Sequence record: MH051917 | Source of the DNA: Enterobacteria phage vB_EcoM_IME341 | Direction: 5' to 3' (one strand) | Length of the DNA: 64,000 bases | In this document: one piece after another, positions 1 through 64,000 of the stretch | Layout: each line of letters begins with the position of its first letter | How positions within the stretch are numbered: the first letter of the stretch is position 1 | The notes under the pieces: model-generated | The model's database searches: none | Told to the model about the DNA's origin: nothing | What the model saw: only the letters and a program-made list of their open reading frames with translations | Program-made: the position numbers and the translations under genes

Positions 1-204
1 ATGACAAACTTTAAAGTGAATATTGATTTGTTCGATAAAGCAGTCCATAAAGAATTCCGGCTAATCCAGCGTTTTTTTGATATCAATGCAGCTGAGGATT
101 TTAAAGAACGCTTTAAAGAAATCAGATATAAAATACTCAACGACATCGCTACTAAGGACGAGCTCCTTGAAGTGGCAGATATTTTTAAACGTAACCTGAA
201 TTGA
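1..204 (+). CDS. small protein at rIIA.1 position (may be truncated at window start)
   Basis: ORF ending 8 nt upstream of rIIA; synteny only. Confidence 0.3.
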   Translation: MTNFKVNIDLFDKAVHKEFRLIQRFFDINAAEDFKERFKEIRYKILNDIATKDELLEVADIFKRNLN

Positions 205-211
205 GAAAAAT

Positions 212-2422
212 ATGATTATTGAAACCGAAAAAGAACAAATCATTGGTAATGGCGCTAAGTCCACAGGCTTTACTATCCAGGCATCGCCTAAGGTCTTTAA
301 AATTCTGTCATCAGACCTTTATAGTAATAAAGTACGTGCTGTAGTACGTGAACTAATTACTAACATGATTGATGCCCACATGCTGAATGGTAATACCGAA
401 CGCTGGAAAGTACAGGTTCCTGGTAAACTGGACCCACGTTTCGTATGCCGTGATTTCGGACCGGGTATGAGTGATTTCCAGATTCGTGGTAATGATGAAG
501 AACCGGGTCTGTATAATTCTTATTTTGCTTCTTCTAAAACCTCTTCTAACGATTTCATCGGTGGATTTGGACTTGGTTCAAAATCTCCATTCAGTTATAC
601 GGAAACGTTTAATATCACGTCATGGCATAACGGTGAAGTTCGTGGTTATGTAGCTTATATGGACGGTGATGGCCCGCAGATTAAACCTACATTTGTAGAG
701 CCTATGGGCCCTGATGATAAAACAGGCATTGAAATCACAGTTCCTGTAGATGAGTCAGATTTCCGTAAGTTTGAAACCGAAATTCGTTATATCATGCGCC
801 CATTTGTTGGTCTTGGCGATGTTGACGGTGTTGAAGTTGATTATTTCCCTGAATTCGAAGACTACTACCCGGTAACTGATACAGGTTACGGCGATTTCGA
901 ACGTTCAGGTCTTTATGCTGTTTATGGTGGCATCGTCTATCCATTAGATTCAGCTTATAATAAAGGCACATGGATGCGTACTCGTCACGACGTAGTTTAT
1001 ATTAAGTTCCCTATGGGTTCACTGGATATTGCTCCGTCTCGTGAAGTGCTGTCTCTTGATAAACGCACGATGGAAAATATTGCAACCCGTATCGAAGCAC
1101 TGGATTCTGTAGTCTTTAAAAATGATACGAAGGAATGGGTTGAATCCGATAATCCACGTCATGTTTATCGTGACCTCTCTAACCTTGGTTATAGCGCTCG
1201 TGATTATCTTTCTAAAAGAGGCGTTACTAAACAGTTCACAACTGAAAAATTAACATACGAGAAATTATACCAGCGTTATACACTTCAAAACGACCTTCTT
1301 AATTTAGGTGTGGTTTACGAAGTTTGTATGGACCCGCGTTTGAAACGAATTAAGTCAAGTGGTAATACTTCTTCAGTAGCAGGACTTAGTAGTTTATTAG
1401 GCATTAATAAGAAAGAAATCCATGTTGTTTATGATGATGAAAAGGGTCGTGTGCCATTAGTTCGAGGACTTTGGGCGCTGGCAATGGACAACAGTGCTTC
1501 AGCCAAGAATATTGTTAAAGAGCACAATATTCCTAAATACGGAACAGACCTTATTTTTGTCAACCCTAATTCAATGTTGCAAATGCAGCAGCTTGAAAAG
1601 GTTAAAGAACTTTTTAAAGGTGACACAATTCATTTTTATAAAGTCTCTGAACTGAATAAAATTGTTAAGCCATGGATTCCGGTTACTGTTCGTTCATCAG
1701 AACCTCGTCCTAAAACACCAAGTGCTTATCGTTGGTTCATTAAAGATGGGCGTTGGCAAACAGAGACCATGTATTTGACCGCCGCAGAAGCAGAAGAAAT
1801 TACAGGTTATGTGCTGTTTGGCAGTCGTTCTGATATTATGGGAATGGACGAAGCTTATGGTATCTTTGACATCAATACCACTACCATGTGTCGTATGGCT
1901 AATTTGATTGGTGCAACAGAATTCCATATCATTCGCCCTCAGATTGCCAAAAAGATTAAAAAGTTAGGCCAGTGTGAATGCTTGATGGAAGCTACATTAG
2001 AAGCCTATGCCGAAGCCCTAGATGCGGTAGATGTTGATGATTACCTTGGTAGTAATACCCGTGCTCGTTATTACCTTGAAATCATTGCCAAGTTCCCTGA
2101 GCTCGGTTTCATGACCAAGTATTTTAGCGATAAGCCAGTGACTGAAGCATATACTCGTCTGAGTAATTTCTATGATATATTCCGTTATATGAATTTCCAT
2201 GGTTATATCACTGATGACAAGCTTTCCGTTATCAAGAAAATTTGTAACACCACGTTTAATACGTTAACCAATAATGCTTCAAGCAACAATGATAAAATGA
2301 CTGTACAGTTTGAATCTGATTACCATTTAGTTTCGGACTACATGTATCGTCGTGGAACATCCATTACCGAGGCTTCTGTAGCTCAAATCGTTAAATTCAT
2401 GAAAGCCGTGGAAGCGGCTTAA
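212..2422 (+). CDS. rIIA: rIIA membrane-associated protein (lysis inhibition / rex exclusion target)
   Basis: 736 aa; N-terminal GHKL-like ATPase region; size and position match T4 rIIA immediately upstream of rIIB. Confidence 0.9.
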   Translation: MIIETEKEQIIGNGAKSTGFTIQASPKVFKILSSDLYSNKVRAVVRELITNMIDAHMLNGNTERWKVQVPGKLDPRFVCRDFGPGMSDFQIRGNDEEPGLYNSYFASSKTSSNDFIGGFGLGSKSPFSYTETFNITSWHNGEVRGYVAYMDGDGPQIKPTFVEPMGPDDKTGIEITVPVDESDFRKFETEIRYIMRPFVGLGDVDGVEVDYFPEFEDYYPVTDTGYGDFERSGLYAVYGGIVYPLDSAYNKGTWMRTRHDVVYIKFPMGSLDIAPSREVLSLDKRTMENIATRIEALDSVVFKNDTKEWVESDNPRHVYRDLSNLGYSARDYLSKRGVTKQFTTEKLTYEKLYQRYTLQNDLLNLGVVYEVCMDPRLKRIKSSGNTSSVAGLSSLLGINKKEIHVVYDDEKGRVPLVRGLWALAMDNSASAKNIVKEHNIPKYGTDLIFVNPNSMLQMQQLEKVKELFKGDTIHFYKVSELNKIVKPWIPVTVRSSEPRPKTPSAYRWFIKDGRWQTETMYLTAAEAEEITGYVLFGSRSDIMGMDEAYGIFDINTTTMCRMANLIGATEFHIIRPQIAKKIKKLGQCECLMEATLEAYAEALDAVDVDDYLGSNTRARYYLEIIAKFPELGFMTKYFSDKPVTEAYTRLSNFYDIFRYMNFHGYITDDKLSVIKKICNTTFNTLTNNASSNNDKMTVQFESDYHLVSDYMYRRGTSITEASVAQIVKFMKAVEAA

Positions 2423-2436
2423 TCTAAGGAAATATT

Positions 2437-3402
2437 ATGTACAATATTAAGTGTCTGGCTAAATCTGAACAAGAGAAAGTAGTTTCCCTCTATAAATCTG
2501 GTAACTATACTCAGCAAGAATTAGCTGACTGGTATAGTGTTTCGGTTGATACCATTCGTAAAGTCCTGAAAAATGCTAATGGAGCTGGACAGGCCCAGGT
2601 AGTTATTACCGGAAATATCAAAGTAACAGTTCCTAACGAGCCTCGTGTAGTTCCTGTTGATGTTACTATCGGTGGTTCTCGTCCAGAAATTATCTGGAAC
2701 GCTAGTTCTAAATTCGTGTCCATCACCGAAGGTCGTACAGTATGGAACACCACTAATAAGAACAAACATTTTGATGCCATCGTACAGGCTCTTAAAGAAT
2801 CTCGTTTTGACGACGCGATTAAACTGATTTCTATTAAAGAAGCTGTTAAGGCCTTCGTCAAAGGCAACGTTCGTATTGAAGGTGGACGTCTGGTTTACCA
2901 AGGCGTTGAATTGCGTTCAGGGTTGATTGACCGTATTATTGCTTCAATGGAAAATGGCGAAGACTTCGAATTCTACCTGCCTTTCCTTGAAAACCTGTTA
3001 GAAAACCCAAGCGAAAAAGCTGTACAACGTTTGTTCGACTTCCTGGTTGCAAACGATATCAAAATTACTGAAGATGGTCACTTTATTACGTGGAAGGTGG
3101 TTAACTCTGATTACACCGACTGCCGTACCGGCACGTTTGATAACTCACCAGGCAAGCCGGTTAAAATGCCTCGTTCACGTGTAAATGACGACGACACAGT
3201 AACTTGTTCAAGCGGTCTGCATGTTTGCTCTCGTAGCTATATCGGCGCATTTGGTAACTCAAACAACCGTGTAGTTTCATGTAAAGTTAACCCACGTGAT
3301 GTTGTTAGTATTCCTGTTGATTATGGTGATGCTAAAATGCGCGTATGTTATTATGAAGTTCTGGAAGACGTTACCGAACAGTTTAAATCAGATTTACGTT
3401 AA
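2437..3402 (+). CDS. rIIB: rIIB protein
   Basis: 321 aa; N-terminus MYNIKCL..SGNYTQQELADW..VSVDTIRKVLKNA matches recalled T4 rIIB. Confidence 0.9.
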   Translation: MYNIKCLAKSEQEKVVSLYKSGNYTQQELADWYSVSVDTIRKVLKNANGAGQAQVVITGNIKVTVPNEPRVVPVDVTIGGSRPEIIWNASSKFVSITEGRTVWNTTNKNKHFDAIVQALKESRFDDAIKLISIKEAVKAFVKGNVRIEGGRLVYQGVELRSGLIDRIIASMENGEDFEFYLPFLENLLENPSEKAVQRLFDFLVANDIKITEDGHFITWKVVNSDYTDCRTGTFDNSPGKPVKMPRSRVNDDDTVTCSSGLHVCSRSYIGAFGNSNNRVVSCKVNPRDVVSIPVDYGDAKMRVCYYEVLEDVTEQFKSDLR

Positions 3403-3410
3403 AACTAAAC

Positions 3411-3426
3411 GGAGGCTTCGGCCTCC
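3411..3426 (+). other. UUCG-tetraloop hairpin GGAGGC-TTCG-GCCTCC immediately 5' of Shine-Dalgarno (no T-run)
   Basis: perfect 6-bp GC-rich stem, ttcg loop, followed by taagaggaaattATG. Confidence 0.6.
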
Positions 3427-3438
3427 TAAGAGGAAATT

Positions 3439-3636
3439 ATGTTAGGTTACCAAGCACGTGTAGTTGAAGAATATGACCAATTGGTTCTTAAAATTAATGC
3501 ACTAGAAACCTTTATTAAAGGCGGTGTTTTTGAAACTCTTGATATCCGTCAACAAGGGTTACTGATTGCCCAACTGGACGCGATGGGTGCATACGCTCAT
3601 TGTTTAGAGGTTCGTATTTCTTATTTCGGTGAGTAA
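3439..3636 (+). CDS. hypothetical protein
   Basis: 65-aa ORF with strong SD (gaggaaattATG). Confidence 0.4.
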   Translation: MLGYQARVVEEYDQLVLKINALETFIKGGVFETLDIRQQGLLIAQLDAMGAYAHCLEVRISYFGE

Positions 3637-3637
3637 A

Positions 3638-3937
3638 ATGATTAATTACCTGAATGTCGGTGAACGTGATATCAAGATTTCTAATTTGCGTGGGTTCCAT
3701 AAAGCGGGTACTGTTTATTGTGCTAAGCTCGTTAAGCATCCTGGCGATGTTCATTACGCTTTTTTAGAATGCGATGAGGTGGTCGAAGGTGAATTTCCTT
3801 TAGCGGATTCTGATACTTTAGAACCCGACGACCGAATTTATTACGGTGAACTTCATATTCGAGGCATTTATGGTGAAGACGAACCCGGGACTACTCCGAT
3901 TGGCAGCGATGCCGACATTTACCCTGAAGACATCTGA
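3638..3937 (+). CDS. hypothetical protein
   Basis: ATG at 3638 right after previous stop; track ORF starts at GTG 3629. Confidence 0.4.
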   Translation: MINYLNVGERDIKISNLRGFHKAGTVYCAKLVKHPGDVHYAFLECDEVVEGEFPLADSDTLEPDDRIYYGELHIRGIYGEDEPGTTPIGSDADIYPEDI

Positions 3938-3950
3938 TTTAACAGGTGAA

Positions 3951-4427
3951 ATGAAGGTCAAGATTAAGGATACCGTATTGTATTCCTTAAGCCAAGACCC
4001 GTCCCAAGATAAGAAAGAAGTATTAACTCGGTGTGTCATTGCAACGTATGCCGAGTACATGGTTGCTGATTGGTTGAAAGGATACGTTAACAGTGGTCTG
4101 GAAGACCATGACGACCCTTATACCTATGCATGGGATGTTTTAGCTCATCCTATGTATTGTGGACTACGTGTAGAGGTCAAGACCCATCAGTCGGATTCTA
4201 AGTGGATTTCCTGTACTACAGGATACTCTGGTGACTTCCCTTATGGAACAGGGATTAACCTGGGTCCGCTCTTGAATCATAAAGTTGCAGACTGTATAAT
4301 CATATTCGACACTTCAGTAAATGGGGCAGGCGACGTCCTGTTCACTCCTAAGTTCTCTGGCGACAGAGAAGCCATCAAAAAGCTGGTCCGTAAGAGCAAT
4401 TACAACGGCTGGTATCTCGCCTTATAA
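3951..4427 (+). CDS. hypothetical protein (occupies denB region of T4 map but no nuclease motif recognised)
   Basis: ATG 3951 with SD aggtga; alternative in-frame ATG at 3909. Confidence 0.4.
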   Translation: MKVKIKDTVLYSLSQDPSQDKKEVLTRCVIATYAEYMVADWLKGYVNSGLEDHDDPYTYAWDVLAHPMYCGLRVEVKTHQSDSKWISCTTGYSGDFPYGTGINLGPLLNHKVADCIIIFDTSVNGAGDVLFTPKFSGDREAIKKLVRKSNYNGWYLAL

Positions 4428-4439
4428 TTTAAAATAAGT

Positions 4440-4469
4440 GTTTACATACACCATGGATGGTGTTACTAT
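4440..4469 (+). promoter_or_regulatory. T4-type early promoter (GTTTAC -35, TACTAT -10)
   Basis: GTTTAC 4440-4445, TACTAT 4464-4469, spacer 18. Confidence 0.55.
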
Positions 4470-4497
4470 CTTCCTATCAACTAATGAGGAGAACAAA

Positions 4498-4764
4498 ATG
4501 GATATCAAATTGTATTACGCTAAACACAAAGTTACAGGTATGGTTGTTGCCGCTATGTATGATGCATCGGGTGAAGGTGATGATGTTACTACAGAGTTAT
4601 CTCTTTCTGAATGTAAATTTCTCCGTCCTTTGGTTGCATCAAAGGAAGATTTACAAAAACTTATCGACGGTAAACTAGATAATGTTGACGGCATAGATAT
4701 TCTTTATGACCTCCGCACTGCATTGTACAGGGGATTGATTGAGATAAAAGAGGTGGTGTTTTGA
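4498..4764 (+). CDS. hypothetical protein
   Basis: ATG 4498 after SD aatgaggag; 88 aa. Confidence 0.45.
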   Translation: MDIKLYYAKHKVTGMVVAAMYDASGEGDDVTTELSLSECKFLRPLVASKEDLQKLIDGKLDNVDGIDILYDLRTALYRGLIEIKEVVF

Positions 4765-4854
4765 GTAGCAAAACGTGGTGCCTTATTTGGATGGCCTGTA
4801 TCCCAGTGATTTGCGTATGTTTTAGTTTATTGTTGTGGAAATTGGCATAAATCA

Positions 4855-4906
4855 GTATACATCTCCATTAGACATGATATTATAGACCTATCAACTAATG
4901 GAGATG
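4855..4906 (+). promoter_or_regulatory. early promoter embedded in stem-loop (PeSL-type)
   Basis: GTATAC 4855-4860, TATTAT 4878-4883; perfect 11-bp inverted repeat catctccatta (4860-4870) / taatggagatg (4896-4906). Confidence 0.55.
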
Positions 4907-4909
4907 ATT

Positions 4910-5020
4910 ATGAAAAATTTACTTAAAGCAATTTGGAACATGTTTGTGTTGTTAATGGTATTGAGCATTTTCCCAATCGTTTTTATGATTGACCATGTAC
5001 GTGTATTCTTTAACTTCTGA
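4910..5020 (+). CDS. small hydrophobic peptide (36 aa)
   Basis: short ORF MKNLLKAIWNMFVLLMVLSIFPIVFMIDHVRVFFNF downstream of promoter; below track length cutoff. Confidence 0.25.
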   Translation: MKNLLKAIWNMFVLLMVLSIFPIVFMIDHVRVFFNF

Positions 5021-5030
5021 GGAAAATATT

Positions 5031-5243
5031 ATGAAACTTTTTAAAGATGTTGCAGTTGGTGAGAGCTTTGTATTACATAATGGTCAACAACTGATTCGCA
5101 TTTCTCCTTTGCAAGTCGGGACCGAATTACAACCTGTTAATGCTACAGACCTTTACGATTCAACTAAGCGCTTTTGTGTAGGCCCCAGTGTACAGTGCCT
5201 TACCGTTGATGAACTGATGGCTATTTCTGTTGACGCTGAATAA
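5031..5243 (+). CDS. hypothetical protein
   Basis: ATG 5031 after SD tgaggaaaa; track ORF begins at TTG 4989. Confidence 0.4.
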   Translation: MKLFKDVAVGESFVLHNGQQLIRISPLQVGTELQPVNATDLYDSTKRFCVGPSVQCLTVDELMAISVDAE

Positions 5244-5253
5244 GGAAATTATC

Positions 5254-5598
5254 ATGTCTAAAATCTTTTTTGGTAATGCTAAGGTAATGTTCTTTAAACA
5301 ACTCAGCCTTCAGGATGCATCGGTGGCATTCAATCAAAGTATGATTCCTGGCGTAGATTCAAAAATTATGACGAGTGCTGATTTCGTTTTTGTTCAAGAC
5401 CCGGAAACGGGCTTTTATCGGTTCATTAAATTTCGTATGAGTATGGACCCGTATTATCATAGCGGCTATTATGTGAGTTATGAAAATGTTATCAAAGAAC
5501 TACATGATACTTACGGACAGGCTTTGAACCCACTGAACAAGGTTTATAATGCTACCTTTTATACAAGCGGATTTATTTTAGAACAGCTACAAAAATAG
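5254..5598 (+). CDS. hypothetical protein
   Basis: ATG 5254 after SD aaggaaa; 114 aa. Confidence 0.45.
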   Translation: MSKIFFGNAKVMFFKQLSLQDASVAFNQSMIPGVDSKIMTSADFVFVQDPETGFYRFIKFRMSMDPYYHSGYYVSYENVIKELHDTYGQALNPLNKVYNATFYTSGFILEQLQK

Positions 5599-5634
5599 TT
5601 TACAACCTCGAGAATCATGTTATAATGGTTCTCG
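5598..5634 (+). promoter_or_regulatory. early promoter with -10 inside short hairpin
   Basis: GTTTAC 5598-5603, TATAAT 5621-5626, spacer 17; stem cgagaa (5609-5614) / ttctcg (5629-5634). Confidence 0.6.
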
Positions 5635-5675
5635 TTGACTGGATAACAAAACATTAATCTACTGAGGAAATTGAT

Positions 5676-6125
5676 ATGAATACTTATATGACTCGCCGTA
5701 ACGTTCTGTCTGCTGGTGCTACTACTGTTGCTTATGTTAAGAATGGTGAATACCAAAATGGTAAACCTTCTAAAGAAATCTCTGCTCAGCCAGGCTTCTA
5801 CTTCTTTGTTAAAGGTGGAGCTGATTCTCGTGTCGTAGCGGCTCGTTTTTATGTCGGTAATCAACGTTCTGCTCAAGGTCTTGATGGAATCGTGGCTAAC
5901 ATTCGTAAGAAACGTTCTCAATCAGCTCGCACTATGGCAGTGAACGGTGTGGTGTATGAAGTTCTTTATGTACCGGCTTCTAAAATGAAACCTCTGACTA
6001 CCGGTTTTGGTAAGGGTCAAATTGCAATGGCTTTCACTCGCAATCATAGTTCCGATCTCCAGACACTGGAAGAAATGAACCGCATGTTGGCTGATAACTT
6101 TAAATTCATTCTGCAGGCTTACTAA
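5676..6125 (+). CDS. ndd: Ndd nucleoid disruption protein
   Basis: 149 aa; [45 protein letters not shown] matches recalled T4 Ndd. Confidence 0.85.
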
Positions 6126-6298
6126 TGAAAGCTCTATTTGTAATGGGTTACCTATTAGTTTTAGCCTTATTCACAGTGACCGGAGCCTTTATGGCTTTAG
6201 GTCTACCTCTTAATGATAATGTGGCTGTCGTTATGTGTGTAGGTGGTGGATTTATTTGTTTTGAACGTTTATGCAAAATGTGTGGTGTGTATGAGTAA
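6125..6298 (+). CDS. small membrane protein (57 aa)
   Basis: hydrophobic ORF, ATG overlaps ndd stop (TAATG); below track cutoff. Confidence 0.35.
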
Positions 6299-6368
6299 TT
6301 TCCATAATGAACATGTGATGCAGTTCTATCGTAACAATCTTAAAACCAAAGGCGTCTTCGGACGCTAA
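6291..6368 (+). CDS. stp: Stp peptide (activator of host PrrC anticodon nuclease / anti-restriction peptide)
   Basis: 25-codon ORF translating [25 protein letters not shown], matching recalled T4 Stp. Confidence 0.7.
6352..6365 (+). other. UUCG hairpin GCGTC-TTCG-GACGC overlapping stp 3' end, immediately 5' of next SD
   Basis: 5-bp stem, ttcg loop, followed by taatgaggaaaatATG. Confidence 0.5.
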
Positions 6369-6378
6369 TGAGGAAAAT

Positions 6379-6540
6379 ATGATTATCCTAGTTTTTATTG
6401 AACTTATTATGGCTATTGTCTGTTCAGTTTGCTTCTTTTTAGGCGTGTGGACCCCTGGTCCGATATTCTTAAGTTTTCTGTTTATTGGCTGGATTCTTTC
6501 TACTTCTGTCGGTTTACTTAAGATGATTAAAAATGATTAA
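6379..6540 (+). CDS. small membrane protein (53 aa; ac-like position)
   Basis: hydrophobic ORF with SD aatgaggaaaa; T4 ac maps between stp and 52. Confidence 0.35.
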   Translation: MIILVFIELIMAIVCSVCFFLGVWTPGPIFLSFLFIGWILSTSVGLLKMIKND

Positions 6541-6673
6541 GAAAATCTTGGGCTACTTGTTAGCCCTTGCTGCTTTATTAGTAGCACTGTATTATGGAGT
6601 AATGTTCGGACTTATCCAAGTTGTGCTTTTTATTTCCGATGTTATTATGGCTATTCATTCACTAGTATGGTAA
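6533..6673 (+). CDS. small membrane protein (46 aa)
   Basis: hydrophobic ORF overlapping previous stop. Confidence 0.3.
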   Translation: MIKKILGYLLALAALLVALYYGVMFGLIQVVLFISDVIMAIHSLVW

Positions 6674-6677
6674 AATT

Positions 6678-8006
6678 ATGGAATTAACATCTCGTGGTTT
6701 AAAAAGTATTATCGACAACGAAGCATTGGCTTATGCAATGTATACTGTCGAAAACCGAGCCATTCCAAATATGATTGATGGCTTTAAACCTGTACAACGT
6801 TTTGTAGTTGCTCGTTGTCTTGATATGGCTCGTGGTAATAAAGAAAAATTCCACAAACTGGCTTCTATTGCTGGTGGCGTGGCCGACCTTGGATATCACC
6901 ACGGTGAAGGTTCTGCTCAGGAAGCAGGGGCTTTGATGGCTAACACATGGAACAACAACTATCCATTGTTAGACGGTCAAGGTAACTTCGGTTCTCGATT
7001 GGTTCAAAAGGCTGCAGCCTCTCGTTATATCTTTGCACGTATTGGAAGTAACTTTGCAAAAGTTTATAAGGACACAGAATATGCTCCGGTTCATGCGGAT
7101 GTCGAACATAAGCCACCGGCTTTTTATCTGCCTATTATTCCTACTGTTCTTCTTAATGGCGTTTCCGGTATTGCAACTGGTTATGCAACTAATATTCTTC
7201 CTCATAGTTTTGATTCTGTTAAGAAAGCTGTATTGCAAGTTCTTCAGGAAAAACGCGTAACCAAACCCAAAGTGGCTTATCCTGAATTCCGCGGTGAAGT
7301 TGTTGAAATTGAACCAGGTAGTTATGAGATTCGTGGAACGTATAAGTTCACATCCCGAACCCAAATGCATATCACGGAAATTCCTTATAAGTACGACCGT
7401 GAAACGTATGTGGCTAAGATATTGGACCCTCTGGAAGACAAAGGGTATATCACATATGACGATGACTGTGACGAGAACGGTTTCGGCTTCAAGGTTAAGA
7501 TTCGTAAAGAATACGAATTGCCTACTGATGAAGATAAGAAACACGAAAAACTCATGAAGGACTTCGGGTTAATCGAACGTCGTTCACAAAACCTGACTGT
7601 CATTAATGAGAAAGGTAAACTTAAGGTTTACGAAGATGCAGTTGAACTGATTCGTGATTTCGTTGAGGTCCGTAAGACCTTTGTACAGAAACGTATTGAT
7701 GGTAAAATCATCGAAACTGAAGAAGCTTTCAAACTGGCATTGGCTAAAGCCACATTTATCAAAGATGTTATTGATGGTGTAGTGGTTATCCAAGGTAAGA
7801 CTCGCAAGGTTTTAACCGAAGAATTGGCTAGTAATAAAGTCTATGGCGAATACGCTGATAAACTAGTGGCCATGAACATTTTCCATATCACATCCGATGA
7901 AGCCAAGAAACTGGCCCTCGAAGCCAAAGCTAAGAAAGAAGAGCACCAATACTGGAAAACCACTGATGTGGTAACTGAGTATGTTAAAGATTTGGAGGCT
8001 CTATGA
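6678..8006 (+). CDS. 52: DNA topoisomerase II medium subunit gp52 (GyrA-like)
   Basis: 442 aa, same length as T4 gp52; N-terminal GyrA-like motifs (AYAMYTVENRAIPNMIDGFKPVQRF). Confidence 0.9.
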   Translation: MELTSRGLKSIIDNEALAYAMYTVENRAIPNMIDGFKPVQRFVVARCLDMARGNKEKFHKLASIAGGVADLGYHHGEGSAQEAGALMANTWNNNYPLLDGQGNFGSRLVQKAAASRYIFARIGSNFAKVYKDTEYAPVHADVEHKPPAFYLPIIPTVLLNGVSGIATGYATNILPHSFDSVKKAVLQVLQEKRVTKPKVAYPEFRGEVVEIEPGSYEIRGTYKFTSRTQMHITEIPYKYDRETYVAKILDPLEDKGYITYDDDCDENGFGFKVKIRKEYELPTDEDKKHEKLMKDFGLIERRSQNLTVINEKGKLKVYEDAVELIRDFVEVRKTFVQKRIDGKIIETEEAFKLALAKATFIKDVIDGVVVIQGKTRKVLTEELASNKVYGEYADKLVAMNIFHITSDEAKKLALEAKAKKEEHQYWKTTDVVTEYVKDLEAL

Positions 8007-8107
8007 GCCTTGGAGTCGAGTTCTTGTTACTCTGTATCTTTGCTGTTATTCTAGGCCTGGCAACAGGCTTAGCTATAGGTTTAATAGCAGCCCACTTTAA
8101 AAAGTAA
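8003..8107 (+). CDS. small membrane peptide (34 aa)
   Basis: MSLGVEFLLLCIFAVILGLATGLAIGLIAAHFKK; ATG overlaps gp52 stop. Confidence 0.3.
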   Translation: MSLGVEFLLLCIFAVILGLATGLAIGLIAAHFKK

Positions 8108-8129
8108 GGAACCTTCGGGTTCCTTTTTT
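8108..8129 (+). terminator. rho-independent terminator
   Basis: ggaacc-ttcg-ggttcc hairpin followed by T6. Confidence 0.7.
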
Positions 8130-8147
8130 GGGTTTAGTGAAAAAAGT

Positions 8148-8176
8148 GTTTACTTCTGCTTTAAACATGATACTAT
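8148..8176 (+). promoter_or_regulatory. T4-type early promoter
   Basis: GTTTAC 8148-8153, TACTAT 8171-8176, spacer 17; followed by conserved tatagacctatcaa. Confidence 0.6.
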
Positions 8177-8214
8177 AGACCTATCAAAACAACAGAGTGA
8201 AATGGAGATACAAA

Positions 8215-8436
8215 ATGAAAACCTTAAATATTAATTCTTTTTTCTACAATGCTAATACCGATCATGCAATGTTCTTTGATTGTGATTTAGATACTTATAT
8301 CCATGTATGGGGTGTTAAGTCAGATAAAGTGGTTGTTAAGAAAAATTTAAAAACCGGTAATGGTCGTGGTCAAGCTAAAATTTCTTCCAAGAAAGTTGTT
8401 GAAGCTTATGTTGATTATGTTAAAAGCGCAATTTAA
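8215..8436 (+). CDS. hypothetical protein
   Basis: ATG 8215 after SD ggagata; track ORF starts at GTG 8197. Confidence 0.4.
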   Translation: MKTLNINSFFYNANTDHAMFFDCDLDTYIHVWGVKSDKVVVKKNLKTGNGRGQAKISSKKVVEAYVDYVKSAI

Positions 8437-8447
8437 TTAAAAAATTA

Positions 8448-8482
8448 TATACAAAGGTCTATGATAATGTTATTATAGACCT
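8448..8482 (+). promoter_or_regulatory. early promoter in stem-loop (weak -35)
   Basis: TATTAT -10 at 8471-8476; inverted repeat aggtctat (8455-8462) / atagacct (8475-8482). Confidence 0.45.
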
Positions 8483-8511
8483 ATCAAATAAATGGTTATC
8501 GGAGATACAAA

Positions 8512-9144
8512 ATGTCTAAAATTACTTATATCATCAAAGCTTCTGAAGACGTCCTGAATGAAAAAACTGCTTCGATCTTAGTACATATCATCAAGCATAA
8601 CTTCATCACTTCAGGCGAAGTCCGTGAAGCCCTGAGTGAGCATTTTAGTGCTGCGGTAGTTAACTCTAACATCGGTGTATTGATTAAGAAAGGGTTCATC
8701 GAAAAATCTGGTGATGGTTTAGTGGCTACAGGTGAAGCAATGGACTTGGTTCAAAAAGCTGCTGACCTGTTCGCTTCTGAAAATGCTCCAGAGATGTTGG
8801 AAAAACGTAAAACACGCAGTTCACGTGGTGTTACTCCTGAAATGGTAACACTGGCTGATGAAGTTAAAGCTTTATTAGAAGACCGCATCGAGATTCGTGA
8901 AATTGCTGAAAACCGTAGCAACCTTGAAGTTCGATTCGCCAAACGTACCAATGGTATTCGTCAAATTGAAGTCCGTCGTGATGGCATGATGCGCATCTTC
9001 GGTTATAATATGACTGATAAAGAAAAACAAGTGTTTACTTCCTTGAATCTTGATGTTAAGATTAAGACTGGTGGTAAGAATACTTATATCGACTTCCAAA
9101 ACGTATCATCTGAAGTTATCAAAACCGTAACCAATGCAATTTAA
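8512..9144 (+). CDS. motA: MotA middle-transcription activator
   Basis: 210 aa; MSKITYIIKAS.DVLNEKTA..VVNSNIGVLIKKG..EKSGDGL matches recalled T4 MotA. Confidence 0.85.
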   Translation: MSKITYIIKASEDVLNEKTASILVHIIKHNFITSGEVREALSEHFSAAVVNSNIGVLIKKGFIEKSGDGLVATGEAMDLVQKAADLFASENAPEMLEKRKTRSSRGVTPEMVTLADEVKALLEDRIEIREIAENRSNLEVRFAKRTNGIRQIEVRRDGMMRIFGYNMTDKEKQVFTSLNLDVKIKTGGKNTYIDFQNVSSEVIKTVTNAI

Positions 9145-9162
9145 CTGACTGAGGAAATTATT

Positions 9163-9492
9163 ATGAACAAGCTGAATATTGTTAATGAACTTCGTCGTTG
9201 TGCAGAACCTACTCAAGAAGGTTGGGACATTTGGTACCACGGTGCTTATCTCGGCACTATTGTTAAGATTAAAGCAGGTAAATACTTAATCATCCGTGGT
9301 GGTTCTGAAGCTTCTATGGGAATCCGCAAGAACTTTATGGCAGCAATCAGCACCTTTGTTCCAGCCGCTTATGAAGTCTATAAAGCCGACTATAAAGAAT
9401 ACCAGGAATCACAACCAGTTATTCGTTCGATTGGTGTTAATAAAGCTCAACAGAAAACTTTATGGCAGCGTGTTAAAGGATGGTTCAAATGA
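9163..9492 (+). CDS. hypothetical protein
   Basis: 109-aa ORF with SD gaggaaatt. Confidence 0.45.
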   Translation: MNKLNIVNELRRCAEPTQEGWDIWYHGAYLGTIVKIKAGKYLIIRGGSEASMGIRKNFMAAISTFVPAAYEVYKADYKEYQESQPVIRSIGVNKAQQKTLWQRVKGWFK

Positions 9493-9827
9493 TTCCTATG
9501 GAACTTAACTGGGACGGCGAAGGCCATTCTCTTAAATTGATTGAAGAACAACGTAATGATTGGGATGAACGCGTAGCTCTGGTAAATGGTATTAAGAAAA
9601 TTTATCAACTTAATCTCCAGATTGATAACGTTCATCTTGAATTTGGTATGCAGTTATTGCGATTTCTTGAGATTATTTTTATAGAAAAAGTAAATATAAC
9701 TTCGTATGGCGAAGGCCAAACAGTTTATATTAAATTATCGTCCTATTATAAAGGTGATTTAATTGAAACCACCACTAAAATTCAAGAATTTGCTAAAGAT
9801 AACGGTCATAAGGTGATTTTCAAATGA
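9489..9827 (+). CDS. hypothetical protein
   Basis: ATG 9489 overlapping previous stop (ATGA). Confidence 0.4.
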
Positions 9828-10312
9828 ATCCATTAAAAGGTAAAGAATTATCCTTTAAAGACCGAATGGCTTTATTAGATAAAGCTCTTTCTCGTGAGAC
9901 GCCCGAAAGTCTAGCGGCTAAATTACAGGCCTATGGCGATTACACTGAATATACGGAAGAGGATGTTTTAGAAGAGGTTCCTGAAATCTGTTGGCAGATT
10001 GCTCATTGGAACAATAATGAAAAATATCAACGTCGAATTGTGTGTGCAGCCAACCGCTTTAAGTTAAAAGATGGTGGGACTCTGGTTATTCCTGGCGCTC
10101 GTCATTATTCTAAAGATATGGCAGAAGTTCTTGACCAGGTAAGTGATAAACTTGTGTCAGACCATGTTTGTGGTGATGACCAAGGATTTATTGACCAATA
10201 TTCAAACTATTGGACTCGCGAAGAAGCAATGATTATTGCGACTTATGCTGGACAAGTTCGTATTGAACGTGGTGGTAGTGAAAAAGAACTTTACTCTGAG
10301 GACCTTTACTAA
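9824..10312 (+). CDS. hypothetical protein
   Basis: 162-aa ORF, SD aaggtga. Confidence 0.45.
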
Positions 10313-10593
10313 TGAATCTTAAACAACTCCAGATTGATGCAATCGAAGCCCATATCAACCATATTAAACGTCTGAACGTTATGCTGGAAGACAACTGGGG
10401 AACTTATGTCAACCAACCCGCGTGGGATGCATTGGACCATGAATATATAAAGAATATTAGTTCTAAGACAATCCATGGGAATATGGAAGGGTTGAAGCCA
10501 TTCCTACGTGATATGTATATCGCAACTAATAAAGAAATTATTAGCTCTCTTGAATATCAATTAAGGAAATTACGTGAACAATCTGGTAGCTAA
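10312..10593 (+). CDS. hypothetical protein
   Basis: 93-aa ORF overlapping previous stop. Confidence 0.45.
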   Translation: MNLKQLQIDAIEAHINHIKRLNVMLEDNWGTYVNQPAWDALDHEYIKNISSKTIHGNMEGLKPFLRDMYIATNKEIISSLEYQLRKLREQSGS

Positions 10594-10682
10594 GCACGAT
10601 TTCAATAAGGCGGCTGTCCATAAGGATAAGAAGAAAAACTTTAAAGAATCTAATCGCAAACAGAAACATAAGGGTAAAGGCT

Positions 10683-10964
10683 ATGATTACTAAACTCCAA
10701 ACATGCGAAGCAACTGAACTGGTTATTCTCATTGACGAGCTTTTTAAAATTCATGCTGCTGTTGGTGACGAAATCTATGCAGAAATTCTTTGTGATTTGG
10801 ATAGCTGTTTTGGTTATATCCAACCGGAATATACAATTCGATTCTCTTGTGAACGCCCAGGTTATGCCAAGGTAGTTTTTGGCTCCGGCCTAGATGAAGA
10901 ACAAGTATTAAGAGAAATCCAAGAAGAAATTGATGATTTCGGTTTAGAAGATTATATTGATTGA
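10683..10964 (+). CDS. acidic protein, possibly Arn-like DNA mimic (anti-McrBC)
   Basis: 93 aa with strongly acidic C-terminus; position between motA and asiA where T4 arn lies; no sequence-level confirmation. Confidence 0.3.
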   Translation: MITKLQTCEATELVILIDELFKIHAAVGDEIYAEILCDLDSCFGYIQPEYTIRFSCERPGYAKVVFGSGLDEEQVLREIQEEIDDFGLEDYID

Positions 10965-10974
10965 GGAGCAATCT

Positions 10975-11133
10975 ATGAGTCATAACTTAGAGAATACCGT
11001 AACAGGCATGCGTACGCGTGAGCAGGAGTGCTTTGAGGAATTCCTGGGAGCTGATTTTAAGTTCCAGGAACCAATAGAAGAGATGTATCAGGAATATGTT
11101 AAAAAGAACGAAGGACATGTTTACAATCCCTAA
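10975..11133 (+). CDS. small hypothetical protein (52 aa)
   Basis: ATG 10975 after SD gaggagc; below track cutoff. Confidence 0.25.
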   Translation: MSHNLENTVTGMRTREQECFEEFLGADFKFQEPIEEMYQEYVKKNEGHVYNP

Positions 11134-11147
11134 GGATATGTTAGTAT
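11119..11147 (+). promoter_or_regulatory. T4-type early promoter upstream of asiA
   Basis: GTTTAC 11119-11124, TAGTAT 11142-11147, spacer 17. Confidence 0.55.
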
Positions 11148-11188
11148 AGCCTTATCAGATAATGACGTACTGAATTGAAGAGAATATT

Positions 11189-11464
11189 ATGACTAAAATT
11201 GAAATCGTTTCCGAAATTGCCACTATTGTTTCCATTTTGATTAAAACGGATTGTGAAGACATCATGCAACGTCGTGATGAGTTTATTGCCTTTTTGAATG
11301 AGTTGGGTATTCGTAATGAACATGGAAAGGAACTTAATGGACTATCTTTTAATAAACTCTTTAAGTCTTTAACTGAAGATGAACGTGATACTCTTATCGA
11401 GCAATTTAATGAAGGGTATGAAGATATACACCGTTACCTAATGATGTATACCTCCAATTTTTAA
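11189..11464 (+). CDS. asiA: AsiA anti-sigma70 factor
   Basis: 91 aa; IVSEIATIVSILIK..FIAFLNE..LTEDERDTLIEQFNEGYEDIHRYLMMYT matches recalled T4 AsiA. Confidence 0.85.
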   Translation: MTKIEIVSEIATIVSILIKTDCEDIMQRRDEFIAFLNELGIRNEHGKELNGLSFNKLFKSLTEDERDTLIEQFNEGYEDIHRYLMMYTSNF

Positions 11465-12114
11465 CGAGTTCGACCTAATGTCCTTCCGGCTTGACCGCAC
11501 ATAGACGAAAGTCTAGGAAATCCTAAATCCGGTTTGATATCATACCAGTACAACGATATCGAGCCGGCATAGATGTTATCCAAATTAAAAAACGGGCATG
11601 AAAACATATACGTGAATTGTGTTTTCTTCTTTGTAGGAAGGAATACAGTTTCGGTACTTGATTCAAAATAGTTCCCGTTAACTCCCGCCATATATTCTAC
11701 TGACGTTTTGTCAATTGGAAACCCTCCCGTATTTTTTGCGTCTACCGTTTCCGGTAATTTACCCTCGTAAGCCACCATATCCACAAAATAATTCATGTTG
11801 GTTGGTCTAAAAGAATATATTGCTGTGAAGTCTGCGCCTGAAGAAGAATGCACTATTCGGAGCTGCTCGATAGCCGCAATTTTAAATCTATTGTCCTGGT
11901 CTTGTCTAATCATTTCAGTATAAGAGGCATAAGTTGTCTCTTTGTAAAAGTTTAGAATATACTCGCCTTTATACCAAACCAGTGCCATAAAGAACAATAA
12001 TACCACGACTAGGACCCGGGAAAAAACTACTTTCCCGGAAGAAGTATCTTTAAAAATTCTATCAAGAAGTCCAAAAAGTAGGTCTGATAATGAAAATCCT
12101 ACTTTTGGTTCCAT
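11461..12114 (-). CDS. t: holin T
   Basis: 217 aa; LFGLLDRIFKD..GKV..SRV..VVLLFFMA..W and C-terminal NLDNIYAG..LYWY match recalled T4 holin. Confidence 0.9.
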   Translation of the reverse strand: MEPKVGFSLSDLLFGLLDRIFKDTSSGKVVFSRVLVVVLLFFMALVWYKGEYILNFYKETTYASYTEMIRQDQDNRFKIAAIEQLRIVHSSSGADFTAIYSFRPTNMNYFVDMVAYEGKLPETVDAKNTGGFPIDKTSVEYMAGVNGNYFESSTETVFLPTKKKTQFTYMFSCPFFNLDNIYAGSISLYWYDIKPDLGFPRLSSMCGQAGRTLGRTR

Positions 12115-12132
12115 ACTTTTCTCCTTTAAAGA

Positions 12133-12140
12133 TATTTATA
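12133..12140 (-). promoter_or_regulatory. late promoter TATAAATA upstream of t
   Basis: plus-strand tatttata = TATAAATA on minus strand, about 20 nt upstream of holin ATG. Confidence 0.6.
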
Positions 12141-12151
12141 ATACAGAAGTA

Positions 12152-12940
12152 TTACACACGGCTTCCGTAGATGGTTCCTACGTTCTGCCAAGAAGGAGCA
12201 TTGCCTGTAACGGCTGCACCAGCTGAACCGCCTGCAGAGGTATAAACGTTTTTGCCCCATCCTCGTCCACCGCCAGCACCAACATTACCGCCGTTACCTG
12301 CGCCGTATTGGACCGTGGTACCACCTGAGCCAGCGGCAGTTAGAGATGCGTTTGCACCGGACAATATGGCATCAGACCCTATTTTCCCACCGACGCCGAA
12401 TGGTCTACCACCACCGCCGCCACAGGTACCGTTAGTCGGATAGCTGTTCTGTAACGATACAGCACCGCCACCGCCGCCACCGCCAGCGATAGCACCATTG
12501 TTTCGAATACGCAATTTGGTTCCAGCGGCGTTATGGATTGCTGTACCACCTGCTTGGCCTGCAGAACCATTAGTAGAACCATTACCTCCTCGACCATAAA
12601 CAGTTACGCCACTATTAATGGTAAGTTGAATATACGCATTAGGAAGATTACTAGGAAATTCCAGACACGGGTTTCCGCGGCTATTTGATACTATGTTGCC
12701 GGTAATTGTGATAACGACAGGCGCACTGCCTTGGGCTCTCATCCAATTAATTAGCGTATTTCTGTCATAAGAGTTATTAGCCCCTATAGATAAGTAAATT
12801 TCTTTTGATTGGTTAGCCATCGAACCCATCCAACCCGGAACAGCTACACGAACATCTCGCATTGCTGCATCCATCCAACGTTGACCTGTTTCGTCAACTG
12901 CAGATTGTCCGACCCAACCAGGTAATCCTACGATTGCCAT
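12152..12940 (-). CDS. 38: gp38 tail-fibre adhesin (T2-type, glycine-rich motifs)
   Basis: 262 aa; N-terminus MAIVGLPGWVG; multiple poly-Gly runs (GGGGGGG, GGGGG) alternating with variable segments. Confidence 0.8.
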   Translation of the reverse strand: MAIVGLPGWVGQSAVDETGQRWMDAAMRDVRVAVPGWMGSMANQSKEIYLSIGANNSYDRNTLINWMRAQGSAPVVITITGNIVSNSRGNPCLEFPSNLPNAYIQLTINSGVTVYGRGGNGSTNGSAGQAGGTAIHNAAGTKLRIRNNGAIAGGGGGGGAVSLQNSYPTNGTCGGGGGRPFGVGGKIGSDAILSGANASLTAAGSGGTTVQYGAGNGGNVGAGGGRGWGKNVYTSAGGSAGAAVTGNAPSWQNVGTIYGSRV

Positions 12941-12952
12941 AATAAATCCTTA

Positions 12953-12966
12953 GGGCCCGAAGGCCC
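12953..12966 (-). other. UUCG hairpin between gp37 stop and gp38 SD
   Basis: minus-strand gggcc-ttcg-ggccc followed by taaggatttattATG of gp38. Confidence 0.5.
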
Positions 12967-12971
12967 TTTTC

Positions 12972-15900
12972 TTAATTTAATTTAGCTTCAAGTTCTCTAA
13001 CTTTAGCCGACAGGGTTTTAACCGCTTCAATTAACAGAGCAACTTGTGCCTGAGTCGAAACTGTTAGAACCGTATTTTCCTGTGAATCTAAAGACTCATG
13101 CACCGCTTCAGGTAATACTTCTTTAAGATTCTGAGCAATAACACCTGCTTCAGTTTGAACCGCTTCACCACCGATATATTCAGCTTTATCATAGATTAAA
13201 CCATCGAGTTGTTCAACCTTTTCAAGAGCATTTTCAATAGGCTTGAAGTTAGATTTTAAACGAATATCAGAACGAATATAAACGTTAGGAGCATTTATAT
13301 TTTTATATGAATACAAATCACCGTTTTGGAAACGGAAAGTCTGTACGCCATTCGCATATATGTCTAATAATCCATCGCCATTTTGCTTAATACCGGTATC
13401 ACTATCGCCAAATGTTATACTACTTCCACCGAGTGAGTTAGTTGTATTAACACCAAAGGCACTTGTTTGTGGCATCTGTACTTTACCAGGGCAATCTAAA
13501 AGACCGTCCATTGTAAAGCGCCATCTTGCTTGTTGGCCGGTAGCGTTGTCGCCACGTATACGAATAATGCCATCGCGCCAACCAGCTGTGGTACCAGTGC
13601 CGACCCATCCAAATTCAAAGGTTTGACGATAACCCGCTGAACCATAGTTACTCCACGCACCGACAATAGGATAATAACTACCCGAATTGGATAAATCACC
13701 ATGGTCTGCCATAAAGGTGATTTTAGATTTCGTGGAATCTGAGTTATCAGCCCAACCGCCCGGCGCGCGTGCAGATGAAACCACTCGCGAAGTAATATTG
13801 CCAAGGTTAGTATTACCACCGGTAACGTTTAATCCGCCACCAGTAATATTTAACCCGTGGTTCATGCCAACACGGCCATCGGCCATGTTGATAGAGAAAG
13901 GTCTTAAGCCATTCCACAGCCCGTCAGTTGCATTTGGGTTTTCTGCCGTGTTTTTATCTGTAACTAAAATATAAAAACTTCCACCGTCGTTTCTAATCAA
14001 AGCAGCATTAGAACCTATATCATTACCACTGGATTTGATACGCATACCTTTTTGATTATTGGTAACGTATTCACCACGTGTAACAATATCCGATTCGCCA
14101 GCAGCAAACATTCCGTCAATGTTGTTCAGCATTCTTACAGATTTACCTACAACATGACCTTCAGGTAATGTTTCTACCAAAGGCTGGACATCGCTATTAA
14201 TACCCACTACGGTTACTTTACTATTGCTACTGCATGCATATTCTACTACCAAAGAATTAGAATACCCACCTAAGTAAACGTAAATATCATAGATATCATC
14301 GCTTGTGTTAACCGAAGCAATCTGGGAAATAGCTTCAGAAGTTCTATTCCACAACGTAGCATTAAGGCCTTTAGGATTATTATTGCCGGTTCTAAGGACT
14401 ATTTCGGCTATTGAAGCCTGACCATAACTTTTAAAATTAAATCCAGACCCACCTGATATTTTAAAGGATGCTGTACCCGCACCTTGTGGAATTTCTACAG
14501 TAGCAAATTTATACCAACCTGTAGCAGCGCCGCCTTGCCAACCGCCTGTGTTAACTTTACGGTCTAACGTTGTGTTCAGGTTTTTAAAGTTTTCTAATGC
14601 AGTGCTGCCTGTAATATTACCGTCAGGACCAATACGAACATCGGAACCAATTTTAAGTGCCTTGGTTATATCAACAGTATCAGAGTTTAATGCAATACCA
14701 TGGGAGTATGTATAGTTATGTAAACGAACAACGTTACCACCATCGCCAATACCTAAATACCATTTTGTAACATCGGCTTTACGTCCTTGGATAAAGTTAG
14801 ATGCCGCCTGGGATGAAGCATTTACCACAATGGCGTCGGAATCCATATTAACACGCAGTCTACAGTCGGTCTGAACAAATTTACTTACGTTGTCTACTGT
14901 AAAAAGTGGACCACCTGTAGAAGTTTTATTACCCATTATAACCGTGCCATTAGCCAAATTAATGGAAAGCGGGCGAAGGTCGCTTATTCCACCGTTTTCA
15001 CCAGCGTTCTGGAGAGTAGGAATAAGATGGAATGAAGCAGAAGAACCTGTTTCTGAACGACGGAAAATCATACCGTATTCGGCATTCCAAATTCTTAATG
15101 CGTCAGCGGTACCGCCCATTTTAACTTGCCCGTTAATTGAAGCACCACCTTGGACAAACAGGCCATTAGTCATGGTAACATTGCCACCAAAAGAACCTGT
15201 ACCAGAGGCACTTATATTACCAAGGCCTATGATATGGCCTGTTTCAACAGTTCCGTTAAACTTAAAATTAACAGGTCCCACACCACCAGCAACAGCTGGA
15301 TTGGTTCGTTGGGCATAAAAATAATAACCTTGTGAATCTGAAACTTCCCAAACAGTTTCTCTATTACCTTTTTCAGCATTAAATGAGTTACCCCATGCTT
15401 TAAGTATAACAGTGTTTTTGTTCTGACCTGCGCGAGTACCTGAATCCCAATTAAGGGTTTTTGTCCCGTCAACGGCTGTAGGAGCAGTGAAAGCTAAGGC
15501 TGAAGTGTTATTATTAGAATTAAGAACAAGGCCATTATTAATTTGCAGACGTTGGGTCGAGGAAACTGTGCCATCGGCTCTAAGATTCAGTTCATTAACC
15601 CCGGTTTTAATATTCAAAATACCTGGTTCAATAATCATGCCTTCTGCCATAGAAATGGCTACACGACCTGTACCACGGAAATAATGATAAAGTTTACCAT
15701 TAGAATTATAACCTAAATGGGTTTGACCATCCCCAGAGTTATTACCGTCTATTTCGGTTCTAATAGAAACCATAGAAGAGTTCTGGCCAGGCAGAAGCCA
15801 AGTAAGACCTTGGTCATTACTACGGCCAAATATGGTTTTACTAGTCCCACGGAAGCCGTCGGAAGTAACAGAAGCGACAGAATAACCTCCACCTACTAAA

Positions 15901-16841
15901 TCAAAATTACCTTGTTTAATATATTTCAGACCAGTTACAGTGTCACCTAGAACAAGATACTTATCGCCCATTACACCGACGTTACCATAATCACTAGACG
16001 GGAAATCTGTAGTGAATGTACCTAATGCAAGGCTATTACGGCCTGCCATTCGTCCGTCATTACGAATGCCATATTGTTTAGATGACGGAGTATTACCTGT
16101 CCACCAAGACAGTTCATCAGCTTGACCTAATTGGGCGGTGCAAAGCTCGTGCCACATTGTGCCGCCGGATTTAGCACGAACTTTACGAAGATAGTTTACA
16201 CCATTCGTTTCACCGGTGCCTGGATAAACATACTGAACTAATGATTGTGAATCGTATTGTCCAAAGGCTTTAGAATCATGATTAATTAAATTAACACTAA
16301 TAGTTGGTGTACTAATAGAAGTTAAAGCAGTTAATTTGCGTGCCTGGAAGATGCCGCCATCTGTAGAAATAAAATGAAACTCTGAGTTCTGTGCGCCGGC
16401 AGCAGTACCTTGACGAACTCGCATTGTTGCTACGCCTTCATTTTCAGATTGGGGCTTAGCATATAATACAGCGCGTTCAGAACCGTTGGTATTTTCAAAC
16501 CACAAATGAGCATTAGAAGTATCATTAGATGCTCTAGCATAAAATGAACCATTACGAGCTCGGAAAACTGGGGCAGTAATACTACCTTCAGTTCTCATAC
16601 CCGCGGTACTAGTTTGAACAAGTTCGCCATCTAAAGTCAAACGGCCGTTAATAGTTACATCACCATCAACCTGACCGCCCTTTGCAAAACCTAAATCAAT
16701 AATCTGTCCCTGGTCTGACTTAGTAAAAATAGTGCGGTCACGCAAGTTAATAGCCAGTTCACCTTCATCTAACTGGGCTGCAGTAGGCTTGGCTCCTGCT
16801 ATTTTACTTCTTTTAAATTGTATCGATTTTAAAGTAGCCAT
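12972..16841 (-). CDS. 37: gp37 distal long tail fibre subunit with C-terminal intramolecular chaperone domain
   Basis: 1289 aa; N-terminus MATLKSIQFKRSKIAG matches T4 gp37; C-terminal ~100 aa carry SDIRLK motif and coiled coil; position between 36 and 38. Confidence 0.8.
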   Translation of the reverse strand: MATLKSIQFKRSKIAGAKPTAAQLDEGELAINLRDRTIFTKSDQGQIIDLGFAKGGQVDGDVTINGRLTLDGELVQTSTAGMRTEGSITAPVFRARNGSFYARASNDTSNAHLWFENTNGSERAVLYAKPQSENEGVATMRVRQGTAAGAQNSEFHFISTDGGIFQARKLTALTSISTPTISVNLINHDSKAFGQYDSQSLVQYVYPGTGETNGVNYLRKVRAKSGGTMWHELCTAQLGQADELSWWTGNTPSSKQYGIRNDGRMAGRNSLALGTFTTDFPSSDYGNVGVMGDKYLVLGDTVTGLKYIKQGNFDLVGGGYSVASVTSDGFRGTSKTIFGRSNDQGLTWLLPGQNSSMVSIRTEIDGNNSGDGQTHLGYNSNGKLYHYFRGTGRVAISMAEGMIIEPGILNIKTGVNELNLRADGTVSSTQRLQINNGLVLNSNNNTSALAFTAPTAVDGTKTLNWDSGTRAGQNKNTVILKAWGNSFNAEKGNRETVWEVSDSQGYYFYAQRTNPAVAGGVGPVNFKFNGTVETGHIIGLGNISASGTGSFGGNVTMTNGLFVQGGASINGQVKMGGTADALRIWNAEYGMIFRRSETGSSASFHLIPTLQNAGENGGISDLRPLSINLANGTVIMGNKTSTGGPLFTVDNVSKFVQTDCRLRVNMDSDAIVVNASSQAASNFIQGRKADVTKWYLGIGDGGNVVRLHNYTYSHGIALNSDTVDITKALKIGSDVRIGPDGNITGSTALENFKNLNTTLDRKVNTGGWQGGAATGWYKFATVEIPQGAGTASFKISGGSGFNFKSYGQASIAEIVLRTGNNNPKGLNATLWNRTSEAISQIASVNTSDDIYDIYVYLGGYSNSLVVEYACSSNSKVTVVGINSDVQPLVETLPEGHVVGKSVRMLNNIDGMFAAGESDIVTRGEYVTNNQKGMRIKSSGNDIGSNAALIRNDGGSFYILVTDKNTAENPNATDGLWNGLRPFSINMADGRVGMNHGLNITGGGLNVTGGNTNLGNITSRVVSSARAPGGWADNSDSTKSKITFMADHGDLSNSGSYYPIVGAWSNYGSAGYRQTFEFGWVGTGTTAGWRDGIIRIRGDNATGQQARWRFTMDGLLDCPGKVQMPQTSAFGVNTTNSLGGSSITFGDSDTGIKQNGDGLLDIYANGVQTFRFQNGDLYSYKNINAPNVYIRSDIRLKSNFKPIENALEKVEQLDGLIYDKAEYIGGEAVQTEAGVIAQNLKEVLPEAVHESLDSQENTVLTVSTQAQVALLIEAVKTLSAKVRELEAKLN

Positions 16842-16849
16842 AATGCCTC

Positions 16850-17497
16850 TTAATAATATCCAAAATCTTCAGATGTACCTCTAAGAACAACCTGGTCAAT
16901 ACGAGGAACGTGTTCGTTCAATGTTCCTGGGTTCCTAGATATGAAATTCGGGGCTGAAAGAACACCAGCCATAGATTGTATGTTACTATTATTTATTTGG
17001 ACCTGTTTTGCGTTATCTACATCACTTAATCCAACTTGGGCTTTTGTCGGAGTATTCCCTGGAGAAAACACTCTTCCGGATTCGTCTTTAATTTGACGAC
17101 CTAGGATATCACCCATTACAGTAAGACGGTTAGCTCCTACTGTAGTGGTAGGGTCAAAGATTATAAACGGGGTTCCTGTTTCAGTTTCAAGGCCAAAAGA
17201 CCCTTTAATCTTAAATGAAGCGGTAAAAGGTTGTCCACCTTCTCTGGAGCCCAATTTAATAGCATACCCAGCAGAATCATTAAAAGTTATACCTTTTTCA
17301 AAATTAACAATACCTTTATATGTGCCTCCAGCGGCTTTAGAAACAAAGTCGTTATCTGCGGCTTGAGGCTTATTAAATTCAGTATAGATTTTGTAGGTCT
17401 TATATAAAATATCATTTGATACCGGCGTCAGCGGAAAATTGCCTTGGTGCCATATAACGGAACCTCCAGCGGTTGAGCCTAATTTTAAATCAGCCAT
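16850..17497 (-). CDS. 36: gp36 tail fibre hinge connector
   Basis: 215 aa between 35 and 37 (T4 gp36 about 221 aa); synteny. Confidence 0.7.
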   Translation of the reverse strand: MADLKLGSTAGGSVIWHQGNFPLTPVSNDILYKTYKIYTEFNKPQAADNDFVSKAAGGTYKGIVNFEKGITFNDSAGYAIKLGSREGGQPFTASFKIKGSFGLETETGTPFIIFDPTTTVGANRLTVMGDILGRQIKDESGRVFSPGNTPTKAQVGLSDVDNAKQVQINNSNIQSMAGVLSAPNFISRNPGTLNEHVPRIDQVVLRGTSEDFGYY

Positions 17498-17522
17498 AGT
17501 TATTCCTCTTTATTAGATAGTG

Positions 17523-17530
17523 TATTTATA
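17523..17530 (-). promoter_or_regulatory. late promoter TATAAATA upstream of gene 36
   Basis: plus tatttata at 17523-17530. Confidence 0.55.
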
Positions 17531-17553
17531 GCAAAAAGGGACCATAAGGTCCC
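17531..17553 (-). terminator. rho-independent terminator after gene 35
   Basis: minus-strand gggacc-ttat-ggtccc hairpin followed by T5, directly after gp35 stop. Confidence 0.6.
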
Positions 17554-18678
17554 TTAATATTTTTCTTTAAATTCTTGAACAAATACTTTACCTGCATTAC
17601 CAGATGATTTGTCATTCAATTGTGCAATAACATTACCCATTGAACGGGTTTCAGTACCATAGCTCATACGAATACCATTAACACCAATTTCAGCGGATTT
17701 AGGAGTATCTTCAGGTCTAGCTATTTCACCAAACATAACATTCCTAACACCTCCTACTCCGCCTGAGACAGTTTTTCTACAATATAATGTAAAACCAATA
17801 GCATTCGGCGGAACTTCTATTACGCGCTCAAAAGACATCCATGCACCTGCCGGTGGAGAGCCCGCTCCTACAGGAATATTGATATCAGTGGACTGAATCA
17901 TTTCCTGGCCATTAAAAAATCGTATGGACATCTGGGTCGTTCCTAAATCTTTTAAAGCCTGGTCGTAGGTCATTTGAAATTTGAGATAAAAGAAATCTCC
18001 AGGAACCATATTATAACCGGCACAAGGAGTTATAGTGGATTCGGTAGGAAACCTTTTAATTTCTTGAGTAGCTCCACTATAGTAAGTGTTTTCATCTTCA
18101 ATGACTCTAACAGGGAACCCAGTTCCTCCTACATCATTAAAGTTGTCATAAACGACTTCTAATGGGGTGGAAACGTCTTCTACCAAAACGCCGTCGTTAT
18201 AAAGCACGTGTTCCATTACTATAGCATTCCTTCCTGAAACATAAAAAGCTGAATAAGAAGTATCCACTTTATCAATGAGCCACTTATCCGGGAACGCTGT
18301 AGAACCAGAAGCTCTAAACCAATCAATTAATACCTGTGAGGCGTTTAATTTGCCGGAAGAAATAAAGCAAACAATTCTCCCGGCAGGTATAGAAGAAATA
18401 TAAGTTATAAACGCTTGGGAAATAACATCATGGTCTTTGGTAAAGGCATATGATTTTGAAGACACTATTGTGTTATTGGTCGGGTCTATTTCAACCAAAT
18501 TTAGACCAGATTGGAAATTCTGAGGACCGAAGTCCTCATCTTGAAATTTGATATAAGCCTTTTTAGTGGACTTAGTACAGCTCCCTGCTATACTAAGTTT
18601 ATAACTAACGGCATTATTTTCAGATAGTACAGGAATTTGAACGTAATCTTGTCCAAATTCGGCCATAAATCTTTCCAT
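17554..18678 (-). CDS. 35: gp35 tail fibre hinge protein
   Basis: 374 aa between 34 and 36 (T4 gp35 about 372 aa); synteny. Confidence 0.7.
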   Translation of the reverse strand: MERFMAEFGQDYVQIPVLSENNAVSYKLSIAGSCTKSTKKAYIKFQDEDFGPQNFQSGLNLVEIDPTNNTIVSSKSYAFTKDHDVISQAFITYISSIPAGRIVCFISSGKLNASQVLIDWFRASGSTAFPDKWLIDKVDTSYSAFYVSGRNAIVMEHVLYNDGVLVEDVSTPLEVVYDNFNDVGGTGFPVRVIEDENTYYSGATQEIKRFPTESTITPCAGYNMVPGDFFYLKFQMTYDQALKDLGTTQMSIRFFNGQEMIQSTDINIPVGAGSPPAGAWMSFERVIEVPPNAIGFTLYCRKTVSGGVGGVRNVMFGEIARPEDTPKSAEIGVNGIRMSYGTETRSMGNVIAQLNDKSSGNAGKVFVQEFKEKY

Positions 18679-18686
18679 ATTACCTC

Positions 18687-21600
18687 TTATGGTGTATCAA
18701 TCCATTCGAATTTAACAGAACGAGTTACCGGGTCAGGAACTATACGAACGTTACCAATACGTAACCAGTCACGAATGGTCAAGTTACTCATTGAAGCGTT
18801 GTCTGAAGGCAGAGCACCGATATCAGACGGTTGTGGTGGGTTACCGCCATCAAATACCTGAACAAATCCAGACCAAGCATTTTTATTTTGCTGCCAAGTA
18901 CGAGTCCAACGAGTAGTGCTTCCGTCTGCAGTATTTGGATAGGTAATCCAATCTTGGTAAAGTGAGTTCAGAGTATTACCAAACTGAGTTAACGTACCAG
19001 GCGATTTAACTTCTTCACCGCGGACCAGATACGGCAGTCCGGTTACTTCGTTGGTCTTTTCAACCATTTTAAAATAACCTGGGAACTGATTATATGTGGC
19101 TGAATCATTAACGTCAACAGACCAGAAGCCTGTATTATCTGCATCAGGTTTTCTCGAATAAAGGTCAGCAGGTTTAGTACCCTGTGAACGAATTCTAGAA
19201 TTAACAGTTAAACCACCTGAGTTTATAGTAGCACCTTTAGCAATAACAAGCCCTTCGGCAATTGTAACCTGGCCGGATGTATTATTAATAGCTAAAGGAC
19301 GCAATCCACTAAATCCGCCAGTCTGGCCTCCTGGATGGGTTAGCAAAAAATAGGTATTAGTGCCATCATTGCGAATAAGGAATCCGTAATCACCACTAAT
19401 TGCTCTAAATGCATTTGCAGACTTGCTAATGAATTCACCATTGGCTGTAACTGAACTACCAAATGTTGCAACGCCGTTAGCGTTCAAAGAACCTGAAGCG
19501 TTAACATTTATCGGCATCACAGTACCATTGATACTAAACGTTATATTCCCAGCTTTATTACGTTGAGAATAAAAGTGATTAGACGTTTCATCACCAACTT
19601 CAAATACAGTAGAACGTGTTGTATCTGAACCGCCACCATACTGGTTACCCCATACACGGATGCTCATTGACTGTGCTGGGTTAGTTCCTGTTTGAGGACC
19701 CTTTTCAAATACTATACGAGTAGCCACCCCTGTATTACGGAGGGTAAATGTACTATTAGCAGCTAAAGAACCGCCAAATTCACCGGTACCGCCTGTAGCC
19801 AACTGGCCATCCACTCTGATGTTTTTACGAAGGGTTAATGTTCCTTCAACTATTTGGTCGATATCTCTCCTGACGAACTGAGAGCTATCCAGGTTGTCCA
19901 ATTTATCGGAATCAAAAGCCTTACCTTTAATAGGAAGATAATGAGTTAACGCGGTGTTCATTTGAAGAGGAGAAATGGCAAAGCCAGCATCTTCAAAATT
20001 ATCCAGGTTAGCAACAGAACCGCTAGTATCATCACCTTCCCAAGTGGCTGTACCTGTGGTTAATTTAACATATCCTCTACGAGCAGAAGTAGCTTCCCAG
20101 GATTTTTCCTGTTGGACGATATATTTGTAATGCTTAGGACTAAACGCTTTATTACTTATCGTACCATCAATAACTTCGGCCTGAGTAGCGAGTTGGATAA
20201 TGCCTTCAGCGTTTTCGGTAGCCTTTTTAGCTTGAAGCTTAAGTGGGGTGATGATTGTTTTGTCATCGGTGCCAGTATTAACTTCAGTTTGGGTAGCCAA
20301 ACGAGCCGTACCACGTTGAGTATTACTTGCTTCTCGGATATCTAGTGTATAATGGTTCCATAAGGTTCCTGATTCAACCAAACCGCTGGCTGCTGAGACA
20401 GAAGTTCTAGCAGTATTATTAAAACGTGTTTTAATTTTCAACGGAGTTGAAATAACATTATCTAATACACCTGCATCAAATTCTACTTGAGTACCAATAC
20501 GAGCAATACCAGTTAAAGTCTCTGTAGCCTTTCTATCATTTAACGTCTTAGGCGTTACCGCACGAGTATAATCAGTTCCAGTATTAGTCTCTACTTGCGT
20601 AGCAATTTCAATTAAACCGTGATTAGTATCAGTAGCACGACGAGCACCTAATGTTTCAGGTGTGACAACCGAGTTACTAAAACCTTGGTTAGTAGCACCA
20701 GCATCAACTTCGGCTTGCGTAGCAAGATATACAGTGCCTTGGTTATTTTGGTCAGCTTTATATTGGTCCAAAGCTTTAGGAGAAATAACTAAAGTAGTTG
20801 TGTTCTTATTATAAACGTTGGTACCTACAGTTGCTCTGGAGTCCGCAGGAGTGGTTCCTGTGGTGGATACATATTTTACTATACCGGACAGGGTTTCAGT
20901 TCCCTGGCGCGTCTGTAGCTTCTTAGGAGTAATAATGGTTGTATCATCAACACCTGCATCAGTTTCCTGTTGCGTAGCAATTTCAGCTACACCACGACGA
21001 GTTTCGGTAGCAGTACGTTCGTTTAATTTCTTAGGAGAAATAATCAAATCGTCCTGGAATGCAAATCCAGTATTCTGGTTTACCTGAGCAGTTGTAGCAA
21101 TACGAGCAATACCACGACGTGATTCAGTCGCTACACGATTAGCTAAAGTCTGTGGAGTAATAGCCAGTTCTTTTTCAGGATTATTTTCATGGTCTACGTT
21201 TGCTTGGGTCTGTGACGCCAGAGCAATAACACCGAGACGAGCACGGGTTAAATCGTCCTTAGAATCCACACGTTCTACAGTAGGAACGTTCTGGGCAACA
21301 ACCCAATATTTAGCATCTGTAGCAGTGTCTTCTATATAACTCAGTTCAATAACCGGGGTATAACTCAAGTTACCATTGAAGGTCAGCACATCATTCAGAA
21401 CCCATTCAGTATCTGGTGGATATTCAGAACGTTTAGGGAACTGGAGCAATTGAACCGAAGAAGCTATTTTATCTCCTACAGCGGCCTTAATATTTACTGT
21501 CTGGGCTTTACGAAGATAGTTCAACGCTATTTTAATTGTATCGCCCTGCGCTACGTTAGTAGGTAAAGTGATATTAATAGTTTGTGGAGTCGTGTTATTA

Positions 21601-22586
21601 GGGCCAAAAACAATAACGCTTTCGTTAGCTAAGAGCTCAACATCGTCACGAATTACACGTAAACGAGTTTGACGGTCCCCGTCCCAAACATACCATAATT
21701 TTTCAACAGAGTTATAAACAAAGAATCCATCACCAGAGGTACGGAATTCCATGCTATGCTGGCCAGGCTTACCTAATGAAGACGAGGCATCAAACGTTTC
21801 GACGATTAAATGGAACTTACTTCCTAAACCATCGATATCAACGGTTTTAATCATATCACCCTGGTTTGCATACTTAGGAAGAGTAAATTTAATTACTGCA
21901 CCTGAAGTATAACGACGTAAAACATTATCGCCTGCTTGTGATTGGAACTGGGCCATGTTCGGTTCTACACGGATACCACGTTCTTCATTACCCGCTTCCC
22001 AGAAATGCCAAAGACGGTTAGCAAAGATAAGCATGTTATAAGAAAAAGGCTTAGTTATCAGGGTTTCAGAGAACTGATTACCAAAACGAACAATTTTCTG
22101 GTTACCACCGCCAGGAGCAGAACTAGATTGGACCTTGATTTCATTATAACCTACTCGTCCGCCGATATCCTTGATTACGATGGTATCACCATCAGTAGGG
22201 TTTGGAGGCAGGGTAAATGTAGTAAAGCTAGCAGCGGAATCCACCGCAATATATTCACCGGAAGCCAGCTGGCGTGTAGGAGACGCTACAGTAATCCATT
22301 TAGGGTCAGTACGGGTAGCAGTCCAATAGCCAGGAGTAAAAGTTCCTGCAGGAGCATCGATATCACGTTGAGCAACCCAGATACGTTGGTCATGGATTAC
22401 TGCAAACCCTTTCTTATATCCGCGCGTCTCGTCGTACGCCTGGATGGTGTTCTCATCTATAAAGAATTCAACGTTGACGCCATCATCTAATACATTGTAA
22501 TCGGCTTTGGCAACATTGATAACTTTCTCGCCCGCAGCATCGAGTCCGGATGTAGCACGGAATGCAGGTTTTAAAATATCAGCCAT
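18687..22586 (-). CDS. 34: gp34 proximal long tail fibre subunit
   Basis: 1299 aa; N-terminus and repeat region (RRGIARIATTAQVNQNT, RRGVAEIATQQET) and C-terminus ALPSDNA.M.NLTIRD..RIGNVRIVPDPV match recalled T4 gp34. Confidence 0.9.
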   Translation of the reverse strand: MADILKPAFRATSGLDAAGEKVINVAKADYNVLDDGVNVEFFIDENTIQAYDETRGYKKGFAVIHDQRIWVAQRDIDAPAGTFTPGYWTATRTDPKWITVASPTRQLASGEYIAVDSAASFTTFTLPPNPTDGDTIVIKDIGGRVGYNEIKVQSSSAPGGGNQKIVRFGNQFSETLITKPFSYNMLIFANRLWHFWEAGNEERGIRVEPNMAQFQSQAGDNVLRRYTSGAVIKFTLPKYANQGDMIKTVDIDGLGSKFHLIVETFDASSSLGKPGQHSMEFRTSGDGFFVYNSVEKLWYVWDGDRQTRLRVIRDDVELLANESVIVFGPNNTTPQTINITLPTNVAQGDTIKIALNYLRKAQTVNIKAAVGDKIASSVQLLQFPKRSEYPPDTEWVLNDVLTFNGNLSYTPVIELSYIEDTATDAKYWVVAQNVPTVERVDSKDDLTRARLGVIALASQTQANVDHENNPEKELAITPQTLANRVATESRRGIARIATTAQVNQNTGFAFQDDLIISPKKLNERTATETRRGVAEIATQQETDAGVDDTTIITPKKLQTRQGTETLSGIVKYVSTTGTTPADSRATVGTNVYNKNTTTLVISPKALDQYKADQNNQGTVYLATQAEVDAGATNQGFSNSVVTPETLGARRATDTNHGLIEIATQVETNTGTDYTRAVTPKTLNDRKATETLTGIARIGTQVEFDAGVLDNVISTPLKIKTRFNNTARTSVSAASGLVESGTLWNHYTLDIREASNTQRGTARLATQTEVNTGTDDKTIITPLKLQAKKATENAEGIIQLATQAEVIDGTISNKAFSPKHYKYIVQQEKSWEATSARRGYVKLTTGTATWEGDDTSGSVANLDNFEDAGFAISPLQMNTALTHYLPIKGKAFDSDKLDNLDSSQFVRRDIDQIVEGTLTLRKNIRVDGQLATGGTGEFGGSLAANSTFTLRNTGVATRIVFEKGPQTGTNPAQSMSIRVWGNQYGGGSDTTRSTVFEVGDETSNHFYSQRNKAGNITFSINGTVMPINVNASGSLNANGVATFGSSVTANGEFISKSANAFRAISGDYGFLIRNDGTNTYFLLTHPGGQTGGFSGLRPLAINNTSGQVTIAEGLVIAKGATINSGGLTVNSRIRSQGTKPADLYSRKPDADNTGFWSVDVNDSATYNQFPGYFKMVEKTNEVTGLPYLVRGEEVKSPGTLTQFGNTLNSLYQDWITYPNTADGSTTRWTRTWQQNKNAWSGFVQVFDGGNPPQPSDIGALPSDNASMSNLTIRDWLRIGNVRIVPDPVTRSVKFEWIDTP

Positions 22587-22618
22587 TTTATTTCCTTTTC
22601 GTTTTCAGGGTATAGAAC

Positions 22619-22626
22619 TATTTATA
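22619..22626 (-). promoter_or_regulatory. late promoter TATAAATA upstream of gene 34
   Basis: plus tatttata 22619-22626, about 33 nt upstream of gp34 ATG. Confidence 0.6.
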
Positions 22627-22633
22627 GCAAAGT

Positions 22634-22691
22634 GTTTACTTCTTCTAGGGTCATGATATAATGAACCTCTACACTAATTGGACAGAGGTTC
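22634..22691 (+). promoter_or_regulatory. early promoter plus 5' UTR hairpin upstream of rnh
   Basis: GTTTAC 22634-22639, TATAAT 22657-22662, spacer 17; stem gaacctct (22663-22670) / agaggttc (22684-22691). Confidence 0.6.
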
Positions 22692-22693
22692 AT

Positions 22694-23641
22694 ATGAACG
22701 ATTTAGATTTTTTACTTCCTGAAGAAGAACGTCAAAAAGATGGATTCTTGTTGTTAGACTTTAGCCAAATCATTATGGCTGCGGCATTCCAAGAATTTGG
22801 TGAAAATGCTGGATTTCCTAAAGTAACTACAGCAATGCTTCGACACCTCGTGTTGAATTCAATTAAGAAAAACATTAAAGACTTTAAAAAACAAGGTTAC
22901 AACCAACTGGTTATTTGTGTTGACAACTCTAAATCAGGTTATTGGCGACGTCGCTATTCACCTTATTATAAGAAAAACCGTGCCAAGGCTCGTGAAGAAT
23001 CATTATTTGATTGGGAAGGTTTATTTACGGCAATGCATTTGATTATTGATGAGCTTGAACATAACATGCCTTATATTGTTATGAACATCGATACTGTCGA
23101 GGCCGATGACCATATTGCTGTTTTGACTCGTATCCTTACGGCTTTAGGCCATCCGGTAATGATTGGTTCTTCGGACGGTGACTTTACTCAACTCCATAAA
23201 TTCCCTGGCGTTAAGCAATGGTCTCCAATGCAGAAAAAATTCGTTAAAACAAAAACCGGTGACTCATTACTGGATTGTGTAACTAAAGTGGTTAAAGGTG
23301 ACCGTAAAGATAACGTCGCGAGTATTAAAGTTCGTGGTGATTACTGGTTAACAATGGTTGAAGGCGAACGTACTCCTAGCACTCGTGCCAAGGAACTTGA
23401 AGCAATTGCTCTTAATTATTATGACCATGATATAATTAAAACACTTCTTACTGAAGAACAATATGAACGTTTCTGTGAAAACCAAATCTTAATTGATATG
23501 GACTTTATTCCAGATGATATTGTTGCTTTAATTACTGAAAGATATAATAACTACGTCAAACCTTCGAAATCTAAAGTTTATCCTTATTTCGTTAAATCAG
23601 GTTTGTCTAAATTAACCGCTACAGTAGCTGATTTCTATTAA
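22694..23641 (+). CDS. rnh: RNase H (FEN-1 family 5'-3' exonuclease)
   Basis: LLDFSQI..RHLVLNSIK..VICVDN.KSGYWRR..YYKKNR.KAREES.WDWEG match recalled T4 RNase H; start moved to ATG 22694 because track start lies in the promoter -10. Confidence 0.9.
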   Translation: MNDLDFLLPEEERQKDGFLLLDFSQIIMAAAFQEFGENAGFPKVTTAMLRHLVLNSIKKNIKDFKKQGYNQLVICVDNSKSGYWRRRYSPYYKKNRAKAREESLFDWEGLFTAMHLIIDELEHNMPYIVMNIDTVEADDHIAVLTRILTALGHPVMIGSSDGDFTQLHKFPGVKQWSPMQKKFVKTKTGDSLLDCVTKVVKGDRKDNVASIKVRGDYWLTMVEGERTPSTRAKELEAIALNYYDHDIIKTLLTEEQYERFCENQILIDMDFIPDDIVALITERYNNYVKPSKSKVYPYFVKSGLSKLTATVADFY

Positions 23642-23651
23642 GGTGAATATA

Positions 23652-23921
23652 ATGGCTAAAGAAAAAGTGAAAGTTGAATTCAATCAAGAAGAACATGGCA
23701 ATACCCTTGCTCAGTTGATTAAAACCGCTTCCGATACTAAATTGAAAATGGAAGCTTATGGCGACGAAATTAAAGATATCAAAGATCGTGCTAAGACTGA
23801 ACTTGGTGTAGACGGTAAAATGTTTAACCAACTGTTCTCCCTGTATCATAAAGGCACTCGTGAACGTTTCGAAGACGAAAAAACTGAAGTGGTAGAACTG
23901 TATGACACAATCTTTGAATGA
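23652..23921 (+). CDS. dsbA: DsbA dsDNA-binding late transcription enhancer
   Basis: 89 aa (same as T4 DsbA) between rnh and 33; SD aggtga. Confidence 0.55.
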   Translation: MAKEKVKVEFNQEEHGNTLAQLIKTASDTKLKMEAYGDEIKDIKDRAKTELGVDGKMFNQLFSLYHKGTRERFEDEKTEVVELYDTIFE

Positions 23922-24204
23922 TTTTGATGGAGCGGTTAATACCGCTTCCGAACCTGTCCATGTATTGGTAAACAAACAACAGAATGGCCTTGATATTGAG
24001 GCCTTTGTTGAGGCTGAAGGTTGTAGTTACCTCGAAGCGGCTACCGCATGGTTGGAAGAGAACAGCATCCCTGAAGGTAACTTTGCTCGTTATTTGCCTG
24101 CAGGAATTATTGATAAAATTATGAACGAAGCTATTGATGATAACTTGCTTCGACCTTCAATGGCTCGAACGCAAAAGACTAATACCCTGGATTTCTTGTT
24201 ATGA
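23902..24204 (+). CDS. 33: gp33 late transcription co-activator
   Basis: C-terminal SYLEA..A.LEENSIPE..FA...P.GII.KI..EAID.NLLRPS..R..KTNTLDFLL matches recalled T4 gp33. Confidence 0.85.
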   Translation: MTQSLNDFDGAVNTASEPVHVLVNKQQNGLDIEAFVEAEGCSYLEAATAWLEENSIPEGNFARYLPAGIIDKIMNEAIDDNLLRPSMARTQKTNTLDFLL

Positions 24205-24854
24205 TTAAGATTCGCATGCCACCAAACAATAACCGTATGGTGAATGGTAAGAGCGTATATTCACTATACTTAATGCTCAAACATCACTTCAATGCCAAAT
24301 ACGACGTTATAAAATATAACTGGGTCATGCGAATCTCTGATACGGCTTATCAAAAACGTCGTGACAAATATTTCTTTGAGAAATTGAGTGATAAATACAC
24401 TTTGAAAGAGCTTGCTCTTATCTTCATGAGTAACTTGGTGGCTAACCAAGACGCATGGATTGGCGACATCAGTGATGCTGACGCCTTAGTCTTTTACCGA
24501 GAATATATCGGTAGACTTAAAAGAATAAAACAAGTTTTTGAGGATGATATCAAAAACATTTATTATTTTAGTAAGAAAGTGGAAGTTCAAGCGCTTTCTG
24601 AAATTTTTGATTATAATAAAAAAGTTAACTCGAGCTATATTTTTAAGCTCCTTCAATCGAATGTGATTTCATTCGAAACGTTTATTTTGCTTGATTCATT
24701 TATGGACATAATAAATAAACATGATGAACAGACCAATGATTTAGTGTGGTCTAAGTATTCGACTAAATTAAATGCTTATAAGAAAATTCTTATAATCGAT
24801 AATTTAGAAGCTCGTAAATTGTTCATTGAAACTATCAAATCTTGTAAGTTTTAA
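24201..24854 (+). CDS. 59: gp59 helicase loader
   Basis: 217 aa; GKSVY.LYLM.K.H.N.KYDVIKYNW.MR.SD.AYQKRRDKYFF matches recalled T4 gp59. Confidence 0.9.
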   Translation: MIKIRMPPNNNRMVNGKSVYSLYLMLKHHFNAKYDVIKYNWVMRISDTAYQKRRDKYFFEKLSDKYTLKELALIFMSNLVANQDAWIGDISDADALVFYREYIGRLKRIKQVFEDDIKNIYYFSKKVEVQALSEIFDYNKKVNSSYIFKLLQSNVISFETFILLDSFMDIINKHDEQTNDLVWSKYSTKLNAYKKILIIDNLEARKLFIETIKSCKF

Positions 24855-24879
24855 TGCTTCAAACCAACTGTGTTAATAT
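24853..24879 (+). promoter_or_regulatory. MotA-dependent middle promoter for gene 32
   Basis: MotA box aaTGCTTcA (24853-24861), 12-nt gap, -10 TAATAT (24874-24879). Confidence 0.5.
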
Positions 24880-24943
24880 ACTAACTCAATCTGTTAAAAA
24901 CTGTTAATAAAATACAACTGCTAAATCTGCTAAGGTAAATAAA
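24880..24943 (+). promoter_or_regulatory. gene 32 translational operator (autoregulatory leader)
   Basis: A/U-rich leader with repeated ctgttaa / ctgctaa elements upstream of gp32 ATG, as in the T4 gp32 leader. Confidence 0.5.
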
Positions 24944-25849
24944 ATGTTTAAACGTAAAGACCCTTCCCAACTGGCTGCTCAACTGTCTGCAATGAAAGGT
25001 GGTTCTTCTTTCTCTTCCGATGATAAAGCTGAATGGAAATTGAAAGATGACAACGGTGTCGGTACTGCGGTAATTCGTTTCCTACCTTCGAAAAACGAAG
25101 AAAATCCATCTCCATTCATTAAGCTCGTTAACCACGGCTTCAAGAAAAATGGTCAATGGTACATTGAGAACTGTACGTCTACTCACGGTGATTTCGATTC
25201 ATGTCCTGTATGTAAATACATGAACCAGAATGATACCTTTAATACTAATAATGCCGAATACAAACTGATGAAACGTAAAACTTCCTTCTGGGCTAACATC
25301 CTTGTTATTAAGGATAGTGCAGTGCCTGCTAACGAAGGTAAAGTGTTTAAATTCCGTTTCGGTCAGAAAATTATGGATAAAATCAACCAGATGGTTGAAG
25401 TTGATACCGATATTGGTGAAGTGCCAGTTGACGTAACATGTCCGTTTGATGGTGCGAACTTCGTACTGAAATCTAAGAAAGTTGGCGACTTCAAGAACTA
25501 CGACGATTCCAAATTCATGGGTCAGTCTGAAATTCCTAACATCAATGATGAAGCTTACCAAGCTAAATTGATGGAAGAAATGCACGACCTTTCTAAACTG
25601 CTCGATTTCAAATCATTCGAAACTAACGAAGCTAAGTTTAAGAAAGTTGTTGGTACAGCTGCTCTTGGTGGTGCTGCCGCTAAAGCTTCTGCAGCCGCTG
25701 ATAAGATTGGTGATGACCTGGACGCATTCAGTGCAGACCTTGATGCATATGATTCCAAACCGTCTACACCAACTCGTTCCACTACTCCTGAGCCGTCAGT
25801 AAGTCCTTCTGATGACGATGGTTTGGACGACCTGTTAGCTGGTCTATAA
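24944..25849 (+). CDS. 32: gp32 single-stranded DNA-binding protein
   Basis: 301 aa as in T4; [38 protein letters not shown] zinc-binding core and acidic C-terminus. Confidence 0.95.
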
Positions 25850-25865
25850 GTTATTGATTTATAAT

Positions 25866-25891
25866 GGGAAGACTTCGGTCTTCCCTTTTTG
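25866..25891 (+). terminator. rho-independent terminator after gene 32
   Basis: gggaagac-ttcg-gtcttccc hairpin followed by T5. Confidence 0.75.
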
Positions 25892-25901
25892 GCATTTAAT
25901 G

Positions 25902-25930
25902 GTTTACAACTCCTTTAAACATGATACTAT
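25902..25930 (+). promoter_or_regulatory. T4-type early promoter
   Basis: GTTTAC 25902-25907, TACTAT 25925-25930, spacer 17. Confidence 0.6.
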
Positions 25931-25959
25931 AGACCTATCAACTACATGAGGAAATAAAA

Positions 25960-26340
25960 ATGGAAATCGGTAAAAAATACGAACTTCGCCCTGAGCGTAT
26001 CAAAGCTTTTATTAATATTAGCCCTATCAATAATAACGATATGGTGGACATTATCCAAAACAATGGCGGTTGGTTTGAAGTGAAGGATACGATGACCTCG
26101 GATGGGGATAAATTTGTAACTAAAATCAAATGTGCAAATGGCGAGATTTTTAGTGATGATGGGTTACTAGAGAAATATTTTGAATTGCACGAAGATGAGT
26201 TCTATTGCTTCCGTGAATATTCTGAACAAGACGAAGTTGAACCTGTTACTAAGGCGGGCGTGACTCAAATCCATTGCATTGTCACCGAACAGAACGTTGA
26301 TCAAATCATTGAACTTTTGCAAAAAACTTTTAAGGCCTAA
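25960..26340 (+). CDS. hypothetical protein (paralog A of 26951..27325)
   Basis: 126 aa; shares EYFEL.E.EF..F.E and C-terminal pattern with the ORF at 26951. Confidence 0.5.
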   Translation: MEIGKKYELRPERIKAFINISPINNNDMVDIIQNNGGWFEVKDTMTSDGDKFVTKIKCANGEIFSDDGLLEKYFELHEDEFYCFREYSEQDEVEPVTKAGVTQIHCIVTEQNVDQIIELLQKTFKA

Positions 26341-26341
26341 T

Positions 26342-26602
26342 ATGACTAAAGATGATTTCCTGGATGCAGTAGAAAAAGCCAGTGAGAAATTTGAAGTGAT
26401 GGGTGTACGAGTTCATAAAGATAGAAATTATGGGCTTGATGTCCAAACGTATTCGTTATGGCTTGTAGGTGAACATAGTCTTGTAACCACTTTAGTTATG
26501 GGTGTTGATGCACAACCTTTACTAGTTAAATTCAGAAGTATGGAAAAAGCTACCAAAGAAATGATTAAACTTGGTAAATGGCTTGATAAAATTAAAAAAT
26601 AG
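26342..26602 (+). CDS. hypothetical protein
   Basis: ATG 26342 right after previous stop. Confidence 0.4.
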   Translation: MTKDDFLDAVEKASEKFEVMGVRVHKDRNYGLDVQTYSLWLVGEHSLVTTLVMGVDAQPLLVKFRSMEKATKEMIKLGKWLDKIKK

Positions 26603-26603
26603 T

Positions 26604-26638
26604 GTTTACAAGGTCTGTAGATATGATACTATAGACCT
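26604..26638 (+). promoter_or_regulatory. early promoter in stem-loop
   Basis: GTTTAC 26604-26609, TACTAT 26627-26632; stem aggtct (26611-26616) / agacct (26633-26638). Confidence 0.6.
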
Positions 26639-26664
26639 ATCAACTAATGAGTGAGGAAAATAAA

Positions 26665-26892
26665 ATGGCTAAGGTTAATATTGATATCGTTGATTTTGAA
26701 TACACTTATGAAGTTATCCGTAACCGTTATCCTTCTTTGAGTATGGCTTACATTAAAGATACTCAATTCTTTAGTATTCAAATTGAAGTCCAGGGTCCTC
26801 TTGAAGACCTTACCCGCTTTATGGCTGATGAGTATTGTGACGGTATGCATGCTGAAGACGCTGAATTTTATATGGGCTTAATTCGAGCGTAG
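26665..26892 (+). CDS. hypothetical protein
   Basis: ATG 26665 after SD gagtgaggaaaa. Confidence 0.4.
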
Positions 26893-26927
26893 TATACAAA
26901 CCAACGGGAACATGATAATATGTTCCC
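26892..26927 (+). promoter_or_regulatory. early promoter with -10 in hairpin loop
   Basis: GTATAC 26892-26897; perfect 8-bp stem gggaacat (26906-26913) / atgttccc (26920-26927) around a 6-nt loop gataat (26914-26919). Confidence 0.5.
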
Positions 26928-26950
26928 TCAACAAAAATGAGGAAATTAAA

Positions 26951-27325
26951 ATGGAAACTGGTAAATTTTACGTATTAGACCCTGCTGCTAAAAAACAATT
27001 CATAGCTGGTAGTCCTGATGATAATTATAATTCATGCATGGTCAAGTTGATGGAACAACACGGCAATTCCTTCAAAGTCCTGGATATGAGTTATATTGAA
27101 GGTGATTATTTTGTTGAAAAAGTTGAAATGAAAGATGGCACTATCCTGAATAGTATGGGTGGGCCTGATGAGTACTTTGAACTCGCTGAATGGGAATTCT
27201 GTCACTTCCTGGAAGTTGATGGCGATGCCCCTGATATTGATACCCAAACCATTCATGTACAAGTCAATCACAAAAATGCCGCTGAAGTCATTGCCCTGAT
27301 TAAAGCAACTTTTGATATTCAGTAA
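26951..27325 (+). CDS. hypothetical protein (paralog B of 25960..26340)
   Basis: ATG 26951 after SD aatgaggaaatt; 124 aa. Confidence 0.5.
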   Translation: METGKFYVLDPAAKKQFIAGSPDDNYNSCMVKLMEQHGNSFKVLDMSYIEGDYFVEKVEMKDGTILNSMGGPDEYFELAEWEFCHFLEVDGDAPDIDTQTIHVQVNHKNAAEVIALIKATFDIQ

Positions 27326-27331
27326 AAAGTA

Positions 27332-27361
27332 GTGTACACCCAAATGGGGCTATGATATAAT
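27332..27361 (+). promoter_or_regulatory. T4-type early promoter
   Basis: GTGTAC 27332-27337, TATAAT 27356-27361, spacer 18. Confidence 0.55.
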
Positions 27362-27403
27362 GGTCCCATACTGAGTTAACAACTAAAACAAGCGGAGAAT
27401 AAA

Positions 27404-27652
27404 ATGAAATTACAACGTGAATCAATCAAAGATTCTGAAGTTAAAGGCAAATGGTACTTCACAATCCAAGGTAACAATCCGGAAGCTCTGGAAAAAGCTG
27501 AACAAGCTTTGTGTGAAATGGGTTGGAAAGATGAGTGTGACGGTTGTCCTCTTTATGAAGATGGTAGCTCATCTGGTTTCTGGATTCACCACTCTGATGT
27601 TGACCAATTTAAAGCTGACTGGAAAGTCGTTAAGGCAAATAAAAATGCATGA
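27404..27652 (+). CDS. hypothetical protein
   Basis: 82-aa ORF, SD gcggagaat. Confidence 0.45.
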   Translation: MKLQRESIKDSEVKGKWYFTIQGNNPEALEKAEQALCEMGWKDECDGCPLYEDGSSSGFWIHHSDVDQFKADWKVVKANKNA

Positions 27653-27835
27653 TTTATTTTTCCGCTTTTTAAGAACATGTCTTTCTGAAACAGAAAAGGA
27701 ACAGTATTCATTCCTTTCCTCTGGATGTTCCGCGGTGCGTTTGAATGAGTGTCCTAAACGTCAGATTTGGGTAATTGATTCCAAAATGTTTGAATTTCAA
27801 TATTATATGGTTAAAAAATATTTGAGGAAAATATA

Positions 27836-27836
<1 letters not shown>
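27645..27836 (+). CDS. hypothetical protein
   Basis: ATG 27645 overlapping previous stop; 63 aa. Confidence 0.3.
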
Positions 27837-28945
<1,109 letters not shown>

Positions 28946-28958
<13 letters not shown>

Positions 28959-29818
28959 TGAAACAATACCAAAATTTGATTAAAGATATCCTGGAAAATG
29001 GCTACGAAACTGACGACCGTACCGGCACCGGTACAATTGCACTGTTCGGTACTAAATTACGTTTTGATTTAACTAAAGGCTTCCCAGCGGTAACAACTAA
29101 AAAATTAGCATGGAAAGCCTGTATTGCTGAGCTCCTTTGGTTCTTGTCAGGTTCGACTAATGTTAATGACCTCAGAGAACGTACTCATGGCTCGCGTACT
29201 GAAGGTAAAACTATTTGGGACGAAAACTATGAAAATCAGGCAATTTCTCTGGGATATTCTGATGGCGAACTGGGTCCTGTGTACGGGAAACAATGGCGAG
29301 ATTTTGGTGGTGTCGACCAGGTTGTAGAAATTATTGACCGTATTAAAAAGATGCCTAATGACCGTCGTCAAATCGTATCAGCATGGAACCCGGCCGAAAT
29401 CGACCAGATGGCTCTTCCACCGTGCCACTGTTTTTACCAGTTCAACGTTCGTAATGGTCATTTAGACCTCCAATGGTATCAGCGTTCTGTTGACGTGTTC
29501 TTAGGATTGCCATTTAATATCGCCTCTTACGCCGCTCTTGTGCATATCGTAGCTAAGATGTGTAATCTTATTCCAGGTGATTTAGTGTTCTCAGGCGGCA
29601 ATACGCACATCTATTCTAACCATGTTGAACAATGCCAGGAAGTTCTTCGTCGCGAACCTAAAGAACTGTGTGAACTGGAAATTAATTGGCCTGAAGGATT
29701 CGCAAACTGGTCTACCACGTTACAACTTTATTGGGTTACAGAACGAATGAGCCACGAAGATTTTAAACTCATTGGTTACGAATCACACCCTACTATTAAG
29801 GCTAAAATGGCTGTATGA
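28946..29818 (+). CDS. td: thymidylate synthase (uninterrupted, no intron)
   Basis: 290 aa continuous ORF with conserved TS motifs (DRTGTGT, active-site region ALPPCH). Confidence 0.95.
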
Positions 29819-29859
29819 AAATTCAAATAATCTGTACTCTGTTTTTGGTTATTATGGTC

Positions 29860-29916
29860 GGACTGAATTTCATTCTATAAATATCAGTCCATGCTTAACA
29901 GGTTCTATGATAGAAT
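29860..29916 (+). promoter_or_regulatory. promoter region upstream of nrdA: hairpin with TATAAATA in loop plus MotA-box-like middle promoter
   Basis: stem ggactga (29860-29866) / tcagtcc (29884-29890); TATAAATA 29876-29883; TGCTTaA box 29892-29898, 12-nt gap, TAGAAT 29911-29916. Confidence 0.35.
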
Positions 29917-29946
29917 AATTGTAGAACCTAACATATTGAGGAAATT

Positions 29947-32202
29947 ATGCAAGTACAAAAAAGTAGCGGTGTATCCCAAGATTTTGACGCACAAAAAATT
30001 ATTAAAGTTCTGACTTGGGGCTGTGAAGGAACCCAAATCGACCCCTATGAATTATACGAAGAAATCAAATCTCATCTTCGTGATGGTATGACTACCAAAG
30101 ATATCCAGAATCTGACTGTTAAGGTCGCAGCCAACCTTATTTCGGTTGAAGAGCCTGATTACCAATATGTTGCTGCAAAGCAATTGATGTTTGCACTGCG
30201 TAAAGAAGTTTATGGCCAATTCGAACCACGTAGTTTTATCGACCATATTTCCTATTGTGTTAACGAAGGTAAATATGACCCTGAATTGCTGTCTCGATAT
30301 TCTGCAGAAGAAATTACTTTCTTAGAATCTCATATCAAGCATGAACGTGACTTTGAATTGACCTATGCCGGCGCAATGCAGCTTAAAGAGAAATATCTGG
30401 TTAAAGATAAAACAACCGGTAAAATCTACGAGACCCCTCAGTTCGCTATCATGTGTATTGGTATGGCCTTACACCAAGAAGAGCCAGGTAATCGTTTAGC
30501 ACATATTATTCGTTTTTATGATGCTGTAAGTACTCGTCAGGTTTCGTTGCCTACCCCTATTATGGCTGGAGCGCGTACACCGACTCGCCAATTTAGTTCT
30601 TGTGTGGTTATTGAAGCAGGCGACTCGCTGAAATCTATTAACAAAACTGCTAACTCGATAATTGAATACATTTCTAAACGTGCAGGTATTGGTATCAACG
30701 TTGGTATGATTCGTGCTGAAGGTTCTCGTATTGGCATGGGTGAAGTCAAACATACTGGTGTTATTCCATTCTGGAAACATTTCCAGACTGCTGTTAAATC
30801 ATGTTCACAAGGTGGAATCCGTGGCGGCGCTGCTACTGCTTATTATCCTATTTGGCATTTGGAAGTTGAAAATCTGCTCGTTCTGAAAAACAACAAGGGT
30901 GTCGATGAGAACCGTATTCGACATATGGACTACGGAATCCAGTTGAACGACCTGATGATGGAACGTTTCGGTAAGAATGATTACATTACCCTGTTTAGTC
31001 CTCATGAAATGAGTGGTGAGCTTTACCATTCTTATTTCGAAGACCAAGACCGTTTCCGTGAATTGTATGAAGCGGCTGAAAAAGACCCTAGTATTCGTAA
31101 GAAACGTATTAAAGCACGTGACCTTTTTGAATTGTTCATGACTGAACGTTCGGGAACTGCACGAATTTATCCACAGTTCGTTGACAACACTAACAACTTC
31201 ACACCATTTATTCGTGAGAAAGCTCCTATTCGTCAGAGTAACTTGTGTTGTGAAATTGCTATCCCAACTACTGATGTGAATAGTCCGGATGCCGAAATTG
31301 GCTTGTGTACGTTGTCTGCATTTGTGCTGGATAACTTTGATTGGCAAGACCAAGACAAAATCAACGAGCTGGCTGAAGTACAAGTACGTGCACTAGATAA
31401 CCTGTTGGACTACCAAGATTATCCTGTTCCTGAAGCTCTTAAGGCTAAGAAACGTCGTAACCTCGGTGTGGGTGTTACGAACTACGCCGCTTGGTTGGCA
31501 AGCAACTTTGCTTCTTATGAAGACGCTAACGATTTAACTCACGAACTGTTTGAGAGATTACAATATGGACTTATCCGAGCATCAATCAAGTTGGCCGAAG
31601 AAAAAGGACCTTGCGAGTATTATTCAGACACTAAATGGTCTCGAGGCGAATTACCTATCGACTGGTACAATAAAAAGATTGACCAAATCGCAGCTCCAAA
31701 ATACGTTTGTGACTGGACGTCGTTGCGGGAAGACTTGGCTAAACATGGCATCCGTAATAGCACATTATCAGCACTTATGCCATGCGAATCAAGCAGCCAG
31801 GTTTCCAACTCTACAAACGGTATCGAACCTCCGCGCGGCCCAGTAAGTATTAAAGAATCTAAAGAAGGTAACTTCCGTCAGGTAGTTCCTAATGTAGAAC
31901 ATAACCAAGGGCTCTACGATTACGCTTGGACCCTCGCTAAGAAAGGTAATAAACCTTATCTTACCCAAGTGGCGATTATGTTGAAATGGGTATGCCAATC
32001 TGCATCAGCTAACACGTATTATGACCCACAGATTTTTCCAAAAGGAAAAGTTCCGATGTCTGTAATGCTTGATGACCTGCTATATTTCTGGTATTATGGC
32101 GGAAAAAATCTCTATTATCACAATACCCGTGATGGTTCTGGTACTGACGATTACGAAATCGAAACTCCTAAAGCCGACGATTGTGCAGCATGTAAGCTTT
32201 AA
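29947..32202 (+). CDS. nrdA: ribonucleotide reductase large subunit
   Basis: 751 aa; class Ia RNR alpha motifs including C-terminal CxxC. Confidence 0.95.
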   Translation: MQVQKSSGVSQDFDAQKIIKVLTWGCEGTQIDPYELYEEIKSHLRDGMTTKDIQNLTVKVAANLISVEEPDYQYVAAKQLMFALRKEVYGQFEPRSFIDHISYCVNEGKYDPELLSRYSAEEITFLESHIKHERDFELTYAGAMQLKEKYLVKDKTTGKIYETPQFAIMCIGMALHQEEPGNRLAHIIRFYDAVSTRQVSLPTPIMAGARTPTRQFSSCVVIEAGDSLKSINKTANSIIEYISKRAGIGINVGMIRAEGSRIGMGEVKHTGVIPFWKHFQTAVKSCSQGGIRGGAATAYYPIWHLEVENLLVLKNNKGVDENRIRHMDYGIQLNDLMMERFGKNDYITLFSPHEMSGELYHSYFEDQDRFRELYEAAEKDPSIRKKRIKARDLFELFMTERSGTARIYPQFVDNTNNFTPFIREKAPIRQSNLCCEIAIPTTDVNSPDAEIGLCTLSAFVLDNFDWQDQDKINELAEVQVRALDNLLDYQDYPVPEALKAKKRRNLGVGVTNYAAWLASNFASYEDANDLTHELFERLQYGLIRASIKLAEEKGPCEYYSDTKWSRGELPIDWYNKKIDQIAAPKYVCDWTSLREDLAKHGIRNSTLSALMPCESSSQVSNSTNGIEPPRGPVSIKESKEGNFRQVVPNVEHNQGLYDYAWTLAKKGNKPYLTQVAIMLKWVCQSASANTYYDPQIFPKGKVPMSVMLDDLLYFWYYGGKNLYYHNTRDGSGTDDYEIETPKADDCAACKL

Positions 32203-32237
32203 TAAAATCTGATTATAATTGACTCATGGATGAGTCA
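32193..32237 (+). promoter_or_regulatory. putative middle promoter plus 18-bp palindrome upstream of nrdB
   Basis: aGCTTtA box 32195-32201, 12-nt gap, TATAAT 32214-32219; palindrome tgactcat-gg-atgagtca 32220-32237. Confidence 0.35.
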
Positions 32238-32255
32238 CTAACAAATGAGAATAAT

Positions 32256-33395
32256 ATGTCTACAGTTTTTAATACCACCCCAGTTGATGTTTTAGTCGAA
32301 CCGATGTTCTTTGGTTCAGGATTGGGTATTGCTCGTTATGATATCCAACGTCATAAAGTATTCGAAGAGCTTTGTGAAAAGCAGTTGAGTTTTTTCTGGC
32401 GTCCAGAAGAAGTCAACTTGATGATGGATGCTGCTCAATTTAATAAGCTTCCACAGTTCCAACAAAATATTTTTACAAATAACCTGAAGTATCAATCACT
32501 TCTGGATAGTATCCAAGGACGTGCTCCTTCTGCTGCACTCCAAGCCTTGATTTCAGACCCTAGCCTTGATACTTGGGTGGCAACATGGACCTTTAGTGAA
32601 ACCATTCACTCTCGTTCATATACCCATATCATGCGTAACCTCTATACAGACCCATCTAAGGTATTTGATGAAATTCTGTTAGATGACGCTATCATGAAAC
32701 GGGCTGAATCTATTGGTCGTTATTATGATGATGTCATTGAGAAAACTCGCCTTTATCAGAATGCTTTAGAAGAATATCATGAGTTTAGCGAAGGCGTAAA
32801 ACAGGCCAAATACGAACTAATGCGTTCTCTTTATCTTTGCCTGCATGTAATCAACGCCCTAGAAGCTATTCGTTTTTATGTATCTTTTGCATGTACCTTT
32901 AACTTCCATAAAAACATGGAAATCATGGAAGGTAATGCTAAGATTATGAAGTTCATTGCACGTGATGAACAGCTCCACCTTAAAGGCACCCAGTACATTA
33001 TTCGTCAGCTTCAACTTGGTACTGATGGCGACGAATGGGTTAAAATTGCTCAAGAGTGTGAACAGGAAGCGGTTGATATTTTCATGGAAGTTAACCGTCA
33101 AGAAAAAGAATGGGCCGCCCACCTGTTCAAAGATGGTACTTGCCCTGGATTAAATACTCAGAACATGGGTGCTTTTGTCGATTACCTGACAGTTTCTCGT
33201 ATGAAGCAATGTGGCTTACCGTGTCCTATTACTGATGCTCCTACTCGCCATCCTTATCCTTGGATTCGCGAATACCTGAACTCTGATGCTGTACAGGCTG
33301 CTCCTCAGGAAGTGGAAATCAGTTCTTACCTTGTAGCACAAATTGATAACGATGTTGATGAAAAAGTAATGGCATCGTACAAGAAATATTTTTAA
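32256..33395 (+). CDS. nrdB: ribonucleotide reductase small subunit (uninterrupted, no intron)
   Basis: MSTVFNT start as in T4 NrdB; continuous ORF; track start 32226 lies inside the palindrome. Confidence 0.9.
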   Translation: MSTVFNTTPVDVLVEPMFFGSGLGIARYDIQRHKVFEELCEKQLSFFWRPEEVNLMMDAAQFNKLPQFQQNIFTNNLKYQSLLDSIQGRAPSAALQALISDPSLDTWVATWTFSETIHSRSYTHIMRNLYTDPSKVFDEILLDDAIMKRAESIGRYYDDVIEKTRLYQNALEEYHEFSEGVKQAKYELMRSLYLCLHVINALEAIRFYVSFACTFNFHKNMEIMEGNAKIMKFIARDEQLHLKGTQYIIRQLQLGTDGDEWVKIAQECEQEAVDIFMEVNRQEKEWAAHLFKDGTCPGLNTQNMGAFVDYLTVSRMKQCGLPCPITDAPTRHPYPWIREYLNSDAVQAAPQEVEISSYLVAQIDNDVDEKVMASYKKYF

Positions 33396-33400
33396 GGAAT

Positions 33401-33414
33401 GGGGCTTCGGCCCC
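33401..33414 (+). other. UUCG hairpin GGGGC-TTCG-GCCCC immediately upstream of denA
   Basis: 5-bp GC stem with ttcg loop between nrdB stop and denA ATG. Confidence 0.5.
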
Positions 33415-33422
33415 TTATTGCT

Positions 33423-33836
33423 ATGAAAGAAATCGCAGACGAATTTAGCTTTATCAAGTACGTCACCCTAGAACTCCAAGATGACGCCACCATAGCTCCA
33501 CTCACAGTACCAAATAAACAAAATGTCATATATGCTATAGCGGTTGATGATATACTAGTCTACATCGGGAAGACTAAAAATCTTCGTAAGCGCATCAACT
33601 ACTACCGAACCGCTATTAATCGTAAGGACCAAACGTCAGATTCGACTAAGTCCATTCTGATTCATGAAGCATTAATGGCAGGTAAAAAGGTAGAGTTCTA
33701 TGCACGGCAGTGCTTTAATCTGTCGATGACTAACGAACTTGGAACTATGTCAGTTGAGACCATGTCTCTTGAAGAGCCAATGTTCATAAAGAAATTTAAT
33801 CCACCTTGGAATACCCAACATAGGATAAAGCAATGA
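33423..33836 (+). CDS. denA: endonuclease II (GIY-YIG family)
   Basis: MKEIADEFSFIKY..NVIYAIAVDDILVYIGKTKNLRKRINYYRTAINRKD closely matches recalled T4 EndoII. Confidence 0.85.
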   Translation: MKEIADEFSFIKYVTLELQDDATIAPLTVPNKQNVIYAIAVDDILVYIGKTKNLRKRINYYRTAINRKDQTSDSTKSILIHEALMAGKKVEFYARQCFNLSMTNELGTMSVETMSLEEPMFIKKFNPPWNTQHRIKQ

Positions 33837-34981
33837 TTGAATTATATGATAACTTGATGGCCCTGGTTAAAAACTCGACTAAATCTAAGTTCTTCTTTAA
33901 AGACTTTCAGAGTGCGCTAGGAGTCAACTATCGCATCTTTAGTTATAACTATGCATCGTACAGTGATTGGTTGGAAGACGGCGCCCTAGAGTGTCGAGGC
34001 ATTATGTTTGAAATGGACGAGAATGGTCCGGTACGTATTGCTGCTCGTCCTATGCAAAAGTTCTTTAACCTCGACGAAAACCCTATGACTATCGGTCTGG
34101 ACTTGTCGCCAGAAAATATCGACCTCGTAATGGCTAAGGAAGATGGTTCTCTGATTTCTACATTCATGGACCGACAGTATCTTTCTGTTAAATCTAAAGG
34201 CTCTATCCATTCGTCAATGGTGCACGATTCTTTACGTTTCCTTCGTCTCCCTGAGAACGAGGCTTTTGCCGCACGTCTAGAAGAAATCACCAAAGCCGGG
34301 TATACCTGCAACCTTGAATATGTCGCACCTACCAACCGTATCGTGCTGGCTTACCAAGAAACGAACCTCATCCTGTTAAACGTTCGTAATAATGAAACAG
34401 GTGAGTATATTCCATATGCTGAACTGTTTAAGGACGGCGCGCTGCGTAAGCATTTGGTTGAAAGTTATGACCTCACCGAAGGTGATTTCGTAGAAAACAT
34501 CCGTAAACAAGAGGGTATTGAAGGTTTTATCTTTGTACTGAAAGATGGTACGTTCTTTAAACTCAAAACTGCATGGTACAGTGCACTGCATCATACCAAA
34601 GATTCCATTAACAATAACGAACGTTTGTTTGAAGTTGTAGTGGCGGGTGGAACTGATGACCTTCGTGGTCTGTTCAGTACAGATTCGTTTGCTATCGAGA
34701 AAATCGATGCCTTCGAACGTATCCATTTAGATTACTTAGAACAATCATTGGCTTTGTTGGAAGCAGCTTACTCTCAACTCAAGGGCCGCGACCGTAAAGA
34801 CTACGCTGTTACTGGACAGCTAATCCTTAAGGACTTCCCAGGGTTGTTCTCTATTCTTATGCAGGCGTACGTAGGCGGTATTAATTATGATACGGTTGTA
34901 GACCAGATTAACTCTGTGTTCTTGAAAAACCATAAAGCCCAAATCCCTGAAAAATATTTGAAAGAAATTGCGGTAGAGTAG
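33833..34981 (+). CDS. rnlA: RNA ligase 1
   Basis: 382 aa; YRIFSYNYASYSDW..ECRGIMFEMD..KEDGSL (adenylation lysine motif) match recalled T4 Rnl1. Confidence 0.9.
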   Translation: MIELYDNLMALVKNSTKSKFFFKDFQSALGVNYRIFSYNYASYSDWLEDGALECRGIMFEMDENGPVRIAARPMQKFFNLDENPMTIGLDLSPENIDLVMAKEDGSLISTFMDRQYLSVKSKGSIHSSMVHDSLRFLRLPENEAFAARLEEITKAGYTCNLEYVAPTNRIVLAYQETNLILLNVRNNETGEYIPYAELFKDGALRKHLVESYDLTEGDFVENIRKQEGIEGFIFVLKDGTFFKLKTAWYSALHHTKDSINNNERLFEVVVAGGTDDLRGLFSTDSFAIEKIDAFERIHLDYLEQSLALLEAAYSQLKGRDRKDYAVTGQLILKDFPGLFSILMQAYVGGINYDTVVDQINSVFLKNHKAQIPEKYLKEIAVE

Positions 34982-35032
34982 TTTACATCTCCTCATGATG
35001 TGTTAGTATAGACTTACCAACTAATGAGGAGA
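34981..35032 (+). promoter_or_regulatory. early promoter in stem-loop (PeSL-type)
   Basis: GTTTAC 34981-34986, TAGTAT 35004-35009, spacer 17; 9-bp stem tctcctcat (34988-34996) / atgaggaga (35024-35032). Confidence 0.6.
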
Positions 35033-35039
35033 AAACAAA

Positions 35040-35540
35040 ATGAATATGCAAATGATTACTAACGAAATGGTTGTTAAGGCTTTTGGTGACTCTACTGACG
35101 GTATCCAAGTTTTTAAAGGTTCTCGTGCAGTAGGTTACCTGACCGATCTTCGTGTTACTTTAGCTAAAAATGCTAAAAAGAAAATCAAGCAAAAAGAATA
35201 CTCTACCCGTTATGCAGAAGAAAAGCGTGAAGCCATGCCTGAAGCTGTTAACTCTATGGTTGAGTTTCTCCAAAACAACCTTTCCAAGTACGATGCCGAG
35301 GTATTCATTAATATTAGCCAACCTAATGTTAAAATCTCAGGCATCACTTTCTATTTGATTTGTGACCCATTAAGCGACAAGTTTAATCGCCTTGGCATTT
35401 CAAGTCCTTACCATACCGCTGAAGAATTATGTTTTATGTTCGAAACGTACAAAATTCAGTGCGAAAATCCTAAAACGGTTCTTATTAATTCCCTGTCACG
35501 TGATGACATCATCGAGATTATTACCAAATGTCTAAATTAA
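35040..35540 (+). CDS. hypothetical protein at alc (unf) position
   Basis: 166 aa between rnlA and the spanins, where T4 alc (167 aa) maps; synteny and size only. Confidence 0.4.
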   Translation: MNMQMITNEMVVKAFGDSTDGIQVFKGSRAVGYLTDLRVTLAKNAKKKIKQKEYSTRYAEEKREAMPEAVNSMVEFLQNNLSKYDAEVFINISQPNVKISGITFYLICDPLSDKFNRLGISSPYHTAEELCFMFETYKIQCENPKTVLINSLSRDDIIEIITKCLN

Positions 35541-35881
35541 GTATTTACCTTTTAGCTGGAGCCATTGCAGTAGGTGCTTACGGTTTTATTTCGTATCAAT
35601 CAAGTCGTATTGATACCCTTACTGAAGAACTGAAAACTACCCAGCAAACGGCCAAACAGAATGCCGAAGCCGTGGATGACCTACGTGGCCAATACTCGGA
35701 TATTGAATTCCGCACTACTGAAATGAATGCCCGATTGGATAAAATTAAGGTAGAAAATGAAAAGCTCCGTAAAGATTCGAAGAAGGCGCACGTGGTGGCA
35801 AGTAAGCCAGGACTGGTCGAAAAACAAATCAACAAGTCCTTCGATTCCTTTACAGAAGACTTCAGGAGCATTACAGAATGA
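35528..35881 (+). CDS. i-spanin (Rz-like)
   Basis: 117 aa; N-terminal TM helix followed by coiled coil; paired with downstream lipoprotein ORF. Confidence 0.7.
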   Translation: MSKLSIYLLAGAIAVGAYGFISYQSSRIDTLTEELKTTQQTAKQNAEAVDDLRGQYSDIEFRTTEMNARLDKIKVENEKLRKDSKKAHVVASKPGLVEKQINKSFDSFTEDFRSITE

Positions 35882-36168
35882 TTAAATTATCTGTAGTAGT
35901 ATTATCTATTGGCATGTTAGTTGGATGTGCCCAGGACATCCCTGTAGTGCCTAAGCAACAACTGCATCCTTCATGGCCACAACCTATTGCCGAACATAAT
36001 GTTAAGTGGCAGGTTAAGGTAATCGACGGTAAGGCCTGGGTTGGAATGCCGTTTGAAGATTCCCAAGAACATCGTATTTGGTTGAATGACGTAAAAAGAT
36101 ATGTACAAGACCAGAAATCTATGTTATGTTATTATCGTTCCGGGTTAAAAGAGGAGAAGTGCAAATGA
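35878..36168 (+). CDS. o-spanin (Rz1-like outer-membrane lipoprotein)
   Basis: 96 aa; signal peptide with lipobox LVGC; overlaps i-spanin stop. Confidence 0.7.
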   Translation: MIKLSVVVLSIGMLVGCAQDIPVVPKQQLHPSWPQPIAEHNVKWQVKVIDGKAWVGMPFEDSQEHRIWLNDVKRYVQDQKSMLCYYRSGLKEEKCK

Positions 36169-36269
36169 TTGAGTGTAGTCTTGGTTGGGATGCCGTTAGA
36201 TTAGCTATCGCATTCTTTTGCTTCGGGATTGCGTTCAGTATGTGTATTGATGGTCTTTTTGGAAAGTAG
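36165..36269 (+). CDS. small membrane peptide (34 aa)
   Basis: MIECSLGWDAVRLAIAFFCFGIAFSMCIDGLFGK; ATG overlaps o-spanin stop. Confidence 0.25.
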   Translation: MIECSLGWDAVRLAIAFFCFGIAFSMCIDGLFGK

Positions 36270-36303
36270 TTTACAAACTCTTGGGAGCAGAGTATAATGC
36301 TCC
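36269..36303 (+). promoter_or_regulatory. early promoter with -10 in hairpin
   Basis: GTTTAC 36269-36274, TATAAT 36293-36298; stem ggagca (36284-36289) / tgctcc (36298-36303). Confidence 0.55.
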
Positions 36304-36333
36304 TACGGATTATAAAAAATTGAGGAAATTATT

Positions 36334-36812
36334 ATGACTTTACGTGATAACAGTTTTGTGGCTAAGCCTGAATACATTTCAGGTGTTAAATCTCCTGCAT
36401 TACAAAAGCTCCTTAAGCTAGGGTCCTGTGCAAGTACACCACTTGAAAAGAAGGCAACTTTCGATTTTGCTTGGGCTATGGTAGACGGTATTGATGTAGT
36501 AAGACAGGTAACTTTTTATGCTCCAGGGTCTATTGAGCCTTCGCAGATTATTAATTTGGATGGAAGTAATTATATTACCATCCAACAATGGTATCGTATG
36601 ATGCGCCCGGTTTGGGAATACCCTGAATTCGTTGAAGAATATAATGAAAAAGAACGTATTCGTGAATTGGTGAAAAGTTTTGAATATGCGGCTAAACGCC
36701 ATGGTCAAATGCAATCCGCAGTAACCCTTGGCGATGTTCCTGAAAGTGTTGCTTACGAATCAGGTAAAACCCTTAAAACTTGCCGTGAAGAACTTTATAA
36801 GGAACTTGGCGT

Positions 36813-36816
<4 letters not shown>
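36334..36816 (+). CDS. hypothetical protein
   Basis: 160-aa ORF, SD tgaggaaatt. Confidence 0.45.
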
Positions 36817-38016
<1,200 letters not shown>

Positions 38017-38017
<1 letters not shown>

Positions 38018-38214
38018 TGAATAATATCGAAAAGATTTTTCGTACAATCGAAGAAATTGAAAAACGTAAATGCTTTTTCTTCGGCGTATGGCCTTTAACT
38101 GATGGACGTATTGGCCTGGATGTTATGGACTATAAAGATGAAGACAAGGTCGATGGTGGTATTTTTAAATCCGCTCCTGAACTCCTTGCCTTCTTGGAAG
38201 AACATTATGTATAA
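38017..38214 (+). CDS. hypothetical protein
   Basis: ATG 38017 overlapping pseT stop (TAATG). Confidence 0.35.
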
Positions 38215-38422
38215 CAAACACCATGAAGTTGAAGAAGAAGCTTATAAAGAGCTTCAGAAACTGGTAGGTCAGAATATGTCTCCTACCCTCATTAACTCAC
38301 TAGCGGCCCTTCGTAATGACCTCAACGAACGTTACAAAGGCGAGTACTATGTTGAGTTTGTTCCTCTGACTGAAGTCGTTGACCGGTTTATTGTTAACGT
38401 GAAGGTCCATACAGTACACTGA
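38207..38422 (+). CDS. hypothetical protein
   Basis: ATG 38207 overlapping previous stop. Confidence 0.35.
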   Translation: MYNKHHEVEEEAYKELQKLVGQNMSPTLINSLAALRNDLNERYKGEYYVEFVPLTEVVDRFIVNVKVHTVH

Positions 38423-38429
38423 GGTAATT

Positions 38430-38708
38430 ATGTTCCCCACTTATTCTCAAATTGTTAAAACCGTTTTTAGTCAGATTGTATCTGATTATCTATACGAAAC
38501 CGTCGACGTGTCGACTGAACTAAAAGTGCACGGACGTTTGTCTGCTATTCTGGAAATCATGTTCCCAGATGCAGTTGATGCAATCACTGTTCAACTCACG
38601 CCTGGTGCAGCATTTGCAATTGTTCCATTTAAAATTGATAACCACATTTTGGCTATTTCATGCAAAATGGACTTCCAGAAACAAACGGTAGTTGTCGAAG
38701 CAATTTAA
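38430..38708 (+). CDS. hypothetical protein
   Basis: 92-aa ORF, SD tgaggtaatt. Confidence 0.4.
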   Translation: MFPTYSQIVKTVFSQIVSDYLYETVDVSTELKVHGRLSAILEIMFPDAVDAITVQLTPGAAFAIVPFKIDNHILAISCKMDFQKQTVVVEAI

Positions 38709-38710
38709 GT

Positions 38711-38740
38711 GTTTACTTTCACCAAGGACGGTGATATGAT
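38711..38740 (+). promoter_or_regulatory. T4-type early promoter
   Basis: GTTTAC 38711-38716, TATGAT 38735-38740, spacer 18. Confidence 0.5.
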
Positions 38741-38770
38741 GACCTTACCGAAACAAATGAGGAAATCGAA

Positions 38771-39325
38771 ATGAGTAAGTTCTTTGAAGAGCGTAAGTTT
38801 TACAAGTTCGTTGGTGAATACACTAAAAACAAATTCACTAATAACGGTGCTTATGGCCTCAATACAGCTTTTGCTAAGTATGTGGGTATGAATCCGTTTG
38901 AAGTTGAAATTGATTACCATAATGGGCGTGAACGTGTAAGCCGAATTCGCGTATATGACGAGATGATGTTTGTCGACCCGAGCAAAATGACAGGTAATCC
39001 TGACGATGCAAATAGTGTTCTTTTTAATTCAGCGGGCTTTTTTAGCCATGAATTCGAATACTTTATCGAAGTGGTAGACCCTAAAGAAGTGCAGTTAGTT
39101 TTCCAGAACCCTGAAATCAAACCTATTAAAACTCCAGCCGATTGGAAAGTGCTTATTGTTAAAAATGGTAAGATTGAAGTTCATTCTCGCCATAACACAA
39201 AGGAACAAGCCGATCGTCAGGCTGAAGAGCTTTTGACCAGTTCGTTCCAACAAGTGTGTTATATTGTTAAAGGCGATGTTACCCAAGCTACCACTACCAA
39301 ACAACTTAAGTTGGAGACAATCTAA
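38771..39325 (+). CDS. hypothetical protein
   Basis: 184-aa ORF, SD aatgaggaaa. Confidence 0.5.
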   Translation: MSKFFEERKFYKFVGEYTKNKFTNNGAYGLNTAFAKYVGMNPFEVEIDYHNGRERVSRIRVYDEMMFVDPSKMTGNPDDANSVLFNSAGFFSHEFEYFIEVVDPKEVQLVFQNPEIKPIKTPADWKVLIVKNGKIEVHSRHNTKEQADRQAEELLTSSFQQVCYIVKGDVTQATTTKQLKLETI

Positions 39326-39561
39326 TGCTGAGCGAAAACCCTATTACTGTAGAGCAGTTCCACGTTAAAGTTAAAGAATTTGCTCAGGCCCTGATTAATA
39401 AGGTTTCTGTACGTTTTCCTGATGCAACTCTGCGAGTAATTCAGGAATCACCGCGTGCGGTATTGGTTATCGTTAATCCTAAAGACGGCGACCAGATTAC
39501 CCAATTGAAACTTGGTTCTGATGGTCTGGTCGAAGCACAGCGGGTTTATATTGATGCTTAA
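39325..39561 (+). CDS. hypothetical protein
   Basis: 78-aa ORF, ATG overlaps previous stop. Confidence 0.4.
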   Translation: MLSENPITVEQFHVKVKEFAQALINKVSVRFPDATLRVIQESPRAVLVIVNPKDGDQITQLKLGSDGLVEAQRVYIDA

Positions 39562-39892
39562 TTTAAAACTAGCAGTTAATGCCACCTTACAATCTGACGA
39601 AGACGGAGACCATCGAGGTCTCTCTGAAAAGGCTACTCAGTACATCAAAGACCTTTTTAAACTGAGTGAAGATTTCCAAAGCATCCATACTTCAACATAT
39701 GATGCTGTGCTGGCTACTGTTCTTCCGGTTGAAATTGGTGATCGAATTCCGGCGGCGGTATTTTTCGATAAACAAAAACGCTTCCCAGACGGTTATGGTA
39801 TATTAACCTCACGTGTGAAATCTATCACTAAACTTCGTACCGATTTATATCGTGTCGAAACCAATAATACAGCTTATCTAGTGGTGATGTAA
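39554..39892 (+). CDS. hypothetical protein
   Basis: ATG 39554 overlapping previous stop (ATGCTTAA). Confidence 0.4.
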   Translation: MLNLKLAVNATLQSDEDGDHRGLSEKATQYIKDLFKLSEDFQSIHTSTYDAVLATVLPVEIGDRIPAAVFFDKQKRFPDGYGILTSRVKSITKLRTDLYRVETNNTAYLVVM

Positions 39893-40437
39893 TGAAAGCA
39901 AGCACATACCTTCAGATTGCATATCTGATTTCTCAAGAATCAAAATGTTGTTCATGGAAAGTGGGTGCGGTTATCGAAAAGAATGGTCGCATTATCTCTA
40001 CAGGCTATAACGGTTCACCGTCTGGTGGTGTTAACTGTTGTGACCACGCTGTAGAACAGGACTGGACTCGTGTTGTGTATGACCCAGCTCGAATGTCGCA
40101 TAAATCCGTTCTTCTTAAAGAACACCGTATGGCTCACGCTGCATGGTCATCTAAAAATGAAATCCATGCTGAACTGAATGCTATTTTGTTTGCAGCTCGT
40201 ACCGGAAGTTCTATTGATGGCGCTACGATGTACGTGACGTTATCTCCGTGCGCTGATTGTGCTAAGTCTATTGCGCAGTCTGGAATTAAAACATTGGTTT
40301 ATGCTGAGCTCTATGACCGAAATCCTGAAGGTTGGGACGATATCCTCCGTGAATCAGGCATCGAAGTTATCCAGTATAATCGTACAGGGCTCCGTTCTTT
40401 GAACTGGGAATCAATTCAAAACTATTGTGGTGAATAA
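39892..40437 (+). CDS. cd: dCMP deaminase
   Basis: 181 aa; CSWKVGAVIEKNGRIISTGYNG, HAE and SPCxDC zinc-binding motifs match recalled T4 Cd. Confidence 0.9.
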   Translation: MKASTYLQIAYLISQESKCCSWKVGAVIEKNGRIISTGYNGSPSGGVNCCDHAVEQDWTRVVYDPARMSHKSVLLKEHRMAHAAWSSKNEIHAELNAILFAARTGSSIDGATMYVTLSPCADCAKSIAQSGIKTLVYAELYDRNPEGWDDILRESGIEVIQYNRTGLRSLNWESIQNYCGE

Positions 40438-40670
40438 TGAAATTTCGTCTAGTTAAGTTTTCAGGTCTGAACTCAAAAGGTGAAAACCTGGTAGCCTATT
40501 CAGTAGAATACAAAAAGTACTTTTTCTCTCGATGGAAATCGTACTATAAATCCGAGTGGGTTTATGCCAACATGAATTACAAAACAGTACCTATTCTTGA
40601 AAATTGCCATAGTCTATTAAGAGCTCTAAAAGAGCGTAATGCAACCACTATTAAAACTATTCTGGAATAA
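40437..40670 (+). CDS. hypothetical protein
   Basis: 77-aa ORF overlapping cd stop. Confidence 0.4.
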   Translation: MKFRLVKFSGLNSKGENLVAYSVEYKKYFFSRWKSYYKSEWVYANMNYKTVPILENCHSLLRALKERNATTIKTILE

Positions 40671-40672
40671 TT

Positions 40673-40972
40673 ATGATTTTAACTGAACAAGAAACAATTC
40701 GTCTCCGTGAAAAAGTCAAGACTATTTTGTCTGTTGGTTTTCACGAAGTCCTGTTTGAAAAAGCCGATGGTAGTGCCCGTCGTATGACTTGCACACGTGA
40801 CTTAGACCTGCTGCCGTATAAAGAAGTCCAGGCCCCTGGGCCAGAAGCCAATAAAGAACCTGTTAATTATATCAGAGTATTTGATACCAAGGCCAATGAT
40901 TGGCGCTCATTCCGTTTCGATAAGCTGATTTCTGTTAACGGCCTTCAGTCCGAAACTCTGCTTGTCCTGTAA
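40673..40972 (+). CDS. hypothetical protein
   Basis: 99-aa ORF. Confidence 0.4.
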   Translation: MILTEQETIRLREKVKTILSVGFHEVLFEKADGSARRMTCTRDLDLLPYKEVQAPGPEANKEPVNYIRVFDTKANDWRSFRFDKLISVNGLQSETLLVL

Positions 40973-40999
40973 TATGCTTTAAGAATAGCGTGTTATTAT
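40973..40999 (+). promoter_or_regulatory. MotA-dependent middle promoter for gene 31
   Basis: perfect MotA box taTGCTTtA (40973-40981), 12-nt gap, TATTAT (40994-40999). Confidence 0.5.
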
Positions 41000-41030
41000 T
41001 AATCTATCAACAAAACAATATGGATTAAAT

Positions 41031-41354
41031 ATGGAACTTCCTATTAAAGCGGTCGGAGAATATGTTATTCTCGTTTCCGAACCAAAACAAGCTGGTGATG
41101 AAGAAACTACTGCATCTGGTATCGTTATTGGTAAACTTCACCAAGGTGAAATCCCTGAACTTTGTGAAATTTATTCTGTAGGACCTGATGTCCCTGAAGG
41201 TTTTTGTGAAGTAGGCGATTTGACTCCACTTCCTGTTGGTAAGATTGCTAACGTGCCTCATCCGTTGGTTGCATTGGGTATTAAGCAGCCTAAAGAAATT
41301 AAACAGAAATTCGTTACCTGCCACTATAAAGCAATTCCTTGCTTGTATAAATAA
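41031..41354 (+). CDS. 31: gp31 co-chaperonin (GroES analogue)
   Basis: 107 aa; [21 protein letters not shown] and C-terminal [23 protein letters not shown] match recalled T4 gp31. Confidence 0.9.
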
Positions 41355-41492
41355 AATTACGAAGAGGTTGATGTCATACAGAACTTCGGTTGGTGTATGG
41401 GGTTAGCCTCTTCCATACGGCGAGATACAACTCAGCTGGAAATACTGAGACGAACGTGCTCGCCAATCTTTATCTCGAATTGAGAAGCTAAA

Positions 41493-41741
41493 ATGAACAA
41501 ACAACTGAATCACGCTCTTGAACTGCAACGCAACGCTTGGAACAACGGTCACGAAAACTACGGCGCATCTATTGATGTTGAAGCCGAAGCACTGGAAATC
41601 CTGCGTTATTTCAAACATCTGAATCCGGCTCAGGCTGCTTTGGCTGCTGAACTGGAAGCTAAAGATGAACTGAAATTTGCTAAGCCTTTGGCTTCAGCAG
41701 CTCGTAAAGCAGTACGTCATTTTATTATTACCCTGAAGTAA
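41493..41741 (+). CDS. rIII: rIII lysis inhibition accessory protein
   Basis: 82 aa (same as T4 rIII) immediately downstream of gene 31. Confidence 0.6.
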   Translation: MNKQLNHALELQRNAWNNGHENYGASIDVEAEALEILRYFKHLNPAQAALAAELEAKDELKFAKPLASAARKAVRHFIITLK

Positions 41742-41751
41742 AATCGAGGAG

Positions 41752-41821
41752 CCGTCGAATTGTCTGATTATCGATTTACGAATCGGTATGTTTTAGAAGT
41801 ACCGCCCCGACAATTTTACGG
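41752..41821 (+). other. long-range imperfect stem-loop immediately 3' of rIII
   Basis: ccgtcgaattgtc (41752-41764) pairs with gacaattttacgg (41809-41821), about 12 of 13 positions paired including one GU; encloses an inner cgatt/aatcg hairpin. Confidence 0.35.
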
Positions 41822-41849
41822 TGTACCTCTTGAATGTATTTTGTACTAT
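41821..41849 (+). promoter_or_regulatory. T4-type early promoter driving a ~155-nt leader
   Basis: GTGTAC 41821-41826, TACTAT 41844-41849, spacer 17. Confidence 0.45.
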
Positions 41850-42004
41850 CACGCGTCAGAAAAAGGTTATCTGTCTAAGCCGTGGTTGGTATGATGACGA
41901 GGTTTATGGTTATCCTGTCGTTAAATATCCGAAACCTATGTTCCCCTTGAGGGCTTGCGCAGGCAACGCCAATAAGTCCTGCATTCTAATTTAAGAGATT
42001 TAAA

Positions 42005-42166
42005 ATGGCTAAGAAAGAAGTTAAAGTAGTTGACGGTACCTCTAAACGCGCTGGTTACAAGCGTGCGTCCAACAAGCGTATCGATCAGGTAGTTGATAAG
42101 CTTCAAGCTCGTGCTCGTGCGGTATTGCGTGCAGATGCTGCTTGCTTTGGTAAGCCTCAGGCATAA
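42005..42166 (+). CDS. small basic protein (53 aa)
   Basis: MAKKEVKVVDGTSKRAGYKRASNKRIDQVVDKLQARARAVLRADAACFGKPQA; lysine/arginine-rich; followed by strong terminator; below track cutoff. Confidence 0.35.
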   Translation: MAKKEVKVVDGTSKRAGYKRASNKRIDQVVDKLQARARAVLRADAACFGKPQA

Positions 42167-42171
42167 GTTAT

Positions 42172-42196
42172 GGGACTCTTCGGAGTCCCATTTTTG
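42172..42196 (+). terminator. rho-independent terminator
   Basis: gggactc-ttcg-gagtccc hairpin followed by T5. Confidence 0.75.
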
Positions 42197-42217
42197 TTTC
42201 TAAATCTTTAAAAAAGG

Positions 42218-42246
42218 GTGTACATCTCCGGTAGGCATGATACTAT
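42218..42246 (+). promoter_or_regulatory. T4-type early promoter (cassette copy 1)
   Basis: GTGTAC 42218-42223, TACTAT 42241-42246, spacer 17. Confidence 0.6.
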
Positions 42247-42292
42247 AGACCTGTACCAAATAATACGAAAACAAACTGGAGAATAAAATGAA
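42244..42292 (+). repeat. 49-nt direct repeat copy 1 (promoter -10 through start codon)
   Basis: tatagacctgtaccaaataatacgaaaacaaactggagaataaaatgaa identical to 42687-42735. Confidence 0.85.
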
Positions 42293-42656
42293 AATCAATC
42301 TTAACTCATATATCAAATGTAAAGACCACGACGGTTACAAAGCAATCGAAACTAAAGAAATGCAATGGCGCTTGTACAAAGAACAATTTGAATTTGTAGG
42401 TTGCATGACTCCGGAAGGTCCTTCTGATGACTTCTCTTGGAAAATTATGGTAACAAACTTTTTTACCGGTGATACCTACGAACTGAAAACTATCGTAATC
42501 GGTAAGATTCGTTGTAAGACCTATGAAGATGAAGAAACCGGTTATTCTGAAGATGTTACATGGTACCAAAACGGTCGCACCACTGCTGATGATTTGATTG
42601 AAAAAATGAAAGCCAAAGGTGAATTAAATTTAGATAATTGGATTAAAGTTGCATAA
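42288..42656 (+). CDS. hypothetical protein
   Basis: 122 aa; contains CMTP motif shared with the next ORF. Confidence 0.5.
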   Translation: MKINLNSYIKCKDHDGYKAIETKEMQWRLYKEQFEFVGCMTPEGPSDDFSWKIMVTNFFTGDTYELKTIVIGKIRCKTYEDEETGYSEDVTWYQNGRTTADDLIEKMKAKGELNLDNWIKVA

Positions 42657-42660
42657 AACA

Positions 42661-42700
42661 GTTTACTTTGGTACAGGTTGTGTTATTATAGACCTGTACC
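42661..42700 (+). promoter_or_regulatory. early promoter in perfect stem-loop (cassette copy 2)
   Basis: GTTTAC 42661-42666, TATTAT 42684-42689, spacer 17; 9-bp stem ggtacaggt (42670-42678) / acctgtacc (42692-42700). Confidence 0.65.
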
Positions 42701-42735
42701 AAATAATACGAAAACAAACTGGAGAATAAAATGAA
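42687..42735 (+). repeat. 49-nt direct repeat copy 2
   Basis: identical to 42244-42292. Confidence 0.85.
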
Positions 42736-43096
42736 CTACAACAACTTCGAACGTAAATATGTTTCTAACGGTATCCCAGGTTCTTCTGAAGTTATTTGCC
42801 TGTGGAAACACAACAACGGCACGGTGTGCGAAATCGAACAGTGCATGACTCCTAACTACGTTTATATGCGCTTTGAAAATGGTATTACGGTTTCAATCAC
42901 AATGGAAGGTTCTACTTTTAAAATCGCTTTAGATGACGATTTCCGTCAACGTGATTTAGGTACCCATCCTTGCTGGAACGGTGTTAATCGTAAGCTTCTG
43001 GTTAAAACCTGGATTCGTCACATCCTGAGCAACCGAGCTAAACCTGAACACCTAGAAGCAATCTTTGATGTAGTTCTGAACGAATTCGATATCTAA
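42731..43096 (+). CDS. hypothetical protein
   Basis: 121 aa; CMTP motif; possible distant paralog of previous ORF. Confidence 0.5.
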   Translation: MNYNNFERKYVSNGIPGSSEVICLWKHNNGTVCEIEQCMTPNYVYMRFENGITVSITMEGSTFKIALDDDFRQRDLGTHPCWNGVNRKLLVKTWIRHILSNRAKPEHLEAIFDVVLNEFDI

Positions 43097-43106
43097 TCTT
43101 AAAAAT

Positions 43107-43122
43107 GGAGGCTTCGGCCTCC
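43107..43122 (+). other. UUCG hairpin GGAGGC-TTCG-GCCTCC, identical to the one at 3411-3426
   Basis: same 16-nt sequence, again immediately 5' of SD tttgaggaaaat. Confidence 0.6.
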
Positions 43123-43137
43123 TTTGAGGAAAATATT

Positions 43138-43425
43138 ATGTTTATGACCACTTATTTTGATACTCGTAAAAATTTCTGTGAAGTTGTTTTCTCTAAAGCA
43201 GGTAAAGATGTTCCTGCCGACAAACAACCTACTCGTGAATCTATTAAGGCTTATGCCGATGTTGTATGCCCGGTAGAATTCCGTACTGTTAATGGTCGTG
43301 ATACCCTAGCAATCACTAAGCTCAACCGTGATATCAATATCGACCCAAGTGTCGCCCGTGAAGTCAATACCTCTGACATCTATGGCGGTAATGTTAAATC
43401 GCACGGCTTTCAGATGAGGTTCTAA
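43138..43425 (+). CDS. hypothetical protein
   Basis: ATG 43138 after the hairpin and SD; track start 43105 lies upstream of the hairpin. Confidence 0.4.
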   Translation: MFMTTYFDTRKNFCEVVFSKAGKDVPADKQPTRESIKAYADVVCPVEFRTVNGRDTLAITKLNRDINIDPSVAREVNTSDIYGGNVKSHGFQMRF

Positions 43426-43619
43426 TGCAATTATTCTTATCACAAACTGTTCAGCTAAAAGGAGTGGGTATTCCTGGAATGATTTCTAAGGTTTTGCCTG
43501 CTTTTAAATTCGGTGGTATTGTAATTAAAGAAGCCTATATGGTCCTATGGGTCGATGGAACTGAAGACGTTCGCATGGGCGGTGAACTGTCTGTAATCAA
43601 ATGTTTAAAGCGAGGATAA
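43425..43619 (+). CDS. hypothetical protein
   Basis: 64-aa ORF overlapping previous stop. Confidence 0.35.
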   Translation: MQLFLSQTVQLKGVGIPGMISKVLPAFKFGGIVIKEAYMVLWVDGTEDVRMGGELSVIKCLKRG

Positions 43620-43620
43620 T

Positions 43621-43836
43621 ATGTTTAAGAAATTGATTCAGAAATTATTAGGTACGGAAATGGTCGAAGTGACTTATCGTGTGACTGATGTTTCTCCTCA
43701 TACGGCAGACCATTTAGAACCTTATATCACGACAATTAAAATGCCGAAATATGACGGTGGGTTATCCATTGAAGACCGTCTGCCGGGTTACGGGCACTGG
43801 GCTGATGTCGAAATTATAAGTGTCAAAGATGTCTGA
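43621..43836 (+). CDS. hypothetical protein
   Basis: 71-aa ORF. Confidence 0.4.
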   Translation: MFKKLIQKLLGTEMVEVTYRVTDVSPHTADHLEPYITTIKMPKYDGGLSIEDRLPGYGHWADVEIISVKDV

Positions 43837-44287
43837 GTTAGAAATCAGAAGTAATTTCCCGTGGCCATCATGCGCATTAAGTAACTTTGCTAAATGGCCT
43901 TTCGTTATGGATGGTATCCAATTTGGTGGACTCGAAGGATTCCTCCAAGGATGTAAGGTGAAAAATCATGAACAGCAAAAACGTATATTCAGAATGTCAG
44001 GCCTGGACGCACAAAAAGCTGGACGAACTTATGCTAGAGCTCAGGACCGTGGGACGCTGTTCTGGCTTGGAACTCCCATTTCAAGATACTCTACAGCATG
44101 GAAAGAGTTGTACGAAAATGCTTATTTTGAAGCAGCGATCCAAAACCCAGGATTTCGCGATGCGTTACAATCCACAAAAGGTAGGGTTTTAAAGCATTCG
44201 ATGGCAAGCCACCTTACAGAATGTGATACAATACTAACTGAAAAAGAGTTTATCGACATCCTAAACAAATTGAGAGATTTATTATGA
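43829..44287 (+). CDS. NADAR-like (YbiA-family) protein, putative ADP-ribose / N-glycoside hydrolase
   Basis: SNFAKWPF..DG..F...EGFLQGCK resembles the YbiA/NADAR signature (FSNFA.WP..DG.....EH.FQA.K); assignment from recalled motif only. Confidence 0.45.
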   Translation: MSELEIRSNFPWPSCALSNFAKWPFVMDGIQFGGLEGFLQGCKVKNHEQQKRIFRMSGLDAQKAGRTYARAQDRGTLFWLGTPISRYSTAWKELYENAYFEAAIQNPGFRDALQSTKGRVLKHSMASHLTECDTILTEKEFIDILNKLRDLL

Positions 44288-44922
44288 AACCAGTTATCTT
44301 AACAGATATCGATGGAGTATGTTTAAGTTGGCAGTCTGGCTTGCCTTATTTCGCACAGAAATATAATTTGCCTTTAGAACATATTTTGAATATGATTCAG
44401 GACGAACGTTTCTTATCTCCTGGTGAGCTGTTTAATTGTGATAATGAATTAGGCGCTCGTTTAATCGAGAAATATAATCAGTCGGATTTTATTCGTTATC
44501 TGTCTCCTTACATGGACGCATTAAAACATATCAACAAGCTCAAAAAAGACTTCGATTTTGTAGCCGTGACTGCGCTAGGCGACTCAATTGATGCACTGCT
44601 GAATAGACAATTCAATTTGAATGCTTTGTTCCCTGGCGCATTCAAGGAGATTCTGATGTGTGGTCATTCAGAATCAAAAGAAGACCTCTTCATAAGAGCT
44701 AAAAATACGTACGGTAAACGTATTAAGTTTTATGTTGATGATTTGGCTCACCACTGTGATGCCGCATCTAATGTTCTCATGGATATCCAAGTTTATTGGT
44801 TAGCTCGTGGTGAACGTGATTTTAAACCTAATTTAGCCGTAAAGGTTAATTCATGGGACGATATCGCAGCAATCGAATCCCTTCGTAATAATGCCGCAGT
44901 TGAATGGATTGCTCGAGGTTAA
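44284..44922 (+). CDS. HAD-superfamily hydrolase (putative nucleotidase/phosphatase)
   Basis: motif I ILTDIDGV (DxDG) near N-terminus and later FYVDDLAHH (motif IV DD). Confidence 0.5.
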   Translation: MKPVILTDIDGVCLSWQSGLPYFAQKYNLPLEHILNMIQDERFLSPGELFNCDNELGARLIEKYNQSDFIRYLSPYMDALKHINKLKKDFDFVAVTALGDSIDALLNRQFNLNALFPGAFKEILMCGHSESKEDLFIRAKNTYGKRIKFYVDDLAHHCDAASNVLMDIQVYWLARGERDFKPNLAVKVNSWDDIAAIESLRNNAAVEWIARG

Positions 44923-44923
44923 T

Positions 44924-45202
44924 ATGTTTGTAGTTCATACAATTTCAGACTATGGTCCTACCACTACAATGGATTATGGTCATGTAAACCAGTTTATTCG
45001 TCATGTGAATCATGATTACTCATTTGATGTAAATCCGGCTAAAGACCATCCTGTTTGGCGCGAATGCGTCGAACAGGGATTCATTTATGTCCATTTTATG
45101 TCCAAGTTCAAATCTGATGGGCGAATGAGATTTGTGTTCTCTTATCATAAGCGATTAGACTTGCTTTTGGCTGATGTGGCTTATAATAGAATCCATGACT
45201 AA
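44924..45202 (+). CDS. hypothetical protein
   Basis: ATG 44924 right after HAD stop; 92 aa. Confidence 0.4.
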   Translation: MFVVHTISDYGPTTTMDYGHVNQFIRHVNHDYSFDVNPAKDHPVWRECVEQGFIYVHFMSKFKSDGRMRFVFSYHKRLDLLLADVAYNRIHD

Positions 45203-45212
45203 TGAGGTGATT

Positions 45213-46718
45213 ATGATTTTAGATATCTTAAACGAAATTGCTGCTATTGATTCTACTAAAGCTAAAGAAGCCATTATTGCTCGTGAAAAGGACAATGAGC
45301 TTCTGAAACGTGTTTATCGTATGGCTTATACCCGTCGTTTGAACTATGGTATTAAAAAGTGGCCAGAACCTGGATTTACGTCTCAATCCTTTGGTATGAT
45401 TACTCTTGAAGACCTTCTTGATTTCGCAGAGTTCACATTAGCCACTCGTAAGATTACGGGTAATGCGGCTATTGAAGAACTGGCTCAAATCATTGCTGAT
45501 GCTAAGGCCCCGGATGCCGAGGTATTACGTCGTGTAATGATGCGTGACCTTGAATGCGGTGCATCGATTTCTATTGCTAACAAGGTTTGGAAAGGTTTAA
45601 TCCCTGAACAACCTCAAATGTTAGCTAGTTCTTATGATGAAGATTTGATTAAGAAAAATATTAAATGGCCAGCATTTGCTCAATTAAAAGCTGACGGTGC
45701 TCGTTGTTTTGCCGAAGTTCGTAACGATGGTGTGACATTCCTTACTCGTGGTGGTAATGAATATCAAGGGCTTAATCTTTTGGCTGCTGAATTAATGGCC
45801 ATGACCGAAGAAGCTCGACAACGCCATCCTAATGGTGTTATGATTGACGGCGAATTAGTTTACCACACTCCTAAAGTAGAACCTAAAGCATCTAATGATT
45901 TGTTTAGTATGTTTGATGAGGAACTTCCTGAATTAAGTAAGGCTAAGGAATTCCAAACTGTCGCCGATCGTTCCACGTCAAACGGCTTGGCTAACAAGGC
46001 TCTTCAAGGGACTATTACTCCAGCCGAAGCCGATGGTATGGTATTACAGGCATGGGACTTTGTTCCACTGGATGAAGTTTATTCTGAAGGCAAAATTAAA
46101 GGCCAAAAATACGATGTTCGTTTAGCGGCATTAGTACAAATGGCTGAAGGCTTTACACGTGTCGAGCCTATCGAAACGCAATGGGTTAATAATCTTGAAG
46201 AAGCTAAAGTCGTTTATAAAAAATATGTCGACCAAGGTCTGGAAGGCATTATCCTTAAGAACATGGACTCCTACTGGGAAAACCGCCGTTCTAAGAATCT
46301 TATCAAGTTCAAAGAAGTAATCGATATCGCTTTAGAAGTGGTAGGTTATTATGAACACTCGAAGGACCCTAACAAACTAGGCGGTGTCGAGTTGGTATCA
46401 CGTTGTCGTCGAATTACAAGTGACTGTGGTTCAGGCTTTAAAGATACTACCCATAAGAAAGATAAATCAGGTAAAAAGGTATTGATTCCATTGGAAGACC
46501 GCCCTGATTTAGACCGTGAACTTCTTATGAAGCAAGCTCGTGAAGGTAAGTTGATTGGACGTATTGCTGACTGTGAATGTAATGGTTGGGTTCATTCTAA
46601 AGGACGTACAGATACTGTAGGTATTTTCCTTCCAATCATTAAAGGTTGGCGTTTCGATAAAACAGAAGCTGATACATTTGAAGATGTATTCGGTGATTGG
46701 TCTCAAACTGGACTATAA
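45213..46718 (+). CDS. 30: ATP-dependent DNA ligase
   Basis: MILDILNEIA start; KADGAR adenylation motif; long collinear identity with recalled T4 ligase; track start 45174 is upstream of the SD. Confidence 0.95.
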   Translation: MILDILNEIAAIDSTKAKEAIIAREKDNELLKRVYRMAYTRRLNYGIKKWPEPGFTSQSFGMITLEDLLDFAEFTLATRKITGNAAIEELAQIIADAKAPDAEVLRRVMMRDLECGASISIANKVWKGLIPEQPQMLASSYDEDLIKKNIKWPAFAQLKADGARCFAEVRNDGVTFLTRGGNEYQGLNLLAAELMAMTEEARQRHPNGVMIDGELVYHTPKVEPKASNDLFSMFDEELPELSKAKEFQTVADRSTSNGLANKALQGTITPAEADGMVLQAWDFVPLDEVYSEGKIKGQKYDVRLAALVQMAEGFTRVEPIETQWVNNLEEAKVVYKKYVDQGLEGIILKNMDSYWENRRSKNLIKFKEVIDIALEVVGYYEHSKDPNKLGGVELVSRCRRITSDCGSGFKDTTHKKDKSGKKVLIPLEDRPDLDRELLMKQAREGKLIGRIADCECNGWVHSKGRTDTVGIFLPIIKGWRFDKTEADTFEDVFGDWSQTGL

Positions 46719-46719
46719 T

Positions 46720-46893
46720 ATGAAAGCTTATTTAGAAACAATTGTAATATCACATACTACGGCTGCCCCAGCCGTTTCTCAAACCATTTTAGAATTCATA
46801 GATGAAGCCGCATATAATAAATTTATTGAGGTCTTTGATGGCTATGAAAAAGGCCCGACATTCGAAGTATACCGTACGTTGCTACCACTTTAA
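46720..46893 (+). CDS. small hypothetical protein (57 aa)
   Basis: ATG overlaps ligase stop; followed by terminator. Confidence 0.35.
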   Translation: MKAYLETIVISHTTAAPAVSQTILEFIDEAAYNKFIEVFDGYEKGPTFEVYRTLLPL

Positions 46894-46909
46894 GGCCTTC
46901 GGGCCTTTT
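46893..46909 (+). terminator. rho-independent terminator
   Basis: aggcc-ttcg-ggcct hairpin followed by TTT. Confidence 0.6.
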
Positions 46910-46913
46910 CTGG

Positions 46914-46921
46914 CATAAATA
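46914..46921 (+). promoter_or_regulatory. near-consensus late promoter CATAAATA upstream of alt
   Basis: cataaata about 22 nt upstream of alt ATG; one mismatch to TATAAATA. Confidence 0.35.
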
Positions 46922-46943
46922 AGGTTATTAAAGAGGAATTATT

Positions 46944-49028
46944 ATGACCGAACAATTAAATGAAGTGTTTGAGTCCGAAGGCACACTGCCTACAGTAAAC
47001 TTGAACCCTAAACTTAAAGTACCACAGATTTGGAAGATTGGAGACGTAGAGTCTCAATTAGTGGCGCGTATTGTGTCCTACGCTTCTGAAGGCGATGCCA
47101 TTAAACAAGTTAAATTGGGTGACAAATATGCCCACGTTATCCTTATGAGCCTTTCGGCTAAAGGTTCTCCTGCTGAACTTAAAGGCGGCTTAGGCCCTAC
47201 TCCTATTGATGCCATTAATACCATTTTCGACGTAGTATTCGAACAAGTTAAAAAGCTTCGTATGGATGCCGTGATGTTCCGTTTCCCTACCAAGAAAATG
47301 AAAGGACAAGGCCCTATTGTCCAGAGAATTATCCAACGTTTAGTAACTCAAAAAACCGGCGGGCGTTTCAAAGTAGTTCCAGCTATGTACCAATTTACGG
47401 GCAAGCATACTTATATCTTAGTAGTTCGTAAACAAGCTGATATCGAAGATATCAAAGGTATGCCAGGAATTAATGCCGAATTATATACTAAGGTAGATTC
47501 TGATGTCGGTGAAGTTTATATTTCTAAAAAAGAAGGCGTGCAGGTTACTAAAGAAACTGCTATTGCCGGCAGTATTGCTAAAGTTGAAGAACGTCGCACT
47601 GATAAAATGGTTATAACTAAGACTAAGATTTCTCGTCGTGCCATTGCAGCAAGTCAATCGTTAGAATCTTATCGTAATGAAAGTGAACTGTTTAAGAAAT
47701 ATGAAGCAAATGCTGTAGATTTTAATAAACCGGCGACAGCTCCATTAATCCCTGAGGCCCAGGAAATGGTCACTAATAACAATTCTCCTGCGGCTAAAAA
47801 TAAGGTTGCTAATATAGTAGCTGAAGGTACTGCCGAAGAGTTGCATTATGATTATAAAATGTTTCCTCTTCACGGTATAGGTGAAATCCAAGAGAAAATT
47901 AAAGAGAAAATCCTGTCAGCCATCAAAAACGAACCTTTGACATCTGTTAAAGCTCTAGAAAAATACGCCTCTGTTATTAATACCGTTTTCGAAGAATACA
48001 AAGGCGAATGGTTGGCCCAGCATAACAAAACTCGTAAAGGCCAACCTGACGACCTCTGGAATGAATTGACCGAGTCCAAGTGGAAAGCAGCCAAGACCAA
48101 ATTCATTAAAAAACGCGTATATAGTTTTGCTGGTGTAGGTGGCGGTATTATGGTCGATATTACTATTGCTCGTGAGGGCTCTAAATATACCCCATCACAA
48201 AAGCGCGGCATCAGAGAATATTGCGGTTCAGGATATACAGATATCAATAATCTTCTTTTAGGACGCTATAATCCTCATAACTATGATGTAATGAACGAAA
48301 AATCTATTGAATCTGCAGTTAATAATTTGGATTCTGCTTTTGAAAATGGTGACCGTATACCGGAAGGCATTACAGTTTATCGTGCACAGAGTATGACTGC
48401 TCCTATATACGAAGCACTAGTTAAAAATAAAGTGTTCTATTTTAGAAATTTTGTATCTACTTCTTTAACTCCTATCATTTTTGGACGATTTGGTGTTACA
48501 CACGCCGGTATCGGTCTTTTAGAACCGGAAGTTCGCGATGAATTGACGGTCGATAAAAATGAAGAAGGAATAACTATTAACCCTAATGAAATAAGAGCGT
48601 ATAAAGAAAATCCTGATTACGTTAAAGTTCAAATAGGATGGGCGATTGACGGTGCTCATAAAGTTAATGTGGTATATCCAGGAAGTCTCGGAATAGCAAC
48701 TGAAGCTGAAGTCATTTTACCTCGTGGGTTAATGGTCAAAGTTAATAAAATAACAGATGCTTCTAATAATGACGGAACAACATCTAATAATACAAAACTC
48801 ATCCAAGCCGAAGTTATGACGACAGATGAGCTTCAAGAATCTGTGGTGTATGATGGTGACGTACTAATGGAAACCGGCGAGTTGGTCGTATATCAAGATG
48901 ATTTCGATACTTCCGAAAGCCCTGTATCTTTTGATTCATTTGTTAAATCTACACGGTTTGATGTACTGCCTCTTTTGGCTTCATGCATAGACCTCTATGA
49001 CATCCCAGAAAAATTCATCCAAGGGTAA
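46944..49028 (+). CDS. alt: Alt ADP-ribosyltransferase (head-packaged, modifies host RNA polymerase), copy 1
   Basis: 694 aa; N-terminal and mid regions (ISRRAIA.SQSLES) match recalled T4 Alt; R-S-E motifs YRAQ, FVSTSLT, EAEVILPRG. Confidence 0.85.
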   Translation: MTEQLNEVFESEGTLPTVNLNPKLKVPQIWKIGDVESQLVARIVSYASEGDAIKQVKLGDKYAHVILMSLSAKGSPAELKGGLGPTPIDAINTIFDVVFEQVKKLRMDAVMFRFPTKKMKGQGPIVQRIIQRLVTQKTGGRFKVVPAMYQFTGKHTYILVVRKQADIEDIKGMPGINAELYTKVDSDVGEVYISKKEGVQVTKETAIAGSIAKVEERRTDKMVITKTKISRRAIAASQSLESYRNESELFKKYEANAVDFNKPATAPLIPEAQEMVTNNNSPAAKNKVANIVAEGTAEELHYDYKMFPLHGIGEIQEKIKEKILSAIKNEPLTSVKALEKYASVINTVFEEYKGEWLAQHNKTRKGQPDDLWNELTESKWKAAKTKFIKKRVYSFAGVGGGIMVDITIAREGSKYTPSQKRGIREYCGSGYTDINNLLLGRYNPHNYDVMNEKSIESAVNNLDSAFENGDRIPEGITVYRAQSMTAPIYEALVKNKVFYFRNFVSTSLTPIIFGRFGVTHAGIGLLEPEVRDELTVDKNEEGITINPNEIRAYKENPDYVKVQIGWAIDGAHKVNVVYPGSLGIATEAEVILPRGLMVKVNKITDASNNDGTTSNNTKLIQAEVMTTDELQESVVYDGDVLMETGELVVYQDDFDTSESPVSFDSFVKSTRFDVLPLLASCIDLYDIPEKFIQG

Positions 49029-49031
49029 ATA

Positions 49032-51155
49032 ATGGAAAATTTAAACGAGGTTTTTGATAGTGATTCCGCTAAAAACTATCCAGTAACAAATCTTAAACCG
49101 GGTTCCGGTATCCCACAGATTTTCTCTATCCATGCACCAGGTAATGATAACCTGGTGGCTCGTATGGTATCTTATGCGTCTCAAGGAGACGCTATTAAAA
49201 TGGTTAAGCCAGGCGACAAATACATTCATGTTATTCTAATGAGTTTGTCAAGCAAGGGTGCTCCGGCTGAACTTAAGGGTGGCCTTGGTTCTGACCCACT
49301 TGGTACACTGAATACCATTTTCGATACTGTATACGAACAAGTAAACAAACTTAAAATGGATGCAGTTTTATTCCGTTTCCCTACCAAGAAAATGAAAGGT
49401 AAGGGTCCTACTGTTCAGCGCGTATTGGCACGTTTGGCGATGGCTCGTACCGGTGGTAAGTTTAAAGTTGTTGACAACATGTTCCAATTCAGTGGAAAAC
49501 ATACCTACGTTCTTTTAGTACGTCGTGGTTCTAATATCGAAGATATCAAAGGCATGCCTGAAATTGATGCTGACCTTTATACCAAAGTCGATTCTAAAGT
49601 CGGCGAAGTGTATGTTTCTAAGAAAACCGGCCAGGCCGTAAGTAAGGTCGAAGCCGTAGCGGCATCTATTGCACAGGTTGAAGAGAAACGTACCGATAAG
49701 GCTGTCATTACTCGTACTAAGATTTCACGACGTATGGCCGCAGCCGCGCAGTATTCTACTGCTGAGCCTGAAACTTTGCCCCCTAAAGAATTGCAGGTTT
49801 ATAACGAATTTGAAGCTTCTGTACCGGTTCACACTGCCGAAGGCCCTGAGAACGAAGGTATTGAACAGATTAGTCAGAACTTTAAAAAAGGTGCTATTAC
49901 CAAAATGCGCCAGGCTTCTCAGTTTAAATCTAAGAGCGAGGACCTTGCCAACTTTAGATACACCATTGCTCTCACACATGCTTTAATGACTGATAGTAAA
50001 TTTAAACTAAATTATGCTAATAGAGATAAACAAGGGTTTGAAATTTACTCTAAAAATATGGCATTTTTTAATACAGAAGTCGATAGACTTTTAAGCGGCC
50101 TTTCGCAAATCAATACAACTAATAGTCTGGATATTATTAAGAGAATTGTTAATAACCTGAGTGCCCGTTTTAATGGTTCCCCTTCAGAGAAAGCATCTCG
50201 AATTGCTTTCGCTATGGAAGCCGTTTATAAACTGATTAACGATTCTATTGGTGATGCATATGCTTATTCAGGCGAACTCATTAAACCTAAGGACCTAACC
50301 AAAGACGAAAGCAATGCTATTATTGAATATTGCGCAGCTGAATATGCTCCTATGAACTTATTCCTTTTAGGTAAACCTGAATCCGAAAACAATACAACGG
50401 CTATTAGATTGATTAAGGATTTAGACTCGGCATTTACTAAGGGTATTAAACTTCCTAAGGGTACTATTTTGTATCGTGGTCAGGATTTGCCATACAAAAT
50501 TCTGCGTCATAATATCGATAACAAAACATTTTACTTTAAGAACTTTGTGTCCGCCTCACTAAAGCCTAACATCTTTGGTGAATTCGGTAAAAATTATATG
50601 GCCCTCGACAACCAAGCCGTTTTTGTTGGTGGTGAAGGTTCTTTATCCTCCGCTGATGAGTTGTTTAAATTGGCTAGTGGTAGTTCATCTGATGTGGGTG
50701 AAGTCGATGACGAAGAGGTAGAATGGGAAGAAGACGAGTTTGGTAATCCAATTGCCCCTGAAGGTCCTGCGGATAGAATTGCTGAAATAGGCATGGTTAT
50801 TCGAGGTGCTGAAGCAGTTAAAGTTATCGCTCCTGGTGACCTTACAGAATACGCTGAAGAAGCAGAAATCATCCTTCCGCGAGGATTATTGATGAAGGTT
50901 GATAAAGTAGCGGCTTTTGCTATGAATGATAGGGTATCTCACAAATATCTTATGGAAGCTACTGTGATGTCTCCTTCAGAGCTCAGTGAATCTGTTTACG
51001 ATGGTGACCATCTAATGGAAACCGGTGAAGTTCGTCCGATGGATGGCTTTAAACAGTTCTTGGTTAGTGAATCTGTTTCTGAAAGCAACGAGGCTATGGA
51101 AATCTTAGCAGCATCTTTGGATATCTCTTCTCTACCAAATAAATTCAAAATGTAG
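49032..51155 (+). CDS. Alt-like ADP-ribosyltransferase paralog, copy 2
   Basis: 707 aa; N-terminal ~230 aa similar to copy 1; YRGQ, FVSASLK (SAS instead of STS), EAEIILPRG; acidic insert before the ExE. Confidence 0.8.
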   Translation: MENLNEVFDSDSAKNYPVTNLKPGSGIPQIFSIHAPGNDNLVARMVSYASQGDAIKMVKPGDKYIHVILMSLSSKGAPAELKGGLGSDPLGTLNTIFDTVYEQVNKLKMDAVLFRFPTKKMKGKGPTVQRVLARLAMARTGGKFKVVDNMFQFSGKHTYVLLVRRGSNIEDIKGMPEIDADLYTKVDSKVGEVYVSKKTGQAVSKVEAVAASIAQVEEKRTDKAVITRTKISRRMAAAAQYSTAEPETLPPKELQVYNEFEASVPVHTAEGPENEGIEQISQNFKKGAITKMRQASQFKSKSEDLANFRYTIALTHALMTDSKFKLNYANRDKQGFEIYSKNMAFFNTEVDRLLSGLSQINTTNSLDIIKRIVNNLSARFNGSPSEKASRIAFAMEAVYKLINDSIGDAYAYSGELIKPKDLTKDESNAIIEYCAAEYAPMNLFLLGKPESENNTTAIRLIKDLDSAFTKGIKLPKGTILYRGQDLPYKILRHNIDNKTFYFKNFVSASLKPNIFGEFGKNYMALDNQAVFVGGEGSLSSADELFKLASGSSSDVGEVDDEEVEWEEDEFGNPIAPEGPADRIAEIGMVIRGAEAVKVIAPGDLTEYAEEAEIILPRGLLMKVDKVAAFAMNDRVSHKYLMEATVMSPSELSESVYDGDHLMETGEVRPMDGFKQFLVSESVSESNEAMEILAASLDISSLPNKFKM

Positions 51156-51184
51156 TTTACAACACCACAAGGATGTGGTACTAT
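51155..51184 (+). promoter_or_regulatory. T4-type early promoter
   Basis: GTTTAC 51155-51160 (starts on last base of alt-2 stop), TACTAT 51179-51184. Confidence 0.5.
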
Positions 51185-51212
51185 TACCTTACACAAACAT
51201 GAGGAGAACATT

Positions 51213-51503
51213 ATGAAATCTGCATTCCGTTTTAATGGTCAAGAACTGGTAGTTGAAAACGTTATTCCTGCTTCCGAAGAGTTTGACAGTGCCATTGGTA
51301 ATGAATTGCGTCGAGTTTTCGGTGAAGATAAGCAATTTGATATCCGTCCTGTTGAGAACTTTTCTCAGCCGGAACAAACTGAAAATATCTTTAATGGTGT
51401 AGTGACTGGTCAGCTTGAATCCGAAGCTCCTATTTCAGTTACGGTATTTGTTAAAAAGCAACCATTAACGACGGCGGCAGGTTTCATTTCGTTCCGTAAG
51501 TAA
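51213..51503 (+). CDS. hypothetical protein
   Basis: 96-aa ORF, SD catgaggaga. Confidence 0.45.
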   Translation: MKSAFRFNGQELVVENVIPASEEFDSAIGNELRRVFGEDKQFDIRPVENFSQPEQTENIFNGVVTGQLESEAPISVTVFVKKQPLTTAAGFISFRK

Positions 51504-51512
51504 ACCCCTAAA

Positions 51513-51536
51513 GGAGAGCGTATGCTCTCCTTTTTT
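51513..51536. terminator. rho-independent terminator between convergent genes
   Basis: ggagagc-gtat-gctctcc hairpin followed by T6 on plus; sits between the 51213 ORF and gp54 (minus). Confidence 0.7.
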
Positions 51537-51537
51537 G

Positions 51538-52491
51538 TTATAACAACCTCGATATTCCATTATTAATAGTACGCCCACCAAATGTATTAACCAATCCGGT
51601 CAATCCACTAGAAGCTCCTGAAAGTCGGCTTAATTTAGCTACTGAAGAACTCAGTGAATTACTCTCACTTAGGCCCGCCACTCCTTTAAGGACTTTATCT
51701 TCCAGCCATTCATAAGCAGCCTGTTTACCGACTGCACCCGTCTGCACACTTCTATAAGCAAATGTAACATCAAACGAAGCAATTTGGTTATCACCGTCAT
51801 AAGATAATTCGGGCGATGAAACACTCACAGGAACACACCCATTAAGCATTACTACTGTATGAGGTAATCCATTACGAGAATGAAGGTTGACTTGAATATC
51901 AGCTTCAACATCCTCAGGTAATGCTCTTAATTGTGTAATAGGGTCTTGAACACTATTGACCCAATCATTAAAAGCACGGTAGTTAGCAGCTTCAGAATCC
52001 ATACGGAAGCTTAATACCAATGGAGAATATTCTCTTCCGGTAATTTTGATATTAGGCGAGTTGTGGTTCAAATCCATTTCATAGTTCAAAGTATTATCCG
52101 GGATTTTAACGGCATGGACTAAAAGACCTGCCGTAGGATAAGCCATATTGAAAAAATCCATTAGATACGTGCCTACTTCAAACTCTCCTAGTAAGCTCTG
52201 CACAACCCTGGATGACATAGCTCCAATCAGATATTTACTTACGCCTGACTTACGAATGAGCTTCTGAGTGCCCGCTGTCACTAATGTCGTAACACCTTGG
52301 GTCAACTCTCCTTGTGTAATACCAAACAAATCGCTATTCAATGGGATATTGTTAAATAAAGCTCCACCGAACTGGTCGAGGAGCGCTTGGGATTTAGAAG
52401 AAGGAACTGTAGCAAATACTACACTAAACAGATTATTCCTCTGTAGGTCAATATTAATTGCCTGGTTCTGAAATTCTTGTAAAGTATACAT
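51538..52491 (-). CDS. 54: gp54 baseplate tail-tube initiator
   Basis: 317 aa (T4 320); position after 48 on minus strand. Confidence 0.8.
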   Translation of the reverse strand: MYTLQEFQNQAINIDLQRNNLFSVVFATVPSSKSQALLDQFGGALFNNIPLNSDLFGITQGELTQGVTTLVTAGTQKLIRKSGVSKYLIGAMSSRVVQSLLGEFEVGTYLMDFFNMAYPTAGLLVHAVKIPDNTLNYEMDLNHNSPNIKITGREYSPLVLSFRMDSEAANYRAFNDWVNSVQDPITQLRALPEDVEADIQVNLHSRNGLPHTVVMLNGCVPVSVSSPELSYDGDNQIASFDVTFAYRSVQTGAVGKQAAYEWLEDKVLKGVAGLSESNSLSSSVAKLSRLSGASSGLTGLVNTFGGRTINNGISRLL

Positions 52492-53579
52492 TAGAATCCT
52501 TCCGTATAAAGTGAGCCACGGTTCAGAGTAATGATTTCACGGAAAGTAACTTCTAAACTAAACGTAGATGGTAAGTTAGGAGCAATAGCCAATCCGTTAA
52601 AATGGCCATCCGGAGTTTTATCAAATCGTATACTCTGGATTTGGCATGGACCAAAAATATCTTCACGACCATCATATGAACTGCTATCGCCAAAGTTTCT
52701 GATATACCAAATGGTCGGGTTACTTACCACAATAACATTAGAAAGGAAGCTTGTAATACTTTCCCCTAATAGCTTACCGTCAAACTTGTCAATAGCTTCT
52801 TTTTTAAACGTAGAACGATACCAGGTATCAATCTTCTCTTTTAATTCACCAGCGAAGGCTGAGTTGCCGGTTTCACCATAAGAATAGTAATTAAAGATTT
52901 CGTATATTTTAATAATCTGGATAAGGTCTTGGGCGTTTCGTGGGGTCATTTCCCAAGTAAATACCTTAGTACGGTTATCCGGACCTGCGTACATACTACG
53001 GGCGGTAGTGTATATCTGCTCACCTGAATCGGCCATTACGCCATTAGTCACGGATTCCAACGCACCAAATACAGCAGTACTGGCAACGTTACTTAAAATA
53101 CCCGTAGCAGTACCACCACCTTTAGTAATTAATGATTCACCGACATCATTAAATTTATGGGTGACCGAATCTACGTCAGATTTAGAACGTGGGAGTAAAA
53201 TATTTGCCAAAGCTTGGTTGTCAAATTTAACTCCCTTGGAGTTATTACTAAACAAGTTTTTAACTGCACTGAATCCTCCGGTATTACCGGTAAGTTTACC
53301 AGTAGCCTTTGAAAACTTTTTAGTCATTTGACTTGAACGGTCGTTACGCAAATCAGGTGATACACGAGAGCTAAAATTATATGCCGTAAAAAGTAAGCCA
53401 TTTTTATATAAATCGCTTAACACCATATCTGTAGAGGTGTCATTACCGGAGGCCCTTTCTGCCGGGTATTGGGCCGTTACTGTAGTTTGTATCGGTTTAG
53501 CTTTAGACTGGCCGGCGGAGGTCTTTGAACCTCCTTTAAACAAGGAGGCTACATCAAAGTCAAGTTCTTTTACTTTCAT
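52491..53579 (-). CDS. 48: gp48 baseplate tail-tube cap
   Basis: 362 aa (T4 364); synteny 29-48-54. Confidence 0.8.
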   Translation of the reverse strand: MKVKELDFDVASLFKGGSKTSAGQSKAKPIQTTVTAQYPAERASGNDTSTDMVLSDLYKNGLLFTAYNFSSRVSPDLRNDRSSQMTKKFSKATGKLTGNTGGFSAVKNLFSNNSKGVKFDNQALANILLPRSKSDVDSVTHKFNDVGESLITKGGGTATGILSNVASTAVFGALESVTNGVMADSGEQIYTTARSMYAGPDNRTKVFTWEMTPRNAQDLIQIIKIYEIFNYYSYGETGNSAFAGELKEKIDTWYRSTFKKEAIDKFDGKLLGESITSFLSNVIVVSNPTIWYIRNFGDSSSYDGREDIFGPCQIQSIRFDKTPDGHFNGLAIAPNLPSTFSLEVTFREIITLNRGSLYTEGF

Positions 53580-53587
53580 TATTAATC

Positions 53588-55324
53588 CTAATTAACTTTA
53601 GTAGCTTGACGCATACCAGGAGCCGGAGTAGAGGACTGTGGAGGTAAATTATAACTGGTCTTACTCGTTTTCTTGATATTCGTTTGCTGATTTATTTGAG
53701 TTGGAGCTTGCTGACTATATTTAGCATTTTCCTTTGCTCTCATTTGTTCGTCAACCTTTTTAACCTGAGTATTTTCAGGGGATTCCGCTACAGAGGCAGG
53801 TTTAGGCTTTTCGGCTTCGTTAAATTTCTCTAAAGATTTATTCATCTTATCAAGTAATTGCTGGATATTAAGGTCCTTCGGTGCTCCACCTTTAGCCATA
53901 ATAGGGTCAGCCAATTGTTTCTCGATATCAGCTTTATATGCTTTAGCATTTTCGATATCTTTAGAATCAGGCTTCATTATATTATCAGCAGTTTGAGTCA
54001 AACGAATAATATCGGCCTGGGCTTTATCACGTTTCTTGAAATACTCCAAACGTTCTTCTTCAGGGAGGTCACGGAAGCTTGTGTCAATTCCACCTGCGCG
54101 TAATTGGTCAGCTTGTTCTTTAGTAAGATTACCGTATTTCTCTGCCTGGTTTATAAGCTCAGGTTTATTCTTATACTTCTTATTCATTTTCTCGGCTGTT
54201 TCTAAAGCCTCAGCAGAACGTCTATCATGGTACTTGGCTACTTTAGTTTGGTCTTCGTCATCTAAAGTGGCTCCAGTATTTTGCTGATATGACATTAAAG
54301 CGGAAGCCTCTACGTTTTCAGCCAACTCACCCATACCAGGTATTTTGCTTAAAATAGCAGAAATCAACTTAGAAATACCGACCATTAAAAGCTGAGCCAT
54401 ATTTTTAGTAAGATTAACCATACCGCGAATAATAGCTTCGGCCAGGCCTAACCAGTTCCCTTCACTAAACATAGCCTCGGCATTCTTGGCCCATGTCATT
54501 AGCCCTTCAAGTAACGGGCCCCACTCTTTAAACTTATCGTTAAATTCTTTCCACCCTGCCTCAAATTGGTCCATGAAATATTGGAAGTAAACACGAATAG
54601 CATCTATACCAAATATTAAAAGAACTAAACCTGCAGCGAGTTTAGCAGCTTCAGCGGCGGCAGTAATGGTATACTTAAAAAGCATACCTGAAATTCTATC
54701 AGCAACGCCTACAGAAGCTTTAAATCCCTTTTCAGTTATTTTAGTAAGGGCTTCAATTTTCTCGGAAAGAGGAGACTTAGCGCCTTCTTTACCTTCATCT
54801 GAATTTTTAGGAGGCTCGGGAACAAATTCAGCGTCAGGTTTATTGTCTTCCGGTGGAAGAATATCTTCAACAACAGCAGGAACTTTAGGAGTTTCGGCCT
54901 TAGGTTCTTCCGGAATAGAGTCTTCAATAACCTTTAATGAGCTCCCTTCAGGTGGAATAGAAATACCAGAAAATTTAGCCTCCAACATATTAGAAAGCTT
55001 ATTAATCTTTTCGTTTAATGCGTCCGAAAGAGCTTTAGATTGTTGGGTTTGTTCTGATATAGCTTCAGCTGTTAATTCTGTTCCAGCGACAACATCTTGG
55101 ACGCTTTTATCTACTCGGTCTACAGAACTAATAATCTGATTAGACTTTGTCTCAACCACTTCAGAGAGCAATTCAGACGCCGCCTGGGAATCGGATAAAA
55201 CATCTGATATATTTCCTAATTCGTCGTTCTGAGTTTGGGCTAGCGCCTCAGCACGACGCTGAGGAGCCATTTCTTCAATCAGTTTATTGCGACGAAAACT
55301 ATTCTGATTAGATTCGTTCTTCAT
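53588..55324 (-). CDS. 29: gp29 baseplate hub / tail length determinator
   Basis: 578 aa (T4 590); long coiled-coil-rich protein; synteny. Confidence 0.8.
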   Translation of the reverse strand: MKNESNQNSFRRNKLIEEMAPQRRAEALAQTQNDELGNISDVLSDSQAASELLSEVVETKSNQIISSVDRVDKSVQDVVAGTELTAEAISEQTQQSKALSDALNEKINKLSNMLEAKFSGISIPPEGSSLKVIEDSIPEEPKAETPKVPAVVEDILPPEDNKPDAEFVPEPPKNSDEGKEGAKSPLSEKIEALTKITEKGFKASVGVADRISGMLFKYTITAAAEAAKLAAGLVLLIFGIDAIRVYFQYFMDQFEAGWKEFNDKFKEWGPLLEGLMTWAKNAEAMFSEGNWLGLAEAIIRGMVNLTKNMAQLLMVGISKLISAILSKIPGMGELAENVEASALMSYQQNTGATLDDEDQTKVAKYHDRRSAEALETAEKMNKKYKNKPELINQAEKYGNLTKEQADQLRAGGIDTSFRDLPEEERLEYFKKRDKAQADIIRLTQTADNIMKPDSKDIENAKAYKADIEKQLADPIMAKGGAPKDLNIQQLLDKMNKSLEKFNEAEKPKPASVAESPENTQVKKVDEQMRAKENAKYSQQAPTQINQQTNIKKTSKTSYNLPPQSSTPAPGMRQATKVN

Positions 55325-55835
55325 TTAAGATATCCATGATTTTAAGCAATCCTTTGATAGGACCATTAGGACCAGGGATAGCTACAGTAGAAGTTATATC
55401 GTCGGCCCATGTAGCAACAAAGGCAGGCATATCCAGAAAATCTGGTACATCATCACCAAGGTAAAGAGATTGTAATACACTATCAACAGGACCAAATGTT
55501 TGGAATGGTTCGTGTGATTTAAATTTAAACGTTTTACCTTGGAACTGGAATTCAAGTCGCTGGCAGATATAAAGGTCATTTAAGTTATAAGTAAATCCGT
55601 CTTTAGTTACTTTACTTTTTAATCTTCCATTGAATTCTAAAAGGTGGAGAGCGGCAAAATCGGTCTCTGCCGCAGATAAACCTTTATAAATGGAATTCAT
55701 TAATATGTGAAGAGCCTTGTAAGGGTCCTTTTCATCTTTAACCAATTTCTGGTGTTTAAGACCCAATTTAGGAATAGAAATCTCTTTATCACCCAGCGTT
55801 ATTTTCTTGATCGGGAGTATCAGTTTTAAGTTCAT
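55308..55835 (-). CDS. 28: gp28 baseplate hub distal subunit
   Basis: start set at internal ATG ([17 protein letters not shown]) giving 175 aa, close to T4 gp28 (177 aa); synteny. Confidence 0.6.
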
Positions 55836-56958
55836 TTTTAACCTTCGGTGGTTCTTCAATCTTAATAGGCTTACCATTAGTAAACATATAAAGGTTTGTA
55901 ATTGATGTATTGTTACTCACTTCGTGAATAACTTCGTCTACATAAAAATCGTATTGGAACTGGTTTTTAGGGTCATAGAAATTAATCTTATCACCTGGGG
56001 TTAATTCAAAGTTCCCATATACTTTGCAATGAGCATAACCATCGTATTGGGCCATAGTAACCAATCTATCAGCTTCTTCAAATCCGTTTCGGTAGGTATA
56101 ATCAGAATATCCACCTGAACGAGAAACTAATATACTGTTTTGCCCATCACCAAAAGTAATTCGTGTGGCGTTTTTATCCAAGAAGGAATGGGCATATACT
56201 GTAGCATTTTCGTACGGCTTTCTGGTATGCTGGTTAGCTTTAGTTAGCCATTCAAAATCAAATGCGATAGGAGTGTCCATATCTTGGACATATTGGCCTA
56301 TTAAACGAGGCTCACCGACCACAAAATTAATTGGCTCTTGATTAACCATAAATTCGTAGTCCATGATAGAAATACCATCTATATCTTCCCAGACAAATAC
56401 AAATTTATCAGATTCAACGGCCATACCTACTTCTCGTACAAATTCCATATAACGGTCCATTGAATCACACCAAGGAACATTAGGAACGTAAACGTTTATT
56501 CCGTTCAACGGAGGTGCAAGAAGTGGACGGTCTTGGTAAATAACACCAATCATTTCTGTTAATGTTTCTTGAACACTAGGGAAGAACATACGTCCGAATT
56601 TAAGATTTTCTAAAAAGTGGATAGGGGCGAGTTGTATTGTTATGATATTGTCGCCCTTCGAATCCACTCCTACGGCAAAGTGTTTACTTCCATAAATTCT
56701 TGATTGGGTACGTTCTGAGTTAGCGTTCTTAACGGAAACTTGGATAATCTGCTCGCCATCCATTTTAGTATGAAGGTTTTTTGCATCATAAAACTGGAGT
56801 AATCCTTCATTACTACCGTAAAGTCCATCCCTCATTGTTAGGGTAGTAAATGTTGCACCTAGTTCAACAAAACGATGCTCTAACCAGGCGTCATAATCTT
56901 CGTAAAGGCGTATACTAATATTAGGAAAGCCTTCACGCTGCATAGTTTTTGAACTCAT
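55789..56958 (-). CDS. 27: gp27 baseplate hub subunit
   Basis: 389 aa (T4 391); N-terminus similar to recalled T4 gp27. Confidence 0.85.
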
Positions 56959-57707
56959 TTCTTAAGGTCCTTTTCAACCAAAGACAAAGCAATACCGCGT
57001 TCGATTGGAATCATCTGCATAATGCTTTCTAATGAATAATTGTTCTTTACCAGTAAATGGTTTATTTGGTAAAATAAAAATATCTCATCCGGATTGACTA
57101 TAAGCTTAAACACCTCTAAAATATCGGTATACGTAATTGTTCTACGATTACAGCACCCATATTTAAGCTCAAAGTGGATAGGGCTGGTTTGTTTGACTAT
57201 ATCCTCTAAAGTGGATAAGTCTATAGCATCTATTACCGCTAATTGGTCTTCTTCAGAAAGGTCAGTCCAATTATATTTCCCGTTTTCATCTTCTACGGTT
57301 TGGAGGGTGTTCAAAATCAATTCAGATTTGTCGAGATATTCTATTTCCGGAAATTTGAATGTTAGTTTCAAGCCGGCCACTTCAATTGTAGGGTTATCCA
57401 ACTTGGTCTGTTTCAAATTAAATAAAACTTGTCTATCTTTTTCGCACTTACTGCAAGTGTATCGGATAGGAATTTTAGTCTTGCCGAGTGATGACGTATA
57501 CAATTCAATAAACATGTATGGACGCCATGACATAGGGTACTCGCCGAAGTATTCTTCCAGTAACTCATCTAAAATTTGTTTTTGCTCTTCAGGCGATTTA
57601 TTATTCATGTCATTTCGAATCAAAATAAAATCACGATAATCAGCTACTGTAAAAGGTTTAAATCGGTGGACTCCATCGGGCATTTCACAACGTACTATAT
57701 TAGCCAT
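56955..57707 (-). CDS. 51: gp51 baseplate hub assembly catalyst
   Basis: 250 aa (T4 249); synteny 51-27-28-29. Confidence 0.75.
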
Positions 57708-57728
57708 AAGGGTATCCTCTTATTGATG

Positions 57729-57736
57729 TATTTATA
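57729..57736 (-). promoter_or_regulatory. late promoter TATAAATA for the 51-27-28-29-48-54 operon
   Basis: plus tatttata 57729-57736, about 22 nt upstream of gp51 ATG. Confidence 0.6.
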
Positions 57737-57740
57737 AATA
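57733..57740 (+). promoter_or_regulatory. late promoter TATAAATA for genes 26-25 (overlaps the divergent one)
   Basis: tataaata 57733-57740, about 19 nt upstream of gp26 ATG. Confidence 0.6.
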
Positions 57741-57758
57741 AGCTTAAAGGAGAAGACA

Positions 57759-58382
57759 ATGAATTATACTTTTGACGTAAAAATTAAAAACAAAACCATA
57801 AAATGCAGAGCATTTACCCTCAGAGAGTATAAGGACTTGCTCCAAGCTAAATTAGAAGGCAGAATAGAGTCCTTTATCAATGAACTCATTTCGAATTGCA
57901 CAGATGCTCGTGATTTAAACAAGCAAGAATCTGAGCTCCTGGTGATAAACCTGTGGGCCCATTCATTAGCTGAAGTGAATATAGAACGTGAGTGGGTTTG
58001 TAGTTGTGGGCGCTCACAGGTTGTCCCTATGACACTAACTCGCGCAACATTAGGTAAAGAGCCTGATGTTATTAAAGACTTTGGCAACTTTAAAATTGTT
58101 TTCAGATACCCTAAACTCTTTGAAGATAAAAATAGGGCTATGATGGTCGCAGGATGTATCGATTATATTTTAACTTCTACAGGCGAAAAGCTTTTTCTTT
58201 CAGATTTAAGCGATGCGGAACTTGATGACCTTTATTCTGTGATAACAGAAAAAGATATAAAAGAAGTTTATGATGCACTAGTTGCCCCTAAGCCTATTTT
58301 GGCCATACCTATTTCTTGTGAATGTGGTGAACATACTGTCCACGTTATTGAGGGACTTAAAGAGTTCTTTAAGGTGATGTAA
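57759..58382 (+). CDS. 26: gp26 baseplate hub subunit
   Basis: 207 aa (T4 208); synteny. Confidence 0.75.
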   Translation: MNYTFDVKIKNKTIKCRAFTLREYKDLLQAKLEGRIESFINELISNCTDARDLNKQESELLVINLWAHSLAEVNIEREWVCSCGRSQVVPMTLTRATLGKEPDVIKDFGNFKIVFRYPKLFEDKNRAMMVAGCIDYILTSTGEKLFLSDLSDAELDDLYSVITEKDIKEVYDALVAPKPILAIPISCECGEHTVHVIEGLKEFFKVM

Positions 58383-58771
58383 TGAATATCAATAAAATGT
58401 ATTCGGATTTAGACCCTGAAATGAGGACGTCTTGGAATAGAGACGTTGCTAAAGCTATAGGGGCCCGTGCAGTAAAAAATAGCTTGTTAGGCATTATTAC
58501 TACTCGCAAAGGTTCACGCCCTTTTATGCCTGAATTTGGTTGTGACATCAGCAACCAATTGTTTGAGAATATTACTCCATTAATCACAGACACCATTAAG
58601 CGTAATATAGTTTCCGCTGTGCGGAACTTCGAACCCAGAATTTCTGCCCTGGCTGTAGGCGTTACACCTGTGTATGATGACAACTCTATTATAGTGACGG
58701 TCCAGTTTAGTATCGTTGATGACCCGGATACATTAGAGCAAATTAGAATTCAGCTCTCCCAGAGTGGTTAA
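58382..58771 (+). CDS. 25: gp25 baseplate wedge subunit
   Basis: 129 aa (T4 132); synteny. Confidence 0.75.
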   Translation: MNINKMYSDLDPEMRTSWNRDVAKAIGARAVKNSLLGIITTRKGSRPFMPEFGCDISNQLFENITPLITDTIKRNIVSAVRNFEPRISALAVGVTPVYDDNSIIVTVQFSIVDDPDTLEQIRIQLSQSG

Positions 58772-58798
58772 TTGCTGTTCAAATGAATAGTGTATAAT
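58771..58798 (+). promoter_or_regulatory. promoter upstream of uvsY (MotA-box-like plus TATAAT)
   Basis: aTTGCTgTT box 58771-58779, 13-nt gap, TATAAT 58793-58798; box has two mismatches. Confidence 0.35.
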
Positions 58799-58829
58799 GG
58801 TCCTATGGTTATTACACAGGAAACATGCG

Positions 58830-59267
58830 ATGAGTAAAGAGATTGAATATAAATTAGAGTCATTCCAAGATGCTTTGGATGAAGATTTGAAGATTGATGG
58901 GACTCGTTTACAGTATGAAGTACAGAACAACGTTTTGCTGCACAGCAAATGGCTAAGACTGTATACGAATTGTAAGAAAGAAATAATGAGATTAGAAATC
59001 CAGAAAAAGACCTCACTTAAGAAGCGATTAGATTTCTACACGGGACGTGGAGAGCCTGGTGATGAGGTTTGTATGGACCAATATGAGAAGTCTGAATTAA
59101 AGACCGTAATGGCTGCAGATTCTAGTGTAATTAAAATCGATACGTCAATCCAGTATTGGGCTTTATTACAGGACTTCTGTAGTTCGGCTTTAGACGCAGT
59201 CAAAGCCAGAGGTTTCTCATTAAAGAATATGTTGGAGCTCAGGAAATTTGAAGCAGGTGAAAAATAA
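58830..59267 (+). CDS. uvsY: UvsY recombination mediator
   Basis: LQYE..NNV.L.SKWL; RLD.Y.GRG; M..YEKSE.KTV..AD..V.K.DTS.QYW..L.DFCS.ALDA.K.RGF match recalled T4 UvsY; start moved to ATG 58830. Confidence 0.85.
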   Translation: MSKEIEYKLESFQDALDEDLKIDGTRLQYEVQNNVLLHSKWLRLYTNCKKEIMRLEIQKKTSLKKRLDFYTGRGEPGDEVCMDQYEKSELKTVMAADSSVIKIDTSIQYWALLQDFCSSALDAVKARGFSLKNMLELRKFEAGEK

Positions 59268-59946
59268 AAAGTACCATATGTGCTACCAAACTTTAGTATA
59301 CTCGCCTAACGGAACTAGGCGATATTTTGGTAAGCATTCTTCTGATAAAATATCTGACAAGTATGTAGGGTCTGGTAATTACATCTATTATGCAAAAAGA
59401 TTAAAATACCGAATTGAAATAGTCGATAGGACTTTTTTCGATACCGAACAACTTGCTTATGAATTCGAAGAGCTTTTGATAGAAGAGGCTTGGGATAAGT
59501 TTGGTAAAGGTATTCGCTGTATGAATATGAAACCTGGTGGTGAAGGAGGTAGTTGTACTACTCGTTCTCCTGAATCTATTGAAAAGAGTGCGTCGAAAAT
59601 ACGAGGTATTCCAAGGTCTGAATCCACCAAACAAGCCATAAGTGCGGGTCATAAAAGAAATCCATATTCTCATACAGAAGAAGCTAAAAAAGCTATGTCA
59701 TTAGCCAAATTAGGTAAGAAACGTACCAAAGAGGCTAATGAGGCCCATATAGGTAAACATTCACAGCCTAAGCTTTCTATGAGAAGTAAATTATGGGAAT
59801 TTGAAAAGGAAATCCGTGAACTTTGGATAAAGGAAGGAATGCCTAAAAGAAGGAAATTTCAACGCATAATAGTTGAGAATGGATTTCCTGATTTAGATGT
59901 AGGTTATATGGTTAAAACATTTGAAAAGAATTTGGCTAATAAATAG
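59268..59946 (+). mobile_element. free-standing homing-endonuclease gene inserted between uvsY and uvsW
   Basis: Seg-like ORF in an intergenic slot that carries no such gene in the T4 order as recalled. Confidence 0.4.
59278..59946 (+). CDS. Seg-like GIY-YIG homing endonuclease with NUMOD3-type DNA-binding repeats
   Basis: N-terminal CYQTLVYSPNGTRRYFGKH..KYVGSG (GIY-YIG-like); repeated RSESTKQAIS / HTEEAKKAMS elements; start uncertain (track starts at TTG 59248). Confidence 0.5.
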   Translation: MCYQTLVYSPNGTRRYFGKHSSDKISDKYVGSGNYIYYAKRLKYRIEIVDRTFFDTEQLAYEFEELLIEEAWDKFGKGIRCMNMKPGGEGGSCTTRSPESIEKSASKIRGIPRSESTKQAISAGHKRNPYSHTEEAKKAMSLAKLGKKRTKEANEAHIGKHSQPKLSMRSKLWEFEKEIRELWIKEGMPKRRKFQRIIVENGFPDLDVGYMVKTFEKNLANK

Positions 59947-59974
59947 ATATGTAAGTTAAACTAAGGAGACAATC

Positions 59975-60142
59975 ATGTCAGATAAGATTTGCGTTGTCTG
60001 TAAAACTCCAATCGATGCTGCATTGGTTGTTGAAACAGAAAAAGGTCCGGTTCACCCGGGTCCATGCTATAATTACGTTCAAAGCTTGCCGGTTACGGAA
60101 AACACTGAAGAACAGCTGAACGAAACCCAATTATTAATTTAG
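59975..60142 (+). CDS. small Cys-containing protein (55 aa)
   Basis: strong SD taaggagac; CVVCK...GPCYNY suggests a zinc-ribbon-like pair; below track cutoff. Confidence 0.35.
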   Translation: MSDKICVVCKTPIDAALVVETEKGPVHPGPCYNYVQSLPVTENTEEQLNETQLLI

Positions 60143-60172
60143 TCTAGTGTGTATAGCCATTTTATGGTTATT

Positions 60173-60200
60173 GGCCCTTCCGAAAGGTTGGGCCTTTTTT
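60173..60200 (+). terminator. rho-independent terminator between convergent genes
   Basis: ggccc...gggcc hairpin with GAAA inner loop followed by T6. Confidence 0.65.
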
Positions 60201-60202
60201 GT

Positions 60203-60430
60203 TTAGAAATCTTCCTCTTCCTCGTCGTCCATCGACTCCAATTCAGCTCTCTTACCAGCCAATGCATCGCGTACGCTGATATCATCCGAATCACGAAGTT
60301 CGGCTTCCTTACTACGAGTTTTGTAATACTTCTCTAATTCCTCCAGACCTTCCATGGTCTGACACGAACTAATTTTAGACATGAAGCTTTCAATAGATGC
60401 TTCCTGAATAACTTCTTTAAAGGTTTTCAT
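60203..60430 (-). CDS. uvsW.1: UvsW.1 (C-terminal accessory protein of UvsW helicase)
   Basis: 75 aa acidic protein immediately downstream of uvsW (T4 UvsW.1 about 76 aa). Confidence 0.7.
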   Translation of the reverse strand: MKTFKEVIQEASIESFMSKISSCQTMEGLEELEKYYKTRSKEAELRDSDDISVRDALAGKRAELESMDDEEEEDF

Positions 60431-61923
60431 AAATCCACCTGTTTCATTACGTAATTAAATTTCTCATCAGCATAACGTTGAATACGTTCTAAAGCGTGTT
60501 TGAGGGCGTAGTTCAAATGAACATATTTCTTTTTAGCCGTAGCTGATTTAGGCTTAACACCCATGTCGTCGATGATATCCCATACTTGTGCTGTTGATTT
60601 AGAAGCATGTTTACGGAGCACACGACCGATTGTCTGGAGTACAATGATTTTGGATTTTACTGGGTGAGCAAATACAACGTGGTGAAGGTTCTTAACGGAA
60701 ATACCAGTAGAGAACACACCATAACTTGCCACAACAATAATACCCTTACCATTTTCCGCCATTACTTTCAGAGCATTACGCGTTTCGGTATTAACTTCAC
60801 CTGATACGTAATAAACTTCTTTATGTTGCTCTTTAACCATTTCAAAAAGAGTTTTACCGTGTTCGATGTTTTTAAACATCAGGAATACGTTCTCTTCTTT
60901 CTTAGCGAGTTTAACAGCTAAATTAGCAACCCATTTATTACGACGAGTAGCCTTAGTAATGACTTTAATTTCTGATTGGTAATCTTTACCTTTCATCTTA
61001 ACAGTGAATTCGTCTGGGTATCGAAGGAAAATACTGTTGATTTTAAGGTCTGTAACCTGTCCTTCTTCCATTAACTGTGAGGTGGATACCGGCTTAAACA
61101 CATCACCAAACAAACCCATATATTGCATTAAATTAGCTTTACCATCTTTTAAAGAACCAGACAAACCAAATTTAAACATACAGTTGGTTAGGCCTTCGAT
61201 GATAGTAGAAATTGATTTACCTGTAGCCAAATGGCATTCATCGTTCATAAACATACCAAACTGAGCAAACCATTCTTTAGGTTGCTTGATAGCTGTTTGG
61301 TAAGTTGAAACATAAATCATTGCATCCGAATCACGGGCAGTACCTGAACGAATTCCAAGCATTGCGGCTTTAGGGAACAACCGATAATCGATGAAGTCAT
61401 TAATCATCTGGTCAACGAGTGCAGTAGTAGGAACTAAGATAAGAATTTTACCTTCATAGTTCTCAACGTAATATCGACTCAGGAGCGCCTGGATTAATGA
61501 TTTACCTGCGGATGTAGGTAAATTCAGAATTGCGCGACGTTTTGTCAGACCGTTGTATACGGCTTCATTCTGATACCAATGGGGCTCAATCTTGGTAGAC
61601 CCTGAATAAATTTCTTGAGAAGCCACCCATGAATCAAAATCTTCACGTGAAATATCTTCCTGTTCAAGAATACGTGGGTCAATCCACAGAGAGTATTCAA
61701 ATTGTTCAGCGAATTTTTTAATCTGCGGAACCAATCCATAAGGAAGTTTACGGTTATAATCCAGAAGACGAATACGACCATCCCATTGCCCATAACGAAA
61801 TTTAGGGTTGAATTTATATCCATCAGCTTCAAAGCTAAAATAGTCTCTGAGTTCGTAGAATGTGGATTCATCACACTCAATACGAACATGACTAAAATTA
61901 TCGAAATGTACTTGAATTTGCAT
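60427..61923 (-). CDS. uvsW: UvsW DNA/RNA helicase
   Basis: 498 aa; VHF..FSHVRI.C.ESTF.ELRD.FSFEADGY.FNP.FRYG.WDGRIRLLDYNR and helicase motifs (NLPTSAGKS, DECH) match recalled T4 UvsW. Confidence 0.95.
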   Translation of the reverse strand: MQIQVHFDNFSHVRIECDESTFYELRDYFSFEADGYKFNPKFRYGQWDGRIRLLDYNRKLPYGLVPQIKKFAEQFEYSLWIDPRILEQEDISREDFDSWVASQEIYSGSTKIEPHWYQNEAVYNGLTKRRAILNLPTSAGKSLIQALLSRYYVENYEGKILILVPTTALVDQMINDFIDYRLFPKAAMLGIRSGTARDSDAMIYVSTYQTAIKQPKEWFAQFGMFMNDECHLATGKSISTIIEGLTNCMFKFGLSGSLKDGKANLMQYMGLFGDVFKPVSTSQLMEEGQVTDLKINSIFLRYPDEFTVKMKGKDYQSEIKVITKATRRNKWVANLAVKLAKKEENVFLMFKNIEHGKTLFEMVKEQHKEVYYVSGEVNTETRNALKVMAENGKGIIVVASYGVFSTGISVKNLHHVVFAHPVKSKIIVLQTIGRVLRKHASKSTAQVWDIIDDMGVKPKSATAKKKYVHLNYALKHALERIQRYADEKFNYVMKQVDL

Positions 61924-61937
61924 AAGTAATTCTCAGT

Positions 61938-61945
61938 TATAAATA
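61938..61945 (+). promoter_or_regulatory. late promoter TATAAATA upstream of inh
   Basis: tataaata 61938-61945, about 29 nt upstream of ATG 61974. Confidence 0.55.
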
Positions 61946-61951
61946 TAGTTA

Positions 61952-61959
61952 TATTTATA
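61952..61959 (-). promoter_or_regulatory. late promoter TATAAATA upstream of uvsW
   Basis: plus tatttata 61952-61959, about 29 nt upstream of uvsW ATG. Confidence 0.55.
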
Positions 61960-61973
61960 CACTAGAAAAGAGA

Positions 61974-62651
61974 ATGATTATGGACCACCAATATATTGAA
62001 GAGCTTCGTGCACTCGAAGATAAAAAAGAAGCTAAAGCTAAGTTAATCGAATACGGCGAACAGTTCGGTTTAAAACTTAAGAAAACCCGTTCGTTTGATA
62101 ATTTGATTATCGATATCACTGAAGGTCTTAAAGCCCTGGCCGACGAACCACTTCCAGAAACCGAAGGTTTGTCCATTTCTGATTTGATTGATGCTGCTGA
62201 CGAACTTACAGGTTCTAATGAATTTATTGATGGAGCCGAACCTGCTAAAGAAGAAGCAACCCTGTTGTTCGATGCCCCTGAGGCTGTAGTTGAAGTCGTT
62301 GAGGTAGTCGAACTTCCTAAGGTAGAGGTTATTGAAGAGGATGTTCCGTTTGACGAAGAGAAATTCAAAGAGGCTGTAGACAAGGTTGTTGAATTGGAAA
62401 AACCTGTATTCTCTTTACCTGAAAACTTCAGCCCTAATCTTTTGCTTATTGGTAAAAACCCTGGTTACTGTACTGTTCCTTGGTGGATTTATCAATGGAT
62501 TTCTGAGACTCCGGATTGGAAAGAACGTCCGACTGCTTTCCAACATCCTACTGCACACCAAACACTATTCAGCTTGATTTATTACATCAATCGTAATGGG
62601 TCTGTTCTAATACGAGAAACTCGTAACTCATCTTTTGTCACTTTAAAATAA
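61974..62651 (+). CDS. inh: putative Inh (inhibitor of prohead protease)
   Basis: 225 aa between uvsW and hoc, as T4 inh (226 aa); synteny and size only. Confidence 0.45.
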   Translation: MIMDHQYIEELRALEDKKEAKAKLIEYGEQFGLKLKKTRSFDNLIIDITEGLKALADEPLPETEGLSISDLIDAADELTGSNEFIDGAEPAKEEATLLFDAPEAVVEVVEVVELPKVEVIEEDVPFDEEKFKEAVDKVVELEKPVFSLPENFSPNLLLIGKNPGYCTVPWWIYQWISETPDWKERPTAFQHPTAHQTLFSLIYYINRNGSVLIRETRNSSFVTLK

Positions 62652-62660
62652 GGGTTTATT

Positions 62661-64000
62661 ATGGCTTATACCGTAGCTATTGCTCCTTTGGCGGCTACGG
62701 CCGTTATTGGAGCAACAACCAATTTCACTGCAACCGGCTCTGGCGCTGCAGCTGAAGGTGTTGAATCATTTGTATGGACTGTTGATGGCGTTCCACAATC
62801 TTCTGTGACTGCAGCAATGGCTTATGTCGCTGTTGGTCCGGCAGGCAGTAAGACTATTAAAGTTGTTGCAACCACCACTCCGGCAGACGGTGAACCGGAA
62901 ACTGCTGAGGCTGAGACAACTTTAACTGTCCAGAATAAACCAATGCCTGCTATTACATTGACTTTGGACCCTACTTCGGTTTCTAAAGAAGTTGGCCAAT
63001 CTCAAGTTGTTACTGCTAACGTGACGGGCGCGCCTGCCGGTGCAACAATTGCTTATGTTTGGAAACGTAACACTAGTGTAATCTCTGGACAAACTGGTAA
63101 AACTATTACCGTAACCGAAGCGGCAGCAGCAAATTACACTTTAAACTGTGAAGTCACCGTTACTGCACCTGATTATACTTCAGCTACCGCTACTAAAGGT
63201 GCTGCGGTAACTTTTGTTAAGAAAACTATATCAGGTGTTTCTGTTACTTTAACGCCCGCCTCAATTAGTACAGAGAAAGACTCACCTGCACAGTTTAAAG
63301 CGGATGTAGTCGGCGCCCCTTCCGGTGTAAATGCAACTTATTCTTGGAAGAAAAACGGTTCTATTATTCCAGGCGAAAGCAGTAATATTCTTGCTGTTGA
63401 TACGTCTACAATAGGTTCTTACTCTATTGAAGTTTCGGTAGTCCTAACAGGTACGGATTATAATGATTTAACTGTTACCAAAACAGGAAGTGTAACAATT
63501 ACTAAAAAGACTATGGCGGGTGTTTCCGTTAATTTAACGCCTGCTTCTATTACTGTCTCTGAAGGAACCCCAGCTTCTTTTAAAGCCACAGTAGCCGGTG
63601 CGCCTAGTGGTGCTACTTTTGCCTATTCTTGGAAGAAAGACGGTTCACCTGTTGTGGGTACTACAGATACATTAGTAATTGACACAAGCGCCGAAGGTTC
63701 ACAGGTTATTGAAGTTTCTGCTGTTGTTTCGGCGACCGATTATAATCCAGTGACAGTCAAAAAAACAGGTAATGTAACAATTACGGCTAAAGTAGCTCCT
63801 GAACCAGAGGGCGAACTACCTTACGTTCATCCGCTACCAGTTCGTAATTCAGCTTATATTTGGTGTGGTTGGTGGGTTATGGATGAAATCCAGAAAATGA
63901 CTCTTGAAGGCAAAGACTGGAAAACTGACGAACCTGATAGTGAATATTATCTCCATCGTTATACCCTTCAAAAAATGGTAGCCGATTATCCTGAGGTTGA
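62661..64000 (+). CDS. hoc: Hoc outer capsid decoration protein with tandem Ig-like domains (3' end outside window)
   Basis: repeated ~90-aa Ig-like modules (GAPSG.TF.YSWKK.GS...G); capsid-binding region KVAPEPEGELPYVHPLP..SAYIWCGWWVMDEIQKMT.EGKDWKTD matches recalled T4 Hoc; no stop codon before window end. Confidence 0.9.
   Translation, partial: MAYTVAIAPLAATAVIGATTNFTATGSGAAAEGVESFVWTVDGVPQSSVTAAMAYVAVGPAGSKTIKVVATTTPADGEPETAEAETTLTVQNKPMPAITLTLDPTSVSKEVGQSQVVTANVTGAPAGATIAYVWKRNTSVISGQTGKTITVTEAAAANYTLNCEVTVTAPDYTSATATKGAAVTFVKKTISGVSVTLTPASISTEKDSPAQFKADVVGAPSGVNATYSWKKNGSIIPGESSNILAVDTSTIGSYSIEVSVVLTGTDYNDLTVTKTGSVTITKKTMAGVSVNLTPASITVSEGTPASFKATVAGAPSGATFAYSWKKDGSPVVGTTDTLVIDTSAEGSQVIEVSAVVSATDYNPVTVKKTGNVTITAKVAPEPEGELPYVHPLPVRNSAYIWCGWWVMDEIQKMTLEGKDWKTDEPDSEYYLHRYTLQKMVADYPEV

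Follow-up and report, generated by a model that had tools for sequence, protein, structure and literature searches.

The gene 38 locus

The window, meaning the whole stretch of DNA that was analysed, comprises 64,000 nucleotides from sequence record MH051917 (Enterobacteria phage vB_EcoM_IME341, hereafter IME341). Around gene 38 the genes are read from the minus strand in the order g37-g38-t, which is the T-even order. The features of the locus are:

12972..16841, minus strand: gene 37, distal half-fibre carrying gp38, 1289 aa (PHROG 1699 and Pfam)
12152..12940, minus strand: gene 38, predicted T2/S16-type long-tail-fibre tip adhesin, 262 aa and a stop codon in an ORF opening with ATG
11461..12114, minus strand: holin gene t, 217 aa, downstream of g38 (Pfam and PHROG)
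12953..12966, minus strand: GGGCC-UUCG-GGCCC hairpin in the g37-g38 spacer (from the sequence; about -12 kcal/mol)
17523..17530, minus strand: TATAAATA late-promoter motif between g35 and g36, the nearest exact match upstream of g38 (pattern search)

A reading made earlier from the sequence alone had described a 262-residue protein starting MAIVGLPGWVG. This ORF was found at 12152..12940, with these first residues; the strand, which the sequence-only reading had left out, is minus, and the plus strand across the same interval contains many stops. The product is identical from first to last residue to YP_010094700.1 / AWD91953.1 of vB_EcoM_IME341 (UniProt A0A2S1GRF4, named 'Receptor-recognizing protein gp38'). 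Over 25 kb of flanking sequence, identity to Dhakavirus genomes (IME08, AnYang, dhabil and fDHCT2 among them) is 90-96%. Two short metagenomic contigs also matched, with 100% identity to window positions 12111-13053 in the case of a contig of 943 bp.

Elsewhere in the window, positions 10600-11000 (ORFs 10683..10964 and 10957..11133, both plus strand) gave only 10-40% aligned identity to fDHCT2, AnYang, IME08, dhaeg and LHE83, and positions 10575-10689 match the small hypothetical T2 ORF T2_255 at 84% identity. On these alignments a small accessory gene appears to have been replaced here, between asiA and arn.2. Positions 9601-9800, within the plus-strand ORF 9480..9827 (115 aa), are missing from fDHCT2 and T2 or cannot be aligned there, whereas conservation in AnYang, IME08 and LHE83 is 94-97%, and this ORF is classed from the alignments as a variable small ORF.

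The g37-g38 spacer is 31 nt long and holds the hairpin followed by the Shine-Dalgarno sequence TAAGGA (12947-12952). The position of the hairpin is kept, with differing stem sequences, in T2, T4, T6, S16 and other Dhakaviruses (IME281, LHE83). It looks like a conserved RNA element, presumably with a role in mRNA stabilisation or processing. The exact T4 late-promoter consensus TATAAATA occurs on the minus strand just upstream of t (12133-12140), g36 (17523-17530) and g34 (22619-22626), and its count in the window (9 observed, 6.7 expected) is not above chance. As no exact TATAAATA lies between g36 and g38, the idea of a late promoter dedicated to g38 was rejected. Judging only by the position of the motif, g36, g37 and g38 are probably co-transcribed.

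Family assignment and predicted fold of gp38

With Pfam cut-offs of 25 bits, gp38 matched PF05268 (GP38, 'Phage tail fibre adhesin Gp38') over the full model (aa 47-262, 3e-80, 269.6 bits) and PF21721 (Gp38_N) at aa 1-42 (5.7e-16, 58.7 bits). The same two-domain result was obtained for T2 gp38 and T6 gp38. PHROG 2056 ('tail fiber protein; host specificity') was matched at 4.5e-98. The alignments that had been proposed as a check on the family gave 87% identity to T2 gp38 across all 262 residues with zero gaps and 40% identity to T6 gp38; the solved structures yielded two sequence matches only, S16 gp38 (6F45_D, 3.7e-44) and 9V85 (1e-42), the latter a GFP-gp38 fusion with the receptor-binding domain of PP01 gp38 (PMC12892980).

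The glycine runs that had been noted in the sequence were located at aa 153-159 (GGGGGGG), 174-178 (GGGGG) and 223-225 (GGG), together with six GG pairs. Glycine makes up 58 of the 262 residues overall and 32% of the C-terminal 147 (aa 116-262). Because the glycine columns are invariant or nearly so among 109 homologues, and given the bit score of the PF05268 match, the pattern is judged from the sequences not to be a chance effect of composition.

Structure prediction, the other check that had been proposed, was carried out with AlphaFold2 and the 109 homologues. The model has a mean pLDDT of 90.9 and a pTM of 0.86, and its confidence is low only in HVS2 (aa 161-170, with aa 165-167 below 50). 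A Foldseek search of the PDB returned nothing but gp38 structures at E<=0.001: 6F45_D (S16 gp38) with E 1.3e-23 and TM 0.82/0.86, and 9V85_C (PP01 receptor-binding domain) with TM 0.79/0.92, rmsd 1.6 Å and 48% identity. The fold predicted for gp38 is that of a central beta-helix with a polyglycine-II sandwich, and the protein was divided as follows:

12803..12940, minus strand: aa 1-46, N-terminal gp37-attachment domain, predicted three-helix bundle with W9, W22 and W37 (Gp38_N match; AlphaFold2)
12596..12802, minus strand: aa 47-115, first part of the central beta-helix domain (AlphaFold2 strands 48-115, pLDDT 96-98; Foldseek TM to 6F45_D as above)
12155..12595, minus strand: aa 116-262, predicted glycine-rich receptor-binding region, comprising GRM1-5, HVS1-4 and a conserved C-terminal end (32% Gly, invariant Gly, TM to 9V85)
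12551..12577, minus strand: aa 122-130, HVS1 loop, STNGSAGQA (high entropy and insertion sites at 122-128 in the 109 homologues)
12422..12463, minus strand: aa 160-173, HVS2, AVSLQNSYPTNGTC, holding residue 161 (entropy peak; lowest pLDDT)
12302..12385, minus strand: aa 186-213, HVS3, holding D190 and G207 (entropy; residues checked)
12230..12265, minus strand: aa 226-237, HVS4, RGWGKNVYTSAG (entropy peak; main insertion site aa 228)

In S16 gp38, three conserved tryptophans of an N-terminal three-helix bundle are inserted into pockets of the gp37 trimer (PMC6851490). The predicted N-terminal helices of IME341 gp38 span residues 10-18, 23-29 and 38-41, with W9, W22 and W37 directly before them. 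All three tryptophans are invariant in a 12-sequence reference alignment, and among the 109 homologues the conservation of W9 and W22 is 90% or more. The suggestion that the conserved N-terminus attaches gp38 to gp37 therefore agrees well with S16 docking.

The rest of S16 gp38 is a five-ring beta-helix with two extensions, in which the glycine-rich motifs form a three-layer polyglycine-II sandwich bearing hypervariable distal loops (PMC6851490). In IME341 gp38 the beta-helix strands beyond residue 115 interleave with the glycine-rich region. A layout of five GRM and four HVS has been described by Trojet et al. (PMC3157838) and Lutz et al. (PMC12032242), and here the limits were taken from the column entropy profile across the 109 homologues. 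The conserved blocks (GRM1-5 and the C-terminal end) fall at 116-121, 149-159, 174-185, 214-225 and 238-262, and the variable blocks (HVS1-4) at 122-130, 160-173, 186-213 and 226-237, with insertions mostly at aa 228.

By sequence and predicted structure, then, gene 38 encodes a T2/S16-type gp38 adhesin of a Dhakavirus (a JS98-like T-even phage). This identity is not new: the family, the fold, modular exchange and the exact protein had all been described earlier.

The partner protein gp37 and the fibre tip

The 1289-residue product of gene 37 matched PHROG 1699 ('long tail fiber protein distal subunit', E=0, 1036 bits) and the Pfam families gp37_trimer, Gp34_trimer and Peptidase_S74. The C-terminal 155 residues gave an alignment with the S16 gp37 tip construct 6F45_A (E 1.5e-9) that takes in the SD.R.K motif. 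The relevant segments are:

13098..13271, minus strand: gp37 aa 1191-1248, predicted intramolecular chaperone, Peptidase_S74 (PF13884, 9.1e-16)
13242..13541, minus strand: gp37 aa 1101-1200, fibre tip just before the chaperone domain, the most T2-like segment of gp37

Peptidase_S74 is also found in T2 gp37 and S16 gp37, whereas T4 gp37 lacks it and matches Collar and Phage_fiber instead. Since gp37 of IME341 bears this domain like its T2 and S16 counterparts and unlike that of T4, the fibre is assigned from sequence to the type that folds itself and is then capped by gp38.

The segment at aa 1101-1200 is presumably the surface on which gp38 docks. Compared with T2, 85-92% of its nucleotides and 90% of its amino acids are identical; at 4-fold synonymous sites the identity is 86%, while the rest of gp37 has about 0.5.

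The receptor

The host receptor of IME341 is known from published work on the phage, whose 172,379-bp genome was there assigned to 'Js98virus' (PMC6499177). Resistant mutants of BL21(DE3) bore mutations in fadL. When fadL was deleted, plaques were lost and the adsorption rate fell from 7.8e-10 to 4.2e-11, both being restored by complementation; the FadL substitutions L161V and L394E weakened infection, and on BL21(DE3) FadL alone was needed (PMC6499177). That paper does not mention gp38. FadL is a receptor of T2 too (PMC3157838), which BASEL finds likewise, and T2 gp38 is held to recognise both FadL and OmpF (PMC12529663; PMC3157838).

The hypervariable segments of IME341 gp38 were compared with those of gp38 proteins of other receptor classes. 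Given by phage, receptor and HVS2-4 identity to IME341 gp38, the results were:

T2: FadL, 0.83
IME281: OmpF, 0.48
Bas47: OmpF, 0.46
LHE83: OmpA, 0.24
S16: OmpC, 0.17
T6: Tsx, 0.16

S16 is presumably an OmpC binder, and is entered as such. Its authors describe the binding site as 'yet unknown' (PMC6851490). In this comparison HVS2-4 identity tracks receptor class. HVS4 of IME341 differs from that of T2 only by A236E. Position 161, in HVS2, is V in IME341, A in T2 and T in SV76. An escape mutation of T2, D190G, lies in HVS3 of its gp38 (PMC12529663), and SV76 gp38 differs from T2 gp38 only at residues 161 and 207, with different receptors reported for the two phages (PMC3157838). Because T2 and SV76 are separated by two HVS residues, and IME341 differs from T2 at one of these (161), predicting the receptor by homology alone would be unsafe. 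The assignment to FadL is upheld, despite the change at 161, by the experiment on IME341 itself (PMC6499177).

With T2-like HVS and the published FadL dependence of the phage, IME341 gp38 falls in the T2-type (FadL-class) subgroup. T2-type gp38 proteins are carried by T2 and SV76 in Tequatrovirus, by IME341, IME08, AnYang, fDHCT2, dhaeg, dhabil and CLB_P2 in Dhakavirus, and by a third group, VR20 and CJ20, in which the holin gene has only 77-78% identity to that of IME341. A literature search on Dhakavirus gp38 and OmpF receptors returned LHE83 (OmpA) only, and nothing on T2-type alleles.

Other Dhakaviruses use other receptors: IME281 uses OmpF (PMC6499177) and LHE83 uses OmpA (PMC10987938). 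Their holin genes are 97.6-97.7% identical to that of IME341, but the C-terminal domains of their gp38 proteins only about 46-58%. Along the LHE83 sequence, nucleotide identity drops to 21-58% in distal gp37 and gp38, and is back at 99% where the holin gene starts. Since these sister phages combine near-identical holins with other types of gp38 and with OmpF or OmpA as receptor, the cassette of gp37 tip and gp38 would be what sets the receptor in Dhakavirus.

The sequence-only reading had also named gp38 as the likely primary receptor-binding protein, and it is borne out in so far as a phage with the identical protein depends on FadL (PMC6499177). The link from gp38 to FadL is strong, by analogy with related phages. 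From what is known of T2, S16 and PP01 we infer that gp38, rather than another fibre protein, would contact FadL, and would do so through its HVS loops. Very probably, therefore, gp38 is an adhesin, monomeric and placed at the tip of the gp37 trimer, which binds FadL in the host outer membrane.

The assembly and action of the tip may be pictured as follows. Trimerisation of gp37 would be aided by the intramolecular chaperone domain at its own C-terminus, a domain that is later cleaved off. The three-helix N-terminal domain of gp38 would then plug W9, W22 and W37 into three equivalent pockets on the exposed gp37 tip. The central beta-helix would bear two extensions with glycine-rich motifs that form polyglycine-II helices, packed in a rigid sandwich, and HVS1-4, lying between these motifs, would form distal loops that touch the extracellular loops of FadL in a reversible first adsorption.

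Different roles for gp38 were weighed against this. A chaperone of the T4 type, which would aid gp37 trimerisation and be missing from the virion, is suggested only by the name of the gene and its place between g37 and t, and by GenBank records in which some adhesin-type homologues are named 'distal long tail fiber assembly catalyst'. T4 gp38, however, has 183 residues against 262 and matches no Pfam family, so that it is without adhesin domains, and BLASTP found no similarity between it and IME341 gp38 (E=57, 9.6 bits, 3/13 identities). IME341 gp38 instead matches the adhesin families and, in Foldseek, the adhesin fold, and its gp37 bears an intramolecular chaperone of its own, which T4 gp37 does not. 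The earlier claim of an adhesin and not a T4-type chaperone thus holds, T2 gp38 being by far the closer protein in BLASTP, and the T4 identity, ruled out by direct BLASTP, Pfam and fold, has practically no chance of being right. Alternatively gp38 might be a structural cap only, with FadL dependence due to the gp37 tip or the short fibres. In its favour, the synonymous sites of gp37 aa 1101-1200 are closer to T2 (0.86) than those of gp38 are (0.54), which is a reason to count gp37 sequence in the cassette common to both FadL phages. Yet the S16 gp37 tip is buried beneath gp38 (PMC6851490), the host-range and escape mutations of T2 lie in the HVS of gp38 (PMC12529663; PMC3157838), the loops of PP01 gp38 cross-link directly to OmpC (PMC12892980), and it is HVS identity, not gp37, that tracks receptor class. 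A merely structural gp38 is very improbable.

A further proposal keeps the adhesin and gives it an additional or alternative receptor on other hosts, either OmpF, as for T2, or FhuA or LPS, as for SV76, which is reported to use OmpF, FhuA and LPS (PMC12529663; PMC3157838). The reported binding of both OmpF and FadL by T2 gp38 fits with this, as does the difference at residue 161, one of the two switch positions between T2 and SV76. In addition, the sequence AVSLQNSYPTN in HVS2 is almost that of the OmpF binders IME281 and Bas47 (G/AVSLQNSW..N), and nearer to theirs than AASLKNS of T2 is. On the other side, T2 is FadL-dependent on K-12 according to BASEL and Trojet et al. (PMC3157838), and IME341 required FadL alone on BL21(DE3) (PMC6499177). 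A second receptor is unlikely on balance, and binding of FadL by the HVS loops of gp38 is retained as the preferred reading.

Evolution of the gp37-gp38 cassette

The gp38 gene is intact, and its dN/dS values of 0.03-0.14 against five relatives point to purifying selection. The comparison with T2 gave a dS of about 1.06, with dN/dS at 0.076 for the whole gene and 0.057 for HVS2-4. The picture of glycine runs interleaved with variable segments is therefore right as regards the entropy profile across the family but needs qualifying within the T2 type, where the segments are under strong purifying selection (83% identity, dN/dS 0.057). These 'variable' segments, on the sequences compared, differ between receptor classes and are strongly conserved inside one.

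Amino acid identity to T2 is 87% for gp38, whereas gp37 overall, t, asiA and motA reach 52-57%, and a T2-like nucleotide block extends from about 14150 to 12140, with a sharp end at the gp38/t boundary. The idea that gp38 was acquired recently, by horizontal transfer out of a T2-like phage, was considered and found only partly supported: dS stands at about 1.06, and the identity of 0.54 at 4-fold sites is not clearly above that of motA (0.47) or most of gp37 (about 0.5), the values for t and asiA being 0.24 and 0.33. Because dS is so high and the 4-fold identity unremarkable beside motA and gp37, the high identity of gp38 to T2 would mostly reflect constraint and an old exchange. For gp37 aa 1101-1200 only, the synonymous sites suggest a recent cross-genus exchange, confined to the presumed gp38-docking tip.

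Within Dhakavirus the locus is a mosaic: most of gp37 resembles IME08 (97-100%), whereas the gp38 C-terminal half resembles AnYang (99-100%), as does the holin gene. Within the gp38 gene there are 44 nucleotide differences from AnYang in codons 1-130 and 1 in codons 131-262, and since they are so distributed, an intragenic breakpoint is placed by sequence comparison near 12550, between GRM1 and GRM2. The GRM-recombination model predicts a breakpoint so placed (PMC3157838).

As the synonymous sites are saturated (dS near 1) and the phages belong to different genera, yet both use FadL and dN/dS in the HVS is about 0.06, the gp38 proteins of IME341 and T2 may amount to a natural experiment, in which the HVS would be stable receptor-class signatures and not fast-evolving loops. 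Set against residues 161 and 207 and the D190G mutation, the 14 substitutions tolerated in the C-terminal domain could then delimit the FadL-binding surface, and HVS2, common to the OmpF binders, might encode the OmpF half of the dual specificity of T2. We put these proposals forward tentatively; the chance that they hold is somewhat below even.

Comparison with known systems

Current understanding of such adhesins is unchanged by the IME341 protein. The assignment of gene 38 as an adhesin, not a T4-like chaperone, tells annotators and engineers which gene sets the primary receptor. The link between a T2-type gp38 and FadL in IME341, absent from the receptor paper (PMC6499177), is made here with confidence. 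IME341 supplies a second, diverged gp38, inferred to bind FadL, for comparison with T2, and together with IME281 (OmpF) and LHE83 (OmpA) it forms an isogenic-like set for cassette swaps.

T4 gp38 has only its gene name and map position in common with IME341 gp38; its partner gp37 is without an intramolecular chaperone and is itself receptor-binding. The 'assembly catalyst' name is attached in public records to adhesin-type gp38 of IME281, RB49, JSE, T6 and Bp7, where it is inherited from T4 and is a mis-annotation.

S16 gp38 (6F45 chain D) shares with the IME341 protein the three domains, the docking tryptophans and the polyglycine-II sandwich (predicted in IME341), and its gp37 tip and chaperone domain are homologous to those of IME341. 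The two gp38 proteins are 43-48% identical, but S16 gp38, at 249 aa, is the shorter of the two, HVS2 and HVS4 carry deletions, and its HVS loops are unrelated (17%). The receptor-binding domain of PP01 gp38 (9V85) gives the best structural fit to the corresponding part of the IME341 model. Loops D and E of PP01 gp38 contact the receptor directly (PMC12892980); its HVS sequences differ from those of IME341, and the receptor is OmpC of O157.

T2 gp38 is like that of IME341 in its length of 262 aa with no indels, its Pfam architecture, the order g37-g38-t and the Peptidase_S74 domain of its gp37. The two proteins differ by 33 substitutions; the attachment domain holds 9 of them, the beta-helix 10 and the C-terminal domain 14, V161 being one of these. 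The IME341 genome is that of a Dhakavirus, in which the flanking genes have only 52-55% identity to those of T2, and a dS of about 1.06 means that its gp38 gene is not a recent copy of the T2 gene. D190 and G207 are nevertheless present in both proteins, and FadL is the receptor of both phages.

Follow-up and report, generated by a model that had tools for sequence, protein, structure and literature searches.

The peptidase S74 family was described between 2007 and 2010; the processing of T2 gp37 is said to have been described in 1986, and the S16 gp37-gp38 structure reportedly in 2018. The chaperone domains of T5 and K1F form a central trimeric coiled coil and are released after folding (PMC4690869). 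In T5 pb1, the Thr1263-Ser1264 bond is cut, Lys1269 adjoins the serine, and a Ser1264Ala substitution in the recombinant protein blocks cleavage; the folding sensors Arg1250 and Asp1239, which come from the neighbouring chain, form the oxyanion hole (PMC4690869).

For T2 and T6, C-terminal cleavage of gp37 followed by capping with gp38 is reported secondhand in PMC3157838 (citing Drexler et al. 1986), which also describes a lock-and-key pairing of the gp37 tip subtype with the gp38 N-terminal subtype. In the S16 model, as relayed by PMC7917993 (citing Dunne et al. 2018), autocleavage exposes the docking surface for gp38, and the N-terminal tryptophans of S16 gp38 are the prongs that plug into the gp37 tip (PMC7917993). 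The S16 site is DLNVS^SDRRIKK (the caret marks the cut), and Yersinia T4-like phages carry DVYIR^SDGRLKI (PMC7917993).

Here, we analysed a 64,000-nucleotide stretch of Enterobacteria phage vB_EcoM_IME341 (MH051917), referred to below as the window, in which gene 37 ends in a peptidase S74 domain and is followed by a T2-type gene 38. This combination is real, had been read correctly in a preliminary description of the DNA, and is already known from T2, T6, and S16.

Results

A peptidase S74 domain forms the C terminus of gp37

The features of gene 37 considered here are the following.

12972..16841, minus strand: gene 37, long tail fibre distal subunit precursor, 1289 amino acids, calculated mass 137.4 kDa
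13272..13571, minus strand: C-terminal 100 residues (1091-1190) of gp37 in its predicted mature form, presumed gp38 docking tip, ending in NAPNVYIR
13254..13271, minus strand: SDIRLK, residues 1191-1196, predicted autocleavage motif (invariant Ser and Lys in homologue alignments)
12975..13271, minus strand: peptidase S74 chaperone domain (Pfam PF13884), 99 amino acids, 10.8 kDa, calculated pI 4.6
12975..13055, minus strand: C-terminal amphipathic helix (about residues 1263-1289), predicted trimeric coiled coil (DSSP, heptads)

In a PHROGs search, gp37 corresponds to PHROG 1699 (phrog_1699), 'long tail fiber protein distal subunit', with an E value of 0, and Pfam recognises three domains in it: gp37_trimer, Gp34_trimer, and Peptidase_S74. 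The translated open reading frame ends in ...NAPNVYIRSDIRLKSNFKPIENALEKVEQLDGLIYDK...VRELEAKLN. gp37 has a single SD.[RK].K site, SDIRLK, whose serine is residue 1191 and is encoded by the minus-strand codon at 13271-13269; the interval 12972-13271 therefore comprises residues 1191-1289 (99 amino acids) and the stop codon at 12972-12974.

The profile search suggested by the preliminary description, which had assigned the last ~100 residues of the 1289-residue protein to an S74 domain, confirmed that placement. PF13884 Peptidase_S74 ('Chaperone of endosialidase') matched residues 1191-1248 over its full length (profile positions 1-58 of 58) with an E value of 9.1e-16 and 58.3 bits, compared with a curated cut-off of 22 bits. 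The match is far above chance, and it places the domain in the last 99 of the 1289 residues of a long tail fibre distal subunit. No second S74 domain was found when an HMM of the homologue alignment was run against six-frame fragments of at least 50 amino acids from the whole window, with gp34, gp36, and gp12-like proteins among the candidates considered; gp37 alone was matched.

A search with the last 129 residues of gp37 returned 39 homologous proteins, all of them (39/39) carrying PF13884; they are short, mostly metagenomic, without full-length fibres, and a poor guide to distribution. Ser1191 and Lys1196 are invariant in an alignment of 35 sequences (the query and 34 homologues), with near-invariance of D, I, and R within the motif. 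Among solved structures, the gp37 C terminus matched the S16 gp37 construct 6F45_A (E 1.6e-10 with the single sequence and 2.8e-19 with a profile); sequence or profile also matched the tail fibre 8JOV, the MyRF ICA 7DC3, and the GA-1 neck appendage chaperone 3GUD. The SD.R.K motif is aligned in all four chains, with SDIRLK opposite SDRRIK in S16, SDERLK in 8JOV, and SDERHK in GA-1. These alignments bear out the Ser-Lys dyad that had been proposed within SDIRLK. By analogy with characterised members of the family, Ser1191 is predicted to be the scissile and catalytic residue and Lys1196 the general base, with the cut falling between Arg1190 and Ser1191. The Ser-to-Lys spacing is that of Ser1264 and Lys1269 in T5. 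The motif of the Yersinia T4-like phages, DVYIR^SDGRLKI, is almost that of gp37 here.

Trimming of gp37 might instead be the work of a separate phage or host protease, with the S74 domain serving as a chaperone and not as a peptidase; PMC3157838 cites the 1986 work on T2 under a title that mentions just 'proteolytic processing'. We consider this very unlikely. S74 peptidases are marked by a catalytic Ser-x4-Lys dyad, and the same residues are invariant in gp37 and its aligned homologues. Moreover, the loss of cleavage in T5 pb1 follows from the Ser1264Ala change in the recombinant protein (PMC4690869), and cleavage in S16 is described as autocleavage (PMC7917993). All of this favours self-cleavage of gp37.

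An AlphaFold monomer model of the last 129 residues had block-mean pLDDT values of ~87-97 for the greater part of the domain and 57 in one loop, whereas the 28 residues preceding the domain fell below 50. The model predicts a mixed alpha/beta unit followed by a C-terminal coiled-coil helix, as in the solved chaperone domains. When it was compared with the PDB using Foldseek, the best match was MyRF ICA 7DC3 (E 1.8e-6, TM 0.63, 28% identity), followed by the K1F endosialidase chaperone 3GW6 (E 2e-3) and GA-1 3GUD; besides these three, nothing in the PDB reached E <0.9. DSSP assigned one long helix to residues 1263-1288 (model residues 103-128). In the last 30 residues of gp37, the heptad a positions are occupied by V,V,V,L and the d positions by L,L,L, and a tail with this pattern fits the central trimeric coiled coil of T5 and K1F. 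The C-terminal coiled coil that had been noted earlier is thus upheld by both the heptads and the modelled helix. These data establish the identity of the domain and its dyad residues and provide its predicted fold.

Gene 38 encodes an adhesin of the T2 type

Upstream of gene 37, the window encodes gp36, gp35, and gp34. Downstream lie the following features.

12941..12971, minus strand: 37-38 spacer, 31 nt, with a GGGCC-UUCG-GGCCC hairpin and then the gene 38 ribosome-binding site UAAGGA
12152..12940, minus strand: gene 38, T2-type tail-fibre tip adhesin, 262 amino acids (Pfam, 6F45_D, identity to T2)
11461..12114, minus strand: gene t (holin; Pfam Phage_holin_T, E 3.6e-66, and T2 annotation), closing the 37-38-t block as in T2

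Our results agree with the earlier reading of the downstream gene as an adhesin-type gene 38. Its product matched PF05268 GP38 'phage tail fibre adhesin' with an E value of 3e-80 and PF21721 Gp38_N with 5.7e-16, as well as the crystallised S16 adhesin chain 6F45_D (E 3.7e-44) and the gp38 fusion 9V85. Residues W9, W22, and W37 align with tryptophans of S16 gp38. The protein has the layout of the adhesin family, with an attachment domain at the N terminus and a glycine-rich domain for receptor binding. On the gp37 side, residues 1091-1190 can be aligned with the S16 gp37 tip fragment that was co-crystallised with gp38 (6F45_A), and from PMC7917993 and PMC3157838 we infer a docking role for this segment. 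The adhesin-type gp38 and the order of the genes are direct results of the present analysis.

The hairpin in the spacer was considered as a terminator and rejected: it is without a U-run, and the folding energy of a 56-nt segment is ordinary compared with shuffled sequences (z = -1.2). A UUCG tetraloop is present in the T2 spacer too, where its stem differs. Neither tRNAs nor Rfam families were found when the whole window was scanned.

Comparison with T4 supports the contrast drawn in the preliminary description. T4 gp37 carries Collar and Phage_fiber and no S74 domain, whereas gp37 here, like T2 gp37, carries S74, and it has neither Collar nor Phage_fiber (Pfam). T4 gp38, at 183 amino acids, has no Pfam family match, unlike gp38 here. 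The gp37 and gp38 of the window accordingly fall outside the T4-type fibre tips, where the needle domain of gp37 is the adhesin and gp38 a chaperone. The general chaperone gp57A was reportedly still co-expressed in the S16 work, and the contrast with T4 should not be taken to imply that an S74 domain removes the need for it.

The gene name and its position after gene 37 are nevertheless common to T4, and on these grounds gp38 might be supposed to be a T4-style assembly chaperone and not a virion adhesin, with the receptor-binding site residing on gp37. We regard this as extremely improbable, since T4 gp38 lacks the two Pfam families found here and the window protein matches 6F45_D and 9V85 and is 87% identical to T2 gp38. 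A virion adhesin remains the preferred reading of gp38.

The fibre tip is shared with T2, and the remaining genome is Dhakavirus-like

Overall, gp37 of the window is 57% identical to T2 gp37 and is 52 amino acids shorter. The similarity is unevenly distributed: the N-terminal ~750 residues are weakly similar, whereas identity is ~85% from residue ~759 onward, that is, across the C-terminal ~530 residues. Over the last 199 amino acids it is 82%, with NVYIRSDIRLKSNFKPIENAL unchanged in both proteins, and the residues on the two sides of the predicted cut, NVYIR^SDIRLKSNFKPIENAL, are identical. Pfam places S74 at residues 1243-1300 of T2 gp37, and the chaperone domain is 99 amino acids long in T2 as it is here. 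This domain is 75% identical between the two phages and is less conserved than the adjoining 100-residue mature tip, at 90%. T2 gp38 has 262 amino acids, as here, and is 87% identical. The gp37 tip and gp38 of the window are thus a matched pair of the T2 subtype, and the 37-38-t gene order is common to both phages. The T2/T6-type tip architecture that had been proposed is sustained by the adhesin gp38, the T2-matched tip, and this gene order, and its scheme of cleavage followed by capping is as published.

The comparison with T2 also bears on whether the S74-like domain is removed at all. It could stay on the mature fibre as a non-cleaving cap or as a degenerate trimerisation coiled coil. The cut is preceded by Arg here but by Ser in S16 and by Thr in T5. 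In addition, equivalents of the Arg/Asp folding sensors of T5 (Arg1250 and Asp1239) and K1F could not be mapped on gp37 by sequence, the stretch that separates the tip from the cut site being divergent and gapped relative to S16; in the translation, several Arg, Lys, and Asp residues (R1190, K1180, D1175, R1170, and D1160) are located 1-31 residues before Ser1191, and singling one out would take a trimer structure. A retained domain is, however, highly improbable. Both dyad residues, Ser1191 and Lys1196, are intact and do not vary among the homologues, and PMC3157838 relays that T2 gp37, a nearly identical protein, is processed. A domain left in place would cover the tip on which gp38 docks (PMC7917993), yet a complete adhesin-type gp38 is encoded next door. 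We therefore retain cleavage and release as the likely fate of the domain.

Beyond the fibre tip, the relationships of the window are different. At the DNA level, gene 38 and the part of gene 37 encoding the C-terminal ~530 residues are ~79% identical to T2, a Tequatrovirus, whereas the remaining genome is Dhakavirus-like. In the fibre region, DNA identity is 95% with Escherichia phage IME08 and 85-86% with phages dhabil and CLB_P2, the latter catalogued as Dhakavirus CLBP2. A 23-kb backbone stretch is ~95% identical to IME281, vB_EcoM_FB, WG01, and QL01 and ~92.5% identical to JS10. On the basis of these fibre-region and backbone identities, the window is Dhakavirus-like; it belongs to a Dhakavirus-like phage with a T2-like cassette of fibre tip, chaperone, and adhesin. 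In EcWhh-1, the backbone is 92% identical to the window and the chaperone domain 27.7% identical, indicating that relatives with similar backbones can carry quite different versions of the S74 domain. This divergence agrees with the account in PMC3157838 of fibre loci being shuffled as modules. In phage AnYang, by comparison, the chaperone domain is 98% identical.

When the 99 residues of the domain were searched against a phage collection using tblastn, a homologous domain was found in 1,704 of 50,697 phage records, some of them already annotated as 'chaperone of endosialidase'. The finding must therefore be counted as already known.

Discussion

Together, our results suggest that the S74 domain of gp37 very probably trimerises, nucleates folding of the fibre tip, and cleaves itself off at Arg1190-Ser1191, thereby freeing the tip for gp38. 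Cleavage, its position, and the docking of gp38 are taken from T2, S16, T5, and K1F. The protein would be made as a 137-kDa precursor in which the last 99 residues act as an intramolecular chaperone. Three S74 domains would associate through the C-terminal coiled coil and set the three chains in register, and the resulting trimer would nucleate folding of the trimeric, beta-structured tip, starting at its C-terminal end. Correct folding of the tip would be followed by activation of Ser1191 by Lys1196 and by a cut at the Arg1190-Ser1191 bond of every chain. The 10.8-kDa domain would then leave, and the mature gp37 would offer a surface to the N-terminal domain of gp38, whose glycine-rich domain would determine the receptor.

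Other roles can be imagined for a minimal S74 domain that has no tentacles. It could also be a timed checkpoint that physically keeps gp38 from docking as long as the tip is unfolded, and the released acidic 10.8-kDa trimer might serve another purpose inside the infected cell. In a related view, the tip, chaperone domain, and adhesin may be exchanged among T-even genera as a single co-adapted unit in which the chaperone domain evolves more rapidly than the tip. We judge these ideas unlikely, and the sequence of chaperoned folding, self-cleavage, and capping by gp38 is the one that we favour.

The value of the finding lies chiefly in annotation and in the design of recombinant fibres, and it opens no new question. 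The feature puts the phage in the T2/S16 class of tail-fibre tips, from which it follows that host range should be engineered via the variable loops of gp38 rather than via gp37. In recombinant gp37, the C-terminal 99 residues should be kept so that the protein folds. The mature virion protein is predicted to end at Arg1190 and to have a mass of 126.6 kDa rather than 137.4 kDa.

Among the known systems, S16 has the same arrangement: its S74 domain, with the SD.R.K motif, comes after a homologous tip, and its homologous gp38 has N-terminal tryptophan prongs and a polyglycine domain. The S74 domain of S16 comprises 113 amino acids, compared with 99 here. The domains of T5 pb1 (4UW8) and K1F (3GW6) are likewise C-terminal on a trimeric fibre or spike and have a Ser/Lys pair at the spacing seen here, and 3GW6 was recovered by the fold search, but they are larger (133 amino acids in T5) and bear long beta-hairpin 'tentacles', whereas the domain described here is minimal. 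Superposition of the K1F domain on the gp37 model was local, with a TM of ~0.43 and a high rmsd; MyRF gave the better value of 0.63. MyRF ICA (7DC3), the best structural match and one also found by sequence, is a eukaryotic S74 homologue that belongs to a membrane-bound transcription factor and not to a virion fibre, and cleavage there releases the transcription factor. The mature tips of T5 and K1F are themselves receptor binders or enzymes, whereas the gp37 tip here would receive a separate adhesin that docks on it. A minimal domain and the docking site that its removal would uncover are traits common to gp37 of this phage, T2, and S16.

A T2-like fibre tip on a Dhakavirus-like backbone

Sequence comparison indicates that the genome is a mosaic, combining a T2-like fibre tip with a Dhakavirus-like backbone. 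We contrasted the following segment with the remainder of the window:

12152-14520, T2-like segment, comprising the adhesin gp38 together with ~530 aa at the C-terminus of the distal fibre subunit gp37

Across gp38 and this part of gp37, nucleotide identity to T2 was 79%, and gp38 itself shared 87% of its amino acids with T2 gp38. The backbone was ~95% identical to phages IME281 and IME08. A further phage, EcWhh-1, matched the window at 92% in the backbone, whereas its chaperone domain shared only 27.7% identity with that of the window's gp37. Tip, chaperone domain, and adhesin thus vary among phages with like backbones.

Within gp37 (12975-13571, minus strand), identity to T2 was 90% over the final 100 residues of the mature tip and 75% in the chaperone domain, which is predicted to be discarded by self-cleavage. 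The domain was thus the less conserved of the two, apart from its first ~20 residues around the cleavage motif, which were near-identical to those of T2.

Other reading frames and RNA gene scans

Three further ORFs gave protein-family matches:

17554-18678, minus strand, 374-aa ORF in the gp35 position, assigned as gp35 from gene order and size
46944-49028, plus strand, large ORF of 694 aa with a PF03496 match (ADP-ribosyltransferase exoenzyme)
49032-51155, plus strand, large ORF of 707 aa adjoining the former, with a weaker, partial PF03496 match

Residues 57-128 of the gp35-position ORF significantly matched Pfam ILEI (PF15711, "Interleukin-like EMT inducer"; E 8.2e-9), a surprising family name on a fibre joint. 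The 694- and 707-aa ORFs look like tandem Alt-like paralogues. Scanning both strands of the 64-kb window (1-64000) revealed no tRNA genes with ARAGORN and no Rfam families at gathering score.

Gene junctions compared with T2

Two junctions flanking gene 38 and the holin gene t were compared with T2:

11189-11464, plus strand, 91-aa ORF occupying the position of T2 asiA
11461-12114, minus strand, gene t
12941-12971, minus strand, 31-nt spacer separating gene 37 from gene 38
12953-12966, minus strand, hairpin GGGCC-UUCG-GGCCC inside this spacer

The 91-aa ORF and gene t are convergent and their 3' ends share 4 bases (11461-11464), whereas asiA and t adjoin without overlap in T2. The spacer hairpin has no U-run after it and is immediately followed by the gene 38 ribosome-binding site, UAAGGA; the fold energy of a 56-nt stretch containing the hairpin was unremarkable compared with shuffles (z = -1.2). 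T2 carries AGAGGGC-UUCG-GCCCUCU at the corresponding position, indicating that the C(UUCG)G tetraloop is retained, whereas the stem differs between the two phages.

Follow-up and report, generated by a model that had tools for sequence, protein, structure and literature searches.

Frd.2 of phage T4 shares an N-terminal 'LSm-like' barrel with GoF and MotB.1 (Kim et al. 2025, PMC12152347). An amber mutation in frd.2 leaves the plating of T4 normal, with an EOP of about 1 (PMC12152347), and in a genome-wide knock-down screen with dCas13d (CRISPRi-ART, PMC11879866) frd.2 was the sole T4 gene of unknown function to be called 'Fit', at a marginal score of 0.83 (p = 0.027; gene 32 scored 3.29). In the literature on frd.2/Frd2 we found no functional study beyond these two reports and one further cited paper. 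The second described system with which the present locus invites comparison is the PeSL (promoter-early stem-loop), a conserved promoter/stem-loop cassette that serves as a recombination point in the hyperplastic regions of T4-like phages and whose T-even early-promoter consensus is TTTACW-N17-TAYWAT (Comeau et al. 2014, PMC4122927). Earlier, T4-like phages had been described as undergoing modular shuffling mediated by such cassettes (Arbiol et al. 2010, PMC2839356).

A pair of frd.2 genes is likewise known already: its members are annotated as frd.2a and frd.2b in JS98 and JS10, Pfam has an entry for the family, and publications describe the fold family (2025) and shuffling by cassettes (2010 and 2014). 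Here we analysed such a pair, termed copies A and B, in a window of 64,000 nucleotides from Enterobacteria phage vB_EcoM_IME341 (MH051917); the study of Kim et al. (2025, PMC12152347) covers the single Frd.2 of T4, whereas two copies are present here. What our analysis adds is incremental, namely the two-clade structure of the genes, a 509-bp cassette carrying B, an exchange between genera, and the acidity of the proteins. We think it probable that A and B are anciently diverged Frd.2 paralogues, functional early genes for barrel-containing accessory factors, which are carried in promoter cassettes shuffled by recombination.

The frd.2 pair between gene 32 and frd

The window derives from a Dhakavirus (a JS98/IME08-like T4-type phage), and the 24 kb surrounding the locus shows 95% identity to Escherichia phage IME08 and 90-92% to the other Dhakavirus genomes JS98, JS10, dhabil and dhaeg. 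The whole gene block lies on the + strand. Gene 59 (24201-24854) and gene 32, encoding gp32 (24944-25849), are followed by copy A (25960-26340), a T4-type Frd.2 of 126 aa with a pI of 4.55 that falls into the A clade of the gene tree described below. A basic, o232-like ORF of 86 aa (26342-26602; phrog_4423) starts 1 nt past the stop codon of A (TAATATG), and because of this spacing the two are probably translationally coupled. Then come frd.3 (Pfam Phage_FRD3), which begins at 26647 or, more likely, at 26665 and ends at 26892, and copy B (26951-27325; 124 aa, pI 4.36), the divergent Frd.2 paralogue and equivalent of JS98 frd.2a. Copy B occupies the position that frd.2 has in T4, i.e., between frd.3 and frd.1. 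The module directly downstream of the B cassette is frd.1 (27404-27652; DUF5417), followed by a 113-aa ORF (27836-28177), frd (28174-28755) and then td. Both frd.2 ORFs, stop codons included, were found exactly where the initial annotation had placed them. One GenBank record labels a homologue of o228, a small gene of this block, as PemK/MazF, and we found no sequence support here for that label.

The two genes had first been proposed as paralogues on the basis of a conserved core. In a pairwise BLASTP alignment, A and B match end to end (35% identity and 54% positives over 127 columns, E = 8e-19); the similarity is significant, hence they are paralogues. It is not confined to the C-terminal core, but extends over the full length from Met1 (ME.GK.Y.L.P...K.FI...), and the motif string originally quoted for the core turned out to consist mostly of residues of B (DGT, GG, DEY and VI.LI are absent from A). 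The motif YFEL.E.EF..F.E is invariant, and each clade has its own set of conserved residues.

Membership of both copies in Pfam PF03197 (FRD2) is clear, with 130 bits (5.5e-38) for A and 113.4 bits (8.5e-33) for B at a curated gathering threshold of 29 bits, and both match phrog_622 over its full length (1.3e-39 and 1.1e-32, respectively). They also have the size and site of the family (about 120-130 aa, encoded between gene 32 and frd in T4-type phages), likenesses in which they agree with Frd.2 of T4. Identity to the JS98 genes is 88% for copy A (with frd.2b) and 88.6% for copy B (with frd.2a). When the family profile was run against the 597 ORFs of at least 40 aa in the window, no third FRD2 paralogue was found. 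Judging by such searches, the FRD2 family is narrow: among 1.84 billion representative proteins the profile had 51 matches at the level of 50%-identity representatives, about 40 of them small phage-type proteins of 85-140 aa. Large proteins matched in several stretches were rejected as repeat artefacts, which fits the two that were checked, one with RTX repeats and one with SH3b repeats.

Two clades of Frd.2 genes

Copy A shares 65% identity with the one Frd.2 of T4/RB32 and 88-93% with the frd.2b-type gene of other Dhakaviruses; copy B shares 34% with T4 Frd.2 and 96.7% with the copy in Gaprivervirus TH44. In a neighbour-joining tree, the 26 Frd.2 genes of 15 loci split into an A clade, including the gene of T4-like RB32, the A' copies of Gaprivervirus and S16-like phages and the A copies of Dhakavirus, and a B clade, including the B copies of Dhakavirus and Gaprivervirus (which are intermixed), the gene of VR7 and the B' copy of S16-like phages. 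Both copies of Mosigvirus ATK47 are placed on the B side, close to its base. On sequence, A is the orthologue of T4 Frd.2 and B a representative of a second, old clade. The distribution across T-even genomes, a check that the initial annotation had called for, was obtained by mapping A and B types across the relatives; both clades are present in Dhakavirus, Gaprivervirus and S16-like phages, i.e., in at least three genera. A B-type gene (at least 60% identity) occurs in roughly 65 of about 890 phage records that bear FRD2, and two FRD2 places were seen in about 70-80 of these records.

Both copies are functional genes under purifying selection: comparison with the orthologues in eight other genomes for each copy gave dN/dS of 0.09-0.25 for copy A and 0.09-0.36 for copy B, and dS reached 1.8 in these comparisons. 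Between A and B, dS is 1.36 (saturated) and dN is 0.63, and the duplication is therefore old. The initial interpretation of the genes as paralogous and early, each with its own promoter, in a hyperplastic 32-frd block can be upheld, and so can the term 'duplicated' in the sense of two paralogues, but not in the sense of a recent event: a recent tandem duplication in this phage is ruled out by the saturated dS and by clades that span several genera. Ongoing gene conversion between A and B was also ruled out, as no DNA repeat is common to the two genes.

These figures bear equally on the idea that one of the duplicates is redundant or in decay, or that the similarity or the ORFs themselves arose by chance. 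Such a redundancy might be suspected because T4 frd.2 is dispensable under laboratory conditions and the closest relatives of this phage lack B. However, both copies are intact in many genomes, with dN/dS of 0.09-0.36 at dS up to 1.8, the clades have conserved residues of their own, and the scores for homology are high (the BLASTP E-value of A against B; 113-130 bits in Pfam FRD2). Decay of one copy and chance similarity are refuted by that E-value, the Pfam scores and purifying selection, and we regard the idea as a whole as extremely improbable.

Promoter cassettes and gene order

An early promoter had been assigned to each of the two genes by the initial annotation, and both assignments hold. 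P1 (25902-25930) consists of a -35 element and an extended -10 (GTTTACA-N13-TGATACTAT; 9/12 sigma-70 match) and serves copy A and the o232-like ORF, which form a candidate transcription unit; P2 (26892-26921; GTATACA-N14-TGATAATAT) lies upstream of copy B. Two more promoters are P3 for frd.3 (26604-26632), with the same motif as P1, and P4 for frd.1 (27332-27361; GTGTACA-N14-TGATATAAT), and all four are on the + strand. A generic sigma-70 scan lists P1, P3 and P4 at 9-10 of 12; P2, with a match of 8/12, is under the listing threshold of the scan, yet it has an extended -10 and belongs to the same motif class. The motif TACA-N13-14-TGATANNAT occurs six times in the 64 kb, against 0.24 expected, always on the + strand, and four of these occurrences are within 25905-27361. 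There are, in sum, four early-promoter cassettes of one type inside 1.5 kb, with the -10 in a hairpin in three of them, and all modules have a common RBS/start sequence, ATGAGGAAAT(A/T)AAAATGGAA.

Folding bore out four hairpins, one being the intrinsic terminator of gene 32 (25866-25885, + strand; GGGAAGAC-UUCG-GUCUUCCC followed by U5) and the others those at P3, P2 and P4. In the hairpin at P2 (26906-26927; 8-9 bp), the 6-nt loop and the 3' arm hold the -10 (TAATAT, 26916-26921), so that the earlier observation of a -10 in a hairpin at the promoter of copy B is correct. Hairpins of 10 bp lie over the -10 at P3 (26611-26638) and at P4 (27344-27369). P1 has no hairpin over its -10 and begins 17 nt past the gene-32 terminator hairpin. 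Since the internal hairpins at P2, P3 and P4 are without a U tract and overlap the -10, their activity as terminators is doubtful. An Rfam scan of 24700-28300 gave nothing credible, and the hairpins do not correspond to a described RNA family.

A 43-nt direct repeat (25902-25944 and 26604-26646; 86% identity, 702 bp apart), of which the left copy is P1 and the right copy P3, flanks copy A and the o232-like ORF. Such repeats would permit the excision of A and o232 as a mini-circle of the PeSL type.

Gene orders were derived by tblastn of the window proteins onto 14 fetched loci. The order in the window (32 / A o232 / frd.3 / B / frd.1) is also that of LQ5 and 04086, and Gaprivervirus (TH44, MN01, EAWsc9 and VR20) has the same dispersed arrangement save for the position of o232 (32 / A' / frd.3 / B o232 / frd.1). 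In JS98, by contrast, B, A and o232 form a tandem operon right after gene 32 (32 / B A o232 / frd.3 / frd.1, an order also found in dhaeg), whereas in the window A-o232 and B are dispersed and have their own promoters. Copy B is missing from dhabil and IME08 (32 / A o232 / frd.3 / frd.1) and copy A from VR7 (32 / B o232 / frd.3 / frd.1); the remaining orders are frd.3 / B' A' in the S16-like contig, 32 / B'' A'' / frd.1 in ATK47, and 32 / frd.3 / frd.2 / frd.1 in the T4-like RB32. In VR20, the A' copy is split over two frames and B is intact.

A near-identical cassette made up of the gene-32 terminator and P1 lies upstream of A in the window and upstream of B in JS98 and dhaeg; it is conserved in dhabil and LQ5 as well, and P2 is preserved upstream of B in LQ5, 04086, TH44 and MN01. 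A 509-bp segment (26885-27393, + strand; breakpoints from blastn) that is missing from IME08 and dhabil corresponds exactly to P2, B and P4, and the ends of this indel relative to the closest relatives thus fall in promoter cassettes. Over the block frd.3-B-frd.1-o228, DNA identity to Gaprivervirus reaches 88-94%, as against no more than 66-73% for the core genes gp32, frd and td on its flanks, a difference which indicates that the small-gene block has been exchanged between Dhakavirus and Gaprivervirus.

With the published PeSL, the cassettes have in common a sigma-70-type early promoter that fits the T-even consensus, a stem-loop, and a small ORF whose start codon follows a Shine-Dalgarno sequence, as well as their clustering in a hyperplastic region and their location at indel edges between close relatives. 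The canonical layout, with the stem-loop followed by the promoter, is found here solely in the gene-32 terminator and P1; the other three of the four cassettes differ in having the stem-loop over the spacer and the -10 rather than upstream of the -35, and in lacking a U tract. As a whole, the locus appears to match the published model of modular shuffling by PeSL. Each gene would be carried in its own cassette of sigma-70 early promoter, Shine-Dalgarno sequence and ORF, and homologous recombination between near-identical promoter/RBS cassettes may move, add or remove Frd.2 modules in Dhakavirus and Gaprivervirus.

A further reading goes beyond shuffling and holds that A and B are not redundant: either B is a factor for host-specific counter-defence or host takeover that spreads horizontally, with A keeping the ancestral role, or the two form a hetero-oligomeric barrel complex; we deem it decidedly unlikely. 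According to the first version, B would travel between T4-type genera on promoter-bounded cassettes and A would be inherited vertically; copy B is 97% identical to a Gaprivervirus copy in a genome whose gp32 is 72% identical. Scans of all six small proteins of the block with PADLOC and NCBIfam gave no match, and for A, B and their neighbours no catalogued defence-related family was matched in PADLOC, NCBIfam or PDB sequences. Neither these results nor the published data on T4 frd.2 lend support to, or speak against, the host-takeover or anti-defence role that the initial annotation had suggested for such duplicated early genes. For the second version, a natural tandem fusion (see below) provides a hint.

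Predicted fold and candidate roles

AlphaFold2 models of A and B, built on an alignment of 41 sequences, are very similar (pLDDT 86.5 for A and 88.4 for B). From the N-terminus, the models run through beta1, a pair of helices, a long beta hairpin and a short strand to a short helix and strand with the YFEL motif, followed in the C-terminal part by a low-confidence acidic linker and a segment that ends in a confident helix (strands 6-9, 38-47, 50-58, 63-65 and 84-86; low-confidence linker 91-97; helix 113-124). As modelled, each protein is an N-terminal five-stranded SH3/LSm-like beta-barrel with a two-helix insert, an acidic disordered linker, and a C-terminal strand and helix.

A Foldseek search of BFVD with copy B retrieved other Frd.2 proteins, GoF of VR7 (E = 9.2e-6) and MotB.1 of T4 (P39415; E = 1.4e-3). 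Dozens of further matches were uncharacterised proteins, and many of these came from T4-like phages. In hhalign, the family profile was colinear with T4 GoF over 117 columns (E = 0.009), at a probability of just 4.4%, which is low because the template was a single sequence, and the match to MotB.1 was weak (E = 0.069). [quoted passage not shown] (2025) had concluded.

Foldseek searches of the PDB with both models gave no match below E = 0.2. The top-ranked weak neighbours were SH3-like barrels, among them the Tudor domain of UvrD/PcrA, FeoA, other domains of the chromo and Tudor type, and a single LSm domain, with the LSm domain of EDC3 at E = 2.1. The C-terminal Tudor domain of UvrD/PcrA, which binds the RNA polymerase beta lobe, and FeoA had E-values of at least 0.23 and no sequence similarity, and their barrels have no counterpart of the two-helix insert or of the C-terminal strand and helix. 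When the family profile was run against the sequences of solved structures, only chance matches came up (the best at 0.027, to a kinase).

[quoted passage not shown] (2025). The match to the fold family of GoF and MotB.1 and the EDC3 LSm domain among the weak PDB matches are consistent with it, as is the stabilisation by GoF(D25Y) of a reporter RNA with the gene 41 5' region (PMC12152347). However, RNA-related activity in the GoF family has been demonstrated solely for this gain-of-function mutant; wild-type GoF and MotB.1 were without effect in the reporter assay, which left out Frd.2 (PMC12152347), AlphaFold3 gave the relatives no confident hexamer, and no significant match to Hfq or Sm proteins was obtained with Foldseek against the PDB. 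Moreover, A (net charge -11), B (net charge -14) and the whole FRD2 family (pI 4.05-5.6, median 4.38) are strongly acidic, unlike Hfq-type RNA binders. We consider the RNA-chaperone explanation rather unlikely and, because of the net charges of both proteins, favour with low confidence a role of A and B as protein-binding adaptors or decoys over direct RNA binding. Acidity speaks against RNA binding only indirectly.

The barrels also raise the question of whether A and B are retained together because they are partners in an obligate hetero-oligomer, such as a pseudo-dimeric or a ring-shaped barrel. The two co-occur in three or four genera, GoF and MotB.1 run partly as dimers (PMC12152347), BFVD contains longer barrel-containing relatives, and a metagenomic protein of 254 aa (P0100) resembles two FRD2 N-terminal domains in tandem fusion, although its second domain matches weakly (8.4 bits). 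On the other hand, A stands alone in T4, RB32, dhabil and IME08 and B alone in VR7, the split A' of VR20 is accompanied by an intact B, and in the window the two genes belong to separate transcription units. Since each type is also found alone, we judge an obligate complex of A and B to be very unlikely.

Under the explanation that we prefer, with A and B as old paralogues in shuffled early-promoter cassettes, host RNA polymerase would transcribe both genes immediately after infection. Their products would be non-essential accessory factors, whose barrel may bind a host or phage macromolecule, and the two paralogues may have diverged in the specificity for their partners.

The pair is an ordinary, catalogued feature of these phages, and the overall picture is unchanged by our analysis. 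It belongs to a fold family that is restricted to phages (PMC12152347). What can be added is that many relatives of T4 hold two long-diverged versions of Frd.2, each kept by selection, and that the B version seems to move between genera on small cassettes, which may aid the design of experiments.

Probable exchange of the small early gene block

The segment at 26597-28179, which carries frd.3, copy B (the second-clade Frd.2 paralogue, 26951-27325), frd.1 and the o228-like ORF, is 88-94% identical at the DNA level to Gaprivervirus phages, whereas gp32, frd and td, the core genes on either side of the small early block, reach just 66-73%. This difference between the segment and its adjoining genes points to a putative swap of the block between genera. 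The o228-like ORF (113 aa; 27836-28177) has a homologue that the EAWsc9 GenBank record names 'type II toxin-antitoxin system PemK/MazF family toxin'; Pfam, NCBIfam and PDB sequence searches gave no support for the PemK/MazF identity. The ORF is wholly missing from LQ5 and IME08, and in the window it is separated from frd.1 by a 183-nt gap (27653-27835) without a convincing ORF, where the annotation of JS98 has an overlapping orf229. Further downstream, a 68-aa ORF (28752-28958) spans the frd/td junction and overlaps the ends of both genes. It is found at 98.5% identity in the Dhakavirus phages JS98, dhabil and dhaeg but not in the examined Gaprivervirus loci, and showed no match to any family.

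Start codon of frd.3 and further promoter motifs

Two start sites can be considered for frd.3 (26647-26667): a candidate at 26647 (ATGAGT), and an alternative at 26665 (ATGGCT), which has GAGGAAAATAAA just before it and is the start used in the JS98 annotation. The Shine-Dalgarno spacing common to the genes of the block fits the start at 26665. The early-promoter motif TACA-N13-TGATA(T/C)TAT has two more exact matches on the + strand of the window, at 4858-4883 and 42221-42246; these sites probably represent the same type of cassette (early promoter, Shine-Dalgarno and small ORF) in other hyperplastic regions.

Frd.2 copies and the ORF behind them

In Gaprivervirus VR20 the A-type (T4-type) Frd.2 copy (locus L008, 2786-3146) is broken across two reading frames and annotated as a truncated 264-nt ORF, unlike the B copy of this phage, which is intact; the A-type copy is probably a pseudogene or the product of a sequencing error. 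A metagenomic protein of 254 aa (P0100) appears to consist of two N-terminal barrels of the type of FRD2, the Pfam family of Frd.2, fused in tandem, with a single C-terminal strand-helix after them. Its second repeat is a weak match, via the motif YF.L.E.E..YF.EV.

In the window (26342-26602), as in JS98 and dhabil, the 86-aa basic ORF (phrog_4423; pI 8.9) comes after copy A, the T4-type Frd.2 gene (25960-26340); in TH44, MN01 and VR7 it comes after copy B. In every case its start codon lies 1-4 nt beyond the stop codon of the Frd.2-family gene, whichever paralogue ends the module. This arrangement suggests that the two genes are translationally coupled or that the phrog_4423 product is functionally paired with the Frd.2 proteins.

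Follow-up and report, generated by a model that had tools for sequence, protein, structure and literature searches.

Intron-less td and nrdB genes and a homing endonuclease-free nrdA–nrdB spacer in the Dhakavirus-like phage vB_EcoM_IME341

The window, i.e., the whole analyzed stretch of 64,000 nt from Enterobacteria phage vB_EcoM_IME341 (sequence record MH051917), was inspected with a focus on positions 28,946–33,395. All features given with coordinates below lie on the plus strand. Upstream of this region, frd (28174–28755) encodes a dihydrofolate reductase of 193 aa (PF00186, E 2.8e-19) and shares 83% nucleotide identity with T4 frd. Between frd and td, an ORF of 68 aa (28752–28958) matched phrog_9550 along its entire length (E 5.5e-45); it constitutes an optional cassette of 202 bp that is intact in KIT01, JS10 and IME281 (98.5–100% identity) and missing from T4, T2, C6, IME08 and fDHCT2. 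Directly 3' of nrdB, denA (33399–33836) encodes endonuclease II (phrog_1111, E 4.6e-64, with a weak GIY-YIG match). Since denA and rnlA overlap by 4 bp, there is no insert at the denA–rnlA junction. Judged by its sequence, the window is that of a T4-like, JS98-type Dhakavirus (JS98/JS10/IME08-like), and the best database matches to the region were Dhakavirus genomes with 92–96% identity, all of them likewise intron-less here.

The three central genes are uninterrupted. The product of td (28958–29818; 286 aa) is a thymidylate synthase, as indicated by a full-length domain (PF00303 Thymidylat_synt, 1–266 of 266, E 2e-100) and the catalytic motif PPCH at residue 154. The large subunit of ribonucleotide reductase (RNR) is encoded by nrdA (29947–32202; 751 aa; PF02867, PF00317 and PF03477, i.e., Ribonuc_red_lgC, lgN and ATP-cone) and has an intact C-terminal CxxC. 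The small subunit is encoded by nrdB (32256–33395; 379 aa; PF00268 Ribonuc_red_sm), in which the equivalents of D84, E115/H118/Y122, E204 and E238/H241, representing the iron ligands and the tyrosyl radical, are intact. The motifs DSIQGR, ETIHSRSY, EAIRF, RDEQLH and CAACKL, together with the ATP-cone, all-alpha and barrel domains, characterize the enzyme as a class Ia RNR. The T4 genes are orthologous (80–89% amino acid identity) and share gene order and insertion-site context. Thymidylate synthase has the same length as the spliced T4 protein (286 versus 286 aa; about 80% identical), NrdA is nearly as long as that of T4 (751 versus 754 aa; 89%), and NrdB comprises 379 aa as compared to 388 aa in spliced T4 NrdB (about 87%). 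The difference of 9 aa is due to a variable loop around residues 165–190 and not to a truncation.

Two gene starts had to be corrected. The program-listed ORFs spanned 28946–29818, 29947–32202 and 32226–33395. The correct start of td is ATG 28958 (MKQYQ, as in T4 and T2) instead of TTG 28946, and that of nrdB is ATG 32256 (MSTVFNT, as in T4 and T2) instead of 32226, which falls within the palindrome described below. Thus, the gap between nrdA and nrdB comprises 53 bp (32203–32255) rather than 23 bp. The sequence-only reading had the two genes separated only by a putative promoter and an 18-bp palindrome; both elements were recognized, the promoter as a putative one.

T4 carries the occupied alleles, i.e., a td intron with I-TevI, mobE with nrdB.1, and an nrdB intron with the defunct I-TevIII. 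The extra DNA in T4 amounts to 1017 bp in td, 696 bp in the nrdA–nrdB gap and 598 bp in nrdB. In a blastn comparison, the two T4 introns filled exactly the breaks between successive window segments, and the window proteins aligned gap-free with the spliced T4 proteins at both intron insertion sites. The insertion points map between 29506 and 29507 in td and between 32892 and 32893 in nrdB; at the latter, 58 of 60 nt are identical to the T4 exons, continuously across the junction. The group I intron model RF00028 of Rfam was searched in E-value mode, a setting that detected both T4 introns as positive controls (td, 40.3 bits, E 9e-8; nrdB, 35.7 bits), and gave no match in 28000–35100 or in the whole window. 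As to td and nrdB, neither a covariance-model core nor an interrupted gene was observed. In the nrdA–nrdB gap, no ORF of at least 40 aa was present on either strand. Phmmer searches with MobE, I-TevI, I-TevIII and T4 nrdB.1, nrdA.1 and nrdA.2 as queries returned no match in any of the six-frame segments of the window, while the T4 MobE query itself matched PF01844 (HNH). A free-standing mobE or other homing endonuclease gene was not found between nrdA and nrdB, which are 53 bp apart. Thus, the claim that td and nrdB are continuous, full-length and intron-less was confirmed by colinearity with the spliced T4 proteins and by the RF00028 search with its working control, and the claimed lack of a homing endonuclease between nrdA and nrdB by the ORF-free spacer and the phmmer search. 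The check proposed with these claims, alignment to the T4 exon junctions, revealed no gap at either insertion point, and what was to disprove them, an interrupted frame or intron core elements, did not turn up.

The end of nrdA and the adjoining spacer contain a putative MotA-dependent middle promoter of nrdB (32192–32219). It consists of GTAAGCTTTA (32192–32201), which overlaps the nrdA stop codon, followed after 12 bp by TATAAT (32214–32219). By sequence alone, this corresponds to a T4 middle promoter, for which a MotA box wwwTGCTTtA is located 12 ± 1 bp upstream of a good −10 element (TAtaaT) (PMC2988021). In mobE-less phages, the nrdB middle promoter lies either in the spacer or at the 3' end of nrdA, and the spacer is free of terminators (PMC2790892); in T4, this promoter lies inside mobE (PMC2790892). 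A generic sigma-70 scan predicted no promoter in the td–nrdA or nrdA–nrdB spacer, with a hit count equal to that of shuffled sequences. This is as expected for MotA-type promoters, yet gives no positive support.

The promoter is directly followed by the inverted repeat TGACTCAT-GG-ATGAGTCA (32220–32237), so that the 18-bp palindrome is built of 8-nt arms around a non-symmetric GG (8-2-8). As RNA, it would fold into a stem of 7 bp that closes a loop of 4 nt (about −8 kcal/mol), and no U tract follows. In agreement with PMC2790892, no intrinsic terminator (G+C-rich hairpin plus U tract) was reported by the scan of 32203–32255. The repeat is present as a single copy in the window, is conserved in six Dhakavirus relatives and, together with TATAAT, in the T2 spacer, and is absent from T4. 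Its conservation could reflect a DNA-level site rather than an RNA structure, because the stability of the hairpin does not exceed that of shuffled sequence (z = −0.76) and the stem is weakened, with no compensating changes, by the variants found in JS10, KIT01 and T2. A PeSL cassette, as described for RB49-type phages, comprises a strong sigma-70 early promoter, an AT-rich upstream region and a terminating stem-loop (typically GGGG...CCCC), with many intergenic repeats (PMC2839356). This assignment was rejected for the spacer, which has no −35/−10 pair, a TGACTCA/TGAGTCA stem without a U tract and a single copy of the repeat in the window. Transcription of nrdB would gain an extra middle promoter of MotA type, with its MotA box overlapping the nrdA stop codon. 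Being placed just past the −10 element, the inverted repeat would fold only in read-through nrdA–nrdB transcripts, where its role would be that of a small hairpin for structure or processing and not that of a terminator.

The td–nrdA spacer (29819–29946) comprises 128 bp and lacks nrdA.1 (DUF4326), a clean presence/absence difference of 293 bp to JS10, IME281, KIT01 and fDHCT2. It contains TATAAATA (29876–29883), the MotA-box-like CCATGCTTAA (29889–29898) followed after 12 bp by TAGAAT (29911–29916), an arrangement resembling, on the level of sequence only, a middle promoter, and the inverted repeat GGACTGA/TCAGTCC (29860–29866 and 29884–29890). Upstream of T4 nrdA, early, middle and late promoters are known (PMC2790892). 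In the window, nrdA would be driven from this spacer by two promoters, a late one (TATAAATA) and a middle one of MotA type.

In T4 × T2 homing crosses, T2 is the classical recipient, being both intron-less and mobE-less. Like the window, T2 (AP018813) has an intron-less td of 861 bp, an intron-less nrdB and an nrdA–nrdB spacer of about 51 bp with TATAAT followed by TGACTCATGGACGAGTCA. Its nrdB has AAG as codon 42, shares with the window the 11 nt surrounding the MobE nick sites (GAAAAGCAGTT) and keeps FFWRPEE. However, T2 is 92–95% identical to T4 at the td and nrdB target sites, as compared to 74% (td) and 82–91% (nrdB) for the window. T2 NrdB comprises 392 aa as opposed to 379 aa; nrdA.1 and nrdA.2 are retained, and a different ORF (phrog_1928) is located between frd and td. 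Outside the TATAAT–palindrome block, the T2 spacer cannot be aligned to that of the window.

The Dhakavirus genomes JS98, JS10, IME08, C6, KIT01, IME281 and fDHCT2 (92–96% identity) share the gene order, the intron-less td and nrdB and a near-identical 53-bp spacer; the intron-less state was seen in all six close relatives inspected. The optional cassettes, i.e., the 68-aa ORF, nrdA.1 and a 379- or 392-aa NrdB loop, combine differently among these phages. In addition, fDHCT2 has a Dam-like methylase gene between nrdA and nrdB, and IME281 a seg-like endonuclease gene between denA and rnlA. The combination in the window (68-aa ORF present, nrdA.1 absent, NrdB of 379 aa, neither dam nor a homing endonuclease gene here) was matched exactly by none of the six relatives. 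For whole phages, no homing endonuclease genes were listed for JS98 and JS10, one for T2 and 15 for T4 (PMC2993671, Table 5), and T4 has been described as the outlier (PMC2988022). In the phage collection, 880 records matched this region and 926 held a near-complete nrdB (about 900 with these genes). At a coverage of at least 80%, 197 records contained the td intron, 118 the nrdB intron, and about 20 mobE with nrdB.1. Thus, the sites were rightly called empty relative to T4, but this state is not special, as T2 and the six Dhakavirus relatives are alike.

The 38-bp homing site of I-TevI, as defined in PMC2988022 and PMC5009752, has its homologue at 29480–29517. This homologue is identical to T4 at 27 of 38 positions and at 14 of 20 in the primary binding region. 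I-TevI requires C1 and G5 of 5'-CNNNG-3' 27–23 nt upstream of the insertion site (PMC5009752); both are kept at the same distance in the window (CAGCG, 29480–29484, versus CAACG in T4). The homologue of the MobE target (nt 114–156 of nrdB) lies at 32369–32411 and, by its sequence, resembles those of MobE-sensitive phages, with AAG as codon 42 (32379–32381) and the FFWRPEE block (32391–32411). AAG at codon 42 in all mobE-less phages, the conserved FFWRPEE block, the nick sites and a bipartite model of the target have been described (PMC2790892). Use of the window sites as homing recipient alleles is only plausible. The retained C1 and G5, the 14 of 20 matches in the binding region and, in the MobE target, codon 42 AAG and FFWRPEE would favor it. 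Counting against it, many CNNNG triplets are not cleaved (PMC5009752), and the homology to T4 that would serve the repair step reaches only about 74% at distances of up to 200 bp from the td site, as compared to 95% for T2.

Alternatively, the td allele may be resistant to I-TevI rather than susceptible, with synonymous changes across the homing site selected to avoid cleavage. In codons 131–195, a stretch that covers both the cleavage and the insertion site and encodes a fully conserved protein segment, only 12 of 55 synonymous codons match T4, as compared to 83 of 164 in the remainder of td (Fisher p 2.5e-4); if codons were drawn independently, a fraction of 0.41 would be expected (binomial p 0.002). 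The variants are common to all four Dhakavirus sequences compared, and the central cleavage triplet is altered to AGC, which is not mentioned in PMC5009752, where many CNNNG sites are poor substrates. However, the region was picked after inspection of the profile, its GC3 of 0.49 versus 0.31 in T4 accounts for part of the deficit, and synonymous sites across the whole of td are saturated relative to T4 (0.434 observed versus 0.432 expected). Moreover, C1 and G5 are at the right distance, JS10 even has CAACG, and I-TevI binds an operator with 15 of 20 identities at full affinity (PMC2988022), with 14 of 20 found here. Selection for immunity at this site is considered unlikely. For nrdB, the lineage might once have had the intron, or have exchanged this segment with a phage that bears it, with a precise loss later on and a footprint of gene conversion around the insertion site. 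Codons 201–290 flanking the insertion site show 63 of 81 synonymous identities to T4 versus 129 of 229 elsewhere (Fisher p 5e-4), and nucleotide identity is 91–92% within 200 bp of the site versus about 75–83% elsewhere. However, nt 570–870 (approximately) of nrdB are the sole part that can be aligned at the DNA level to nrdB of cyanophages and of Vibrio, Proteus and jumbo Klebsiella phages, and the stretch is equally conserved relative to the intron-less T2. Thus, constraint acting generally on the iron-ligand helices accounts for its conservation. Conserved stretches of this kind are known targets of homing endonucleases (PMC2790892, PMC2988022), RF00028 revealed no intron remnant, and every Dhakavirus genome inspected is intron-less, so that a secondary loss appears highly improbable. 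The notion of an overlooked intron or endonuclease gene (a divergent or ORF-less intron, a tiny nuclease gene) is effectively refuted. At the gathering threshold, RF00028 misses even the T4 introns, so that a negative result there means little; however, the E-value search with its control was negative, the genes are as long as their spliced T4 and T2 counterparts, no insertion occurs at or near the sites in the protein alignments, and the spacers of 128 and 53 bp are too short for an ORF of at least 40 aa.

The region is thus very probably an ordinary nucleotide-metabolism block (frd, small ORF, td, nrdA, nrdB, denA, rnlA) with a 53-bp regulatory spacer and devoid of T4-type introns. This block has intact genes that run colinear with their spliced T4 counterparts, contains neither an intron core nor an endonuclease ORF, and has a spacer kept genus-wide and in part in T2. 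T4-type group I introns would never have been present in this td/nrdB lineage or, at minimum, are absent now, and the nrdA–nrdB gap would be a regulatory spacer typical of mobE-less phages. A more far-reaching idea, in which the promoter–palindrome block at the nrdA end serves as a conserved landing pad for repeated, unrelated cargo and, separately, the excess of synonymous changes in td reflects selection for endonuclease-immune alleles in the genus, is unlikely. The cargo at this end is mobE with nrdB.1 in T4 and, directly after the palindrome, the Dam-like methylase gene in fDHCT2, a type also found at 79% identity in Tequatrovirus-like phages; the block is common to T2 and Dhakavirus, while the remaining spacer is unalignable.

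The intron-less td and nrdB and the nrdA–nrdB gap free of homing endonuclease genes are already published for the JS98 group and usual among most T4 relatives. The significance of the empty td, nrdB and nrdA–nrdB sites is small, as they represent the majority state among T4 relatives. Useful by-products are the corrected gene starts and the positions of the sites homologous to the targets of I-TevI, I-TevIII and MobE. The locus is a mosaic of small optional cassettes, and this could help in the design of cross-genus homing or marker-exclusion experiments.

The genes td (thymidylate synthase), nrdA and nrdB (ribonucleotide reductase large and small subunits) lie in a plus-strand run consisting of frd (28174-28755), a 68-aa ORF of unknown function (phrog_9550; 28752-28958) that fills the frd-td gap, td, nrdA, nrdB, denA (33399-33836) and rnlA (33833-34981). 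The best public-genome matches were the Dhakavirus phages IME281, dhaeg, JS10, JS98, IME08, C6 and KIT01, with 92-96% identity and none identical. Pfam matches were full length: the td product matched Thymidylat_synt over profile positions 1-266 of 266 (E 2e-100), NrdA contained the ATP-cone, all-alpha and barrel domains, and NrdB matched Ribonuc_red_sm. The catalytic motifs of all three proteins were intact.

The comparator was the T4 region, in which td is interrupted by the I-TevI intron, mobE and nrdB.1 separate nrdA from nrdB, and the nrdB intron holds a remnant of I-TevIII. In blastn, the alignment breaks fell exactly at both introns, for which splice reconstruction in T4 gave sizes of 1017 bp (td) and 598 bp (nrdB). 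The proteins aligned without gaps to the spliced T4 proteins at both junctions, with lengths of 286 vs. 286 aa for thymidylate synthase, 379 vs. 388 aa for NrdB and 751 vs. 754 aa for NrdA; on the window, the T4 introns would sit at 29506|29507 (td) and 32892|32893 (nrdB). At the Rfam gathering threshold even the T4 introns themselves were missed, so this setting was invalid as an intron test and was replaced by E-value mode. RF00028 then recovered the td intron of T4 at 40.3 bits and the nrdB intron at 35.7 bits, and gave no match in 28000-35100 or in the whole window. Between nrdA and nrdB, no ORF of at least 40 aa was found, and phmmer with MobE, I-TevI, I-TevIII and T4 nrdB.1, nrdA.1 and nrdA.2 against all frames of the window yielded no match. 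A search of the locus for remnants of homing endonuclease genes (HEGs), with queries including the dam gene of the relative fDHCT2 and Dhakavirus nrdA.1, found none. Thus, the sequence-only reading, according to which td and nrdB are intron-less and no homing endonuclease separates nrdA from nrdB, was confirmed: the alignment against the T4 exon junctions was gap-free, and neither an interrupted frame nor an intron core was found.

The coordinates of that reading had to be corrected, since maximal ORFs had been used. td starts at ATG 28958 (MKQYQ, common to T4 and T2) and not at TTG 28946, and nrdB starts at ATG 32256 (MSTVFNT, likewise common to T4 and T2) and not at ATG 32226, which falls within a palindrome. 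The true nrdA-nrdB spacer is therefore 53 bp long (32203-32255).

For this phage group, intron-less td and nrdB genes with an empty gap are normal and already on record. The introns and mobE were missing at the locus from each of the six Dhakavirus relatives inspected. The layout is shared by T2, the classical recipient of homing crosses, where td and nrdB are likewise intron-less and the spacer measures 51 bp. Published tables list 15 HEGs for T4, one for T2 and none for JS98 or JS10, and the three intron HEGs reside in the T-even cluster (PMC2993671). According to PMC2988022, "T4 remains the outlier". When phage-collection records were counted at a coverage of at least 80% of the T4-type element, the td intron was present in 197, the nrdB intron in 118 and mobE with nrdB.1 in 20 records (143 with any match to the latter), compared with 880 records with any match to the region and 926 with a near-complete nrdB.

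The gene versions had also been proposed as recipient alleles for homing studies. Homologues of the I-TevI, MobE and I-TevIII targets are kept. At the I-TevI cleavage motif, the window has CAGCG for T4 CAACG in unchanged register, keeping C1 and G5, which are critical, although many CNNNG triplets are uncleaved (PMC5009752); cleavage of CAGCG is not covered in that source. Identity to T4 was 14/20 in the primary binding region and 27/38 over the whole 38-bp site, and full-affinity binding of I-TevI to a 15/20 operator has been reported (PMC2988022). In the MobE target, nrdB codon 42 reads AAG, the codon of every phage without mobE (PMC2790892), FFWRPEE is kept, and the 11 nt around the nick sites equal those of T2. 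The I-TevIII/nrdB insertion site matches the T4 exons at 58/60 nt. Within 200 bp of each site, however, homology to T4, which is needed for the repair step, was below that of T2: 74% vs. 95% at the td insertion site, 82% vs. 87% at the MobE site and 91% vs. 93% at the nrdB insertion site. Since, in addition, no movement of the td and nrdB introns or mobE across clusters is documented (PMC2993671), the proposal is only partly supported: judged by their target sequences the alleles may be usable recipients, with less homology to T4 than T2 offers.

Synonymous-codon identity to T4 deviated at both insertion sites, in opposite directions. In the flank of the nrdB insertion site it was raised (63/81 vs. 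129/229 elsewhere, p 5e-4). A footprint of gene conversion was considered and rejected in favor of constraint, since this stretch is the sole part of nrdB alignable to the genes of cyanophage, Vibrio and Proteus phages and is equally conserved relative to the intron-less T2; the raised identity is thus best explained by constraint. Across the I-TevI site of td, identity was lowered (12/55 vs. 83/164 elsewhere, p 2.5e-4), as would be expected of an endonuclease-immune allele, yet it is a post hoc signal, and composition accounts for part of it: GC3 of the td block rises locally to 0.49, compared with 0.31 in T4. At codons 131-195 (29348-29542), synonymous identity to T4 and T2 was 0.17-0.26 in 25-codon windows, short of the 0.41 that independent codon draws would give, while the protein was identical; the variants are common to all Dhakavirus sequences compared. 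On balance, an immune td allele has a low probability.

Apart from these signals, NrdB has a variable loop (32740-32830, residues ~165-190): the protein is 379 aa long in the window and in JS10, IME08 and fDHCT2, whereas C6, KIT01 and IME281 encode a 392-aa form, the length seen in T2. Just upstream of the loop, at codons 131-185, synonymous-codon identity was 0.77-0.92 to T2 and 0.50-0.60 to T4, which suggests a recombinant patch.

The nrdA-nrdB spacer is nearly invariant across six Dhakavirus genomes. A putative nrdB middle promoter consists of GTAAGCTTTA (32192-32201), overlapping the nrdA stop codon, a 12-bp gap and TATAAT (32214-32219). This arrangement fits the T4 middle-promoter rule of a MotA box wwwTGCTTtA 12 ± 1 bp from the -10 element (PMC2988021). 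A generic sigma-70 and terminator scan gave no hits in either spacer, with hit counts equal to those of shuffled sequences, and carries no information on promoters of the MotA or late type. Directly 3' of the -10 element lies the palindrome (32220-32237; TGACTCAT-GG-ATGAGTCA), whose 8-nt arms flank a non-symmetric GG center. The T2 spacer shares the block TATAAT-T(T)GACTCATGGAYGAGTCACTA and is otherwise unalignable, whereas T4 lacks the TATAAT-palindrome block. Folded as RNA, the palindrome would give a stem of 7 bp closed by a 4-nt loop and lacking a U tract, at about -8 kcal/mol. Its stability did not exceed that of shuffled sequence (z = -0.76), and the scan reported no terminator there. 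A reading by covariation failed: three variants (JS10, KIT01 and T2) weaken loop-proximal pairs only and none is compensatory; thus, an RNA role of the palindrome stays unsupported. A transcript from the putative promoter would start inside the palindrome, so our best guess is that the hairpin would fold solely in RNA reading through from nrdA. Interpretations of the spacer as a PeSL (PMC2839356) and of the palindrome as a dispersed repeat were rejected, the former for want of a -35 element, a terminator and more than a single copy, the latter because the window holds one copy. The palindrome occurred on only 8 IMG/VR contigs, 4 of them ~170.5 kb long.

The td-nrdA spacer (29819-29946, 128 bp) contains TATAAATA (29876-29883) and TGCTTAA, 12 bp, TAGAAT; by sequence, these elements appear to match the promoters (early, middle and late) that have been characterized in front of nrdA in T4 (PMC2790892). 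Further downstream, at 33401-33414, a GGGGCTTCGGCCCC hairpin (5 G-C pairs, UUCG loop) followed by TTATTGCTAT was terminator-like in the scan. It lies 6 nt past the nrdB stop codon and over the annotated denA start codon (33399), and might terminate nrdB transcripts or control the translation of denA. denA is annotated 27 bp shorter in some relatives.

Beyond the locus, the window is not HEG-free. An ORF at 59248-59946 (+, 232 aa), between uvsY (58797-59267) and the minus-strand uvsW.1/uvsW, matched PHROG 314 "homing endonuclease" (E 5.5e-17) and a seg-like protein of IME281 (phmmer E 5.6e-13), so that the phage carries a putative free-standing endonuclease gene; Pfam gave no match to the ORF, whose GIY-YIG-like N-terminus appears degenerate. 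In this respect the phage differs from JS98 and JS10, whose published HEG entry is "None". Within uvsW.1 (60203-60430), a weak Rfam hit to RAGATH-33 at 60287-60397 (-; 33.6 bits vs. a gathering score of 120.4, E 0.005) is most likely due to chance.

Optional cassettes make the td-nrdA-nrdB locus a mosaic. One of them, a 202-bp presence/absence difference, holds the 68-aa ORF, which is 98.5-100% identical in KIT01, JS10 and IME281. C6, IME08, fDHCT2 and T4 lack it and have overlapping frd and td genes, and in T2 an unrelated 115-aa ORF (phrog_1928) occupies this junction. nrdA.1 (DUF4326, ~97 aa) is cleanly missing from the window, which shares the junction GAATTT-CATT-CTATAAATA with IME08 and C6, and is present in JS10, IME281, KIT01 and fDHCT2 as a 293-bp cassette with its own TGCTATAAT -10-like element. 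Between denA and rnlA, IME281 carries a 216-aa seg-like GIY-YIG gene (6663-7313; phrog_314, E 4e-16; YIYKIT...YYIGK). In the window denA and rnlA overlap by 4 bp (33833-33836), so their junction, two genes past nrdB, is a further empty site. In fDHCT2, an 804-bp gene (4674-5477, at window position ~32240; ~840 bp of inserted DNA flanked on both sides by TAACAAA) for a D12-class N6-adenine DNA methylase (PF02086, E 1e-19) lies directly after the palindrome, between the equivalent of ATG 32226 and nrdB. Eight records covered at least 80% of a query comprising this gene and ~80 bp of flank on each side; among the matches listed besides fDHCT2, two ~167-kb phages carry a 79%-identical methylase between nrdA and nrdB. 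According to a title cited in PMC2988022, hef is another occupant of this gap. The methylase is a third kind of nrdA-nrdB gap occupant, besides mobE and hef.
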